A stretch of 64,000 nucleotides of DNA. Origin: Clostridiales bacterium UBA1742 (GTDB taxonomy: Bacteria > Bacillota > Clostridia > TANB77 > CAG-508). Both the position numbers and the translations under genes were made by a program. A model generated the notes under the pieces. It saw only the letters and a list, made by a program, of their open reading frames with translations. It was not told the DNA's origin and did no database searches. Shown one piece after another: positions 1-64,000 of the stretch. Each line of letters opens with the position of its first letter. Within the stretch, counting starts at the first letter, position 1. The DNA lies in the NCBI GenBank assembly GCA_002314935.1, contig DCHW01000030.1, positions 258 to 64,257 on the forward strand, read 5' to 3'.

Positions 1-1842
1 GATGTATTAATAATTTTAAAGAAAAATGGATTGAATTTAACTGAAATAAAACAAGATATAACCCTAGAAGATATTTTAAAGGGTAATCTAGAAAAAGAAA
101 AAATATTATTAGAGTTAAAACAAAAATTTTATGACATAAATGATATAATGTATATAGGCCGTAGATTAGGCAATCAAAAGAATAGAGATTTAGAGTTTTT
201 TAAAGAAGAGTTATTAAAGGCAGATATAAAGTTAACAGATGAAGAAATAAAATATCTAACAGAAATAGAAACAAATTTACAGAAAAAAGATAGAAATACA
301 GAAGAAGTTATACAAATAGTATTGTTATTAAAACAAAACGGAATAAAATTAACTGATATAAAGCAAGACAAATCAATAGGAGATTTATTAAATAATAATG
401 AAAATAAAGAAAAAATATTAATAGAATTAAAAAAAATATCTCAATATATAGATGAGAAACATCCTATAGGTGTAAGAGTGTCTAAACAAAAGATGAATAA
501 TATACTTGACTTCAAAAAAAAGTTAGAAGAATCTGGTATAGAAATAACAGATGCGGAAATAAAACATTTAACTACAATTGAAACACAGCAAGAAAAAAGC
601 GAAAGGGTAACAAAAGAATTAGTTCAGGTTTTAAGTATACTAAAGAAAAATGGTATAGACTTAACAAAAATAAAGAAAAATAAATGCATATTAAAATATT
701 TACTAGAAGACAATCTATATAAACAAGATATACTAATGCAAATACAGCAAATATCAGATGAAATAAATGGAGATTGGGATATCGGAGGAAGATTAATAAC
801 ACAAAGACACAATAAATTAAATGAATTTAAGAATGAACTAGAAAAATCAGGGATACTATTAACACCAAAGGAATTAGTATATTTAACTACAATAGAAAGA
901 AATCAAGAAATAAAAGAAAGAAAAACAAAAGAACTTGTTCAAATATTAATAATATTAAAAAATAATGGAATAGAATTAACTCAAATAAAAAAAGATTCTT
1001 TAAAATTATGTGATATGTTAAAAGATAATCCAAAGAAGGAAAAAATAATGGAAGAAGTTCAAAAAATATCAAACAAAATAGATGAAAATTGGAATATCGG
1101 AAATAATCTTTTAAATGTAAGGCATTCTAAATTAGAAGAATTGATTCAAATTTCATTTGAATTAGGATTAAGCTTAACAGATAAAGAAATAAAATATTTA
1201 ACAGTAGAAACGAAACAAGAGGAAAGTAAAAGAAAAACAAAAGAACTGGTTCAAATGTTATTAGTATTCAAGCAAAATGGAATAGAATTAACTGATATAA
1301 AGCAAGATAAAACTATAGAAGATATTTTAAGTGGACATATGTATAGAGAAAAAATATTAGTAAAATTGCAAGAGATATCTAAAGATGTAAACGAAAAATA
1401 TTATATTGGTTCTAAAATTTCTACACAAAAAGCGAGTAATTTAAATAGATTTAAAAAGGAATTAGAAGAATCTGGTATAGAATTAACAGATGAAGAAACA
1501 AAATATTTAACAACAAAACAAACATCTACAGATAAAAAGGAAAGAGCAATAAAAGAATTTGTAGAAGTGATAAGAATATTAAAAAAATATGAAATTGAGT
1601 TGACAGGAATAAAAAATCCTACTAAAATAGGAGATTTAATCGAAGGAAAAGAGAATAAAGAAAAAATACTAATGGAGTTACAGGAGATATCAGAAGAAGT
1701 TAATGAAGAATTCAATATAGGGAGAAGACTAAATAATCAAAAGAGTAGAAATATAGAAGAATTTAGAAAAGTATTAATTTCTTCTGGAATAGAATTAAGT
1801 GAAAAAGAAGTTTCGATTTTAACTGAAAAAAAGATAGAATAG
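1..1842 (+). CDS. Tandem-repeat protein (at least 6 diverged ~100-aa units); 5' end lies outside the window
   Basis: The frame is open from base 1. The first codons, DVLIILKKNGLNL, continue the repeat, so the listed start at 31 is internal. Recurring unit: TKELVQIL.ILK.NGIELT.IK..(20 aa)..KEKIL.EL.EIS..I.E.W.IG.RL..QK...L.EFK.ELE.SGIELTD.EIKYLT. It only loosely recalls helicase-associated (HA) helical repeats. No catalytic motif seen. Confidence 0.6.
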   Translation, partial: DVLIILKKNGLNLTEIKQDITLEDILKGNLEKEKILLELKQKFYDINDIMYIGRRLGNQKNRDLEFFKEELLKADIKLTDEEIKYLTEIETNLQKKDRNTEEVIQIVLLLKQNGIKLTDIKQDKSIGDLLNNNENKEKILIELKKISQYIDEKHPIGVRVSKQKMNNILDFKKKLEESGIEITDAEIKHLTTIETQQEKSERVTKELVQVLSILKKNGIDLTKIKKNKCILKYLLEDNLYKQDILMQIQQISDEINGDWDIGGRLITQRHNKLNEFKNELEKSGILLTPKELVYLTTIERNQEIKERKTKELVQILIILKNNGIELTQIKKDSLKLCDMLKDNPKKEKIMEEVQKISNKIDENWNIGNNLLNVRHSKLEELIQISFELGLSLTDKEIKYLTVETKQEESKRKTKELVQMLLVFKQNGIELTDIKQDKTIEDILSGHMYREKILVKLQEISKDVNEKYYIGSKISTQKASNLNRFKKELEESGIELTDEETKYLTTKQTSTDKKERAIKEFVEVIRILKKYEIELTGIKNPTKIGDLIEGKENKEKILMELQEISEEVNEEFNIGRRLNNQKSRNIEEFRKVLISSGIELSEKEVSILTEKKIE

Positions 1843-2270
1843 ATACACCAAGATTTGTTCAAATATTGACAGTTTTAAAAAAATATAATTTAGATTTAAG
1901 AGTTATATCTAGAAAAACAACTATATTGGATGTTTTAAATGAAACTGATAATAAAGAAAGAATATTATCAGAGTTGAAAGAAATATCAAAAGAAATAAAT
2001 GAAGAATGGCCTATTGGTGAAAGAGTAAGTAAGCAAAAAAATAAAAAATTAGAAGAATTTAAAACAGAATTAGAAATATCTGGTATAGACTTAACAGAAG
2101 AAGAATTAAAACATCTAACAGAGAAAAAAGTAAATAAAAAAATCAAAGATACTGTAAAACAAAACAAGGGGAATTTATCTGAAGCTATTCAGGCTGGAAG
2201 AGAGTTAGAAGCGGAAATATTGATAGCAGAGAAAGTATCAGAAAGGAGTGCAAGTGATGGACGAGGATAA
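1827..2270 (+). CDS. Continuation of the repeat protein in the -1 frame (one more repeat unit plus a C-terminal tail)
   Basis: This frame opens exactly at 1827, just after a TGA at 1824-1826. It encodes DRIDTPRFVQILTVLKKYNLDL..EWPIGERVSKQK..EFKTELEISGIDLTEEELKHLT, the same repeat unit as the upstream ORF. There is no ATG or SD; the track start at 1866 is a TTG. The upstream frame reaches it through the A_AAA_AAG heptamer at 1827-1833. Confidence 0.45.
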   Translation, partial: KKDRIDTPRFVQILTVLKKYNLDLRVISRKTTILDVLNETDNKERILSELKEISKEINEEWPIGERVSKQKNKKLEEFKTELEISGIDLTEEELKHLTEKKVNKKIKDTVKQNKGNLSEAIQAGRELEAEILIAEKVSERSASDGRG

Positions 2271-2718
2271 TAAAATAAAAAGTTATTACATAGAAAATAC
2301 TAAATTTAGTAGAATTGCACTTGCACAAGTATATGAAATTCTTATTGAATATGAAGATGGAATAGAAAATGTTCCAGAGAATGTAATAAGATTCTTAGAT
2401 GATAACAGAGATAAAGAATATGTTTTTGATTATGGTGATGACTTAGAAAACTTTAAATTAGAAAAAGATGCTGAAAATTTGTTAATATATATTTATACAA
2501 AATATTTAGCTCCAGAAGAAGAACGAAGAGTTATAGAAGATATTGCAAAAATGCAAGCTATTCAAAAAGAAAAACAAGAACAATTTTCAAGTGATGTGTT
2601 TAATTCTAATAGTGAAATAGAAGAGAAGATACAAGAAAATGTTTTGCCAGTAGAATATAAAGAGTCTTTAATAAAGAAAATTCTAAGATTTTTTAAAAAT
2701 ATATTTAAAAGAAAATAA
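2257..2718 (+). CDS. Hypothetical acidic protein
   Basis: ATG at 2257 lies 8 nt after AGGAG (2244-2248); the listed 2248 start is a GTG. The start overlaps the end of the preceding ORF. No recognisable motif. Confidence 0.5.
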   Translation: MDEDNKIKSYYIENTKFSRIALAQVYEILIEYEDGIENVPENVIRFLDDNRDKEYVFDYGDDLENFKLEKDAENLLIYIYTKYLAPEEERRVIEDIAKMQAIQKEKQEQFSSDVFNSNSEIEEKIQENVLPVEYKESLIKKILRFFKNIFKRK

Positions 2719-2729
2719 GGAGGAATATT

Positions 2730-3455
2730 ATGAGTCCAGAAAAAGAATTAAAAAGACATGTTAAAGTATTAGAAGATATAAAAAATGCTTCTAATAAAGA
2801 AGAATTACCAAATGTAACACTATCTAACATTACAAAATATCTTGCAAGCAATGCATCTTTCGATAAAGTACATATAAGCCAAACAGCATTTAAACCAGTT
2901 ACTGATGCACTATCAAAATATAATTATTTTACAGTGCCAGAAGTAAAAAATGCGTTTATGACGGTATTAAGAGAAAACTACGAAGGAAAAACAGAAGAGG
3001 AATATGAAGCACTATATACACAAATATCAGAGGGGACAAGCATTGGAAATTATTTAGTAGAAATACAAGAAAGAACAAAAAAACTTGAACAATTTGAGCA
3101 AACACAAGATTTAGAAAATCATAAAGAAATTTTAAGACAAATAGAGAATGCATTTGAAATAAAAGAATTACCAAGTGTAGGAAAAGGGATTTTAAATAGA
3201 AAAATACAAGAAGATACAAAAAATGATTATACAGATAGACTTGCAATTATCAAATTACAAGAAATATCTGATTGTATTTTAAGTAAAAAAGATGAACAAG
3301 AAATTAAAAATGCAATTTTAAAAATGTGCCAAGAATTTGAATTAAGTGAAGAAGAAACTAAATCAATGTATGAACAAGTAAGCTCCCAAGTACTTGCAGA
3401 TAAAAGACTTGGATATATAGTAGAAGAAATAGAAAAAAAGATGCAAAAGTTTTAA
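2730..3455 (+). CDS. Hypothetical protein with two copies of a ~115-aa 'ELP..' module
   Basis: SD AAGGAGG lies upstream. The two halves share a pattern: ELPNVTLSNITKYL...EEEYEALYTQIS...YLVEIQERTKKLEQF versus ELPSVGKGIL...EEETKSMYEQVS...YIVEEIEKKMQKF. Confidence 0.5.
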   Translation: MSPEKELKRHVKVLEDIKNASNKEELPNVTLSNITKYLASNASFDKVHISQTAFKPVTDALSKYNYFTVPEVKNAFMTVLRENYEGKTEEEYEALYTQISEGTSIGNYLVEIQERTKKLEQFEQTQDLENHKEILRQIENAFEIKELPSVGKGILNRKIQEDTKNDYTDRLAIIKLQEISDCILSKKDEQEIKNAILKMCQEFELSEEETKSMYEQVSSQVLADKRLGYIVEEIEKKMQKF

Positions 3456-3484
3456 AAATATATAAAGATGATCATGAAAGAACA

Positions 3485-4372
3485 ATGGAACGAATAAAAG
3501 AAGCAAAAAGAATTAGTCAGTTACCACAAAATTTAACATTTTCTAGTTTAGCAGGTTACTTAAGTGGAAATACAACAATATATCCAAAAACAGATAAAAT
3601 TTCTAGTACAGAATTAAAAGATTTAACACAATTATTATTAGAGGGAAAAACTTTTGAAGATAGAGAAATTAAGGAAAAAGTTAGAAAAATTGCAGAAGAT
3701 AAATACCCAGAAAGTGCAGAAGAAGCATATAATCTTTTATATGAAAAAATAGCAACACTTCCAAGAACAAATTATATGGTAGAAGAAATAAATTATGCTC
3801 AGTCAAGACAAGAAGAATTTATAGGAAGAAATTGTAGTAATGTAAATGTGTATTTTATTCCAAATCCAAATACACCAATGGATGGAGGAAGATTTTATAA
3901 TTGTTACATAAATAGGGTAGAAAATTTAGATTTAGGGGAAATATTACCATTAGATTTAGATTCAATTGTTCCTCCTGGAATGGATGTAGATAGTGTAGAA
4001 TGGTATGTACAAGAAAAATACGACCCAACATTTAAAGCAGCAGGAGGAATCATTTTAAACAAAGATGAAACAATCGGAAATGTAAGTGTATTTAAACCTT
4101 CAGATGGAACAGTAGGAATAACACCAGAAGAAAAAGGAAAATATGAGCAATTAAAAGAACTAAAAACACAGGTGAGTGAAATTATAAAAGATAGAAAAGA
4201 AAAAATGAAACAATTTGCAGATTTACAAAAAAGCTTATTTGCATATATGGACGATCAAGATGCAAAACTTGCAGAATTAGAAGAAAAAATAAGTCAAATT
4301 CAAGGTGATGAAGAATTAGGACAAGCAACACCAGAAAATAAACAACCAGAGAATAATAGAGAAGAAAGGTAA
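3485..4372 (+). CDS. Hypothetical protein; N-terminal module paralogous to the previous ORF
   Basis: QLPQNLTFSSLAGYL...AEEAYNLLYEKIA...YMVEEINYAQSRQEEF matches the module in 2730..3455. The C-terminal half is unique and ends in a coiled-coil-like acidic tail. Confidence 0.5.
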   Translation: MERIKEAKRISQLPQNLTFSSLAGYLSGNTTIYPKTDKISSTELKDLTQLLLEGKTFEDREIKEKVRKIAEDKYPESAEEAYNLLYEKIATLPRTNYMVEEINYAQSRQEEFIGRNCSNVNVYFIPNPNTPMDGGRFYNCYINRVENLDLGEILPLDLDSIVPPGMDVDSVEWYVQEKYDPTFKAAGGIILNKDETIGNVSVFKPSDGTVGITPEEKGKYEQLKELKTQVSEIIKDRKEKMKQFADLQKSLFAYMDDQDAKLAELEEKISQIQGDEELGQATPENKQPENNREER

Positions 4373-4385
4373 AAGGAGGTTTAAT

Positions 4386-4634
4386 ATGGCACCTAGAATA
4401 TTTTCTATAAATAAAAATGGAGAAAAAATAGATTATAATGTAATATTAACTTTTAAAAGTGAAATAAATAAAAAAGATTATGTGGTATATACAGACAATT
4501 CTTATGATGAAGAAAACAAATTAAGAATATATGCTGCAATATATAATCCACTAAGTAATAAATTCATTAAAGAAGTAGAAGAACAAGAAGAATGGGATGA
4601 AATTTATAGATTATTAGATAAAGTACTAAAATAA
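4386..4634 (+). CDS. DUF1292-like small protein
   Basis: SD AAGGAGG is 5 nt upstream. The 82-aa protein follows the DUF1292 pattern: DYNVILTF..NKKDYVVYTDNSYDEENKLRIYAAIY...VEEQEEWDEIYRLLDKVL. Assigned from memory of the family pattern. Confidence 0.5.
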   Translation: MAPRIFSINKNGEKIDYNVILTFKSEINKKDYVVYTDNSYDEENKLRIYAAIYNPLSNKFIKEVEEQEEWDEIYRLLDKVLK

Positions 4635-4748
4635 AATGAAAGAAATTAATAGAAAAATTACAAGAAGAAGGGAAAACAAACGAAGAGATAAGGAATCTAC
4701 TAGTAAACAGTTTTACAGAATATATATCATTGTAAAATAGGTGAAAAA

Positions 4749-7193
4749 ATGTCAAAAGAAAAATTAGAGGAAGTAATTGAATATGAAGATGAAGAATTAG
4801 ATGAAGATTACATAGAAGATCAAGAAGAATTAAGTGACAACGATCAAGTAGAACAAGATAGTAAAGGACAAGTTAATTTCAAAAGTGTAAATCATCATAA
4901 AAGAGCAGAAGCAAACGAAGTAGAATCAGATGGAGAAATAGCAACATATGTAAATTATGCTTTAGAATATTTTGGGTATAGATGCGCTTTATCGGGAGAG
5001 AAGTTTGTTATTTTTGATAATCCAGTAGAAAGAGAAGGATATAAAAGAAATAGTAATTTATCAGCAGAACATATATTAGCATTAACAGCAGGAGGAAATG
5101 ATATAATTCCTAATATTGTTCCTAGTGTGCTTCAATATAATATACAAAAAAATGGATATTATATATTAGATTGGTGGCCAAAAGCAAAAGATATAAATGG
5201 AAATCCAATATATATTCCAGAAAAACTATTAAAAATAGTAAATTATATGTTGAAAAGTTTGCAAATAAGAAAAGATTTAGGAATAAAAAAACAACCTAGA
5301 GAATATAGAAAAAGACTATTAACACCAAATGAAATAGATGAATTTTTGATGCAAGAAGGAATTGCACAAGGATTAATATCAGATACCATAACAGCAGCTA
5401 CTGAATTAGAAGATGGAAAAAGTATCCTAACACAAATACCCCCACAAGAAGGAGCAATACCAAGTTTAGCAAAACAAAAATATAAAGAAACAAAAATAAC
5501 AGAAGCAATGTTTTTAACAGATGCTTTAGAAGTGTTGGGAAAAGAAGAAAAAATACCACAAGAAATAACAGCAAAACTTCAAAGCATGTATAAAGAAATA
5601 GAAGGAGAAATACCATTTGAAATAGAAGTACGAAGAAATATATTATCTGATTTAGAACAAATGGGGATAGAAGATAATAAATATACAGTAGCAAATGATT
5701 TGTTAGTAAATTCAGATATATTAGAACAAGTAAGAAATACAGAAAATAGTGAATACAAAATTTTATATATAAATGAATATTTATCAAAAAAGACTGAAAG
5801 TTTAAAACAAATATTTTCAGAAGAATATTTAAAAGAGATAATATCATATAAGCCAGAAGTTTTATATGATTTTAAAAGTTCAAAAGAAGAAAAAGAATTA
5901 ATAGATTTATATATAAAATATACAGATAATAACAAAATAAATATTAAAAATTTAAGTAAAATATATTTAAGAAACATATTAGAAATCAAGAAGTGGATGG
6001 AAGAAAATAAAACAATCAAGCCACCAAGATATCAAAACAAGAAGAATATTGTTCCAAAAAATGAAGCAAAATTAGGAAGCGATTTAGTATCAATAAGGAG
6101 TGCATTAATAAAACCATATCGAGAGTTAAATAATGAAGAAGAAAAAGAAGAATATAAGAGAAAACATCCAGAATTAGAATATGTTATGGCTATAGTTGAG
6201 GAAATAGATAGAAATAATGTTAAAATAAAAGGAGAACAAAAATATTATATAAATATATTAAAAATAAAAGAGTGGATGAAAGAAAATAAAACAACAAAAC
6301 CGCCAAGAAAACAAAATGAGAAAAAAACAGTACCAGAAGAAGAAGCAAAATTAGGAAGAGCTTTAGCCACTATAAAACAAGAATTAATAAAACCGTATAA
6401 AGATTTAAAAAATAAAGAAGAAAAAGAAGAATATAAAATGCAACATCCAGAACTAGAAGAAATAATGGCTATAATAGAAGAAATAGATAGAAATAATGTT
6501 AAAATAAAAGAAGAACAACCACATTATATAAATATATTAAAAATCAGAGAGTGGATGGAAGAAAATAAAACAACCAAGCCACCAAATAAGCATGACAAAG
6601 ATAAAAAAACAGCTAAATTAGGAATTGCTTTATCAAGGATAAGGCAAGAATTAATAAAACCATATCTAGAGTTGAAGAATAAAGAAAAAAAAGCAGAATA
6701 TAAAAAACAACATCCAGAACTAGAAGAAGTAATGAAAATAGTAGAGGAAATAGATAAGAATAATATTTTAATAAAAGAAGAAAAAATATATTATATAAAT
6801 ATGTTAAAAATAAAAGAGTGGATGAAAGAAAATAAAACAACAAAACCGCCAAGAAAACAAAATGAGAAGAAAACAGTACCAGAAGAAGAAGCAAAATTAG
6901 GAGGAGCTTTAGCTACTATAAAACAAGAATTAATAAAACCGTACATAAAAATGCAGGATGAAGAAGAAAAAGTAGAATATAGAATACAACATCCAGAAAT
7001 AGAAGATGTAATGGCAGTGGTAGAAGAAATAGATAGAAATAATCCTAAAAATAAGAAAAAAATAAAAGATACTGTGAAACAAAATAAAGATAATTTATCT
7101 GAAGCTATGCAAGCTGGAGAAGAATTAGAATCCGAAAAATTGATGACAGAAAAGGTTGAAGAGATGAACAAAGGTGATGGTATAGAGAAATAA
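4749..7193 (+). CDS. HNH-endonuclease-domain protein with C-terminal tandem ~91-95-aa repeats
   Basis: N-terminal region has an HNH-like motif: SAEHILALTAGGNDIIPNIVPSVLQYNIQKNG. From about 5950 there are 4-5 tandem units: YINILKIKEWMKENKTTKPPRKQNEKKTVPEEEAKLGRALATIKQELIKPY..EEKEEYK.QHPELEE.MAI.EEIDRNN. The W...P......LG...Q pattern is reminiscent of the helicase-associated domain. The C-terminal tail is shared with 1827..2270. Confidence 0.6.
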   Translation: MSKEKLEEVIEYEDEELDEDYIEDQEELSDNDQVEQDSKGQVNFKSVNHHKRAEANEVESDGEIATYVNYALEYFGYRCALSGEKFVIFDNPVEREGYKRNSNLSAEHILALTAGGNDIIPNIVPSVLQYNIQKNGYYILDWWPKAKDINGNPIYIPEKLLKIVNYMLKSLQIRKDLGIKKQPREYRKRLLTPNEIDEFLMQEGIAQGLISDTITAATELEDGKSILTQIPPQEGAIPSLAKQKYKETKITEAMFLTDALEVLGKEEKIPQEITAKLQSMYKEIEGEIPFEIEVRRNILSDLEQMGIEDNKYTVANDLLVNSDILEQVRNTENSEYKILYINEYLSKKTESLKQIFSEEYLKEIISYKPEVLYDFKSSKEEKELIDLYIKYTDNNKINIKNLSKIYLRNILEIKKWMEENKTIKPPRYQNKKNIVPKNEAKLGSDLVSIRSALIKPYRELNNEEEKEEYKRKHPELEYVMAIVEEIDRNNVKIKGEQKYYINILKIKEWMKENKTTKPPRKQNEKKTVPEEEAKLGRALATIKQELIKPYKDLKNKEEKEEYKMQHPELEEIMAIIEEIDRNNVKIKEEQPHYINILKIREWMEENKTTKPPNKHDKDKKTAKLGIALSRIRQELIKPYLELKNKEKKAEYKKQHPELEEVMKIVEEIDKNNILIKEEKIYYINMLKIKEWMKENKTTKPPRKQNEKKTVPEEEAKLGGALATIKQELIKPYIKMQDEEEKVEYRIQHPEIEDVMAVVEEIDRNNPKNKKKIKDTVKQNKDNLSEAMQAGEELESEKLMTEKVEEMNKGDGIEK

Positions 7194-7279
7194 AACGAAT
7201 TCATTAAAATATATAAGAAAAATTTGGGAAAAGAAAACTAATAGTTAATCATATAGATTAAAATAATTTGACCACTTTT

Positions 7280-7320
7280 TTGACCACAACCGAAACGAGA
7301 AATAATGGAAATATTGAGAT
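7280..7320 (+). repeat. Direct repeat copy 1 (promoter-like TTGACC..AATAAT)
   Basis: ttgaccacaaccgaaacgagaaataatggaaatattgagat is about 80% identical to 7500..7540. A partial third copy (ttgaccac) lies at 7268. Confidence 0.6.
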
Positions 7321-7330
7321 ATAAAAAAAT

Positions 7331-7369
7331 AAGTGTTGTTCTGAAAGCCTTACAGAATAGCACTTTTTT
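7331..7369 (+). terminator. Rho-independent terminator
   Basis: 13-bp stem aagtgttgttctg/cagaatagcactt (two G-U pairs), 9-nt loop, then TTTTTT. Confidence 0.6.
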
Positions 7370-7405
7370 AAACTCTATGGAAATAATGAAATTAGGAAGG
7401 TTCTT

Positions 7406-7450
7406 CTCATAACCCGAAGGTCGTAAGTTCGAGTTTTATCCACGCAACCA
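7406..7450 (+). pseudogene. 3' fragment of initiator tRNA-Met (anticodon loop to CCA); att-site remnant
   Basis: CTCATAACCCGAAGGTCGTAAGTTCGAGTTTTATCCACGCAACCA matches the conserved bacterial tRNA-fMet 3' half (..GGGCTCATAACCCGAAGGTCG..TTC.A.T....CGCAACCA). Upstream there is no acceptor 5' strand, no D-arm and no 5' anticodon-stem strand, so it is not a functional gene. Confidence 0.7.
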
Positions 7451-7459
7451 TATTAAAAT

Positions 7460-7494
7460 AGGCATTCTATAGAAATATAGGATGCTTATTTTTT
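7460..7494 (+). terminator. Rho-independent terminator after the tRNA fragment
   Basis: Stem aggcattctata/tataggatgctt (12 bp, two wobbles), GAAA loop, then ATTTTTT. Confidence 0.55.
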
Positions 7495-7499
7495 ATGTT

Positions 7500-7540
7500 T
7501 TGACCACAACCTGAATGAGATATAATGGATTTATTTTGAT
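7500..7540 (+). repeat. Direct repeat copy 2 (promoter-like TTGACC-15 nt-TATAAT upstream of abiEi)
   Basis: ttgaccacaacctgaatgagatataatggatttattttgat; see 7280..7320. Confidence 0.6.
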
Positions 7541-7644
7541 TTAATATAATTTTTTCGAATAATTTTAATAAATTTGCTTAAAATACATTTACAAATATGC
7601 CACAAAACGATAAAATGGTGGCATATTTGTAAAGGAGATAACTT

Positions 7645-8229
7645 ATGATTGATAAAATTTTAAAAATTATGAAAAAAAATAATAATATAATAACACCTTC
7701 ACAGCTAGAAAAATATGGAATATCTAGAGTATATTTATCAAAAATGGAAAAAGAAGGTATATTAGAAAAAATTGAAAGAGGAATCTATGTAACTAAAGAA
7801 TTTAAATATGATGAATATTATATTTTTCAGTTAAAATATCCCAAAATAATATTTTCATATAACACAGCTTTGTATTTTTATGAAATGACTGAAAGAACAC
7901 CTATAAAAATGGATGTATCAGTTCCAAAAAATTATAATCCATATAGATTCAAAGATTTAGTTAATGTATATAGAATAAATGATGAAATATTTGACTTAGG
8001 AGTTACTTACAAAGAATCACCATTGGGAATGAAAGTAAAAATATACAATTTAGAAAGAACAGTATGTGATATTATAAAAGATAAGAATAGTTTAGATATT
8101 GAAATAAGAAATAAAGCAATAAAAAACTGTATAAAAAGCAAGGAATTTAATGCAAATAAAATGTTTGAATATGCAAAAAAAATGAAGATATACGAAAAAG
8201 TAAAAAATTATATGGAGGCAATTATATGA
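7645..8229 (+). CDS. abiEi: AbiEi-family antitoxin (type IV toxin-antitoxin system)
   Basis: N-terminal winged-helix pattern typical of AbiEi: IITPSQLEKYGISRVYLSKMEKEGILEKIERGIYV. ATGA overlap with the downstream nucleotidyltransferase gene. Confidence 0.75.
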   Translation: MIDKILKIMKKNNNIITPSQLEKYGISRVYLSKMEKEGILEKIERGIYVTKEFKYDEYYIFQLKYPKIIFSYNTALYFYEMTERTPIKMDVSVPKNYNPYRFKDLVNVYRINDEIFDLGVTYKESPLGMKVKIYNLERTVCDIIKDKNSLDIEIRNKAIKNCIKSKEFNANKMFEYAKKMKIYEKVKNYMEAII

Positions 8230-9053
8230 TAAAAAATGCAAAAAGTTTGATGGATAAGACAAGAAATTTAGCTCAAAAATGCAATATAACAACAAACGAA
8301 GTATTATAAAATTATATGTTTGAAAGAATATTAGAAAGGTTATCAATTTCAAAGTATAAAAATAATTTTATATTAAAAGGTGGGCTACTATTATCTTCAA
8401 TAATGGGAATTGATATTAGAACAACAATGGATATGGATACATGCATAAAAGGAATAATTTTAACTGATGAAGAACTATATCAAGTATTAAATGAAATATT
8501 AAGCATAGATGTTGGAGATAATGTAAAATTTGAAATGAGAAATTCTAATCCAATAAGAGAAGAAGATGATTACGGTGGATTAAGATATAATATAGTAGCT
8601 GTATTTGATAATATAAGAGTAAATTTAAGTATTGATATTGCAACAGGGGATTTAATTACACCAAGAGAGATTGAATATGATTATAAAATGATGTTTGAAG
8701 ATAGAAATTTAAAAATAATAACATATAACATTGAAACAATTATTGCAGAAAAATATCAAACAGTAATATCAAGAGGTATTTTAAATAGTAGAATGAAAGA
8801 TTATTATGATTTATACTATTTACTGACATATAAAACCTTTTCGAAAGATAAGTTAAAAGAAGCAGTTGTAAATACTTTTAATAAAAGAGTAACTGATCTA
8901 AATAGTACAAATTTAGTACTTAAAGAAATTGAAAAAAGTGAATTTACAAAAGATTTATGGGTAGCTTATGCAAAAAAACATAGTTATACTCAAGATGTAA
9001 AGTTTGAGAATATAATAACTAGTATAAGAAAAATAGAAGAACTGATAAATTGA
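8226..9053 (+). pseudogene. abiEii: AbiEii/AbiGii nucleotidyltransferase toxin interrupted by an in-frame TAA
   Basis: ATG 8226 encodes MIKNAKSLMDKTRNLAQKCNITTNEVL, then TAA (8307-8309). The same frame continues NYMFERILERLSISKYKNNFILKGG.., the AbiEii N-terminal signature. The track ORF 8316..9053 is the downstream part. Confidence 0.75.
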
Positions 9054-9190
9054 TGGAAAATACTTTAAAAATGCAAATGTTTGATGTATAATAAATATGT
9101 AGTATTTCAATTCGACCATTCGCGTGATACTACCTAAGGAATTATAATAAAGAATGTTATAAAATCTTTCTTTATGAATGGCAAAATTTT

Positions 9191-9217
9191 AACCATAGCA
9201 AAATTATGGTTGTTTTT
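9191..9217 (+). terminator. Rho-independent terminator in the abiEii / methyltransferase spacer
   Basis: aaccata-gcaaaat-tatggtt followed by GTTTTT. Confidence 0.5.
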
Positions 9218-9284
9218 GCTTGTTTATGAAGGGAGGTTTTTATTGTTTTATACAACCAAAATTAATTTTTAGGAGAGAATATAA

Positions 9285-10046
9285 ATGAATGAAAAAGAAT
9301 TAAAATATTATAACAAAAGAGGAAATTGGAATTTTTCAGAAATAAAATGCATCATAGAAAAATTAACAAATTGGGATTATTATGAGAAAATAAAAGAAAA
9401 TTCAAATGAAAAATCACTTTGTTTAGATTTAGGAACAGGTGGAGGAGAAAAAGTTTTAAAATATTATCCAAAAGTTGGAATGATAATTGGAACAGATTTT
9501 GCAAAAGAAATGATTGAAACTGCAAGAAGGAATGCTTTAAAATATCCAGACAAAAATGTTAAATTTACTGTAATGGATAGCTTAAACATGACATTTCCAG
9601 CAGAAACTTTTGATTTGATATCTGCAAGACACACAATCATAAATGCAAAACAAATATACAAAACATTATCAAAAAATGGTGTATTAATAATTGAAGGAGT
9701 GGATAAAAAAGATTGTTGGGCAATAAAAGAATTATTTGGTAAAGGTCAAGCCTATAGTGATGAAATAGCTATATCTGAAAAAGATTATAACGACATAAAA
9801 GAAGCAGGATTTTCAAAAATAGAGAAAGTTAAAATATTAGAAAATGAATATTATGAAACAGAAGAAGATTTAATGAAATTATTAATTGAAACTCCAATAT
9901 TGGATAATTTTTCAGAAATAAGAAATGATTTTGAGCATTCTGGCAAAATAGAAAAAGAATTATTTGATGAATATGTAAGAAAGTTTAAAACAGATAAGGG
10001 AATATTATTAAAAAGAGTTTCTTATGGAATTGTGGCAGTAAAATAG
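9285..10046 (+). CDS. Class I SAM-dependent methyltransferase
   Basis: Motif I, CLDLGTGGGEKVL, plus a downstream acidic loop (GTDFAKEM) and FDLISARH. SD AGGAGAG upstream. Confidence 0.75.
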   Translation: MNEKELKYYNKRGNWNFSEIKCIIEKLTNWDYYEKIKENSNEKSLCLDLGTGGGEKVLKYYPKVGMIIGTDFAKEMIETARRNALKYPDKNVKFTVMDSLNMTFPAETFDLISARHTIINAKQIYKTLSKNGVLIIEGVDKKDCWAIKELFGKGQAYSDEIAISEKDYNDIKEAGFSKIEKVKILENEYYETEEDLMKLLIETPILDNFSEIRNDFEHSGKIEKELFDEYVRKFKTDKGILLKRVSYGIVAVK

Positions 10047-10056
10047 CTAAATATAG

Positions 10057-10086
10057 TTGACTTTGAATGGTTAATTATGGTAAAAT
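10057..10086 (+). promoter_or_regulatory. Sigma-A-type promoter candidate
   Basis: TTGACT, 18-nt spacer, TGgTAAAAT (extended -10), about 150 nt upstream of the GNAT gene. Confidence 0.4.
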
Positions 10087-10239
10087 ACTAATAATTTAAG
10101 AGTGTATCTAAGTGTTATATAATATACGAGCGGTACAGGGTAATAAAATTACCTACACTTTTTATAGGAAATAGAAGTCTTATGAAGGAGTCTTAATAAA
10201 GATTTTTTCATGAGGCTTTTTGTTTTAGGAGGGATGTAT

Positions 10240-10791
10240 ATGCAAACACAAAAATTAGAAACGGAAAGACTAATTTTAAGAAAACTTAAGTTAGAAGATG
10301 AAAATGAAATTTTTAATAATTGGACAAGTGATGATGAAGTATCTAAATATGTTAGATGGTCAATACATAAAAGTATTGAAGATACAAGAGAATATTTAAA
10401 AAATGTAATGGAAACATATAAAAAAGAGAAGAATGCTGAATGGGGAATTGTTTTAAAAGAAACAAATGAACTAATTGGAGCTTTGGGATGTTTTTTTAAT
10501 GATGAAGAGAATAGATATGAAATTGGATATAATATTTCAAGGAAACACTGGAGAAATGGATACACAACAGAAGCTTTAAAAAAAGTAATGGAATATTTAA
10601 TAAACGAAGAACATATAAAATCATTTATATGTTCACATGCAAAAGATAATCCTGCATCTGGAGCGGTTATGAGAAAAGCTGGTTTTAAATATGTAAAAGA
10701 TGATACTTATGAAAAATTTGATAAAAGTCAAAAATTTGATTGTAAAGTGTATTATTTAGAGGCAATAAATCTTACAAAACGTTCTAAATAA
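10240..10791 (+). CDS. GNAT-family N-acetyltransferase (RimJ/RimL-like)
   Basis: MQTQKLETERLILRKLKLEDENEIFNNW..., GYNISRKHWRNGYTTEALK, NPASGAVMRKAGFKY. ATG 10240 lies 7 nt after AGGAGG (10227-10232), so the track start at 10210 is probably too early. Confidence 0.75.
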   Translation: MQTQKLETERLILRKLKLEDENEIFNNWTSDDEVSKYVRWSIHKSIEDTREYLKNVMETYKKEKNAEWGIVLKETNELIGALGCFFNDEENRYEIGYNISRKHWRNGYTTEALKKVMEYLINEEHIKSFICSHAKDNPASGAVMRKAGFKYVKDDTYEKFDKSQKFDCKVYYLEAINLTKRSK

Positions 10792-10815
10792 TATAATATC
10801 TGAAGGAGAAAGATT

Positions 10816-10899
10816 ATGAATAATTTAATTAATTTTAAATTAAATAATTGGTGGAATGTATGGAAAAATAATCACCCATACAAATTTGTCGTGCTTTAA
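10816..10899 (+). CDS. Trp-codon-rich leader peptide (27 aa) of a trpB attenuator
   Basis: SD GAAGGAG is 6 nt upstream. The peptide is MNNLINFKLNNWWNVWKNNHPYKFVVL*, with TGG at 10849, 10852 and 10861. Its 3' end is part of an antiterminator. Confidence 0.6.
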   Translation: MNNLINFKLNNWWNVWKNNHPYKFVVL

Positions 10900-10967
10900 A
10901 ATATAGGATAAAGTAATATTTAAGCACATGTATGGAGTGATTTAAAAATCCATATATGTGCTTTTTT
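10876..10967 (+). promoter_or_regulatory. Transcription attenuator with alternative antiterminator and terminator
   Basis: Terminator: 10922-10936 aagcacatgtatgga pairs with 10949-10963 tccatatatgtgctt (15 bp), followed by a T-run. Antiterminator: 10876-10882 ccataca pairs with 10929-10935 tgtatgg, and 10891-10900 gtgctt(t)aaa pairs with 10919-10927 tttaagcac. The antiterminator sequesters the terminator 5' arm. Confidence 0.6.
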
Positions 10968-11053
10968 GTATGCTTTAAAGGAGGTGGTGCATATGGAATC
11001 TGACTGGCACTGGTTAAATATAAAGAATTATTTTAAGAAAGAAGGAATTAATT

Positions 11054-12208
11054 ATGAATTATGGAGAATTTGGTGGACAATATGTACCACAAGAATTAAA
11101 AGAAAAATTAAATGAAATTGAAGAAGAATTTTTAAAAGCAAAAGATGATGAAAATTTTAAAAGAGAGTATATGTATTATTTAAAGCAATATGTTGGAAGA
11201 CCAACACCACTCTATTATGCAGAAAACTTAACTAAATATGTAAATGGGGCAAAAATATATTTAAAAAGAGAAGATTTAAATCACACAGGGGCACATAAGA
11301 TAAATAATGCAATAGGTCAAATATTACTTGCAAAAAGAATGAATAAAACTCATATAATAGCAGAAACAGGAGCTGGACAACATGGAGTAGCTACAGCAAC
11401 TGTTTGTAGTTTATTTAATATTAAATGTACAATTTTTATGGGAAAAGAAGATATAAAAAGGCAAAAAGTAAATGTAGAAAAAATGAAATTATTAGGAGCT
11501 AATATTGTAGAAGTAAGTGAAGGAGAAGGAACATTAAAAGAAGCGGTTGATGTTGCTTTTAGATATTTGTTAGAAAATCCAGATGTATTTTATTTAATTG
11601 GTTCATGTGTTGGACCTAGTCCATATCCAGAAATGGTAAAATATTTTCAAAAAATTATCGGAGAAGAGGCTAAAAAACAAATATTAGAACAAGAAAATAA
11701 ATTACCTAAAGCAATTATTGCATGTGTTGGAGGAGGTAGCAATAGTATAGGATTATTTACGGATTTTATTAATAATAAAGAGGTAGATATATTTGGAGTA
11801 GAAGGTGCTGGATTAGGAGTTGAAACAGGAAAACATGCTTCTGCGATTTATAATAATAAAATAGGTATACTACATGGAATGAAAACGTATATAATGCAAG
11901 ATAATGATGGAAAAATTCAAGATGCATATTCAATATCGGCAGGATTAGATTATCCAGGAATTGGACCAGAACATGTTTATTTAAGTAAAATTGGAAGAGT
12001 AAAGTATGATAGTATAACAGATGAAGAAGCAATAGAGGCTTTTAAAATATTAACTAAATTAGAAGGAATAATACCAGCTTTAGAAAGTAGCCACGCAATT
12101 GCCTATGCAATAAAAATTGCTAAAAAATATAATAAGACTGATAGTATAATAGTTAATTTATCAGGAAAAGGAGATAAAGATATAGATACAATAACCAATA
12201 TGATATAG
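11054..12208 (+). CDS. trpB: Tryptophan synthase beta chain
   Basis: [26 protein letters not shown] (PLP lysine) and GGGSNSIG. No trpA or other trp genes are adjacent. Confidence 0.9.
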
Positions 12209-12216
12209 AAAAAAAG

Positions 12217-12240
12217 GAACACTCTTTATAAAGAGTGTTC
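12217..12240. terminator. Bidirectional terminator hairpin between convergent genes
   Basis: Perfect palindrome gaacactcttta/taaagagtgttc flanked by an A-run and T/C. It overlaps the last codons of the minus-strand gene. Confidence 0.55.
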
Positions 12241-13350
12241 TTCTGATTCTATAATTTGATTCCAAAAATGTTCTTGTTCTCCAGATATTTGAGCTAATTT
12301 GTTTATTCCCTCCTTATTTAGTTGTATATCAAATACACTAAGTGCACCATAGAAATCGTTATTTTTTACTAATTCAATATATTGTTTTATTTTTTTTACT
12401 CCATTTTCTTTATCATTTAAATATTGTTTTATAATTGTTGGATATATTAATCCTGCTATTGCATATCTTTTTTCAATTTGCATTCCTTCACCATTATTAT
12501 TTATAATGTTATCTAAAATTGCTTTTATATACTCAGGGTTAAAGTAATTATTAAGAATAGTATTTTTAATCCATTCTCTTGAAATTATATCCTCTTTTTC
12601 TTTTTGTTTTGCTAATAATAACATTGCATATACTTGTTCTGTATGGATATATAAGTTTTTAGTTCTATAGCATATATGTTCTTTAATTGCACTTCTAGAA
12701 TATGTTGTGTTTTTTAATAAATAATCAGTTAACATTCCTTCAAATAGAATAGTTATACTTTCTGATAATAAATCTACTGCATCAATTTTATCTTCTTCAA
12801 AATTTCCTTTTTCAATTAAGTCATTTTTTGTTGGAGCTGTATAAGTGTCTGGACGATCAAATAAATGAACAATTTCATGAACTAATGTATACAGTTCATC
12901 TATGGTAAGATGCTTATCGTCATTCACAGGAATATGTACTATAGAAAATCCTTTGCGGGAAGATACACTTCCACCGATATCATATTCTTTTATACCATTT
13001 TCATCTTGTAGATCATAATTTTTTATTTTTTTTCTATTATATATATTCATTTTTATTTTATTACTTTGCTGTAAAACAGTTTGGATTGCTTTATTATAAT
13101 ATTCTTCATCTATTGATTTGAAAAAATTCAACATAGTTTTTATAGCTTCTTCTTTACTTAAATATGTTTCTACAGCTTTGGGGCGACTTTTAATTGGTTT
13201 TCTATTAATAAGCATATTTTTTAAAGCGAATGTTAATAAATCATAATCAAGGTTAACAGCTTCTTTATCTTCTATTACATTATCTATTGAATCATTAAGT
13301 TTATTTATTGAATCATCATTTAAAATGTCTCCATTGTAAAATACAAGCAT
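12226..13350 (-). CDS. Hypothetical protein with an HExxH zinc-metallopeptidase motif
   Basis: LYTLVHEIVHLFDRPD is the only recognisable motif. No signal peptide. Confidence 0.5.
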   Translation of the reverse strand: MLVFYNGDILNDDSINKLNDSIDNVIEDKEAVNLDYDLLTFALKNMLINRKPIKSRPKAVETYLSKEEAIKTMLNFFKSIDEEYYNKAIQTVLQQSNKIKMNIYNRKKIKNYDLQDENGIKEYDIGGSVSSRKGFSIVHIPVNDDKHLTIDELYTLVHEIVHLFDRPDTYTAPTKNDLIEKGNFEEDKIDAVDLLSESITILFEGMLTDYLLKNTTYSRSAIKEHICYRTKNLYIHTEQVYAMLLLAKQKEKEDIISREWIKNTILNNYFNPEYIKAILDNIINNNGEGMQIEKRYAIAGLIYPTIIKQYLNDKENGVKKIKQYIELVKNNDFYGALSVFDIQLNKEGINKLAQISGEQEHFWNQIIESEEHSL

Positions 13351-13602
13351 TATTTCCTCCTAATATATTTTTTAATGTTTATATTTTCTATTTAATACCA
13401 TATAGATTATAACACAGATTTACATAAAACGCAAAATTAAAAATAGATAGTAAAGATATAGAGTGTTTGTTTTTAAAATAAAAAGTGATATAATTTTATT
13501 GTATTTTTGTTATAATAAAATTAAGATAAAATACTTGTATAAATATTTTAGTTATGATAAATTTAATTCAATGAAGGACAAGGTTTATGAAGGGAGAAAC
13601 AA

Positions 13603-16212
13603 ATGAGTAAAGAGTATGAAATTGTCAATAGTATTGAAACATTAGAGAATACTTTTGAAAAAATGAGAAAAGCACAAAAGGAATTTGCAAAGTTTTCGCA
13701 AGAAAAAGTGGATAAAATTTTTACTGCGGCAGCTATTGCTGCTAATCAGGCTAGAATACCTCTTGCTAAAAAAGCTGTTGAAGAAACGGGAATGGGGGTT
13801 GTAGAAGATAAAGTTATTAAAAACCATTTTGCAAGTGAGTATATTTATAATAAATATAGATACACAAAAACATGTGGAATAATAGAAGAGGATGCTATAT
13901 ATGGAATTAAAAAAATTGCTGAACCAATTGGAATAATTGCTGCAGTTATACCAACAACAAATCCAACATCAACTGCAATTTTTAAAACATTATTAGCATT
14001 AAAAACAAGAAATGGAATTATTATAAGTCCTCATCCTAGAGCAAAAGATTCAACAATTGCTGCAGCTAAGGTCGTATTAGAGGCTGCAATAGAAGCGGGA
14101 GCACCCGAAAATATAATTTCTTGGATAGATGTACCATCATTAGAATTAACAAATTTATTAATGCAATCAGCAGATATAATACTTGCTACAGGTGGACCTG
14201 GAATGGTTAAATCTGCGTATTCAAGTGGAAAACCAGCTATTGGAGTTGGAGCTGGAAATACACCTGCAGTTATAGATGAAAGTGCAAATATAGTACTTGC
14301 TGTTAATTCAATTATTCATTCTAAAACGTTTGATAATGGAATGATATGTGCATCAGAGCAATCTGTAATTATTTTAGATAAAATTTATGAACAAGCTAAA
14401 AATGAGTTTAAAAATAGAGGATGTTATTTTTTAAATCAAGAGGAAATAGAAAAAGTAAGAAAAACCATTATAATAAATGGTGCATTAAATGCAAAAATAG
14501 TGGGACAAAGTGCATATAGAATTGCAGAATTAGCAGGAATTAATGTTCCAGAAAATACAAAAATATTAATTGGTGAAGTAGAAAGTGTAGAATTATCTGA
14601 AGAATTTGCACATGAAAAGTTATCACCAGTTTTAGCAATGTATAAAGCACATAATTTTGAAGATGCAATGGAAAAAGCATATAGATTAATTTTAGATGGA
14701 GGAATTGGACATACTTCTTCATTATATGTGGATACTATTAGAGAAAAAGAAAAAATAGAAAAATTTTACACAAAAATGAAGACTTGTAGGGTTTTAATAA
14801 ATACACCTTCTTCACATGGAGGAATTGGTGATATTTACAATTTTAAATTAACACCTTCGTTAACTCTTGGATGTGGGTCTTGGGGTGGAAATTCGGTTTC
14901 TGAAAATGTTGGAGTTAAGCAATTATTAAATATAAAAACTGTAGCTGAAAGGAGAGAAAATATGCTTTGGTTTAGAGCACCAGAAAAGGTATATATAAAA
15001 AGAGGCTGTTTACCAGTTGCTTTAGAAGAATTAAAAAATGTAATGGATAAAAAGAGAGTATTTATTGTAACAGATACTTTTCTTTATGAAAATGGTTATA
15101 CAAAATGTATTACAGATAAATTAGATGAAATGGGAATACTTCATGCAACATTTTTTAATGTTGAACCAGATCCAACACTTGCGTGTGCAAAAGAAGGAAC
15201 TAAAATGATGGTTGATTTTAAACCAGATTGTATTATTGCAGTTGGTGGTGGATCAGCAATGGATGCAGCAAAAATTATGTGGGTAATGTATGAACACCCA
15301 GAAATAGATTTTATGGATATGGCAATGAGATTTATGGATATAAGAAAAAGAATTTATACATTTCCAAAAATGGGAGAAAAAGCTTATTTTATAGCAGTAC
15401 CTACATCAGCAGGAACAGGTTCTGAAGTTACTCCTTTTGCAGTTATAACAGATGAAAAAACAGGAACTAAGTATCCATTAGCAGATTATGAATTAATGCC
15501 TAAAATGGCAATTGTAGATGTTAATATGATGATGAATGCTCCAAAAGGATTAACTGCAGCTTCTGGTATTGATGCAGTTACACATGCTTTGGAAGCTTAT
15601 GCTTCTATGATGGCAACAGAGTATACAGATGGATTGGCAATAGAGGCTTTAAAAAATATTTTTGAATATTTACCAAGAGCATACAATAATGGAGCAAATG
15701 ATCCTGAGGCAAGAGAAAAAATGGCTAATGCTGCAACTATGGCAGGAATGGCTTTTGCAAATGCATTTTTAGGAGTTTGTCATTCAATGGCTCATAAATT
15801 AGGTGCTTTTCATCATATACCACATGGAATTGCAAATGCATTATTAATTGATGAAGTTATGAGATTTAATTCAGAAGAAGTTCCTGCAAAAATGGGAACA
15901 TTCTCACAATATGATCATCCACATACTTTAAGAAGATATGCAGAAATTGCAGAAAGCTTAAATTTAGGTGGAAATACAGATCAAGAGAAATTAGAAAGTT
16001 TAATTAATAAAATTGATGAACTTAAAGAGCAAATAGAAATTAAAAAATCAATAAAAGAATATGGAATAGATGAAAAAGTATTTTTAGATGGACTAGATTT
16101 AATGACAGAGCAGGCTTTTGATGATCAATGTACAAGTGCAAATCCAAGATATCCATTAATGAATGAAATTAAGCAAATGTATATAAATGCATATTATGGG
16201 AGGGAAAATTAA
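13603..16212 (+). CDS. adhE: Bifunctional acetaldehyde-CoA / alcohol dehydrogenase
   Basis: 869 aa. The N-terminal ALDH half contains the catalytic-Cys motif NGMICASEQS. The C-terminal iron-ADH half contains GGGSAMDAAK and HSMAHKLG..HIPHG. Confidence 0.95.
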   Translation: MSKEYEIVNSIETLENTFEKMRKAQKEFAKFSQEKVDKIFTAAAIAANQARIPLAKKAVEETGMGVVEDKVIKNHFASEYIYNKYRYTKTCGIIEEDAIYGIKKIAEPIGIIAAVIPTTNPTSTAIFKTLLALKTRNGIIISPHPRAKDSTIAAAKVVLEAAIEAGAPENIISWIDVPSLELTNLLMQSADIILATGGPGMVKSAYSSGKPAIGVGAGNTPAVIDESANIVLAVNSIIHSKTFDNGMICASEQSVIILDKIYEQAKNEFKNRGCYFLNQEEIEKVRKTIIINGALNAKIVGQSAYRIAELAGINVPENTKILIGEVESVELSEEFAHEKLSPVLAMYKAHNFEDAMEKAYRLILDGGIGHTSSLYVDTIREKEKIEKFYTKMKTCRVLINTPSSHGGIGDIYNFKLTPSLTLGCGSWGGNSVSENVGVKQLLNIKTVAERRENMLWFRAPEKVYIKRGCLPVALEELKNVMDKKRVFIVTDTFLYENGYTKCITDKLDEMGILHATFFNVEPDPTLACAKEGTKMMVDFKPDCIIAVGGGSAMDAAKIMWVMYEHPEIDFMDMAMRFMDIRKRIYTFPKMGEKAYFIAVPTSAGTGSEVTPFAVITDEKTGTKYPLADYELMPKMAIVDVNMMMNAPKGLTAASGIDAVTHALEAYASMMATEYTDGLAIEALKNIFEYLPRAYNNGANDPEAREKMANAATMAGMAFANAFLGVCHSMAHKLGAFHHIPHGIANALLIDEVMRFNSEEVPAKMGTFSQYDHPHTLRRYAEIAESLNLGGNTDQEKLESLINKIDELKEQIEIKKSIKEYGIDEKVFLDGLDLMTEQAFDDQCTSANPRYPLMNEIKQMYINAYYGREN

Positions 16213-16970
16213 TGTATCACAATCTTAATAATGAAATTGCTGTTAGACCCAATAAAACGGTTTATAAAGATGAAAATAAAATAATAAAATTATTTGTTGA
16301 AAATTATACAAAAGCAAATGTTCTTAATGAGGCATTAAATCAATCTAGAGTAGAAGAAGATACAGATTTAAATATTCCTAAACTTATGGAAGTATCTAAA
16401 ATAGACAACAGATGGGCAATTGTTACTGAGTATATTGAAGGCAAAACGTTAGAGGAGTTACTTAAAGAAAATCCAGAAAAACAAGATGAATATATTGATT
16501 TATTTGTAAATATTCAATTAAATGTTTTATCAAAAACGGTACCATTATTAACTACTCTTAAAGATAAATATAAAAGAAAATTAAAAGAAGCTAGTATTAA
16601 TGAAAATATAAAATATGAATTATTGCAAAGATTAGATGGAATGAAAAATCATACAAAATTATGTCATGGTGATTTTAATTTAAGTAATATATTAATAAAT
16701 GATAAAGGTGAATGCTTTATAATAGATTGGGCTCATGCAGCTCAAGGTAATGCTTCTGCAGATGCTGCAAAGACTTTCTTAAATTTGTCTATACAGGGAA
16801 AAGAAGAATTGGCTCAAAAATATTTAAATGTTTTTTCAGAAAAAAGTAATATTGGAAAGCATAATATTCAAAGATGGATTCCAATAGTTGCAGCTATTCA
16901 AATGAAAAATGCAAGCGAAACAGAAAAAGAATTGTTAAGTATTTGGACTGATATAGTAGATTACCAATAA
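16212..16970 (+). CDS. Phosphotransferase-family protein (APH / choline-kinase fold)
   Basis: Brenner-type motif LCHGDFNLSNILINDKGECFIIDW. TAATG overlap with the adhE stop. Confidence 0.7.
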   Translation: MYHNLNNEIAVRPNKTVYKDENKIIKLFVENYTKANVLNEALNQSRVEEDTDLNIPKLMEVSKIDNRWAIVTEYIEGKTLEELLKENPEKQDEYIDLFVNIQLNVLSKTVPLLTTLKDKYKRKLKEASINENIKYELLQRLDGMKNHTKLCHGDFNLSNILINDKGECFIIDWAHAAQGNASADAAKTFLNLSIQGKEELAQKYLNVFSEKSNIGKHNIQRWIPIVAAIQMKNASETEKELLSIWTDIVDYQ

Positions 16971-16971
16971 T

Positions 16972-17001
16972 AAAAAGTTGACTTTTACAAGTCAACTTTT
17001 T
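16972..17001. terminator. Bidirectional terminator
   Basis: aaaaagttgact-tttaca-agtcaacttttt lies between convergent genes. Confidence 0.7.
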
Positions 17002-17004
17002 ATT

Positions 17005-17472
17005 TTATTTATTTAAGTAAAATACACTAAAGCTTAAAATACCAGCAAATATAAGCCAAATAAGATAAGGAATTTGTAAATAAGCAGCAGTTTTATTAGT
17101 TTTAGCAAAAAGATAAAACATATATGAAACTAATATAATTAATGCAATTACCCATAGAAATCCTAGAAAGAATAGTCGAAGTTTGAAAAAAATAAGTGAC
17201 CATAAACTGTTTAGTATAAGTTGGATAAAATAAATTATAATAGAAGTTTTTTTATATTCAGTGTCTTTGCTAGTAATAATTAGATAATAAGAAATCCCCA
17301 TAAGTATATATAAAATTGCCCAAACTATTGGAAATAATATTCCTGGTGGGGCAAAGGGAGGTTTGTTAATAGAATTATAAATTTCTGTATTGTTTCCACT
17401 TAACCAAAATCCAATGCCTCCAGCAGCAAGAGGTATTGCTAAACTTAATAATAATTTTTTTAAATTAATCAT
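17005..17472 (-). CDS. tspO: TspO/MBR-family tryptophan-rich sensory protein
   Basis: Five TM segments with KPPFAPPGILFPIVWAILYILMG and NSLWSLIFF. Start taken at MINLKK (17472); the longer track start overlaps an upstream hairpin. Confidence 0.8.
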   Translation of the reverse strand: MINLKKLLLSLAIPLAAGGIGFWLSGNNTEIYNSINKPPFAPPGILFPIVWAILYILMGISYYLIITSKDTEYKKTSIIIYFIQLILNSLWSLIFFKLRLFFLGFLWVIALIILVSYMFYLFAKTNKTAAYLQIPYLIWLIFAGILSFSVFYLNK

Positions 17473-17496
17473 AACATCACCAAAAATAGTATATGT

Positions 17497-17534
17497 AAAA
17501 AATAGCATTATATTCTAAATATAATGCTATTTTT
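17497..17534. terminator. Hairpin terminator downstream of the 17561..18091 gene
   Basis: aatagcattata / tataatgctatt (12 bp) flanked by an A-run and a T-run. Confidence 0.5.
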
Positions 17535-17560
17535 AGTATTTAATAAAACAGGTAATTATT

Positions 17561-18091
17561 CTATGCTGAAATTTTTATTTTTGAAGAAAGTAAATTATTA
17601 AGTTTTAATTCTTCGTATTTTAATAAACCATTTTGTAATGCTTTTTTATATGATGTAGAATTTAATCTATATTTTGTTTTACAAAAAGCTTGTATTATTG
17701 TAGTGTTAATTATTTCTTCGTTATATTGCATAATGTCAGGGCTTATTGTAATAATTTTATTTTTGCATTTATAAAAACCAGAAGGTAGTTCTTCTATTTT
17801 GTAATCTTCGGGTGCAAATTTTAGAATGTGTCTAGCAATTTCCATAGAATATTCTATTTGTGAATTTGCAATTTCTAAATATAATTTTTTTATTGCTAAA
17901 TTTATTATTTCTGTATTATCTTTTCCTTTATATTTTTTTGGCAAAAATAGATCAATTTCTGTTTCTTTTTTATTTAAATTTATATCGGGATTATTAGTGT
18001 AGTTTATGTTTATTTTTAATACTTTTCCTAGAACACTTACTGCTAAATATGCTTTATTATTATTTCTACTTTTAAAATCTAAAATACTCAT
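17561..18091 (-). CDS. Hypothetical protein
   Basis: Long ORF with an SD-like GGGGGATTGG upstream. It has a faint DUF45-like layout but no HExxH, so no function is assigned. Confidence 0.45.
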   Translation of the reverse strand: MSILDFKSRNNNKAYLAVSVLGKVLKININYTNNPDINLNKKETEIDLFLPKKYKGKDNTEIINLAIKKLYLEIANSQIEYSMEIARHILKFAPEDYKIEELPSGFYKCKNKIITISPDIMQYNEEIINTTIIQAFCKTKYRLNSTSYKKALQNGLLKYEELKLNNLLSSKIKISA

Positions 18092-18188
18092 AAACCAATC
18101 CCCCCTAAGGCAAACTTTAAAACTTATGTTCGCTAAACTAAATATATTTTACACACAAAAAATTTGTTTGTCAATATAAAAAATTAAA

Positions 18189-18209
18189 ATTAAGCAAAAA
18201 TTTATAGTT
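18189..18209 (+). repeat. 21-nt direct repeat, left copy
   Basis: attaagcaaaaatttatagtt is identical to 18542..18562. Confidence 0.8.
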
Positions 18210-18355
18210 GTCAATAATTTTTGAAAATTTCACTGTAAAATATCGTTATTTTATTAGCGAAAATTTCACCCATATGTAATCTCTAAGTTAATCCGCTTGC
18301 CACGGAGGCAGGCTCAAGATTTAATTTTTTAGGTATAAAATTCAATATTATAGAA

Positions 18356-18379
18356 TGTAGGGGCGATTTTAATCGCCCG
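18356..18379 (+). repeat. GC-rich hairpin repeat (REP-like), forward copy
   Basis: tgtaggggcgattttaatcgcccg contains the internal hairpin GGGCGATT/AATCGCCC. The same 24-mer occurs at 46207 and 58856, and inverted at 18466. Confidence 0.85.
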
Positions 18380-18465
18380 ATAAAACATTTTATTAAATTT
18401 TATATTTATTTTTATGATTTATATAACATTAATTACAAATTTTTATTAGATGTATTTATCTTTGA

Positions 18466-18489
18466 CGGGCGATTAAAATCGCCCCTACA
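18466..18489 (-). repeat. GC-rich hairpin repeat (REP-like), inverted copy
   Basis: cgggcgattaaaatcgcccctaca is the exact reverse complement of 18356..18379. Confidence 0.85.
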
Positions 18490-18541
18490 AGGTGAAATAT
18501 TTGCTTAGGAAGTTCTAAGGTGATATTATCATAAATTTACT

Positions 18542-18562
18542 ATTAAGCAAAAATTTATAGTT
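18542..18562 (+). repeat. 21-nt direct repeat, right copy
   Basis: attaagcaaaaatttatagtt. Confidence 0.8.
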
Positions 18563-18698
18563 AGACAAAAAATAAAAAAAATGTTATAATGTAAAATATT
18601 TTTAATATAATAAAAATCTAACGGAAACTAAGGATTCAATTGACTTTTATGGAAAAAAGTGGTAATATTAAATGCGTTAAATTAAATAGGAGAGTGTA

Positions 18699-19553
18699 AT
18701 GAAAGAATTATTTATAGATATAATAAAAGATACATTAATAGATGGAGCAAAAATACTTCCATTTTTATTTATAACATATTTATTAATGGAATATATTGAA
18801 CATAAAACAAGTACAAAAACGAAAAAAATAATAAAAAAATCAGGTAATTTTGGACCAATAATTGGAGGATTTTTAGGTGCAATTCCACAATGTGGTTTTT
18901 CTGTTGCAGCTACTAATTTTTATGCAGGAAGAATTATTACTTTAGGAACATTATTTTCTATTTATTTATCAACATCAGATGAAATGCTTCCCATTTTAAT
19001 ATCTAGGCAACAAAATATAGGTCTTATTTTAGAAATACTTGCTATAAAGGTTGCAATTGGAATTTTAGCAGGTGTAATAATTGATTTTGTTTTAAGAATT
19101 ACAAAAAAAGAAAATAATGATGAATCAATAAAAGAAATATGCGAACATGAACATTGTCATTGCGAAGACGGAATATTAAAATCAGCTATAAAACATACAA
19201 TAAGTATTCTTATATATATTTTAATAATATCATTTGTATTAGGAATTGCAATTGAATTAATTGGAGAAGATAGAATATCAGAAATAATATCTAGTAATAT
19301 TATATTAGGGCCTGTAATATCTTCATTAATTGGTCTTATTCCAAACTGTGGATCATCTGTTGTCCTTACGGAATTGTATATTGATGGTGTTTTAAATATG
19401 TCAAGTATGATAGCGGGATTATTAGTAAACGCAGGATTAGGATTAATGGTTTTATTTAAAGTTAATAAAAATTTAAAAGAAAATATAGAAATTGTAGGGA
19501 CATTATATTTAATAGGTGTAATATCTGGTGTGGTTTTAGGATTTATTATCTAA
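18699..19553 (+). CDS. Polytopic membrane permease (putative metal-ion transporter, ArsP_2/DUF2899-like)
   Basis: About 8-10 TM segments in two halves separated by a His/Cys-rich loop (ICEHEHCHCEDG). PQCGFS and PNCGSS motifs are repeated in the two halves. Family assignment is from memory. Confidence 0.5.
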   Translation: MKELFIDIIKDTLIDGAKILPFLFITYLLMEYIEHKTSTKTKKIIKKSGNFGPIIGGFLGAIPQCGFSVAATNFYAGRIITLGTLFSIYLSTSDEMLPILISRQQNIGLILEILAIKVAIGILAGVIIDFVLRITKKENNDESIKEICEHEHCHCEDGILKSAIKHTISILIYILIISFVLGIAIELIGEDRISEIISSNIILGPVISSLIGLIPNCGSSVVLTELYIDGVLNMSSMIAGLLVNAGLGLMVLFKVNKNLKENIEIVGTLYLIGVISGVVLGFII

Positions 19554-19562
19554 AGGAGAAAC

Positions 19563-20096
19563 ATGAAAAAAGTAATAGCATTTATAAACATATTCATAGC
19601 TTTTTTAATTGTATATTTTGTGCAAGCCAATTTTTTTAGTTGGTTTAATATTGGTGGAATAATGCCAAATCTTTTTATAATTTTAATGGTATTTATAGGT
19701 GCTTTTATGAACAAATATTATGGATTTGCAACTGGTGTAGTTTTAGGATTACTTTTAGATTTTTTTATAGGAAAAGTAATTGGAATTAATTCTATAATTT
19801 TAGGAATAGCTGGTTTGTTAGGTGGTATTTTTACTAAAACTTTTTCAAAAGATAATAAGATGACTATGATGGTACAAGTTATGGTAACAACATTAGTATG
19901 TGAAATAATTTCATATGGATATCAAATAATTTTATTTGGATTAAAAATTGAAATAGTTACATTTATAAAAATAATTGTAATAGAAGCGTTATATAATACA
20001 ATATTATTGATAATATTATATCCATTTTTACATAAGATAGGGGATAAACTAGAACAAACATTTACTAAAGATAAAATTTTAACAAGATATTATTAA
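19563..20096 (+). CDS. mreD: Rod shape-determining protein MreD
   Basis: 177-aa, 5-TM protein immediately upstream of PBP2. SD AAAGGAGA. Assigned by position and hydrophobic profile. Confidence 0.6.
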   Translation: MKKVIAFINIFIAFLIVYFVQANFFSWFNIGGIMPNLFIILMVFIGAFMNKYYGFATGVVLGLLLDFFIGKVIGINSIILGIAGLLGGIFTKTFSKDNKMTMMVQVMVTTLVCEIISYGYQIILFGLKIEIVTFIKIIVIEALYNTILLIILYPFLHKIGDKLEQTFTKDKILTRYY

Positions 20097-20119
20097 TGAG
20101 AGGAAATGTTTAATATAAT

Positions 20120-22207
20120 ATGGATAAAAAAAACGTAAGATATAACATAGTAGTTGTTTTAATTTATATTATAGGTATAGCATTATTAGTACAGCTTTTT
20201 AACTTACAGATAGTACATGGTGATGAATATTTAGAAACTTCAAGTACTAGATTAACTAGGGAAACAACAATTGTAGCAGCAAGAGGAAATATTCTAGATA
20301 GAAACGGAAATATAATAGCAGGAACTACAACAAGATATAGTTTGGAAATTTATAAAAGTAAAATTGATAATGAAACATTAAATAATACAATATTAAGTAT
20401 TATAAATGTTTTAGAGAGTAATGGAGATAAATATAAAGATAGTTTTCCAATTAGTGTAAATCCAATAGAATTTACTAAAAGTGATGAAACAATAAAAAAA
20501 TGGTTGGAAGAAAACAATTTAGATGAAAACTTAACAGCAGCAGAAGCTTTATACAAATTTAAAGATAAATATTCTATAAACAATGAAAATATTGAAGAAA
20601 TAAGAAAAATAATTAGTGTAAGATATGGTATACAAATTAATGGATATAGTGCAATGAGTTCTTATATAATATCTAGTGATATTTCTAAGGAAAGTGTTGC
20701 AATATTTGAGGAACAAAAATTAAATTATCCAGGAATTTCAATTGAGCAGAAGGCAGTTAGAGAGTATGAGTACGGCAGTTTATCATCACATATATTGGGG
20801 TATATCGGGAAAATTAATTCTACAGAATTAGAAAATAACGAAGGTTATTCTATGAATGATTACATTGGAAAAACTGGAATTGAGTATGTTTACGAAAAAT
20901 TTTTAAAAGGAAAAAACGGAACAAAGCAAACAGATATGTCTGTTGATGGAACTATTACCGGGGAATATGTAACAGCAGAAGCAGAACAGGGAAACGATGT
21001 TGTATTAACTATAGATGCAAATTTACAAAATAAAACGGAAGAAGCTTTAAAAAATACAATTGAAAAAATAAAAAATGGTGGATTCGGAAAAGCGTATGAG
21101 GCAAAGGGTGGAGCAGCTGTTGTTTTAGATGTAAAAACAGGAGAGGTATTAGCTTTAGCTAGTTATCCTGATTATGAACCAGAGCTTTTTATAGATGGTA
21201 TAAGCGAAGAAAAATGGTCTGAATATAATAATGAAAAGAACAATAGTTTATTAAATAGGGCAGTTCAAAGTGCTTATGCACCAGGTTCAACTTTTAAAAT
21301 GGTTACTGCAACTGCTGGATTGGAAACTGGCGGAGTAACTGCAAATGAATTAATTGTTGATACAGGAATTTATCATGCTGGTGGTGGATATAATCCAAGA
21401 TGTTGGTATTATAATGAGTATGGAACTGGACATGGTGCCTTAAATGTATCAGATGCAATTAAAAATTCGTGTAACTATTATTTTTATGAAGTTGCTTCCA
21501 GAATTGGAATTGAGAATATAGAAAAATATGCAAGATATTTTGGATTGGGAGACAAAACAAATATTGAATTAATTGGAGAACTTTCAGGAACTCTTGCAGG
21601 CAAAACTTTATATAAAAAATTGGGACAAACATGGTATGATGGAATTGCATTATCTGCAGCAATTGGACAAGCAGAGAATAATTTTACACCTATACAAATG
21701 GCTAGATATATTGCAATGCTTGCGAATGGTGGAAACAAAATAGATGTTACTTTAATTAAAGATATAGTTAATGCACAAGATAATACATCATGTGTAACAA
21801 AAGAAGAAATTAAAAACTACACTTATGAAAAATTAAATTTATCAGATACGGAAACAGAAGATTTAAATATAAAAGAAGAAACAATTTCAGCGGTGCTTGA
21901 GGGAATGAAATCTGTTACAACAGAAACTGGAGGAACGGCATATTCAATATTTAAAGATTTTCCAATAGAGGTTGGTGGAAAAACTGGATCAGCAGAAACT
22001 TGGAATGATGAAGTAAATGCATGGTTTGTTGGATTTGCTCCATATGATGAACCAGAAATTGCGGTTGTTGTGTTAATAGAAAATGGATGGCATGGATCAT
22101 ATACAGCTGAAGTTGTAAGGGATGTAATGGCGGAGTATTTTAAAGTTAATGAAGAAATAAAAGAAGATAAAACAGCCATACCATATACTGAACAAAATAA
22201 TGATTAA
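20120..22207 (+). CDS. mrdA: Penicillin-binding protein 2 (class B transpeptidase)
   Basis: N-terminal TM anchor and dimerisation domain. Transpeptidase motifs STFK (PGSTFKMV), SCN (KNSCNYYF) and KTGS (GGKTGSAE). Confidence 0.9.
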   Translation: MDKKNVRYNIVVVLIYIIGIALLVQLFNLQIVHGDEYLETSSTRLTRETTIVAARGNILDRNGNIIAGTTTRYSLEIYKSKIDNETLNNTILSIINVLESNGDKYKDSFPISVNPIEFTKSDETIKKWLEENNLDENLTAAEALYKFKDKYSINNENIEEIRKIISVRYGIQINGYSAMSSYIISSDISKESVAIFEEQKLNYPGISIEQKAVREYEYGSLSSHILGYIGKINSTELENNEGYSMNDYIGKTGIEYVYEKFLKGKNGTKQTDMSVDGTITGEYVTAEAEQGNDVVLTIDANLQNKTEEALKNTIEKIKNGGFGKAYEAKGGAAVVLDVKTGEVLALASYPDYEPELFIDGISEEKWSEYNNEKNNSLLNRAVQSAYAPGSTFKMVTATAGLETGGVTANELIVDTGIYHAGGGYNPRCWYYNEYGTGHGALNVSDAIKNSCNYYFYEVASRIGIENIEKYARYFGLGDKTNIELIGELSGTLAGKTLYKKLGQTWYDGIALSAAIGQAENNFTPIQMARYIAMLANGGNKIDVTLIKDIVNAQDNTSCVTKEEIKNYTYEKLNLSDTETEDLNIKEETISAVLEGMKSVTTETGGTAYSIFKDFPIEVGGKTGSAETWNDEVNAWFVGFAPYDEPEIAVVVLIENGWHGSYTAEVVRDVMAEYFKVNEEIKEDKTAIPYTEQNND

Positions 22208-22234
22208 AAACAAAAATAAAACGGAGGAATAGTT

Positions 22235-22846
22235 ATGAGAAATTCTGTAGGAATTAGTATGAAAAAGGACGAAATTTTAATTAGATTAAGTGAAGGAGCT
22301 ACACATAAAGAAATAATTGAATGTTTAAATAAAAAAATACCTGCATTGAAAAAATTGTATAAAACAGAAAAGACACCTATATGTGTTACAGGTAAGGTAT
22401 TAAAGAATAAGGAAATTGATCAAATAAAAAAAATTATTAGAGATGAAATAGACGTTGAAATAACATTTGATAGTCCAAAGGAACTTGGTTTGCATGGAAT
22501 AAAAAAGGCCTTTGAAAAAGATGTTGAAGATTCAGAAACAAAATTTTATAAAGGTAGTGTAAGATCTGGACAAAAAATTGAATTTGAAGGAAGTCTTGTA
22601 ATTCTTGGGGATGTAAATGGTGGAGCAGAGGTAATTGCAGGGGAAAATATAGTTGTATTAGGAGTTTTAAGGGGATTAGCTCATGCAGGTGCTAAAGGTA
22701 ATAAAAAGGCAATAATTGCATCTAGCAGAATTGAATCTCCTCAAATAAGAATTTCAAATATTGTAAAAGAATTTGAAAAAGAAGATATTGATGATCAAAA
22801 TTATAGAGTTGCATTTATTCAAGATGATAACTTGGAGCTTGAATAA
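22235..22846 (+). CDS. minC: Septum site-determining protein MinC
   Basis: C-terminal beta-helix signature VRSGQKIEFEGSLVILGDVNGGAEVIAGENIVVLGVLRGLAHAG. Confidence 0.85.
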   Translation: MRNSVGISMKKDEILIRLSEGATHKEIIECLNKKIPALKKLYKTEKTPICVTGKVLKNKEIDQIKKIIRDEIDVEITFDSPKELGLHGIKKAFEKDVEDSETKFYKGSVRSGQKIEFEGSLVILGDVNGGAEVIAGENIVVLGVLRGLAHAGAKGNKKAIIASSRIESPQIRISNIVKEFEKEDIDDQNYRVAFIQDDNLELE

Positions 22847-22849
22847 AAT

Positions 22850-23029
22850 TCATGATAATAGCAATAAAATTAACGACAGGAATAAAAGCTGGTCTTTTAT
22901 TCCTTCTTTGTATAAAAAGAAAATTAGACAAAGAAGTAAAAGATCATCAAAAGATAAAGAAATACCAAAAAAATTAAAACCACTTTCATAATTAGTTATA
23001 TGTAATAAGTCATATAAATTATTTATCAT
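22850..23029 (-). CDS. Possible small membrane protein (59 aa)
   Basis: MINNLYDLL...GISLSFDDLLLLCLIFFLYKEGIKDQLLFLSLILLLLS. ATG 23029 lies 8 nt after GGTGG and overlaps the stop of the upstream gene by 11 nt. Confidence 0.3.
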   Translation of the reverse strand: MINNLYDLLHITNYESGFNFFGISLSFDDLLLLCLIFFLYKEGIKDQLLFLSLILLLLS

Positions 23030-23408
23030 TACTATTACCACCATTCATAAAAGGAAAAACATCCATTACTTTGCTCATATTCATGAGTTGAATGTATTGA
23101 TCTACTTTACTTTTACGAGATTCATTTAAATATGGCTTTAAAGATTTTAATAAATTTGAACGAGGATCATCTTTTGTATTCATTTTATCTATTATTTTTT
23201 TCATTTTTATAATAGTTTCAAAATCTATGTTGTTGTTAAAATTTTGATTTTCTGAAGTTGTATTATTATCAGAACTAGTGGAGCTATTATCTTTGGATTG
23301 ATTATTAAACATATTAAATACATTATTTATATTATCTTGAGAAATATTATTGTCTTTCGCAAAAGTATTTATTTTTTTAATAATATCAGACATATCTTCA
23401 CTATTCAC
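23019..23408 (-). CDS. Hypothetical Asn/Ser-rich protein
   Basis: SD AAGGTGG upstream. A low-complexity centre is followed by a conserved-looking C-terminus, DPRSNLLKSLKPYLNESRKSKVDQYIQLMNMSKVM. Confidence 0.5.
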   Translation of the reverse strand: MNSEDMSDIIKKINTFAKDNNISQDNINNVFNMFNNQSKDNSSTSSDNNTTSENQNFNNNIDFETIIKMKKIIDKMNTKDDPRSNLLKSLKPYLNESRKSKVDQYIQLMNMSKVMDVFPFMNGGNSNDK

Positions 23409-23419
23409 AATAAACCACC

Positions 23420-23569
23420 TTATTTGTTTTTGTTAATTTCTTTAAAAATTTCATCCTTATTTTTATTTTGTAAAATATAATTTGCCTTTTCAAGACCTGC
23501 TTCTAAATCTTTTTTATCCATTTTAGAAAGCATATTAAGCATTTGTGAAATATCAATATTGTTATTCAT
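23420..23569 (-). CDS. Possible small protein (49 aa)
   Basis: MNNNIDISQMLNMLSKMDKKDLEAGLEKANYILQNKNKDEIFKEINKNK. SD-like GGAGTGA upstream; it ends 11 nt before the next gene. Below the ORF-track size cutoff. Confidence 0.3.
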   Translation of the reverse strand: MNNNIDISQMLNMLSKMDKKDLEAGLEKANYILQNKNKDEIFKEINKNK

Positions 23570-23689
23570 GTAATCACTCCTAGTTAAATATATGTATTAA
23601 TATTATATGTTATTCAAGTCAAATAAAAATGTGATAATTTAACATATAAAAAACTGCCTAAAAGGCAGTTTTAATCTTTTTATTATGTA

Positions 23690-24970
<1,281 letters not shown>

Positions 24971-25071
24971 CTAAAAAAAATTATGTTCTTCCCTGTTGAA
25001 GAACATAATTATTATCATACAAATATGCAAAAAAGTCAAGCCCGAAGATGGTATTATCCCTAAAAGATACG

Positions 25072-25464
25072 TTATATTTTAAAACCATTAGGTAGTAGAT
25101 CATTAATGGTATATTCTGTAATAGTTTCATTTTCTGATAAAACATAAATTTTAAAGTTGTTATCAACAAATTCACTAATAAATTGTCTACAATATCCACA
25201 TGGTAAACAATTGTTTAAAGTATCTTTAGAAGTACCTCCGCAAATTAAAATATGTTCAAAATCTTTTTCTCCTTCGGAAATAGCCTTTATAAATGCTACT
25301 CTTTCTGCACAAATAGCCTGTATACCGTGATTTTCTATATTACAGCCTGAGTAAATTTTACCAGATTTTGTTTTTAATGCTGTACCCACATAATACTTGC
25401 TATATGGCGCGTAAGAATAATTTCTTGTATTTTTTGCAATTTTAATTTCATTAGATAAATTCAT
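25072..25464 (-). CDS. cdd: Cytidine deaminase
   Basis: 130 aa with zinc ligand motifs CAERVA and CLPCGYCRQF. Confidence 0.9.
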   Translation of the reverse strand: MNLSNEIKIAKNTRNYSYAPYSKYYVGTALKTKSGKIYSGCNIENHGIQAICAERVAFIKAISEGEKDFEHILICGGTSKDTLNNCLPCGYCRQFISEFVDNNFKIYVLSENETITEYTINDLLPNGFKI

Positions 25465-25682
25465 AGCACACCTCTTTTTAAAAAAATATATAGTATACCT
25501 AAGTTAATGTCAAATATAAAAAAACAGTAATAAAATAGTTTATTAATTAGATAAGATATTTTCACTCAAATCATTAAATGTATAATTTAACGATTTGAGT
25601 TTTTTTATTGTGATTGATTGTAACTTTTTATTTATATTAAACATAATATATAACAAAAGTTTACTTTGAAAGGATGAATCAA

Positions 25683-26039
25683 ATGGCAAGTTATATAATT
25701 AATGGTGGAAAAAAATTAGAGGGTGAATTGAACGTGTCTGGTTCTAAAAATGCATCATTGCCTATAATAGCTGCTACAATTTTAAGTGGAAAAGTAACAA
25801 ATTTATATAATGTTCCCAATATACATGATACTAAAATAACTTTAAAAATATTACAAATTTTAGGTTGCAAAGTAGATAAGAAAAATGGTAAAATAATTGT
25901 GGATTCTAAGGACATAAATAAGTATGAAATTCCAGACAATTTAATGAGACAAATGAGATCATCTGTAGTATTAGCAGGTGCATTAATTGGAAGATTTAAA
26001 AAGGCTGTTTTTTCTTATCCAGGGGATTACGATATTTGA
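25683..26039 (+). pseudogene. murA: murA 5' fragment (UDP-N-acetylglucosamine 1-carboxyvinyltransferase), truncated by insertion
   Basis: MASYIINGGKKLEGELNVSGSKNASLPIIAA...RSSVVLAGALIGRFKKAVFSYPG is followed by element-derived DYDI*. Native sequence ends at about 26025. Confidence 0.9.
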
Positions 26040-26211
26040 TTGATACATCGGACAAGCATAGAATAAATGAGTGGATACAAGAATTTAAGTAAATAAATTT
26101 ATAAAGCTTTAAAAGTAAAATTTTAAGGCTTTATTTTTTTTACTTAAACTTATATTAAAAAACATTTTAAATGGCATAAAAACGAATGTCGTGAGAAAGG
26201 AGGGTATGAAA

Positions 26212-26736
26212 ATGCAAAAATTAAAAGGATTATGGATTCCAGCAGAAATTTTATTAAACGAAGATTTAACAGATAAAGAAAAATTAATATTATCAATGAT
26301 TTTATATTTAAGTGATGAAACGGGAAGTTCATTTGCAAGTAATAAATATATAGCAAGTATTGTAAATATAACACCAGATAGAGTATCAAAAATAATTAGT
26401 TCATTAAAGAAAAAAGAATATATAGGGGTGGCTTTAAAGTTCAAAGCAGATAGTAAAGAAATAGAAAGCAGACAGATTATTCCTAAAAAAGATTATATAA
26501 AAAGGTGTAGTGAAAAATACCTAGAGGGTATAGGTGAAAATAACTATTCCAATAGTCAAAAACAACCATACCCTATAGGTGAAAAGGACAAAGATATAAT
26601 AAATAATTATAATAATATAAATAAATATAATAATGGAACAAGCAATAATAAAAAATATAAATCAAATTATAAAGGGAGAGATTATGCAGGCTTTGACTTT
26701 ACAAAATTATATGCAAATGCAGATGCTTTTTTATAA
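26212..26736 (+). CDS. HTH-domain protein (replication-initiator / DnaD-like N-terminus), Asn-rich tail
   Basis: LWIPAEILLNEDLTDKEKLILSMILYLSDETGSSFASNKYIASIVNITPDRVSKIISSLKKKEYI is the pattern of plasmid and phage HTH Rep-organiser proteins. ATG 26212 lies 8 nt after AGGAGG. Confidence 0.5.
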   Translation: MQKLKGLWIPAEILLNEDLTDKEKLILSMILYLSDETGSSFASNKYIASIVNITPDRVSKIISSLKKKEYIGVALKFKADSKEIESRQIIPKKDYIKRCSEKYLEGIGENNYSNSQKQPYPIGEKDKDIINNYNNINKYNNGTSNNKKYKSNYKGRDYAGFDFTKLYANADAFL

Positions 26737-26903
26737 ATTACAACATTTGCATAAATAAAATCAGTTACTATAGCAGAAATGCTAAATAGGTAACTGATTT
26801 TTTTTATCCTAAAATTGCAGATAGCAAATTTAGGATAAAACATAAAAATACGAGTGAGTATTTTTATGAAATGGGGTGTGGGGAAAGTAGTTCCCTGCCA
26901 TAC

Positions 26904-26921
26904 AGACTTACTTGTAAGTCT
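26904..26921 (+). other. Candidate oriT hairpin upstream of the relaxase gene
   Basis: agacttac-tt-gtaagtct is a perfect 8-bp inverted repeat 77 nt upstream of mobV. Further inverted repeats lie at about 26762-26800 and 26808-26836. Confidence 0.25.
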
Positions 26922-26997
26922 AGTATGTTAGACTTCGCAAGCAAAATCTTAAGCAAATTCAAAGAAGAATTTTTAGAAGAAAGAGGAGGAAAAAAAT

Positions 26998-28245
26998 ATG
27001 AGTTATGCAATAGTTAGAAATGAAAAATTAACAAGGGCAGAAGCACAAGGAAGATGTGTTCATAATGATAGACGAGCTAAAAATCATACAAATAAAGATA
27101 TAGATTCAGAAAGAACAATCTTGAATTATTATCTAAAAGAAAATAAACAAAACTATGTTAAGGAATTTGATAAAATAAGAAAAGAGAATAATTTACAAGG
27201 AATGATTAGGAGCAATAGCATAATTATTTGTGAAATGCTATTTACATCAGATAAAGAATTTTTTGATAAAATTGGAGAAGAAGAAACCAAAAGATATTTT
27301 AATGAAAGCTATAGATTTATAAGTAATTATAAAAATTTAGGAGAAAAAAATATTGTATCAGCAGTAGTACATTTAGATGAAGGAGTACCACATATGCATT
27401 TAGCATATATTCCAGTAGTTCATACAGAAGATAAAGAAGGAAATAGAATAGAAAAAATTTGTGCAAAAGATTTTTGGAAAGGTAGAGATAGTTATAGAAA
27501 CTTTCAAAATGAATTTTATAATTATATAACAGAGAAAGGTTTTGAACTAAAAAGAGGAATGCCAGTTGAAGAAACAGGAGCAAAGAATTTAAGAATAGAA
27601 GAACTAAAGCAAATAACCAATTATGAAAAAACAAAACAAGTATTAAATGAAGTTTATTACAAATTGCCAAAAGTTCCAGAATTATCAGATATAAAAAAAA
27701 TAATGATTAATAGAGATGAAAAAATATACGAAAAGATTATAAAGCCAAAAGATGAACTAATAAATGAATTATTTACTGATAATACAAAATTAAGAGTAGA
27801 ATTATCTAGGCAGGTTAGATTAGTAAATAAAGCAGAGAAATATCAAAATGAAAAGGAAGGAATACTTGCAGAAAACAGTAGTTTACGCAAAGAGGTAAAC
27901 GAAACTTACCAAGAATATGCAAAAAAAACAAAAAATCTTGAAGCAGAATATAAAGAACTAAAAAATGATTTGAAAGAAGATTACGAAAAGAAGGCTAAAA
28001 AAATTGAAAACAAATATGAAGATAAAATATATGAATTAGAAAAAGAAAACGGACATTTACACAAAATTATAGATACATTTGAAAAAACAATTCACAAATT
28101 TATAAAATGGATATGTAGAAAATTTGATTTAGGAGCAGAAGATGATGTGGCAAGAGATTTTGAAAAAGAAAATGATACTTTACTAGATGCTGAAAAGCAA
28201 ATAAAAAGAGAAAAAAGGGAAAAAGATTTAGAGATGGAAATGTAA
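26998..28245 (+). CDS. MobV-family (Mob/Pre) relaxase
   Basis: MSYAIVRNEKLTRAEAQGRCVHNDR (motif I) and HLDEGVPHMHLAYIPV (HxDE..PHxH motif III), followed by a long coiled-coil C-terminus. Confidence 0.85.
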   Translation: MSYAIVRNEKLTRAEAQGRCVHNDRRAKNHTNKDIDSERTILNYYLKENKQNYVKEFDKIRKENNLQGMIRSNSIIICEMLFTSDKEFFDKIGEEETKRYFNESYRFISNYKNLGEKNIVSAVVHLDEGVPHMHLAYIPVVHTEDKEGNRIEKICAKDFWKGRDSYRNFQNEFYNYITEKGFELKRGMPVEETGAKNLRIEELKQITNYEKTKQVLNEVYYKLPKVPELSDIKKIMINRDEKIYEKIIKPKDELINELFTDNTKLRVELSRQVRLVNKAEKYQNEKEGILAENSSLRKEVNETYQEYAKKTKNLEAEYKELKNDLKEDYEKKAKKIENKYEDKIYELEKENGHLHKIIDTFEKTIHKFIKWICRKFDLGAEDDVARDFEKENDTLLDAEKQIKREKREKDLEMEM

Positions 28246-28270
28246 AAACAACCTAGCTATGTAGGTCGCT

Positions 28271-28507
28271 TTAGTCTTGCTCAGCAGTATCAAACATTGA
28301 ATCTTTAAAAAATTCACCCAGAGTTATATTAAAACCCTCACAAATATGAAGTAATGTATCTAATTTAATTAGTTCAGTTTTTCCACTCATAAAAGTTGAA
28401 ATAGTAGAACAAGGAATACCAGACATTTTGCATAATTTCCATGTATTCATATTTTTTTCTTTTAGATAAAATTTAATTCTTTTTCTTATTGCATCAGATA
28501 ATTTCAT
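28271..28507 (-). CDS. XRE-family HTH transcriptional regulator
   Basis: 78 aa: LKEKNMNTWKLCKMSGIPCSTISTFMSGKTELIKLDTLLHICEGFNITLGEFF. Divergent from the cargo operon. Confidence 0.8.
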   Translation of the reverse strand: MKLSDAIRKRIKFYLKEKNMNTWKLCKMSGIPCSTISTFMSGKTELIKLDTLLHICEGFNITLGEFFKDSMFDTAEQD

Positions 28508-38096: not shown

Positions 38097-39005
38097 ATGA
38101 AGAAACAAAAGAAAAAAAATAGTACTGAAAAATCAATAAACCTTAATGAAGAATTAATTATTGGATTAACTCCCAAAAAACGCGAAAGTGTAAATACCAC
38201 CAAAAAGTCAAAGCCCAAAAATAAAACTCAATTAAAGAAAAAAAGTACAAGCTTAAGAAAAAAAACTAAGAAAAAACAAAATAAAAAGAATAATAAAATA
38301 GTTAAATGGATTATACTTATTATGCTTATTATTTTGTGTATAGTATTGTTTTTATTATCTAGTGTATTTAATATAAAACAAGTAGTTGTAAAAAATAACA
38401 ATAAAGTTTCTGACCAAGAAATTATAGAATTGTCAGGATTGAAAACAGATGAAAATATGTTTAAATTTTCAAATAATAAAATAAAAAAAGGAATATATAT
38501 AAATCCATATATAGAAGAAATAAAGATAACTAAAAAACTAAATGGCGTAGTAGAATTAGATGTAAAAGAAAGAGTGCCATCATATATGTTACAATATGCA
38601 GATACATACGCATATATTAATAATCAAGGATACATATTAGAATTATCAACAACGCCATTAGAAATTCCTGTTATTACTGGAATAAATACATTAGAAGAAA
38701 ATATTATTCCAGGGAAAAGACTTGAAAATGAAGATTTAAAAAAATTGGATGATGTAATAAAAATAATGTCAAATGCAAGTAGCTTAAAAATAGATACGCT
38801 AATAACTAATATAGATATTACAGATTCGAATTCTTATATTATTACAATGTCATCAGAACAAAAGATAATCCATTTTGGAGATGTAAGTAATATAAATGAG
38901 AAAATGCCTTGGATTTTAAAAATTATTGAAGAAGAAAAGGGTATAGAAGGGGAAATTTTTGTAAAAAATCCAGAAAAAAAAGCTTATTTTAGAGAAAAAG
39001 TATAA
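38097..39005 (+). CDS. ftsQ: Cell division protein FtsQ/DivIB
   Basis: Lys-rich cytoplasmic tail, a single TM, POTRA (FNIKQVVVKNNNKVSDQEIIELSGL) and an FtsQ beta domain. Conserved position downstream of murA. Confidence 0.75.
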   Translation: MKKQKKKNSTEKSINLNEELIIGLTPKKRESVNTTKKSKPKNKTQLKKKSTSLRKKTKKKQNKKNNKIVKWIILIMLIILCIVLFLLSSVFNIKQVVVKNNNKVSDQEIIELSGLKTDENMFKFSNNKIKKGIYINPYIEEIKITKKLNGVVELDVKERVPSYMLQYADTYAYINNQGYILELSTTPLEIPVITGINTLEENIIPGKRLENEDLKKLDDVIKIMSNASSLKIDTLITNIDITDSNSYIITMSSEQKIIHFGDVSNINEKMPWILKIIEEEKGIEGEIFVKNPEKKAYFREKV

Positions 39006-39017
39006 GGGGATAGTAAT

Positions 39018-39743
39018 ATGAAAAAAAGACAAATTGCTTTAACACTTGGAATAATGTTTTTTTTGCTAGTATTAGCAATATGTATTCAGACTAAAACTAT
39101 TGAGGAGGCAACAAATACAGTTGGAACCAAGTTACAAGATAATAGTGGTTTAAGGGATGAACTTTTAGAATGGCAAGCTAAATATCAAAGAGCTTATAAC
39201 CAATTGGAAACTTTGGAATCTGAACTAGAAAACACAAGGAAAATGGCGGCAGCAGATGATGAAACTGATTCTAAAAATGAAATAGAATTAAAAGAGAATA
39301 AAAAATATTTAGGTAGAACTGAAGTTAAAGGAAATGGAATTGTAATAGAATTAGATGATAATAGGGATGTTAACACTGAACAAGTACTAAATATAAGCAG
39401 TTTACTAGTACATGAAGAGGACCTATTACAAATTGTTACAGAATTATTTAATGCAGGTGCGGATGCTGTTTCAATAAATGGACAAAGAATTGTAAGTATT
39501 ACGTCAATATTATGTGACGGAAATATTATAAGAATAAATGGAGAAAAAACAGGAGTTCCAATAAAAATAAGTGCAATAGGATATCCAGAAAGATTATATT
39601 ATGCATTAGTTAGACCAGGAGGATATTTAGAATTAATGGCACAAGATGGCGTAAAAGTTAAAGCAGAGAAGAAAGATGACATTATAATTCCAAAATATGA
39701 AGGGGTATATAGCACTTCTTATATAGAAAGGAGTGATGTATAA
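39018..39743 (+). CDS. DUF881-domain division/sporulation-cluster protein
   Basis: N-terminal TM, coiled coil, GNGIVIELDD and LFNAGADAVSINGQRIVS.TSI.C.GN.I.ING. Confidence 0.7.
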   Translation: MKKRQIALTLGIMFFLLVLAICIQTKTIEEATNTVGTKLQDNSGLRDELLEWQAKYQRAYNQLETLESELENTRKMAAADDETDSKNEIELKENKKYLGRTEVKGNGIVIELDDNRDVNTEQVLNISSLLVHEEDLLQIVTELFNAGADAVSINGQRIVSITSILCDGNIIRINGEKTGVPIKISAIGYPERLYYALVRPGGYLELMAQDGVKVKAEKKDDIIIPKYEGVYSTSYIERSDV

Positions 39744-39745
39744 TT

Positions 39746-40447
39746 ATGAAAAAGGGAGAGTTAACAATTACAATTATAATTGGACTAGTATGTTTAATTT
39801 TTACGGCAGTAATTTTTGTACAGTTTAAAACAATTAATCAAACAGACATTACTTCTTTAGAAAATATGAGAGAGGATGAATTAAGAACTGAAATAAGCAC
39901 ATATAAACAAAAATATGAGGAAATTCAGGACAAAATAGATGAAACTAAATTAACTTTAGAGGAATACGAAGAAGCTTTAACTACTGATGAGAACACCTCT
40001 GCTTTAATTAGCCAAGAATTAGAAGAATCAAATAATTTAATTGGTAAAAATTCAGTTACTGGTTCGGGAGTTATAGTAACATTAACAGATACAAGGGCAC
40101 AAAAAATAATTGCAGAAGATATATTACTTTTATTAAATGAATTGAAAGCTGCTGGTGCAGAAGCTATTTCTATAAACAATCAAAGAATTGTATATAATTC
40201 TTATGTTGTAGATTTAGCAGATACTTATATAAGTGTAAATGGAGAAAGATTGGTTTCACCATATGTTGTAAAAGCAATTGGAAATCCAACTTATTTGGAA
40301 TCTGGATTATCTAAAAAACAATATGGATATATAGATACTAAATTAACAGAAGGAAAAGATATTGTTTTGGAGAGAAAAAATGACATAGTAATAAATGCAT
40401 ATAGTGGAAAGCTTGAATTTGAATATGTAAAGGAGGTAAATGAATAA
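39746..40447 (+). CDS. DUF881-domain protein (paralog)
   Basis: Same architecture: GSGVIVTLTD and LKAAGAEAISINNQRIV. Confidence 0.7.
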   Translation: MKKGELTITIIIGLVCLIFTAVIFVQFKTINQTDITSLENMREDELRTEISTYKQKYEEIQDKIDETKLTLEEYEEALTTDENTSALISQELEESNNLIGKNSVTGSGVIVTLTDTRAQKIIAEDILLLLNELKAAGAEAISINNQRIVYNSYVVDLADTYISVNGERLVSPYVVKAIGNPTYLESGLSKKQYGYIDTKLTEGKDIVLERKNDIVINAYSGKLEFEYVKEVNE

Positions 40448-40857
40448 TGATTTTAATAGCAATTATAATTGGATGTTTGTTAGGAGCTTTGATAGGTATT
40501 AATGCTCCAACTATATCATATACATACTCTGGATATTTAGCTATAGCAATAATAGCGGCACTTGATTCAGTGTTTGGAGGTATAACTTCAGTATTAAAGA
40601 AAAATTTTGATTTTAAGGTTTTTATATCTGGTTTTTTTGGAAATGCTATACTTGCAATGTTGTTAACTTGGTTAGGTGTAAAATTAAATGTAGATATATA
40701 TTTAGCAGCTGTTGTTGTTTTTGTTGGAAGAATGTTTACAAACCTTGCAATAATTCGTAGATATTATATTGATAAATGGTCAAATAAAAGAAAAGATGGT
40801 GTAATTAAAAATGAGAATGAGAAGAAAACCGTGGGTGAGAGAAGAACTAGCAAATAG
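40447..40857 (+). CDS. sbp: Small basic protein Sbp (DUF1290)
   Basis: 3-4 TM segments with ALDSVFGG and a basic tail. Typical position after the DUF881 pair. Its 3' end overlaps trmB by 47 nt. Confidence 0.65.
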   Translation: MILIAIIIGCLLGALIGINAPTISYTYSGYLAIAIIAALDSVFGGITSVLKKNFDFKVFISGFFGNAILAMLLTWLGVKLNVDIYLAAVVVFVGRMFTNLAIIRRYYIDKWSNKRKDGVIKNENEKKTVGERRTSK

Positions 40858-41470
40858 TGAATTTTTTATAGATGAGCCCACAAATAATATTGGTAAATGG
40901 AAAAAAAGTTTTAAAAAAGAACAGCCATTTCATTTAGAATTAGGGTGTGGAAAAGGTTCGTTTATTGCAAAAATTGCAAGTCAAAATGTAAATATAAACT
41001 ATTTAGGGATTGATATAAAAAGTGAAGTGTTAGGACTGGCAAAAAGAAATGTAGAGAAGGAATATGCAGAAAAGAATATTGAAATAGGGAATGTTCTTTT
41101 AACTGCATATGAAATTGAGATAATTCAAAACATACTAAATGAAAAAGATAAGGTTGATAGAATATATATTAATTTTTGTAATCCATGGCCAAAACATAGA
41201 CACAATAAGAAGAGATTAACACATACTAAACAATTAGAAAAATATAAAGTTTTCCTAAAAAAAGGTGGAGAAATATATTTTAAAACAGATGATTTAGAAT
41301 TATTTGAAGCCACTAAAATTTATTTGAATGAAGCAGGATTTGTAATAAATAAACAAACATATAATTTGCGTAAAGAACCAATATGGGATAATAATATAGA
41401 AACCGAACATGAAAAAATGTTTGAAAATCAAGGTATACAAACTAAAGCTTTAATAGCAAAATTAAAATAA
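40811..41470 (+). CDS. trmB: tRNA (guanine-N7)-methyltransferase
   Basis: MRMRRKPWV, LELGCGKGSF and NFCNPWPKHRHNKKRL are canonical TrmB motifs. Confidence 0.9.
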   Translation: MRMRRKPWVREELANSEFFIDEPTNNIGKWKKSFKKEQPFHLELGCGKGSFIAKIASQNVNINYLGIDIKSEVLGLAKRNVEKEYAEKNIEIGNVLLTAYEIEIIQNILNEKDKVDRIYINFCNPWPKHRHNKKRLTHTKQLEKYKVFLKKGGEIYFKTDDLELFEATKIYLNEAGFVINKQTYNLRKEPIWDNNIETEHEKMFENQGIQTKALIAKLK

Positions 41471-41484
41471 ATATATTTAAAATA

Positions 41485-41511
41485 AAAAATCCGGTTTGAG
41501 CCGGATTTTTT
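41485..41511. terminator. Bidirectional terminator
   Basis: aaaaatccgg-tttgag-ccggattttt lies between convergent genes. Confidence 0.75.
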
Positions 41512-41530
41512 ATTAATATAATGTTTATTT

Positions 41531-42829
41531 TTAATATTTTTTTGTTATACTTATTGGGTTATCTATAGTTCCAGATTCATTACCAAAAGAGTAAGAATCC
41601 AAATCTAGTATAACTATTGGACGAAGGTAAGCTGAGTCATCACTATATCCCCAATTAAATGTATTATATCCTTGACCAGGATAAATTGAATCTTCTATAA
41701 CAAACATAAGACCAAATTCTATAACATTAGTATTATTACTTTGAGAAACTGATCTAGTAGAAAGAAAATAATCTGATTGTTCAAGTTCAAGAGTGTCTTT
41801 AATAATATCATTTTCAAAATTCATTACAAATAAACCAAAAGCGTTACCAGAAGGACAATAATTTATTGTTATTGGACCAGTTATATTAGTTAAATTATTA
41901 CCTGAATATAAACTATCAAATTCATCACTTTGTCCTTTAGTACCTGTTGCAACGCCATTATTCATACATCCTGATTCTAATAAAAAGCTAGATGGAACTC
42001 TTATACTTGTTTTTCCTTCTGGAAGCGTATAAGAAAAACTATTCATGTCATCAGCATTGGTAACAATCTTTTTTATATCTTCAAAATTAATATTTCTTAC
42101 TGTAATTCCTTGAGTATAATCTAAATTACTATAATGATATCTGCAAATATCATTAATGATATTAACACCGTTGTTATAGTTATTTCCTGTACCATCTTTA
42201 GTAAACGTTAACTTATCAGTTGTTCGTTTGTTGCTTATTAAAGCAATTGATGAATTTGTAGTATATAGGATTCTCCATTTCATATCAGTAGTTTGTGCAA
42301 AATTAACACCATTTTTTATATATTTTGCAGAGCTATCAATAACATAGTTATCAGCTATATCATATGTATAATCAACGTAATTTCCAACTTCGGTGTTAGG
42401 TACGATACCATCTTCGGTGTTAGTTACGATACCATAAGGAAATTTATTATTATTAGGAGAAATAAAACTTAGTGAGTCTTCATCCCAGTACCATTTAGCA
42501 GATTCGGTTTCTTTGATATTGCATCTTTTATTTAGATTTTTAGCAACAGCAAGTGTATCAACTTCTTTGCTATGTGTTAATGTTTCAAATGCGTCATCTC
42601 CAGACAATTCTTCAAGAAGTATTTGGTATTCTGATGAATAAGTTGTTTGAGAAGATGTATTACTTGCTTTTTGGAATATGCCATTATTAGAAATGAATAA
42701 TACACTTACAGAAAGAAGTATTAACATTATAATTATTATAATTACTAATGATACAAGTGTAATCCCTTTGCTGGAATATTTTTTAGATTTTAAATTGTTT
42801 ATATTTTGCAATTCATATCTTTTGTTCAT
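41531..42829 (-). CDS. Secreted or anchored protein with a pilin-like N-terminus
   Basis: KGITLVSLVIIIIIMLILLSV resembles a prepilin cleavage/methylation leader (G/FTL.E) but has Ser where Glu5 is expected. The rest is Asn/Ser/Thr-rich and looks extracellular. Confidence 0.5.
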   Translation of the reverse strand: MNKRYELQNINNLKSKKYSSKGITLVSLVIIIIIMLILLSVSVLFISNNGIFQKASNTSSQTTYSSEYQILLEELSGDDAFETLTHSKEVDTLAVAKNLNKRCNIKETESAKWYWDEDSLSFISPNNNKFPYGIVTNTEDGIVPNTEVGNYVDYTYDIADNYVIDSSAKYIKNGVNFAQTTDMKWRILYTTNSSIALISNKRTTDKLTFTKDGTGNNYNNGVNIINDICRYHYSNLDYTQGITVRNINFEDIKKIVTNADDMNSFSYTLPEGKTSIRVPSSFLLESGCMNNGVATGTKGQSDEFDSLYSGNNLTNITGPITINYCPSGNAFGLFVMNFENDIIKDTLELEQSDYFLSTRSVSQSNNTNVIEFGLMFVIEDSIYPGQGYNTFNWGYSDDSAYLRPIVILDLDSYSFGNESGTIDNPISITKKY

Positions 42830-42853
42830 TATAATACCTCCATATTATAAATT

Positions 42854-45262
42854 TTATTTTACAACAATATTATAAATTTTATTTTTTACATAAATTTCTT
42901 TTATAATTGTTTTATCTTTCAAGAAATTTGAAACTTCTTTTTTAGCTAATTCTTTAATAGTTTGTTCATCAGTATTTAAAGAAATATCAATGACAGCTTT
43001 TACTTTACCATTTATTTGAACTGGTATTTTTAGAGTAGAGTCTATTGTTTTGGATTCGTCATAAATTGGCCAAGTTGATGTACAAATTGGAGAATATCCT
43101 AATTCTTCGTTTAATTCTTCAGTAATATGTGGTGCGATTGGGTTAAGTAATGTTAATAATAAATGATAATCTTCTTTTGTAATATTATCTTTATCATCAT
43201 AATTATTAGCTAAAATCATTAAAGCAGAAACAGCGGTATTATATGCCATTGTTGTTAAATCATTTTGTACTTTTTTAATTGTTTTATTTATTATAGATTC
43301 AAGGTCTTTTGAATAATTATTACCATCTATAATTTTATCTTTTAGACGTATAACTTTATCTATAAAGCGTTTGCATCCTTTTAAAGAATCAGTACTCCAT
43401 GGTGCATCTCCAGTGTAATCTCCCATAAACATTTCATAAAGTCTTAATGTATCTGCTCCATATTCATCAATAATATCATCAGGATTTATTACATTTCCTT
43501 TTGATTTACTCATTTTTTCGTTGTTACTTCCTAAAACCATACCATGACTAACTCTTGTCCATATCATTTCTTTTTTAGGAACAAGTCCAATATTATATAA
43601 AAATTGAACCCAAAATCTTGCATATAATAAATGTCTTGCTGTATGTTCCATACCACCATTATACCAATCGACTCTGTTCCAATATTTCATAGCATCCATT
43701 GAAGCAAATTCTTTATCATTATGTGGATCCATAAATCTTAAGAAATACCAGCTAGAGCCCGCCCAGTTTGGCATAGTGTCTGTTTCTCGTTTTGCCTTAC
43801 CTCCACAATGAGGGCAAGTTGTATTTACCCAATTTTCTATATTGGCAAGAGGACTTTCTCCGTTTTCTGTAGGTTCATATTCAGCAACATCAGGTAATAA
43901 TAAAGGTAAATCTTCTTCTTTAAGTGGTTGCCATCCACATTTTTCACAATATACCATTGGAATTGGTTCTCCCCAAAATCTTTGTCTAGAAAATACCCAA
44001 TCTCTCATTTTATAATTATTAACTCTTCTAGCGATTCCTTCGTTTTCTAATTTTGTTGTTATTGCTTCTTTGGCATTTTCTACGGTCATACCAGTAAATT
44101 CTTCAGAATTAATTAATTTACAGCCTTTATTTAAATAATCTTGTTTTTCAAAAGCACAAGTGTTGGTATCTCTTCCATCAATAACTTGAAGCATTTCAAG
44201 ATTATGTTCTTGAGCATATTCATAATCTCTTTGATCATGACTTGGGACCGCCATAACACATCCTGTTCCGTAGTCACCTAAAACAAAATCACCAAGGAAA
44301 ATTGGAACTTCTTTGCCATTAATAGGGTTAATAGCCATAACTCCTTCAAGTTTACATCCGGTTTTACCTTTGTTTAATTCAGTTCTATCCATGTTTGATT
44401 TTTTAGCAGTTTCTTCTATATATTTATTAACTTCTTCTTTGTTTTTAATTCTAGGCATTAATTCTTTAATTAATTTTCCATCAGGTGCAATAACAAAAAA
44501 AGTAATACCATAAACTGTTTCTATACATGTTGTAAATATAGAAAATTTACCACCATCAACAATATTAACATCTAATTCAACACCTGTAGATTTACCAATC
44601 CAGTTAATTTGACCTAGTTTAACTCTATCTGCAAAATTAGTGTCATCTAATCCTGTTAATAAATCTTCTGCATAATCGCTCATCCTAAGCATCCATTGAG
44701 ATTTTTCTTTTTGAACAACAGTTGTACCACATCTTTCACAAACTCCACCAGCTGCATCCTCATTAGATAAAACTGATTTACAGGTTGGACACCAATTAAC
44801 AGGAATTGTATCTTTGTATGCCATATTATGTTTGTAAAATTGTAAAAATTGCCATTGCGTCCATTTATAATAGTCGGGATCCGTAGTAGAAAACTCTCTT
44901 GACCAGTCAAAAGAAAAACCTAAATTTTTCATTTGTCCTTTAAATGTTTTTATATTTTCTTTTACTGCATCTTTTGGATGTATATGATTTTTTATAGCAT
45001 ATTGTTCTGCAGGTGCACCAAATGCATCCCAGCCCATTGGGTATAAAACATTGTAACCTTGCATTCTTTTCATTCTAGCTAGTGCATCTTGAGCAGTATA
45101 GCTTCTAACATGTCCAACATGAAGGCCACTTCCAGAAGGATATGGAAATTCAACTAAAATATAATAAGGGTCTTTTTTATCACCTGTATTAGATTTAAAA
45201 GTTTCATTTTCATCCCAATAATTTTGCCATTTTTTTTCTATTTCGTTATGATTATAATCCAT
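42854..45262 (-). CDS. leuS: Leucine--tRNA ligase
   Basis: 802 aa with HVGH (PSGSGLHVGHVRSY), KMSKS, and a CP1 editing domain with a zinc-finger CPTC..CERCG. Confidence 0.95.
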   Translation of the reverse strand: MDYNHNEIEKKWQNYWDENETFKSNTGDKKDPYYILVEFPYPSGSGLHVGHVRSYTAQDALARMKRMQGYNVLYPMGWDAFGAPAEQYAIKNHIHPKDAVKENIKTFKGQMKNLGFSFDWSREFSTTDPDYYKWTQWQFLQFYKHNMAYKDTIPVNWCPTCKSVLSNEDAAGGVCERCGTTVVQKEKSQWMLRMSDYAEDLLTGLDDTNFADRVKLGQINWIGKSTGVELDVNIVDGGKFSIFTTCIETVYGITFFVIAPDGKLIKELMPRIKNKEEVNKYIEETAKKSNMDRTELNKGKTGCKLEGVMAINPINGKEVPIFLGDFVLGDYGTGCVMAVPSHDQRDYEYAQEHNLEMLQVIDGRDTNTCAFEKQDYLNKGCKLINSEEFTGMTVENAKEAITTKLENEGIARRVNNYKMRDWVFSRQRFWGEPIPMVYCEKCGWQPLKEEDLPLLLPDVAEYEPTENGESPLANIENWVNTTCPHCGGKAKRETDTMPNWAGSSWYFLRFMDPHNDKEFASMDAMKYWNRVDWYNGGMEHTARHLLYARFWVQFLYNIGLVPKKEMIWTRVSHGMVLGSNNEKMSKSKGNVINPDDIIDEYGADTLRLYEMFMGDYTGDAPWSTDSLKGCKRFIDKVIRLKDKIIDGNNYSKDLESIINKTIKKVQNDLTTMAYNTAVSALMILANNYDDKDNITKEDYHLLLTLLNPIAPHITEELNEELGYSPICTSTWPIYDESKTIDSTLKIPVQINGKVKAVIDISLNTDEQTIKELAKKEVSNFLKDKTIIKEIYVKNKIYNIVVK

Positions 45263-45400
45263 AAATTGTCCTCTCCTTATTTAATTATAAAATTTTATCA
45301 AATTATATAACAAAAAATGTATAAAATAAAGTAAAAACTATTATTTTTTATAAATATTTGATATAATGAGGATGAAAATTATAAGAAAGAAGGAAAACAA

Positions 45401-46150
45401 ATGAAAGCATTAATAACAGGTGCATCATCAGGGATAGGCAAAGAAATGTCAATATATTTGTCAAAACAAGGAATTGATTTAGTATTAGTTGGAAGAGATG
45501 AAAACAAACTCAAAAGTGTTCAAAACATGATAAAAACAGATGTGAATGTAGATATAATAGTGATGGATTTAAGTATAGGAGAAAATTGCGTAGAAGTATT
45601 TAATAAAATACCAGATATAGATATATTAATAAATAATGCTGGTTTTGGAACTTGTGGAAACATTACGGAAACAGATATTTTAACGGAAATGAATATGATT
45701 AATACAAATATATGTGCAGTGCATATGTTAACTAAATTATATTTAAAAAGAATGAATGAAAAAAATAGTGGATATATTTTAAATGTTGCTTCAATTGCAG
45801 CTTTTATGCCAGGACCGCTTATGGCAACATATTATTCAACTAAATCTTATGTATATAGATTTACAGAAAGTATTTATGAAGAACTAAATAAAATGGGATC
45901 AAAAGTTTCAATTAGTTGTTTATGTCCTGGACCTATAAAAACTAATTTTTTGGATACTGCAAATGTAAAATTTAAAGTTAAATTGATGAGCAGTGAATAT
46001 GTAGCTAAATATGCGATAGATAAAATGTTTAAGAAAAAAAGAATTATTGTGCCAGGAATTCAAAATAAAGCTGTAAGATTTTTAAGCAAATTATTTCCTG
46101 ATAGAATAACTGCTAAAATAATATATGGAATGCAAGAACAAAAAATGTAG
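45401..46150 (+). CDS. SDR-family oxidoreductase
   Basis: TGASSGIGKE, NNAG and YSTKSYV (YxxxK). The stop codon TAG (46148-46150) lies inside repeat unit 1 of the downstream hairpin repeats. Confidence 0.85.
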   Translation: MKALITGASSGIGKEMSIYLSKQGIDLVLVGRDENKLKSVQNMIKTDVNVDIIVMDLSIGENCVEVFNKIPDIDILINNAGFGTCGNITETDILTEMNMINTNICAVHMLTKLYLKRMNEKNSGYILNVASIAAFMPGPLMATYYSTKSYVYRFTESIYEELNKMGSKVSISCLCPGPIKTNFLDTANVKFKVKLMSSEYVAKYAIDKMFKKKRIIVPGIQNKAVRFLSKLFPDRITAKIIYGMQEQKM

Positions 46151-46230
46151 ATGTGATTTTAATCACACAAAAAAATGTAGGGACAATTTTAATCACACAA
46201 AAAAATGTAGGGGCGATTTTAATCGCCCGT
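46145..46230 (+). repeat. Three tandem 30-nt units of the REP-like hairpin family (two degenerate, one canonical)
   Basis: Unit 1: atgtagatgtgattttaatcacacaaaaaa. Unit 2: atgtagggacaattttaatcacacaaaaaa. Unit 3: atgtaggggcgattttaatcgcccgt. Confidence 0.85.
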
Positions 46231-46244
46231 AGGGAGGCAAAAGA

Positions 46245-47093
46245 ATGAAAATAGGATTAGCTTTATCTGGTGGTGGAGTTAGAGGCGCAGCTCAAATAGG
46301 AGCAATAAAAGCATTACAAGAGAATAATATAAAAATAGATGTTATTTCAGGAACTTCTGCGGGAAGTATAGTTGCAGCATTATATTGTATGGGCTATACT
46401 ACAGAAGAAATGTTAAATTTATTTAATTATTTTGCTAAGGAAACTATGGGGATAGGTCCCAAAAATATATATGATGGAATAAAAGAAAAACATGGAATTT
46501 TACTCGGAGGAATAACATCAAGTTTAAATATAGAAAAAGCAATAACAGAAGTTGCTAGATTAAAAGGGTTAAAAAATATAAAAGATATAAAAATGCCAAT
46601 ATCAATACCTGCAACAGATCTTGTACAAAATAAAGAAATAGTATTTACAAACAATCAAGCAGCAGAGGGAGACTATTACATAAAAGATATTGAAATAGGA
46701 AAAGCAGTAAGAGCAAGTTCAACATTTCCGTGTATGTATAGTCCTTTTGAATATCAGGGATATCAATTTGTAGATGGAGGAGTTTTTGATAATTTACCAT
46801 CTATAGAAGCTAGATATTTAGGCGCTGATAAAATATTATCAATTAAATTTAGCTTAAAGCCACATAAAAATGAAAAAACGATATATAATATTGCTATGCA
46901 GTCTTTAGATTTAATGACAGAAAATTTAATAAGGCCATCTATAAAAGAAAGCGATTATGTTTTGGATATTGATGTAAAAGATGCAAAACCATTTAGTATT
47001 AAAAAAATCAATTTTTGTTATGAAGAAGGATATAGGCAAACTTTGCTTCAAATTGATAAAATAAAAAATGTATTAGAATGTAATGACAATTAA
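46245..47093 (+). CDS. Patatin-like phospholipase
   Basis: LSGGGVRGAAQIGA (oxyanion), GTSAGS (GxSxG) and DGGVFDN (catalytic Asp). Confidence 0.85.
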   Translation: MKIGLALSGGGVRGAAQIGAIKALQENNIKIDVISGTSAGSIVAALYCMGYTTEEMLNLFNYFAKETMGIGPKNIYDGIKEKHGILLGGITSSLNIEKAITEVARLKGLKNIKDIKMPISIPATDLVQNKEIVFTNNQAAEGDYYIKDIEIGKAVRASSTFPCMYSPFEYQGYQFVDGGVFDNLPSIEARYLGADKILSIKFSLKPHKNEKTIYNIAMQSLDLMTENLIRPSIKESDYVLDIDVKDAKPFSIKKINFCYEEGYRQTLLQIDKIKNVLECNDN

Positions 47094-47160
47094 AATTATA
47101 TTATAGTGTAAAAATTAATGGTTAGTATTTTGATAGAATATCAAAGAAGGAGGCAAAATA

Positions 47161-47382
47161 ATGTATATTGTATCTATAAAAGTAATGGAAAGGGCTAATG
47201 AAGCAACTAATCTTCAAACAATTTTAACAAAGTATGGTAATAACATAGAAACAAGAATAGGAATTAATACTTTAGATGAACATGGTTTAATAATAATTGT
47301 ATATAATAATGAAAATATAGAAGAGTTTATTACTGAAATAAATAAACTTGATAATGTAAAAACAAACTATATGAAAGCGTAA
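47161..47382 (+). CDS. Small ACT/NikR-C-like protein (TM1266-family putative iron-only hydrogenase system regulator)
   Basis: The 73-aa pattern I.V.ER..A..L..IL..YG..I..R.G......G.I.IV fits that family from memory. No hyd genes are adjacent. Confidence 0.4.
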   Translation: MYIVSIKVMERANEATNLQTILTKYGNNIETRIGINTLDEHGLIIIVYNNENIEEFITEINKLDNVKTNYMKA

Positions 47383-47406
47383 AAACACTACGGAATTAAG
47401 GAATAT

Positions 47407-47441
47407 AAAAAACATCTTTTTTAATTAAAAGATGTTTTTTT
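47407..47441 (+). terminator. Rho-independent terminator
   Basis: aaaaaacatctttt-ttaatt-aaaagatgttttttt. Confidence 0.75.
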
Positions 47442-47885
47442 GTATAATAATTGGGAAGCTGGATGAAGTTTGATTGTAAAGTAATTTGTACAATGTGGTG
47501 AAGTGGCTTTTACAAAATTAAATAAATAATAGTAAAATATAGAATTAATCTAGATTTTTCAACAAATAATTAAAATAAAATTACTAAAATCCCTTGAAAA
47601 AGTTTACATAAACGTATATAATATAATATGTTAATAAGTATAATTACGTGGTTTATGCATAATTATAAAATGTCATAAAAATGTAATTTTTTAAATTTAT
47701 TCTTTTACAAATGTGTTTCCGTAAACAAATTTCCAAAAGGATGTTGAAACAACTGAAATTACAGCATATATTGATATTGACAATATAAGATAAAAATGTA
47801 AAAATAATGCTATATAATTGTATAATTTTACAAATTATATTAATTATATATATTAAATAAGAAGAGTTTAGTAGGAGGAACTATC

Positions 47886-50800
47886 ATGTTTAATTATTTA
47901 AGTACAGAAAAAGGAAAGATTACAACTAAAGTTTTGGCGGTGTTATTGATAATAACTTTAACACTTGTTAATTTTATTGTTTTAGGCTCAAATATAGGAA
48001 AGATAAATATTTCTTTTGCTGCAGATGCAGATGAAACATCAGAAAGTAATGTTAGATATAGTGTTTATCTTGATGAAGGAAAAACTACAACAGAGACAAT
48101 AACAGATATTAACAATCAGGATTTGAAATTGTATGTTACTGTTGAGGTAAAAAATCAAGGAAGCTTGGAAAATGCAACATTAAATTTTGCAAATACAAAT
48201 TTTTATTTGAAGTCTGATAATACAAAAACAAGTATAAATTTAGGAACAATACAAGCTGGAACAAAATTAGAAAAGGTTTATAATATTGTACCTAAAACAG
48301 ATACACAATTTAATTTAAATTGGTTAAACATGGATAGTGTAATAACTCTTACTGGTTCATATAAAAGTGATGATGGAACAAGTGAGTTAAAGGCTGATGA
48401 TACAAAAAATCAAAGAAAAGTTAATATTAAATTAGATGCTCCTACAAAAATTGGTGAAGAAGATAATAATAATCATAAAATAAATCTTAATCAAGAATTT
48501 ATAACAAACCAAATCTTAACAGTTAATGGATTTTCAAAAAGAGTTATACAAGAAATGGTATGTGTAAATGTTAATAACAATAGTTATCCAACAAAATCAA
48601 CATATATAGAAGCAACCAATCCAATAAGTGGAGTAACACCAGAGCTTGTAAAAGTTGCGACTTATGGAACTGCTGCAACAAATGGAAAATATTTAGAGTT
48701 TGGAACAAAAGAAGATAATAAAGCTGGATATTACGAATATGATTCAGAAAATAAAAAAGTAAAAATAACAGTAAATAATAATGCAGATGAAAATAATTGT
48801 ATTTCTTGGGAAAAAAATACTGCTGATGTTTTTGTAATAACATATGTATATCCAGAAATAACAGAAACCAAAAACATGGATACAAAAATAACTGCGCAAG
48901 CTACAATGTATACATATTTAAATAATAACAATAATTATGCTTCTGCTGAAAAAGAAATAAAAACAACTTTAGAAAATAAAAGTATAAATCCAGAAATAAG
49001 TGTATCTGTAACTGGTGAAATATTTAAAGGAAATATGAACTTAGGCAAAGATACAGAATTTATGACATTATGGCAAGCTGGAATTAGTGATGCTAATTTA
49101 ATGGATACTATTATTTTAACGGATGGTTCATTAACTGATGAATTTAATAAAGAAGCAGGAATTAATCCTACAACATATTATAAAGCTACATATATTAATG
49201 TAGAAGAAATGAAAAATCTTTTAGGAGAAGATGGAACAATTACAATAATTGGAGATAAGGAATATATAGTTAATAAAGATACATCTAAAGGAGAAAATCA
49301 ATTTAAAGATTATTATAAAGTTGAGTATACAGGAGAAACAAATGTTATTATGATAAAAACTTCTAATCCTGTAAAAGAAGGAATAATAACAGTTATAAAT
49401 GATAAAGCTTTAAAATCTAATGAAAATGTTAAAAATAATTTAGATAAAATAAATAAGTTAATAACACAAGTTTCGCTTACATATGGAAATGGTAATGATA
49501 TAGTTGGAGGAACTGACTCTATAAATGTAGTTAGTGAGGAAATGGCAATTTCAAATACAGTATATGCTATTTCAGCAGAAGCAGACAAAAAAGAAATTTC
49601 TACAACACAAGCTACAGATGTTAATTTTACAATAACATTGAAACAAGATAGTGCAAAATATACATTGTATAAAAATCCGGTTATAACAGTAGAATTACCA
49701 GAATATATTGATGCAATTGAGTGTAATAATGAAAATGTTTCATTATTAAATGCCGATGGAATATTTGAAATAGAATCAACATATTTAAATAACACATATG
49801 ATAAGCCAATAATTCAAGTAGAATTAAAAGGAGAAAGTACAGCTTATGGAGAAAATCCACAAATATTAATAAAGGCAAAATTAAAAACTGATAGTATAAT
49901 GCCAACAACTGCAGGTACAGTAAATGTTTCTGTAAGTCAAAATAATAATGCAATTGCAAGTAAATCAATATCATTAAATGCAAAAGCAGAAACTACTTTA
50001 TTAACAGCAACTGCAGTAAAAGTTGGAGAAAATGATATACAAACTGCGTTTAAAGAAAATATAACTGCACAAACAATAGAAACTGAAAATAAAGAACCAA
50101 TTTCTGTAAATGTTACTGGAACTGTAATAAACAATATGGGATCTGATTTAACAAATGCTGCTGTAATTGGCAAATTAGATGGTAATTTGGGTGCAACACT
50201 AAAAAATATAAATGCAAATGCAACAATTAGTTACACAGCAGATAATGAAGTAGCTGAAAGTAGCAATTGGGTAAGCGAAATGCCAGCTAAAGCTACTGGT
50301 TATAAATTAGTATTTGATTCTATGAAGAATACTGAAACAAAGAAATTTAATTTAATACTTGAACTACCTGTAGGATTAACAACTAATAAATCAATGGATG
50401 TTGCATATACAGTAATTGCTGGAACTACAAGGGTTGAATCACCAGTAGTAACATTAAATACACCACAAAATGCAAAATTAGAATTAACAGTTACACCATC
50501 AGTAGAAAATAATGAAACTGTATATGAAGGTCAAACTTTAAGTTATGAAGTGAAAGTTAAAAATACAGGAGATGGAACAGTAAAAAATATAAATGTATCA
50601 AACATCGTACCAGAAGGAACAACATTAGTTTCTACAAGTGCTTCATCATGGACAATAGCTTCATTAGAAGCAGGAAAAGAAGAAACTAAAACAATGCAAT
50701 TAACAGTAAATAACTTAGCTTCAGGAGAAACAGAAAAAGAAATAAATGTAAAAACAACTGTAACACAAGAATATTTGGAAAGTGAATTAACAAATAATGT

Positions 50801-53063
50801 TAAGAATGTAGTTAAAAAATCACCTTTATTGGTATCATTTGCATTACATAAAAATTATAGTGATATTGTTTTAAATGATACTATCATTTATCGAATTACA
50901 ATAAAGAATAATTCAAATGAAGATATTGAAAATTTAAAGATTGAAAATATTGTGCCAAATGAACTTGAATATGAAGAAGTAATAATTTGTTCTGAAGACG
51001 ATGAACAAGAGACAAAATTTAATAAAGTTGATACAAAATATAGTTTGGATAATGTAAATCTAGGAAAAAATCAAACAAAAACAATTGAGATTGAAGCTAA
51101 AATAGTAAATTACAATAAAAATGGTTTAATAAATAATTTAGATTTTTCTTGGGGAGATTCTAAAAAGGCTACTTTTACAGATGTAAGAAATATGGTAAAA
51201 CCATCTACGATTTCTTTAAATATTGCATCAGACAAAACAGATAAAGAATTAAATACTGATGATATAATAGAATACAATGTTGAAGTAAAAAATGAAGGTT
51301 TTTCAGATACAAAAGTAGATTTAAAAATTAATTTAACAGAGGGATTAGAACTTACTGCAATTAAAAATTCTGAAGAAGATATATTGGTAACAGATGAAAT
51401 GAAACAAAATGGTGAGTGTATAATAACTGAGGAATATATAGAAAAAAATAAAAGTACAAATATTAAAATTACAGCTAAAGTAGTGGTTGATCAAGAAAAT
51501 ATATCTGAAAATAAAGAAGTTTCAATACAAGCATCAGCGATTAGAGGAAAATATATTGAAGAGTCAAATAAACTTACAAATATAGTAAAAAAAGCAGAAT
51601 TAAAACCACTTACAGTAACTATGAGTTCTTCTAAAGCTGATAAAGAAGTAAATACAAATGATGTAGTTGAATATTATGTTTTATTATTAAATGCTAATAA
51701 AAAAGATATTACAACAAATGTAAAAATTACATTATCAAATAGTTTAGCAATAAACAAAATAGAGACAGTTAATGATACAGATATTGCAATGACAAAAACA
51801 GATGTTGATAATAAAAATGAATATACAATTAATGATATTATTGTGCCTGCAGAAAATACTGTTAAATTAAAAGTTACATCAACTGTAACAAGAAATCAAA
51901 ATGATTTAACATCAAATTTAACATTAAGTGCAAAAGCAGTAGCTATAACAGATGAAACACAACAAGAATCAAATATAATTAACTGTGTATTAAAGAAAAT
52001 AAATTCAGACAATCCTGATAAGCCAGACAATCCTGACAATCCTGACAATCCTGATAAGCCAGACCCAATAACATCAAAATATTTTATATCAGGAAAAATT
52101 TGGTTAGATGAAAATAAAGATGGTCTTATGGGTAATAATGAAAAAGGCATTAAAGAAATAAATGTTAATATTAAAAATGCTTTAACAGGAGAATTTCTAA
52201 AAGATAATAATGGTAATTTAATTAAAACAACAACAAATAGTGAAGGTGTATATAAATTTGAAAAGCTTGATGCAGGTAAATATATATTAGTATTTGATTG
52301 TGATGTACAAACCTATGGAGTAACTACTGGAAAAGATTCTGTAGGAGTAATTGTTACTGAAGAAGGAAATACTTTTGTAAAAACAGATACAATTGAAATT
52401 GTAGATAAAGATATAATAAATTTAAATATTGGATTAGTGGAAAATCCAACATTTGATTTACAACTAGATAAATATGTTTCTAAAATAACAGTACAAAATG
52501 TAGATGGAACAACAACATATAATTATAATAAAACACAACTTGCAAAAGCAGAAATTTCATCAAAGAAAATGGCTGGTTCTGTGGTAGTTGTAGAATATAC
52601 AATTGATGTAACAAATAAAGGAGAAATACCTGGATATGTAGATTCAATTGTAGATTATGTATCACCAGAATATACATTTAGTTCAGAATTAAATACAAAT
52701 TGGTATGAAGGTGCAGATAATTATTTATATGATTTAGAACTAGGAAATGAAGAAATTATGCCAGGTGAAACAAAATCTGTAACTTTAGTATTAACTAAAA
52801 CAATGACTAATACTAATACTGGATTAATAACAAATACTGCAGAAATTTCAGAAGCATTTAATGAATTTGCTTTTGAAGATGTAAACTCAATACCAGGTAA
52901 TATGGAACAAAAAGAAAATGATATGTCATCAGCAGATGTAATTATATCTGTAAAAACTGGTGGAACAGGACTTTATATAGGAATATTTATAGCAAGTTTA
53001 CTTATATTAGGTGGCGGAATTTACCTAGTAAATAAAAAGGTAATTGCTAAAAAAGATATATAG
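47886..53063 (+). CDS. Giant cell-surface protein (DUF11-type repeats, SdrD-B/Cna-B-like domain, C-terminal anchor)
   Basis: N-terminal signal/TM. Several DUF11-like units, e.g. TVYEGQTLSYEVKVKNTGDGTVKNINVSNIVPEGTTLV...LEAGKEETKTMQLTV. A PDKPDNPDNPDNPDKPDP linker. SdrD-B-like ISGKIWLDENKDGLMGNNEKGIKEINV..TNSEGVYKFEKLDAGKYILVF. C-terminal VKTGG plus a hydrophobic helix and KKVIAKK. Confidence 0.8.
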   Translation: MFNYLSTEKGKITTKVLAVLLIITLTLVNFIVLGSNIGKINISFAADADETSESNVRYSVYLDEGKTTTETITDINNQDLKLYVTVEVKNQGSLENATLNFANTNFYLKSDNTKTSINLGTIQAGTKLEKVYNIVPKTDTQFNLNWLNMDSVITLTGSYKSDDGTSELKADDTKNQRKVNIKLDAPTKIGEEDNNNHKINLNQEFITNQILTVNGFSKRVIQEMVCVNVNNNSYPTKSTYIEATNPISGVTPELVKVATYGTAATNGKYLEFGTKEDNKAGYYEYDSENKKVKITVNNNADENNCISWEKNTADVFVITYVYPEITETKNMDTKITAQATMYTYLNNNNNYASAEKEIKTTLENKSINPEISVSVTGEIFKGNMNLGKDTEFMTLWQAGISDANLMDTIILTDGSLTDEFNKEAGINPTTYYKATYINVEEMKNLLGEDGTITIIGDKEYIVNKDTSKGENQFKDYYKVEYTGETNVIMIKTSNPVKEGIITVINDKALKSNENVKNNLDKINKLITQVSLTYGNGNDIVGGTDSINVVSEEMAISNTVYAISAEADKKEISTTQATDVNFTITLKQDSAKYTLYKNPVITVELPEYIDAIECNNENVSLLNADGIFEIESTYLNNTYDKPIIQVELKGESTAYGENPQILIKAKLKTDSIMPTTAGTVNVSVSQNNNAIASKSISLNAKAETTLLTATAVKVGENDIQTAFKENITAQTIETENKEPISVNVTGTVINNMGSDLTNAAVIGKLDGNLGATLKNINANATISYTADNEVAESSNWVSEMPAKATGYKLVFDSMKNTETKKFNLILELPVGLTTNKSMDVAYTVIAGTTRVESPVVTLNTPQNAKLELTVTPSVENNETVYEGQTLSYEVKVKNTGDGTVKNINVSNIVPEGTTLVSTSASSWTIASLEAGKEETKTMQLTVNNLASGETEKEINVKTTVTQEYLESELTNNVKNVVKKSPLLVSFALHKNYSDIVLNDTIIYRITIKNNSNEDIENLKIENIVPNELEYEEVIICSEDDEQETKFNKVDTKYSLDNVNLGKNQTKTIEIEAKIVNYNKNGLINNLDFSWGDSKKATFTDVRNMVKPSTISLNIASDKTDKELNTDDIIEYNVEVKNEGFSDTKVDLKINLTEGLELTAIKNSEEDILVTDEMKQNGECIITEEYIEKNKSTNIKITAKVVVDQENISENKEVSIQASAIRGKYIEESNKLTNIVKKAELKPLTVTMSSSKADKEVNTNDVVEYYVLLLNANKKDITTNVKITLSNSLAINKIETVNDTDIAMTKTDVDNKNEYTINDIIVPAENTVKLKVTSTVTRNQNDLTSNLTLSAKAVAITDETQQESNIINCVLKKINSDNPDKPDNPDNPDNPDKPDPITSKYFISGKIWLDENKDGLMGNNEKGIKEINVNIKNALTGEFLKDNNGNLIKTTTNSEGVYKFEKLDAGKYILVFDCDVQTYGVTTGKDSVGVIVTEEGNTFVKTDTIEIVDKDIINLNIGLVENPTFDLQLDKYVSKITVQNVDGTTTYNYNKTQLAKAEISSKKMAGSVVVVEYTIDVTNKGEIPGYVDSIVDYVSPEYTFSSELNTNWYEGADNYLYDLELGNEEIMPGETKSVTLVLTKTMTNTNTGLITNTAEISEAFNEFAFEDVNSIPGNMEQKENDMSSADVIISVKTGGTGLYIGIFIASLLILGGGIYLVNKKVIAKKDI
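52008..52067 (+). repeat. In-frame short tandem repeat encoding the (PDN/PDK) linker
   Basis: gacaatcct / gataagcca 9-nt units occur about 6.5 times, within the CDS. Confidence 0.8.
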
Positions 53064-53082
53064 AAGGTAGGAGGTGAAGAAA

Positions 53083-56000
53083 ATGAAAAAGATTAAGATA
53101 ATATGTTTTAGTATAATAGTTATAATGCTGATACTTGCTTGTGTAATGAGTGTAAATTTATTAAACAATGTTAATTTAGTTGGAAAGAAAATTTTAGAAA
53201 ATAAAATGGAAGCATTAACAACTTATGAGAATAAAGATACAGTATATATTTCAGCTTCACAAAAACCATGGGCAAATGTTTTTTGTGAACAAGAAGGATA
53301 TGATATAAACACTTGGGGAACATATACTAGAACCAATAGTACAGTATCATTAAGTAATATACAAAAATTTAAAATTGCATATATTTTAACTACAAATTCA
53401 GAAGGATATACCAAAAGAGGATCAAATGATGTTCCAAGTGGATTTTCTGGAGATGGACCATATGCTTCGTTTAATAATGCACAACAGGCAATATGGGCAA
53501 CTTTATGTTCAAAAGGTTTTTCTACTACACATGAATCATATGGTGTAAATCTTTATTATAGGAAAGTTGAAAAAATAGGAAGTACATGGAAATGGCAGGG
53601 AGGAACTCATTCTCCGTCTACAAGTACTTCAAGGCCAACATGGGTTAATTTATATATAAATGCTTCTGATTATGCAACGGCAGCAAATAGTGCTTCTATT
53701 TCTGCAACTACGTATACTGGAACAGTAAAAAAGGTAACAGATGATGGAAAAGTAGTAATTGGTCCATATAAGGTGTCATATACAACTATTACAGGAAGGA
53801 CTGCTACAGTTTCACTTGATAGTTCTTTATCTGGAAAGGCATATGTTTCAGATATAAATGGAAATAATAAATCAATAGTAAATAATACAGATTTTTATAT
53901 TACGGTAAATCAAGCACACATTAGTTCTTTAACAGGAAAAAGTATAAAAATAAATTATAAAATAAATTTACAAATTGTTGATAAAGCATATAAATTTTCA
54001 CCAAATACAGGAACACAGCAATTAATAACATTTACATTAAAATCATATGATAAAACAGCAAATGTAAATTTATCAATACCTACACTTGTACCTAAAGTTG
54101 CAATTAATTTAAATAAAATTAATGATTTAGGAAATAATTTAACAGGTGCAAAATTTGATATTAGTTTTAAACAGGGAGCAACATCTTTAGGAAGCAAAAC
54201 AGGTGTAAATGCAGGAGAAACATTAACATCAAATCAACCATCTGGAACAGGAGATATAACAGTTACAGTAAAAGAAACTAATGTACCAGAAGGATATTAT
54301 AGTTTTGGAACTGCAACAGCTACATTAAAGTATGATGCTACAAATTCAAAATGGTATCTATATGATAATGGAAATACTATATTTCATGAAAAATCAAATA
54401 CAAGAACAACTACATTAACAACTTTAACAATTAATACTGTTAATAAAGCTAAAATAGAAAATTTAGTAATTAATAAAGTTAATTCAATTGGAATAGGTAT
54501 AGAAGGTGCAAAATTTAAAGTTACAGATATTACAAATTGCTCAAATAGTACAGATATAAAAAGTAAAACATATATAACAGATGCTAATGGAAATATAAAT
54601 ATCGGAGAAATAAAAGTAGGAGATTTAAATAATTCACAAGTTGTTATAACATTAGAAGAAACTGATGCTCCTGCTGGATATAATAAATTAACTGGAAATG
54701 TTGAAATTACATTAACATATTTAAAGGCATTAAATAATTGGGTAAGTGAAATTACTTCAAAGCCAACTATAGAACAAAATGCACAAGATGCACTATTTAC
54801 AACTAATTGCGTTAAAAGTGGAAATAAAACAACAGTAAATGTAAAAATTCCAGATTTAGCCAAAATTGATGAATTGAAAATTAAAAAAGTAGATCAAAAT
54901 GGAACGTCAATAAAAGGTGCAAAATTTAAAGTTACAAATATTACAAATTGTTCAAATAGTACAGATATAGAAGGAACTGAATATGTAACTGGAGCTGATG
55001 GAATACTTACAATTAAAGATGTTGTATCAAAATCAATGGATGAATCAATAGTTGTTGAATTAGAAGAAACTAATGCACCTAAAGGGTATAAAAAATTAAG
55101 TGAGACTATTGAAGTTACCTTTACATATAATGGAACAAGTAAAAAATGGGAAGGAATAGTAACTAAGGAGCCAACTGTTGAACATAATAATGGATGTCAA
55201 TTTGATGTTACTTCAACTGGTAGTACAAATCAAACAATAGCAACTATAACGGCAACAGATTTAGCTGAAATTGATGATTTAATAATTAATAAAATTGACT
55301 CAATGGATAACAGCTTAGAGATATCTGGAGTTAAATTTAAAGTTACTGGTACTACAAATTGTGCAAATTCAGAAGATATTTTAAATAAAGAATTTAAAAC
55401 AGTAGATGGTAAATTAAGTTTTGGAAGAATAACATTTGCAAATATTAATGAGACTTTAGAAATAACAATTGAAGAAACAAGCGCTGCGTTAGGTTATAAA
55501 AATCTTACTGCTCCTATAACAATTAAGATAGATTATAATGGAGCTGCAAGTTATAATGTTTCTATAGAGAGTGACAATGAAGAAGATGTTACTATAGAAG
55601 ATAATAGTAATAATATAATAACAGTAGCTGTTCCAAATATACCAGTAATGCTTGTTGGTGGAATAGTATTTAATGATGGATCAAATGGTGAATCAAAAGA
55701 AGGAAATCAAACTTTACAAAATGGAACTTATACAAAACAAGCTGATTTTGATGAAGGTTTATCAGGAGTTACAGTTCAACTACTTAATGAAGATAGCGAA
55801 GTAATTGCAACTACAATATCATCTGAGGGCAATGAAACTATAACATACACAAGCTATAATGGTGAAGAATATACAAAAACATTAGTTAAAGGTGAATATT
55901 TCTTTAGTTGTACAGACGAAGAGGACTATTTAGTAAGAGACAACTATACTGTTATATTTATATATAATGGTCAAAAATTTATAACAACTGCTATAGCAGC

Positions 56001-58818
56001 AAATTTACAAGAAAATAATGATATGAATAAAACTGAAGAAATGGGAAGAAGCACTTTTAATAATCAGTTTGTTACAATTAATAATGCTTCAGGTTTAGCA
56101 TATAGTTATACTGAAAAAGAAGATTGTGAAAATGTTGAGGATGCAAATTTATTGATGTATACTGATGAAACAACATCTTGGGTAAATGACAATTATGAAT
56201 CAGAGGTTAAAGAAGAATTTACAATATATTCAAAAACAGGATATGATTTAACTGACAATTGGCAAAATGTATGGAATTCTAATGGAGAAGTAAATACTAA
56301 TGCATATCAATTAGATACAAATTGTGGTTTAAGAGAAAGAAGACTTGATATATCTTTAACAGATGATGTTGAAAATGTTGAAGTTAGCATTAATGGAAAA
56401 ACAGCAACATATAATTATGCACAAGTTATAGATGGCGAAGTAGATGCGCTATTAAATGGAGATAATCTTTCAAAAAATGTTAAACTAAATTATAATCAAG
56501 ATATTTATGAATCAGATTATAACTATAGAATAGAAGATTATGCTGATGGGCTATTAGAAAACAATTTAAACGAAAATGATGCTGCTGAAATTGCAGGAAA
56601 TGTTTCTGTGGAAAGTGAATTAAAGATAAATGTTACATATAAATTAAAAGTAAAACTTCAAACTATTACTGAAGAAGGAAGTGTTAGGGTTAAAACAGTA
56701 TATGATTATTATAACAAAGATGTATATACATATATAGGAGAAGATGAACGTGTTTCTGTAGTAGAACCTGGAGTGGTTGAAATCGATTTAAGTGACAGTG
56801 AACTAAATGGAGAATATTCTGAAGAAATAGAGCTAAAATTTAGTGTGGTTATTCCAGATGGAGCAAATGTTGGTGAAGAAATATGTACTGGAGAAAATTA
56901 TGCTGAAATAGTTGAATATTCAACAGAGGACGGATTAATAGATAGAGACTCTAATCCAGGGGATATAAGTGAACATATTGAAGATGATACAGATTATGCA
57001 CCAAGCATGATATTTAAACTAGCTGAAAATAAGACAAGAACAATTAGTGGATATGTATGGAATGATTCTGCAAATAAAGATTCATATGAAATTGGTGATG
57101 GAATTAAAAAAGAAGAGACTGAAGAAGTAGTTAATGATGTTATTGTACAACTTATAGAAATAAAACCTATAGAAATATTAGGAACAACATATAATTTAGA
57201 ATATATTTGGCAAGAAACAAGAAGTGGAAGCAATGAAGTAAGCGCAATTGATTTAGGTAATACAAATATAGAGAACTATTATAATAATATAACTGAAAAT
57301 GGTAAATATGAGTTTACTGGATTTATACCAGGTAATTACATTGTAAGGTTTATATATGGTGATGGAACAACAGAAGATGTAACAACATATAATGGTCAAG
57401 ATTATAAGTCAACATATTATGGAGATTATGCATCAAATGATTATTATAATACAAGTGAAAATTCATTTAACAAGGATATTTCTGTAGCAAGAGATAACGA
57501 AGCAAGAAGATTAGAAGTAATGGCATATTCTGCTGAAATTGATTATGATATAGGTAGTGCAGTTGAATCAAAGACAGATCCTATGTTAAAAGCTACATGG
57601 ATGTGTGCAGAAACACTAAAAATTAATGTACCTGTAGATGCAGATGATATTGCAACTGCTTCAGATAGTACAGATTCTTCTAATTCAGAAAATCAAATAA
57701 CATTTGATAAAATTAACTTTGGATTAGAAAAGAGACCAGAAACAAAAATAGAATTAGAAAAACATATTACAGCATTAAGTGTAACAACAGAAAGTGGACA
57801 AATTTTATTAGATGCAAGAGCTGATATAGATGATTTGACTAAAAATAAAGAAGGTGTAACAAAGGGATTAACATCAATTACTTCAACGAGAAATAATAGA
57901 GGATACTGGAGATTAGAAACTGATTTATCAGAACTTGGTCAAGGATCTGAAATGGAAGTAACATATACATATGTAGTTAAAAACGTGGGAGACACAGACT
58001 ATTTATCTAAAACTTTAATAGATGAATATAAAGCAGATATAACTGATCCAAGCAAGACAATAAATAATTATAAAGAGTATTTGATAGGTACAGCATCATA
58101 TGTAAAAGCTAATATTCAAATTGGATCACATACTATAGGAAAGTATTTAGGAAACTTCTATTATACAGGAAGCCAAGATCCTGAGAAGGATGCTAAAGTT
58201 CCAACACAAGTAAATGAAATTCAAGAAGCATTAAATAACCAATTTGGATTAAGCACAGATAATAATTATTTTGAGAAGGTTACTGAAGCTGATGATGGGA
58301 ATAGCCAGTATGCTATTAGTAGTGGAGGAAAATATCAAAGAACAATATGGAGAATTACAGGAGATGTAATTGAATCTAAAAAAGAGACTATGAATACAAT
58401 CATAAAATCTACTGGTGGATTATCTTTAATTCCTGGAGGAAAGGATTTAACTAAATCTGTAAATCTAGAAGCAACAATAACAACAGATGGAGGAAGCTAC
58501 GATAGCTATATTGCAGAAATTACAAAATATACAAATGCTGCAGGTAGAGTAGACATGAATGTAGTTCCAGAAAATTTAAGTTATGTACATAGTGATGATA
58601 CAACAAGAACATTAGATAATACAGGTGATACAGGTAAGAAATATAAGAGTGAGGTGTCAAACGAACATGACGAGTTCTGGGGTGAAAGTATAATTATATC
58701 TAAACCTACAGGTGAAGATAAAATTACACCAATACAAATTATAATGGTATCAACATTTGCGGTAGCAATAATAGGATTAGGAGCAATTACAATAAAAAAA
58801 TTTGTATTAAAAAAATAA
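53083..58818 (+). CDS. Giant adhesin with an N-terminal thioester-domain (TED) signature and repeated SpaA/Cna-B-like stalk domains
   Basis: ATG 53083 lies 8 nt after AGGAGG. Signal/TM present. VFCEQ (Cys codon 53284-53286) and AQQAIW (Gln codon 53482-53484) match the TED Cys and TQxA(I/V)W Gln motifs. Three or more units of L.I.KVd..g..i.GAKFKVT...n....EETnAP.GY. C-terminal SKPTGE plus TM and KKFVLKK. Confidence 0.8.
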   Translation: MKKIKIICFSIIVIMLILACVMSVNLLNNVNLVGKKILENKMEALTTYENKDTVYISASQKPWANVFCEQEGYDINTWGTYTRTNSTVSLSNIQKFKIAYILTTNSEGYTKRGSNDVPSGFSGDGPYASFNNAQQAIWATLCSKGFSTTHESYGVNLYYRKVEKIGSTWKWQGGTHSPSTSTSRPTWVNLYINASDYATAANSASISATTYTGTVKKVTDDGKVVIGPYKVSYTTITGRTATVSLDSSLSGKAYVSDINGNNKSIVNNTDFYITVNQAHISSLTGKSIKINYKINLQIVDKAYKFSPNTGTQQLITFTLKSYDKTANVNLSIPTLVPKVAINLNKINDLGNNLTGAKFDISFKQGATSLGSKTGVNAGETLTSNQPSGTGDITVTVKETNVPEGYYSFGTATATLKYDATNSKWYLYDNGNTIFHEKSNTRTTTLTTLTINTVNKAKIENLVINKVNSIGIGIEGAKFKVTDITNCSNSTDIKSKTYITDANGNINIGEIKVGDLNNSQVVITLEETDAPAGYNKLTGNVEITLTYLKALNNWVSEITSKPTIEQNAQDALFTTNCVKSGNKTTVNVKIPDLAKIDELKIKKVDQNGTSIKGAKFKVTNITNCSNSTDIEGTEYVTGADGILTIKDVVSKSMDESIVVELEETNAPKGYKKLSETIEVTFTYNGTSKKWEGIVTKEPTVEHNNGCQFDVTSTGSTNQTIATITATDLAEIDDLIINKIDSMDNSLEISGVKFKVTGTTNCANSEDILNKEFKTVDGKLSFGRITFANINETLEITIEETSAALGYKNLTAPITIKIDYNGAASYNVSIESDNEEDVTIEDNSNNIITVAVPNIPVMLVGGIVFNDGSNGESKEGNQTLQNGTYTKQADFDEGLSGVTVQLLNEDSEVIATTISSEGNETITYTSYNGEEYTKTLVKGEYFFSCTDEEDYLVRDNYTVIFIYNGQKFITTAIAANLQENNDMNKTEEMGRSTFNNQFVTINNASGLAYSYTEKEDCENVEDANLLMYTDETTSWVNDNYESEVKEEFTIYSKTGYDLTDNWQNVWNSNGEVNTNAYQLDTNCGLRERRLDISLTDDVENVEVSINGKTATYNYAQVIDGEVDALLNGDNLSKNVKLNYNQDIYESDYNYRIEDYADGLLENNLNENDAAEIAGNVSVESELKINVTYKLKVKLQTITEEGSVRVKTVYDYYNKDVYTYIGEDERVSVVEPGVVEIDLSDSELNGEYSEEIELKFSVVIPDGANVGEEICTGENYAEIVEYSTEDGLIDRDSNPGDISEHIEDDTDYAPSMIFKLAENKTRTISGYVWNDSANKDSYEIGDGIKKEETEEVVNDVIVQLIEIKPIEILGTTYNLEYIWQETRSGSNEVSAIDLGNTNIENYYNNITENGKYEFTGFIPGNYIVRFIYGDGTTEDVTTYNGQDYKSTYYGDYASNDYYNTSENSFNKDISVARDNEARRLEVMAYSAEIDYDIGSAVESKTDPMLKATWMCAETLKINVPVDADDIATASDSTDSSNSENQITFDKINFGLEKRPETKIELEKHITALSVTTESGQILLDARADIDDLTKNKEGVTKGLTSITSTRNNRGYWRLETDLSELGQGSEMEVTYTYVVKNVGDTDYLSKTLIDEYKADITDPSKTINNYKEYLIGTASYVKANIQIGSHTIGKYLGNFYYTGSQDPEKDAKVPTQVNEIQEALNNQFGLSTDNNYFEKVTEADDGNSQYAISSGGKYQRTIWRITGDVIESKKETMNTIIKSTGGLSLIPGGKDLTKSVNLEATITTDGGSYDSYIAEITKYTNAAGRVDMNVVPENLSYVHSDDTTRTLDNTGDTGKKYKSEVSNEHDEFWGESIIISKPTGEDKITPIQIIMVSTFAVAIIGLGAITIKKFVLKK

Positions 58819-58821
58819 TAT

Positions 58822-58852
58822 AAAAAGAAAGGCTTTATAGCCTTTCTTTTTT
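58822..58852 (+). terminator. Rho-independent terminator after the adhesin gene
   Basis: gaaaggct-ttat-agcctttc followed by TTTTTT. Confidence 0.8.
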
Positions 58853-58855
58853 AGC

Positions 58856-64000: not shown

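Follow-up and report, generated by a model that had tools for sequence, protein, structure and literature searches.

A putative leader-peptide tryptophan attenuator and a second Trp-codon reading frame upstream of a lone trpB in uncultured gut Clostridia

Described tryptophan leaders and the trpB locus

Leader-peptide attenuation is a textbook form of gene control by translation, yet it is rarely seen in Firmicutes, where tryptophan genes are usually controlled by T-boxes and TRAP. The leader-peptide attenuators described in Firmicutes include histidine versions, those of hisS paralogues in the B. cereus group (PMC2965389) and those of the his operons in Peptostreptococcaceae and Erysipelotrichales (PMC9413887). 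A literature search returned no Trp version of such a Firmicutes attenuator, and no described Trp leader peptide either in Clostridia or before trpB. In the anti-TRAP (rtpA) operon of B. subtilis, a Trp T-box is followed by a leader peptide, RtpLP (PMC2311275; Chen and Yanofsky 2003 and 2004, as listed in PMC10327191), whose full translation prevents translation of RtpA (PMC2311275).

Here, we analyze a stretch of 64,000 nucleotides (hereafter the window; 26.6% GC) from the genome of an uncultured gut Clostridia bacterium, in which two small ORFs, termed ORF1 and ORF2 and annotated in none of the public assemblies, precede a lone trpB (Table 1). We assign a probability of roughly 85% to the reading that a ribosome-mediated attenuator sensing charged tRNA-Trp controls this gene, with a proposed second, translation-level Trp sensor downstream. 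Judged by sequence, the attenuator would be a new example of a known mechanism and the arrangement of two leader peptides a new form of such control. The window leader resembles E. coli trpL (Rfam Trp_leader, RF00513) in its short ORF led by a Shine-Dalgarno (SD) sequence and containing adjacent Trp codons, in its four regions with 1:2, 2:3 and 3:4 alternatives, in a terminator placed before the structural gene, and in a stop codon positioned for a finishing ribosome to mask region 2, a likeness that extends to the leader-peptide attenuators of amino-acid genes in other Proteobacteria and in Actinobacteria. Unlike trpL, it occurs in an uncultured low-GC Clostridia lineage, places its three Trp codons within a five-codon span, the last of them lying inside region 1, matches neither RF00513 nor any other Rfam leader (E up to 10), and would control a lone trpB, not a trp operon, with a second Trp-codon ORF following.

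The trpB product matches TIGR00263 with 594 bits (cut-off 392) and would make tryptophan from indole and serine. When trp-operon proteins were used as tblastn queries, trpB was the sole match in the 64-kb window, with no homologues of trpA, trpC, trpD, trpF or trpG; in related loci, trpB likewise stands without other trp genes within ±4 kb. A preliminary description of this stretch had called the gene an orphan, which is borne out over both of these scopes. The block AAGAAAGAAGGA around the trpB SD is kept across relatives, which are metagenome-assembled genomes (MAGs) of uncultured gut Clostridia.

Table 1 Features of the trpB leader region (positions within the window)
Feature	Position	Strand	Basis
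TATAAT, possible −10 box (low confidence)	10792–10797	+	Read from sequence, relatives' promoters
ORF1 SD, GAAGGAG, 7 nt 5′ of ATG	10802–10808	+	Sequence; alignment
Leader ORF1, 27 codons, MNNLINFKLNNWWNVWKNNHPYKFVVL, ATG 10816, stop 10897–10899	10816–10899	+	Sequence, translation
Region 1, tgtatgg, spanning third Trp codon; pairs with region 2a (anti-antiterminator or pause hairpin)	10857–10863	+	Minimum-free-energy fold, RNAalifold
Region 2: 2a, tcac-ccataca, 10872–10882; 2b, gtgctt-aaa, 10891–10900, spanning ORF1 stop	10872–10900	+	Fold, covariation
Region 3: antiterminator partner of region 2 (10919–10927, 10929–10940); 10922–10936 is terminator 5′ arm	10919–10940	+	Fold, covariation
Region 4: terminator 3′ arm 10949–10963, then T-run	10949–10969	+	Fold, covariation
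ORF2 SD, AAAGGAGGTG, 10-nt anti-SD match, 6 nt 5′ of ATG	10977–10986	+	Sequence
ORF2, 40 codons (ME.DW.W...), Trp codons 5 and 7 at 11005–11007 and 11011–11013	10993–11115	+	Sequence, frame conservation
trpB SD, GAAGGA, within AGAAAGAAGG, 7 nt 5′ of ATG	11041–11046	+	Sequence
trpB, encoding the 384-aa tryptophan synthase beta subunit (regulated gene)	11054–12208	+	TIGR00263, tblastn

ORF1 and the alternative pairings of its transcript

The TGG codons of ORF1 lie at 10849–10851, 10852–10854 and 10861–10863 (codons 12, 13 and 16). All that the preliminary description states on this 27-codon frame, its GAAGGAG and its TGG codons at 10849, 10852 and 10861 was confirmed, as was the claimed rarity of Trp codons, since in the long ORFs of the window only 0.70% of residues are tryptophan. 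Against this background, at least three W in 27 codons are expected with P ~9e-4, and among 766 ATG-initiated ORFs of 10–40 codons on both strands only four contain at least three Trp codons; an SD is present in just two of these four, ORF1 and the small ORF at 10993 (ORF2). No further copy of either leader motif was found in the window.

Both the translation signals and the Trp codons of ORF1 are conserved. In 39 aligned leaders, an SD (mostly AAGGAG) is found at the ORF1 position and the start codon is kept; all 38 related loci have Trp at codon 13 and at least two Trp codons within a stretch of five, and the core LNNWWxVW is shared by 38 loci from genomes and 63 from metagenomes. ORF1 occurs in two forms, one of 27–30 codons and one of 18 codons that stops just 5′ of region 2a, and in both forms the stop codon always falls within or just 5′ of region 2.

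The minimum-free-energy fold of 10800–10975, with a z-score of −4.3 against dinucleotide shuffles, holds the 15-bp stem 10922–10936/10949–10963 followed by UUUUUUGU. Folding of the 2–3 segment without region 4 returned the antiterminator as the minimum-free-energy structure, in which ccataca (10876–10882) pairs with tgtatgg (10929–10935) and gtgctt (10891–10896) with aagcac (10922–10927). These folds recover the 15-bp intrinsic terminator with its T-run and the pairing of the ORF1 3′-end with the terminator 5′ arm, both of which had been claimed from the letters of the sequence. Comparison of the two conformers in the 10800–10975 region, proposed earlier as a check, places the antiterminator at about the strength of the terminator (−20.3 vs −21.0 kcal/mol), with −7.2 kcal/mol for the 1:2 hairpin; the means over 39 loci are −10.2 (1:2), −18.4 (2:3) and −21.1 (3:4) kcal/mol. 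Absent from the preliminary description were the pairing of region 1 (10857–10863, containing the third TGG) with 10876–10882, an extension of the antiterminator by TCAC (10872–10875) with GTGA (10937–10940), and the second Trp-codon ORF at 10993. The 1:2 hairpin completes the classic four-region design.

All three helices, together with the SD and the Trp codons, are kept in the 38 related trpB loci (gut Clostridia MAGs). Loss of the Trp codons or of the alternative pairings in relatives had been named beforehand as grounds for abandoning the attenuator reading, and both are retained; covariation upstream of trpB, likewise suggested as a check, was found as compensatory changes in the terminator and in antiterminator pairs of the terminator loop. 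Specifically, the terminator is 90.7% paired across related loci, with compensatory change at 10 of its 15 pairs, and the antiterminator is 84.8% paired; the loci being related, shuffle controls exaggerate significance. Antiterminator pairs 81/171 (CG in 15, UA in 12, AU in 2), 82/170 and 83/169 covary, and because all of them sit inside the terminator loop, the terminator cannot account for their covariation; the peptide varies at these pairs (HP, YS, RS, CS) while the pairing is preserved. Less well kept is the inner antiterminator helix, with just 73% pairing and weak conservation of its A-U end. The 1:2 hairpin, 93.4% paired in 39 sequences, is also predicted independently by RNAalifold (pair 69/83 is GC in 33 and AU in 5, and A-C in the window). 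Since this hairpin is almost invariant, its support is mainly conservation, for which coding constraint could be another explanation.

The position of ORF1 relative to these helices can be compared with the usual ribosome footprint, which reaches some 15 nt downstream of the P site. A ribosome whose A site holds codon 12 or 13 would cover the RNA up to about 10861–10864, which is region 1, and a ribosome on the ORF1 stop would cover about 10882–10909, which is region 2. On geometric grounds, the spacing fits a stall that frees region 2 and a stop-codon ribosome that masks it. The window combines the sequence elements of a trpL-type attenuator, namely an SD-led ORF, a Trp cluster, a terminator, a mutually exclusive antiterminator and suitable spacing.

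From this layout, we infer ribosome stalling and termination as follows. When Trp-tRNA is scarce, the ORF1 ribosome would stall at Trp codons 12, 13 or 16 and cover region 1, leaving region 2 free to pair with region 3; this pairing would use up the terminator 5′ arm, and RNA polymerase would continue. With plentiful Trp-tRNA, the ribosome would run on to the stop codon, which lies inside region 2, and mask that region (after its release, regions 1 and 2 could also pair), so that regions 3 and 4 would pair and transcription would terminate at the T-run near 10964–10969.

ORF2 across the trpB start

ORF2 starts downstream of the terminator and reads over the trpB SD and start codon with an offset of one base from the trpB frame, its stop lying 62 nt inside trpB. 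The sequence GGAGGTGGTGCATATGGAA occurs once in the window and is conserved in relatives, as is ME.[DE]W.W of the peptide, with synonymous changes (GAC/GAT, CAC/CAT, GAA/GAG). Of 40 genome loci, 34 keep the ORF2 frame, and so does every classifiable metagenome locus. Over the trpB start, stops in this frame account for 4 of 539 codons, compared to 61 of 535 and 56 of 502 in the other frames, and the same bias was seen in 42 further spacers (1/676 vs 87/676 and 73/634). Relative to trpB, the frame is fixed despite spacers of 55 to 145 nt, the Trp codons sitting at least 35–41 nt upstream of the trpB ATG, and the frame that would end at a trpB ATGA overlap was never found among the ORF2 loci compared. 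Exceptions are three loci in two lineages with ORF2 in frame with trpB (L016, L023, L052) and a few with an early ORF2 stop or a single Trp codon (L033, L039, L017). ORF2 also follows a T-box in four loci (L022, L026, L037, L129).

An ORF that is open over the trpB start and has its Trp codons upstream has the layout expected of an RtpLP-type element, and ORF2 probably adds translational control of trpB by analogy with B. subtilis rtpLP. In the proposed second stage, read-through RNA would carry ORF2, whose SD is perfect and whose codons 5 and 7 specify Trp. With tryptophan available, ORF2 ribosomes would cross the trpB SD and AUG in another frame, hindering trpB initiation, and would be unable to reinitiate at trpB. 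Without tryptophan, a ribosome would stall at codons 5 or 7, about 40 nt 5′ of the trpB AUG and over the ORF2 start, so that further ORF2 initiation would be blocked and the trpB start left free; this direction of the ORF2 effect is the one we infer from the layout.

The rtpA operon is the nearest parallel to such a design in that two sensors of tRNA-Trp charging would act in series, first on transcription and then on translation, the second being a short Trp-codon ORF just 5′ of the regulated gene. The four relatives with both T-box and ORF2 share the rtpA operon layout exactly, and ORF2 of L022 resembles RtpLP in ending right at the trpB SD. The first sensor of the window would be a leader-peptide attenuator instead of a T-box, and the regulated gene encodes an enzyme, not an anti-regulator. 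ORF2 further differs from RtpLP in that it usually runs past the SD and over the trpB start, in another, fixed frame, to end about 62 nt inside trpB, and in that its Trp codons are two (codons 5 and 7) and not three in a row. It would hinder by transit, as opposed to an RtpLP ribosome waiting at its stop codon.

Several other modes of ORF2 action were considered. In the ORF2–trpB region of 18 loci, no shared hairpin spans the trpB SD, and in most of these loci the region folds more weakly than shuffles; an ermC-like hairpin opened by a stalled ORF2 ribosome was rejected. A hunger-induced +1 frameshift into trpB, at those ORF2 Trp codons that overlap its start, was rejected on the sequence, the P-site codons UUA and AUU being incapable of re-pairing in the +1 frame. 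Between the ORF2 start region and region 4, only ~6 bp could form, and ORF2 also stands behind T-boxes without a region 4.

Protection of mRNA is a further function to be weighed for ORF2. Bacillus ermC leaders and STAB-SD elements protect mRNA against 5′-to-3′ decay, and the strong ORF2 SD with a ribosome stalled toward the 5′ end of the read-through RNA could do likewise, or ORF2 could keep the region unfolded, without hindering trpB. The highly conserved 10-nt anti-SD match, a region between ORF2 and trpB that is less structured than shuffled controls, and the location that a stalled ribosome would have 5′ of trpB are all in keeping with this idea; however, it leaves unexplained both the openness of one frame over the trpB start and the absence of ORF2 frames that stop at the trpB ATG. 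We regard protection without hindrance as unlikely, while noting that the two effects are compatible and could act together. Our confidence is evenly divided on the stronger proposal that the same signal gates trpB twice, through the transcription attenuator and through a frame-locked ORF2 that needs no RNA structure and is portable, being found also behind T-boxes. In this double gating, ORF2 would repress by ribosome transit over the trpB start in a frame that gives neither TrpB nor reinitiation, and a stall at its Trp codons 5 and 7 would lift the repression.

The sensed signal and its biological meaning

To which signal the leader responds is suggested by its replacement in relatives. In other genomes, orthologous trpB carries a Trp-specific T-box at the same position in place of the leader (L012, L022, L026, L037, L042 and L129; 84–89 bits, E ≤ 1e-16), with GAA-UGG-A as specifier (codon UGG). 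These T-boxes were detected by an E-value scan, a gathering-threshold scan (cut-off 93) having missed them at 84–89 bits. Because a Trp-specific T-box replaces the leader in orthologous loci, the leader would be expected to sense tRNA-Trp charging, and this replacement, alongside conservation and covariation, supports the ribosome-mediated Trp attenuation put forward in the preliminary description. Trp-specific T-box leaders (RF00230) share gene, position and signal with the window leader, which has no T-box and whose sensing part would be a translated ORF. Replacement of the T-boxes of related genomes by a leader peptide, recognized through comparative genomics only, is also what has been described for the Firmicutes his attenuators (PMC2965389, PMC9413887), from which the window differs in amino acid, in genes and in its unrelated sequence.

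The same T-boxes, and the usual mode of trp gene control in Firmicutes, might suggest that a trans-acting factor (a TRAP-like RNA-binding protein, an uncharged tRNA or a small molecule) sets the switch instead of a translating ribosome. Against this, a cmscan of 9500–12500 with E up to 10 matched no Rfam leader family, RF00513 and T-box RF00230 included, and returned only chance-level miRNA and sRNA models (E ≥ 0.66). Runs of (G/U)AG triplets of the TRAP type (nine to eleven, spaced 2–3 nt) are absent from 10791–11060. Upstream of the switch, the conserved features are an SD, a start and Trp codons and not a structure, and the ORF1 stop is always placed in or just 5′ of region 2. A trans-acting factor is accordingly very improbable in our estimation.

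A TnaC-like mode, in which the nascent ORF1 or ORF2 peptide would respond to free tryptophan from within the ribosome tunnel and not to the supply of charged tRNA, is highly doubtful: the core LNNWWxVW is conserved beyond what Trp codons alone need and ORF2 retains an acidic residue before its first Trp, but a free-Trp stall would give read-through at high tryptophan, the wrong direction for a Trp-forming enzyme, ORF2 Trp codons 5 and 7 come too early for a tunnel-filling nascent chain, and the T-box replacement points to tRNA charging.

Relatives have a canonical TTGACA-17-TATAAT promoter immediately 5′ of ORF1, which the window lacks; its TATAAT occupies the site of their −10 but makes a poor candidate, lying only 4 nt from the ORF1 SD with a weak −35 (the sole −35-like hexamer in the window is CTTACA at 10771–10776, with a 15-nt spacer). 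A promoter scan reported none directly upstream of ORF1 in the window. An acetyltransferase gene lies upstream, ending at 10791; read-through from it may take the place of an own promoter, and the transcript may begin further upstream. Across relatives, the leader accompanies trpB through differing gene neighborhoods, bringing its own promoter, and the window's flanking genes are missing from nearly all related loci. That hairpin 10922–10963 is simply a constitutive terminator or that of the acetyltransferase gene, with the small ORFs arising by chance in AT-rich DNA, could draw on the end of that gene at 10791 and the absence of a strong promoter between it and ORF1, but is already contradicted by comparative data and has next to no likelihood, as the element is tied to trpB and to a promoter immediately before ORF1 in relatives, its SD, Trp codons and antiterminator covariation are all conserved, and an SD with at least three Trp codons is found in just 2 of 766 small ORFs.

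A ribosome-mediated attenuator sensing charged tRNA-Trp, conserved and supported by covariation in abundant uncultured gut Clostridia, would be a rare Firmicutes case, and the T-box at the same place in close relatives suggests that the two sensor types are interchangeable. To our knowledge, the layout of two sensors in series was previously known only from the B. subtilis anti-TRAP operon. ORF2 suggests a simple, structure-free form of translational regulation by amino-acid supply and, if double gating is true, would provide bacteria with an equivalent of repressive overlapping upstream ORFs. Finally, indole is plentiful in the gut, and the lone trpB points to regulated use of indole by organisms otherwise apparently unable to make tryptophan.

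A tryptophan-rich reading frame in a four-region leader

Upstream of trpB, the 27-codon ORF (ORF1) reported in the preliminary description lies, with its three TGG codons, at exactly the coordinates claimed and is preceded by the Shine-Dalgarno (SD) sequence described; tryptophan is rare, accounting for 0.70% of residues in the long ORFs of the window (26.6% GC). The probability of at least three tryptophans in 27 codons is ~9e-4, and only 4 of the 766 ATG ORFs of 10–40 codons on both strands of the window contain at least three TGG codons; among these four, an SD precedes only ORF1 and a small unannotated ORF at 10993 (ORF2). The tryptophan enrichment of ORF1 is not due to chance. A promoter scan reported none before ORF1 in the window, where a TATAAT (10792–10797) lies merely 4 nt from the ORF1 SD and the -35 is poor; transcription of this leader could enter from upstream.

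Features of the trpB leader and its surroundings (window coordinates)
Feature	Position	Strand	Remarks
Acetyltransferase gene	10210–10791		upstream of trpB
ORF1 SD, GAAGGAG	10802–10808	+	7 nt 5′ of ATG 10816
ORF1, MNNLINFKLNNWWNVWKNNHPYKFVVL	start 10816, stop 10897–10899	+	27 codons; read from sequence
ORF1 TGG codons	10849, 10852, 10861	+	
1:2 hairpin, tgtatgg with ccataca	10857–10863 / 10876–10882	+	contains third TGG; folding
Antiterminator (2:3), outer TCAC with GTGA	10872–10875 / 10937–10940	+	folding
Terminator (3:4), then UUUUUUGU	10922–10936 / 10949–10963	+	15-bp stem; folding
ORF2 SD, AAAGGAGGTG	10977–10986	+	10-nt match to anti-SD; 16 bases after terminator stem
ORF2 (MESDWHW...)	ATG 10993, stop 11113–11115	+	small ORF, unannotated
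trpB SD	11041–11046	+	crossed by ORF2
trpB	11054–12208	+	ATG crossed by ORF2 in another frame

The 10800–10975 interval folded at -39.7 kcal/mol (z-score -4.3 against dinucleotide shuffles), and both alternative structures proposed earlier formed, the terminator in this interval and the antiterminator when regions 2 and 3 were folded without region 4, the latter reaching further out than proposed. The comparison of conformers suggested at that time gave -20.3 kcal/mol for the antiterminator versus -21.0 kcal/mol for the terminator. A hairpin between regions 1 and 2 (-7.2 kcal/mol), absent from the preliminary description, completes the classic four-region design.

A ribosome usually covers ~15 nt on the 3′ side of its P site, the footprint assumed for the geometry here. 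Awaiting Trp-tRNA at codon 12 or 13, it would cover the transcript to ~10861–10864, which is region 1, and at codon 16 to ~10873, with the core of region 2a still free; at the stop codon it would cover ~10882–10909, inside region 2. The finishing ribosome would mask region 2 in both forms of ORF1 found in relatives, one of 27–30 codons that ends in region 2b and one of 18 codons (LNNWW[TN]VWKI, then stop) that ends 1–2 bases 5′ of region 2a.

Conservation and covariation of the attenuator

Relatives were sought by TrpB in one genome per species, yielding 55 loci (L-numbers here label individual loci), nearly all from metagenome-assembled genomes (MAGs) of uncultured gut or rumen Clostridia (e.g., Clostridium sp. 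CAG:452 and Candidatus Scatovivens) with 72–86% TrpB identity to the window. The same leader occurs in 38 of them, sharing the SD, an ORF with the core LNNWWxVW, the 1:2 hairpin, regions 2 and 3 and the terminator, usually behind a canonical TTGACA-17-TATAAT promoter. The Trp codons and alternative pairings are conserved in related genomes, as the preliminary description had required, and the terminator and antiterminator covary in an alignment of 39 leaders. Here the terminator is paired in 90.7% of cells with compensatory changes in 10 of 15 pairs, the antiterminator in 84.8% (10 of 20 pairs) and the 1:2 hairpin in 93.4% (1 of 7 pairs), with mean energies of -21.1, -18.4 and -10.2 kcal/mol, respectively.

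Since the sequences are related, shuffle controls overstate significance, and stronger arguments come from slid controls and loop-specific covariation. Sliding the partner columns by 1–3 positions lowered terminator pairing to 21–75%. The outer antiterminator helix is 94.9% paired and covaries at columns 81/171 (CG 15, UA 12, AU 2), 82/170 (AU 23, GU 10, GC 4) and 83/169 (CG 33, UA 5), which the terminator does not explain because their 3′ partners lie within its loop; as the peptide encoded over these pairs varies (HP, YS, RS, CS) while pairing is retained, the 3′ half of ORF1 is constrained as RNA, not protein. In the inner helix pairing is 73%, and a core of four pairs is well kept. The 1:2 hairpin as specified varies little, and RNAalifold finds it independently, one column further in, with an extra covarying pair at 69/83 (GC 33, AU 5).

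Several loci depart from this arrangement. In L082, ~90 nt 5′ of ORF2, promoter and SD are fused straight to the terminator with neither ORF1 nor region 2 present, and ORF2 ends early; this leader may be decayed or permanently terminated. L062 carries, in an otherwise AT-rich leader, a ~130-nt GC-rich insert with internal inverted repeats (gtagggacgaccattggtcgtc...) between attenuator terminator and ORF2 SD, resembling a small mobile repeat. MFNSFNWWRM is the product of a short ORF, distinct from ORF1, that precedes a distant trpB (54% identity; L049 1–266); between the two come hairpins and a terminator (aagcccgttggtatg...catacaacgggtttttt), and ORF2 is absent. This short ORF may be an independent Trp leader.

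The gene behind the leader and its probable signal

This gene encodes a tryptophan synthase beta subunit of the standard type (594 bits on TIGR00263; cut-off 392), and its description as stand-alone held: in tblastn with the proteins of three ordinary trp operons from distant matches (L044, L046, L050), TrpB alone matched the window, and trpA, trpC, trpD, trpF and trpG were not found within 4 kb in related loci. Gut genomes with the last Trp-pathway step only are known (PMC9026213), and for gut bacteria the use of indole by TrpB has been documented in Bifidobacterium (PMC11085991). Two MAGs, RGIG2998 (L003, L016) and SIG349 (L006, L023), each carry two differing leader-plus-trpB copies on separate contigs, ORF1 of L016 being shortened to 17 codons.

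A methyltransferase gene also lies upstream of trpB, and a convergent gene of unknown function and adhE lie downstream. At 12217–12240 (- strand), T-runs accompany a perfectly paired hairpin of 10 bp (gaacactctttataaagagtgttc); it lies between the stop of trpB (12208) and the convergent gene, which ends at 12226, and probably serves as a two-way terminator for both. Two promoter-like sites, then a long imperfect terminator-like hairpin overlapping the acetyltransferase start (10057–10123, 10173–10220), may form another leader or attenuator.

At the same position before orthologous trpB, six loci (L012, L022, L026, L037, L042, L129) carry a T-box (84–89 bits, E 1e-16 to 1e-18) whose specifier loop, GAA-UGG-A, presents a Trp codon; a first scan missed them because they score just under the curated cut-off of 93. 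That T-boxes and leader peptides can replace one another ahead of a given gene is already known (PMC2965389), and here the exchange supports the view that ORF1 reads tRNA-Trp charging. In L022 (3587–3920), L026 and L037, a second T-box sequence and terminator (aaaggtggcatagcaaga...ttttatttttt) follow the complete Trp T-box and terminator, with no recognisable Stem I before and ORF2 and trpB after; this may be a degenerate tandem T-box.

Conserved ORF1, three helices, covariation and ribosome geometry together support the trpL-type ribosome-mediated attenuation originally claimed, a reading we hold at a probability of roughly 0.85. A TnaC-like sensor of free tryptophan would act in the wrong direction. 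Reading the element as a plain terminator of the upstream gene is contradicted by the conservation of ORF1 and the linkage of the leader to trpB: the window's neighbour genes are missing from almost all 38 leader loci, so the leader belongs to trpB. The window leader shows every defining feature of E. coli trpL that can be checked in sequence, yet lacks a match to the Rfam Trp_leader model, or to any Rfam family at E up to 10; no TRAP-type triplet repeats were found in it.

A second reading frame across the trpB start

In 40 genome loci ORF2 begins M-E-x-[DE]-W-x-W, with synonymous variation in flanking codons and no conservation of the remaining peptide. Its start lies 55 to 100 nt 5′ of the trpB ATG, in an identical relative frame in 34 of 40. 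Three loci have it in frame with trpB, including the second MAG copies L016 and L023, where it would extend the TrpB N-terminus by 20 residues; in three (L022, L033, L039, the last read by eye) it ends early, the stop in L022, which keeps the common frame, adjoining the trpB SD. None of the 40 uses the frame ending at an ATGA overlap. Scanning metagenome contigs for the ORF2-start pattern gave 74 loci, ~70 with ORF2 then trpB, without exception in the common frame (distances 55, 58, 61, 64, 67, 70, 76, 79, 82, 103, 139 and 145 nt), and two chance matches; ORF1 is also upstream in 63. ORF2 is conserved in about 100 loci overall.

Between Trp codon 7 of ORF2 and the trpB ATG, 37 distinct genome spacers contain 4 stops in 539 codons of the ORF2 frame, and 61/535 and 56/502 in the other frames; for 42 further metagenome spacers the counts are 1/676, 87/676 and 73/634. 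This depletion indicates that ORF2 is kept open, hence translated, as far as the trpB start and beyond it. Judged by its occurrence behind T-boxes (L022, L026, L037, L129), ORF2 is an independent module. Codons 3–8 of trpB (11062–11078; conserved start TATGGA...TTTGGTGGA) encode three further Trp codons in the ORF2 frame (LWRIWW), which result from the conserved N-terminal sequence of TrpB together with the use of TTT and GGT as codons.

That ORF2 governs trpB translation is somewhat better than an even proposition. Release of the trpB SD by hairpin melting is unlikely, because no hairpin is conserved in the ORF2–trpB region, whose folding is weaker than that of shuffled sequence in most of 18 loci. 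Most similar among known systems is the anti-TRAP operon of B. subtilis, whose transcription is under a Trp T-box and whose translation is under a leader peptide with three Trp codons, RtpLP; when RtpLP is translated completely, RtpA is not made (PMC2311275; primary papers cited in PMC10327191). With tryptophan, the strong ORF2 SD would load ribosomes that run through the start region of trpB and terminate 62 nt into the gene, at too great a distance for a restart at its ATG. Without it, a ribosome halted at either codon 5 or codon 7 would cover to ~11023, over ORF2's own start, leaving at least 12–18 nt before the zone a 30S subunit needs on trpB. Hindrance of trpB initiation by ORF2 transit is, on this analysis, slightly favoured; the fixed frame fits it, as the sole frame neither fused to TrpB nor stopping at the trpB start. 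Exceptions are the three loci with ORF2 in frame with trpB and a few others where it stops early or has one Trp codon. Protection of the mRNA by the stalled ribosome is a compatible alternative.

For histidine, Firmicutes are already reported to use leader-peptide attenuators (PMC2965389, PMC9413887); no description of one for Trp or trpB was found in a literature search that took in little of the subscription journals, and other public assemblies that include this locus annotate neither of the small ORFs. The ORF1 attenuator is a new instance of an already known mechanism; the serial arrangement of a pair of Trp leader peptides, of which the downstream one is a frame-locked ORF that overlaps the trpB start, varies it in a new way. 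The mechanism at ORF1 is textbook, and the points worth experiment are the lineage, the natural T-box swap and the second module.
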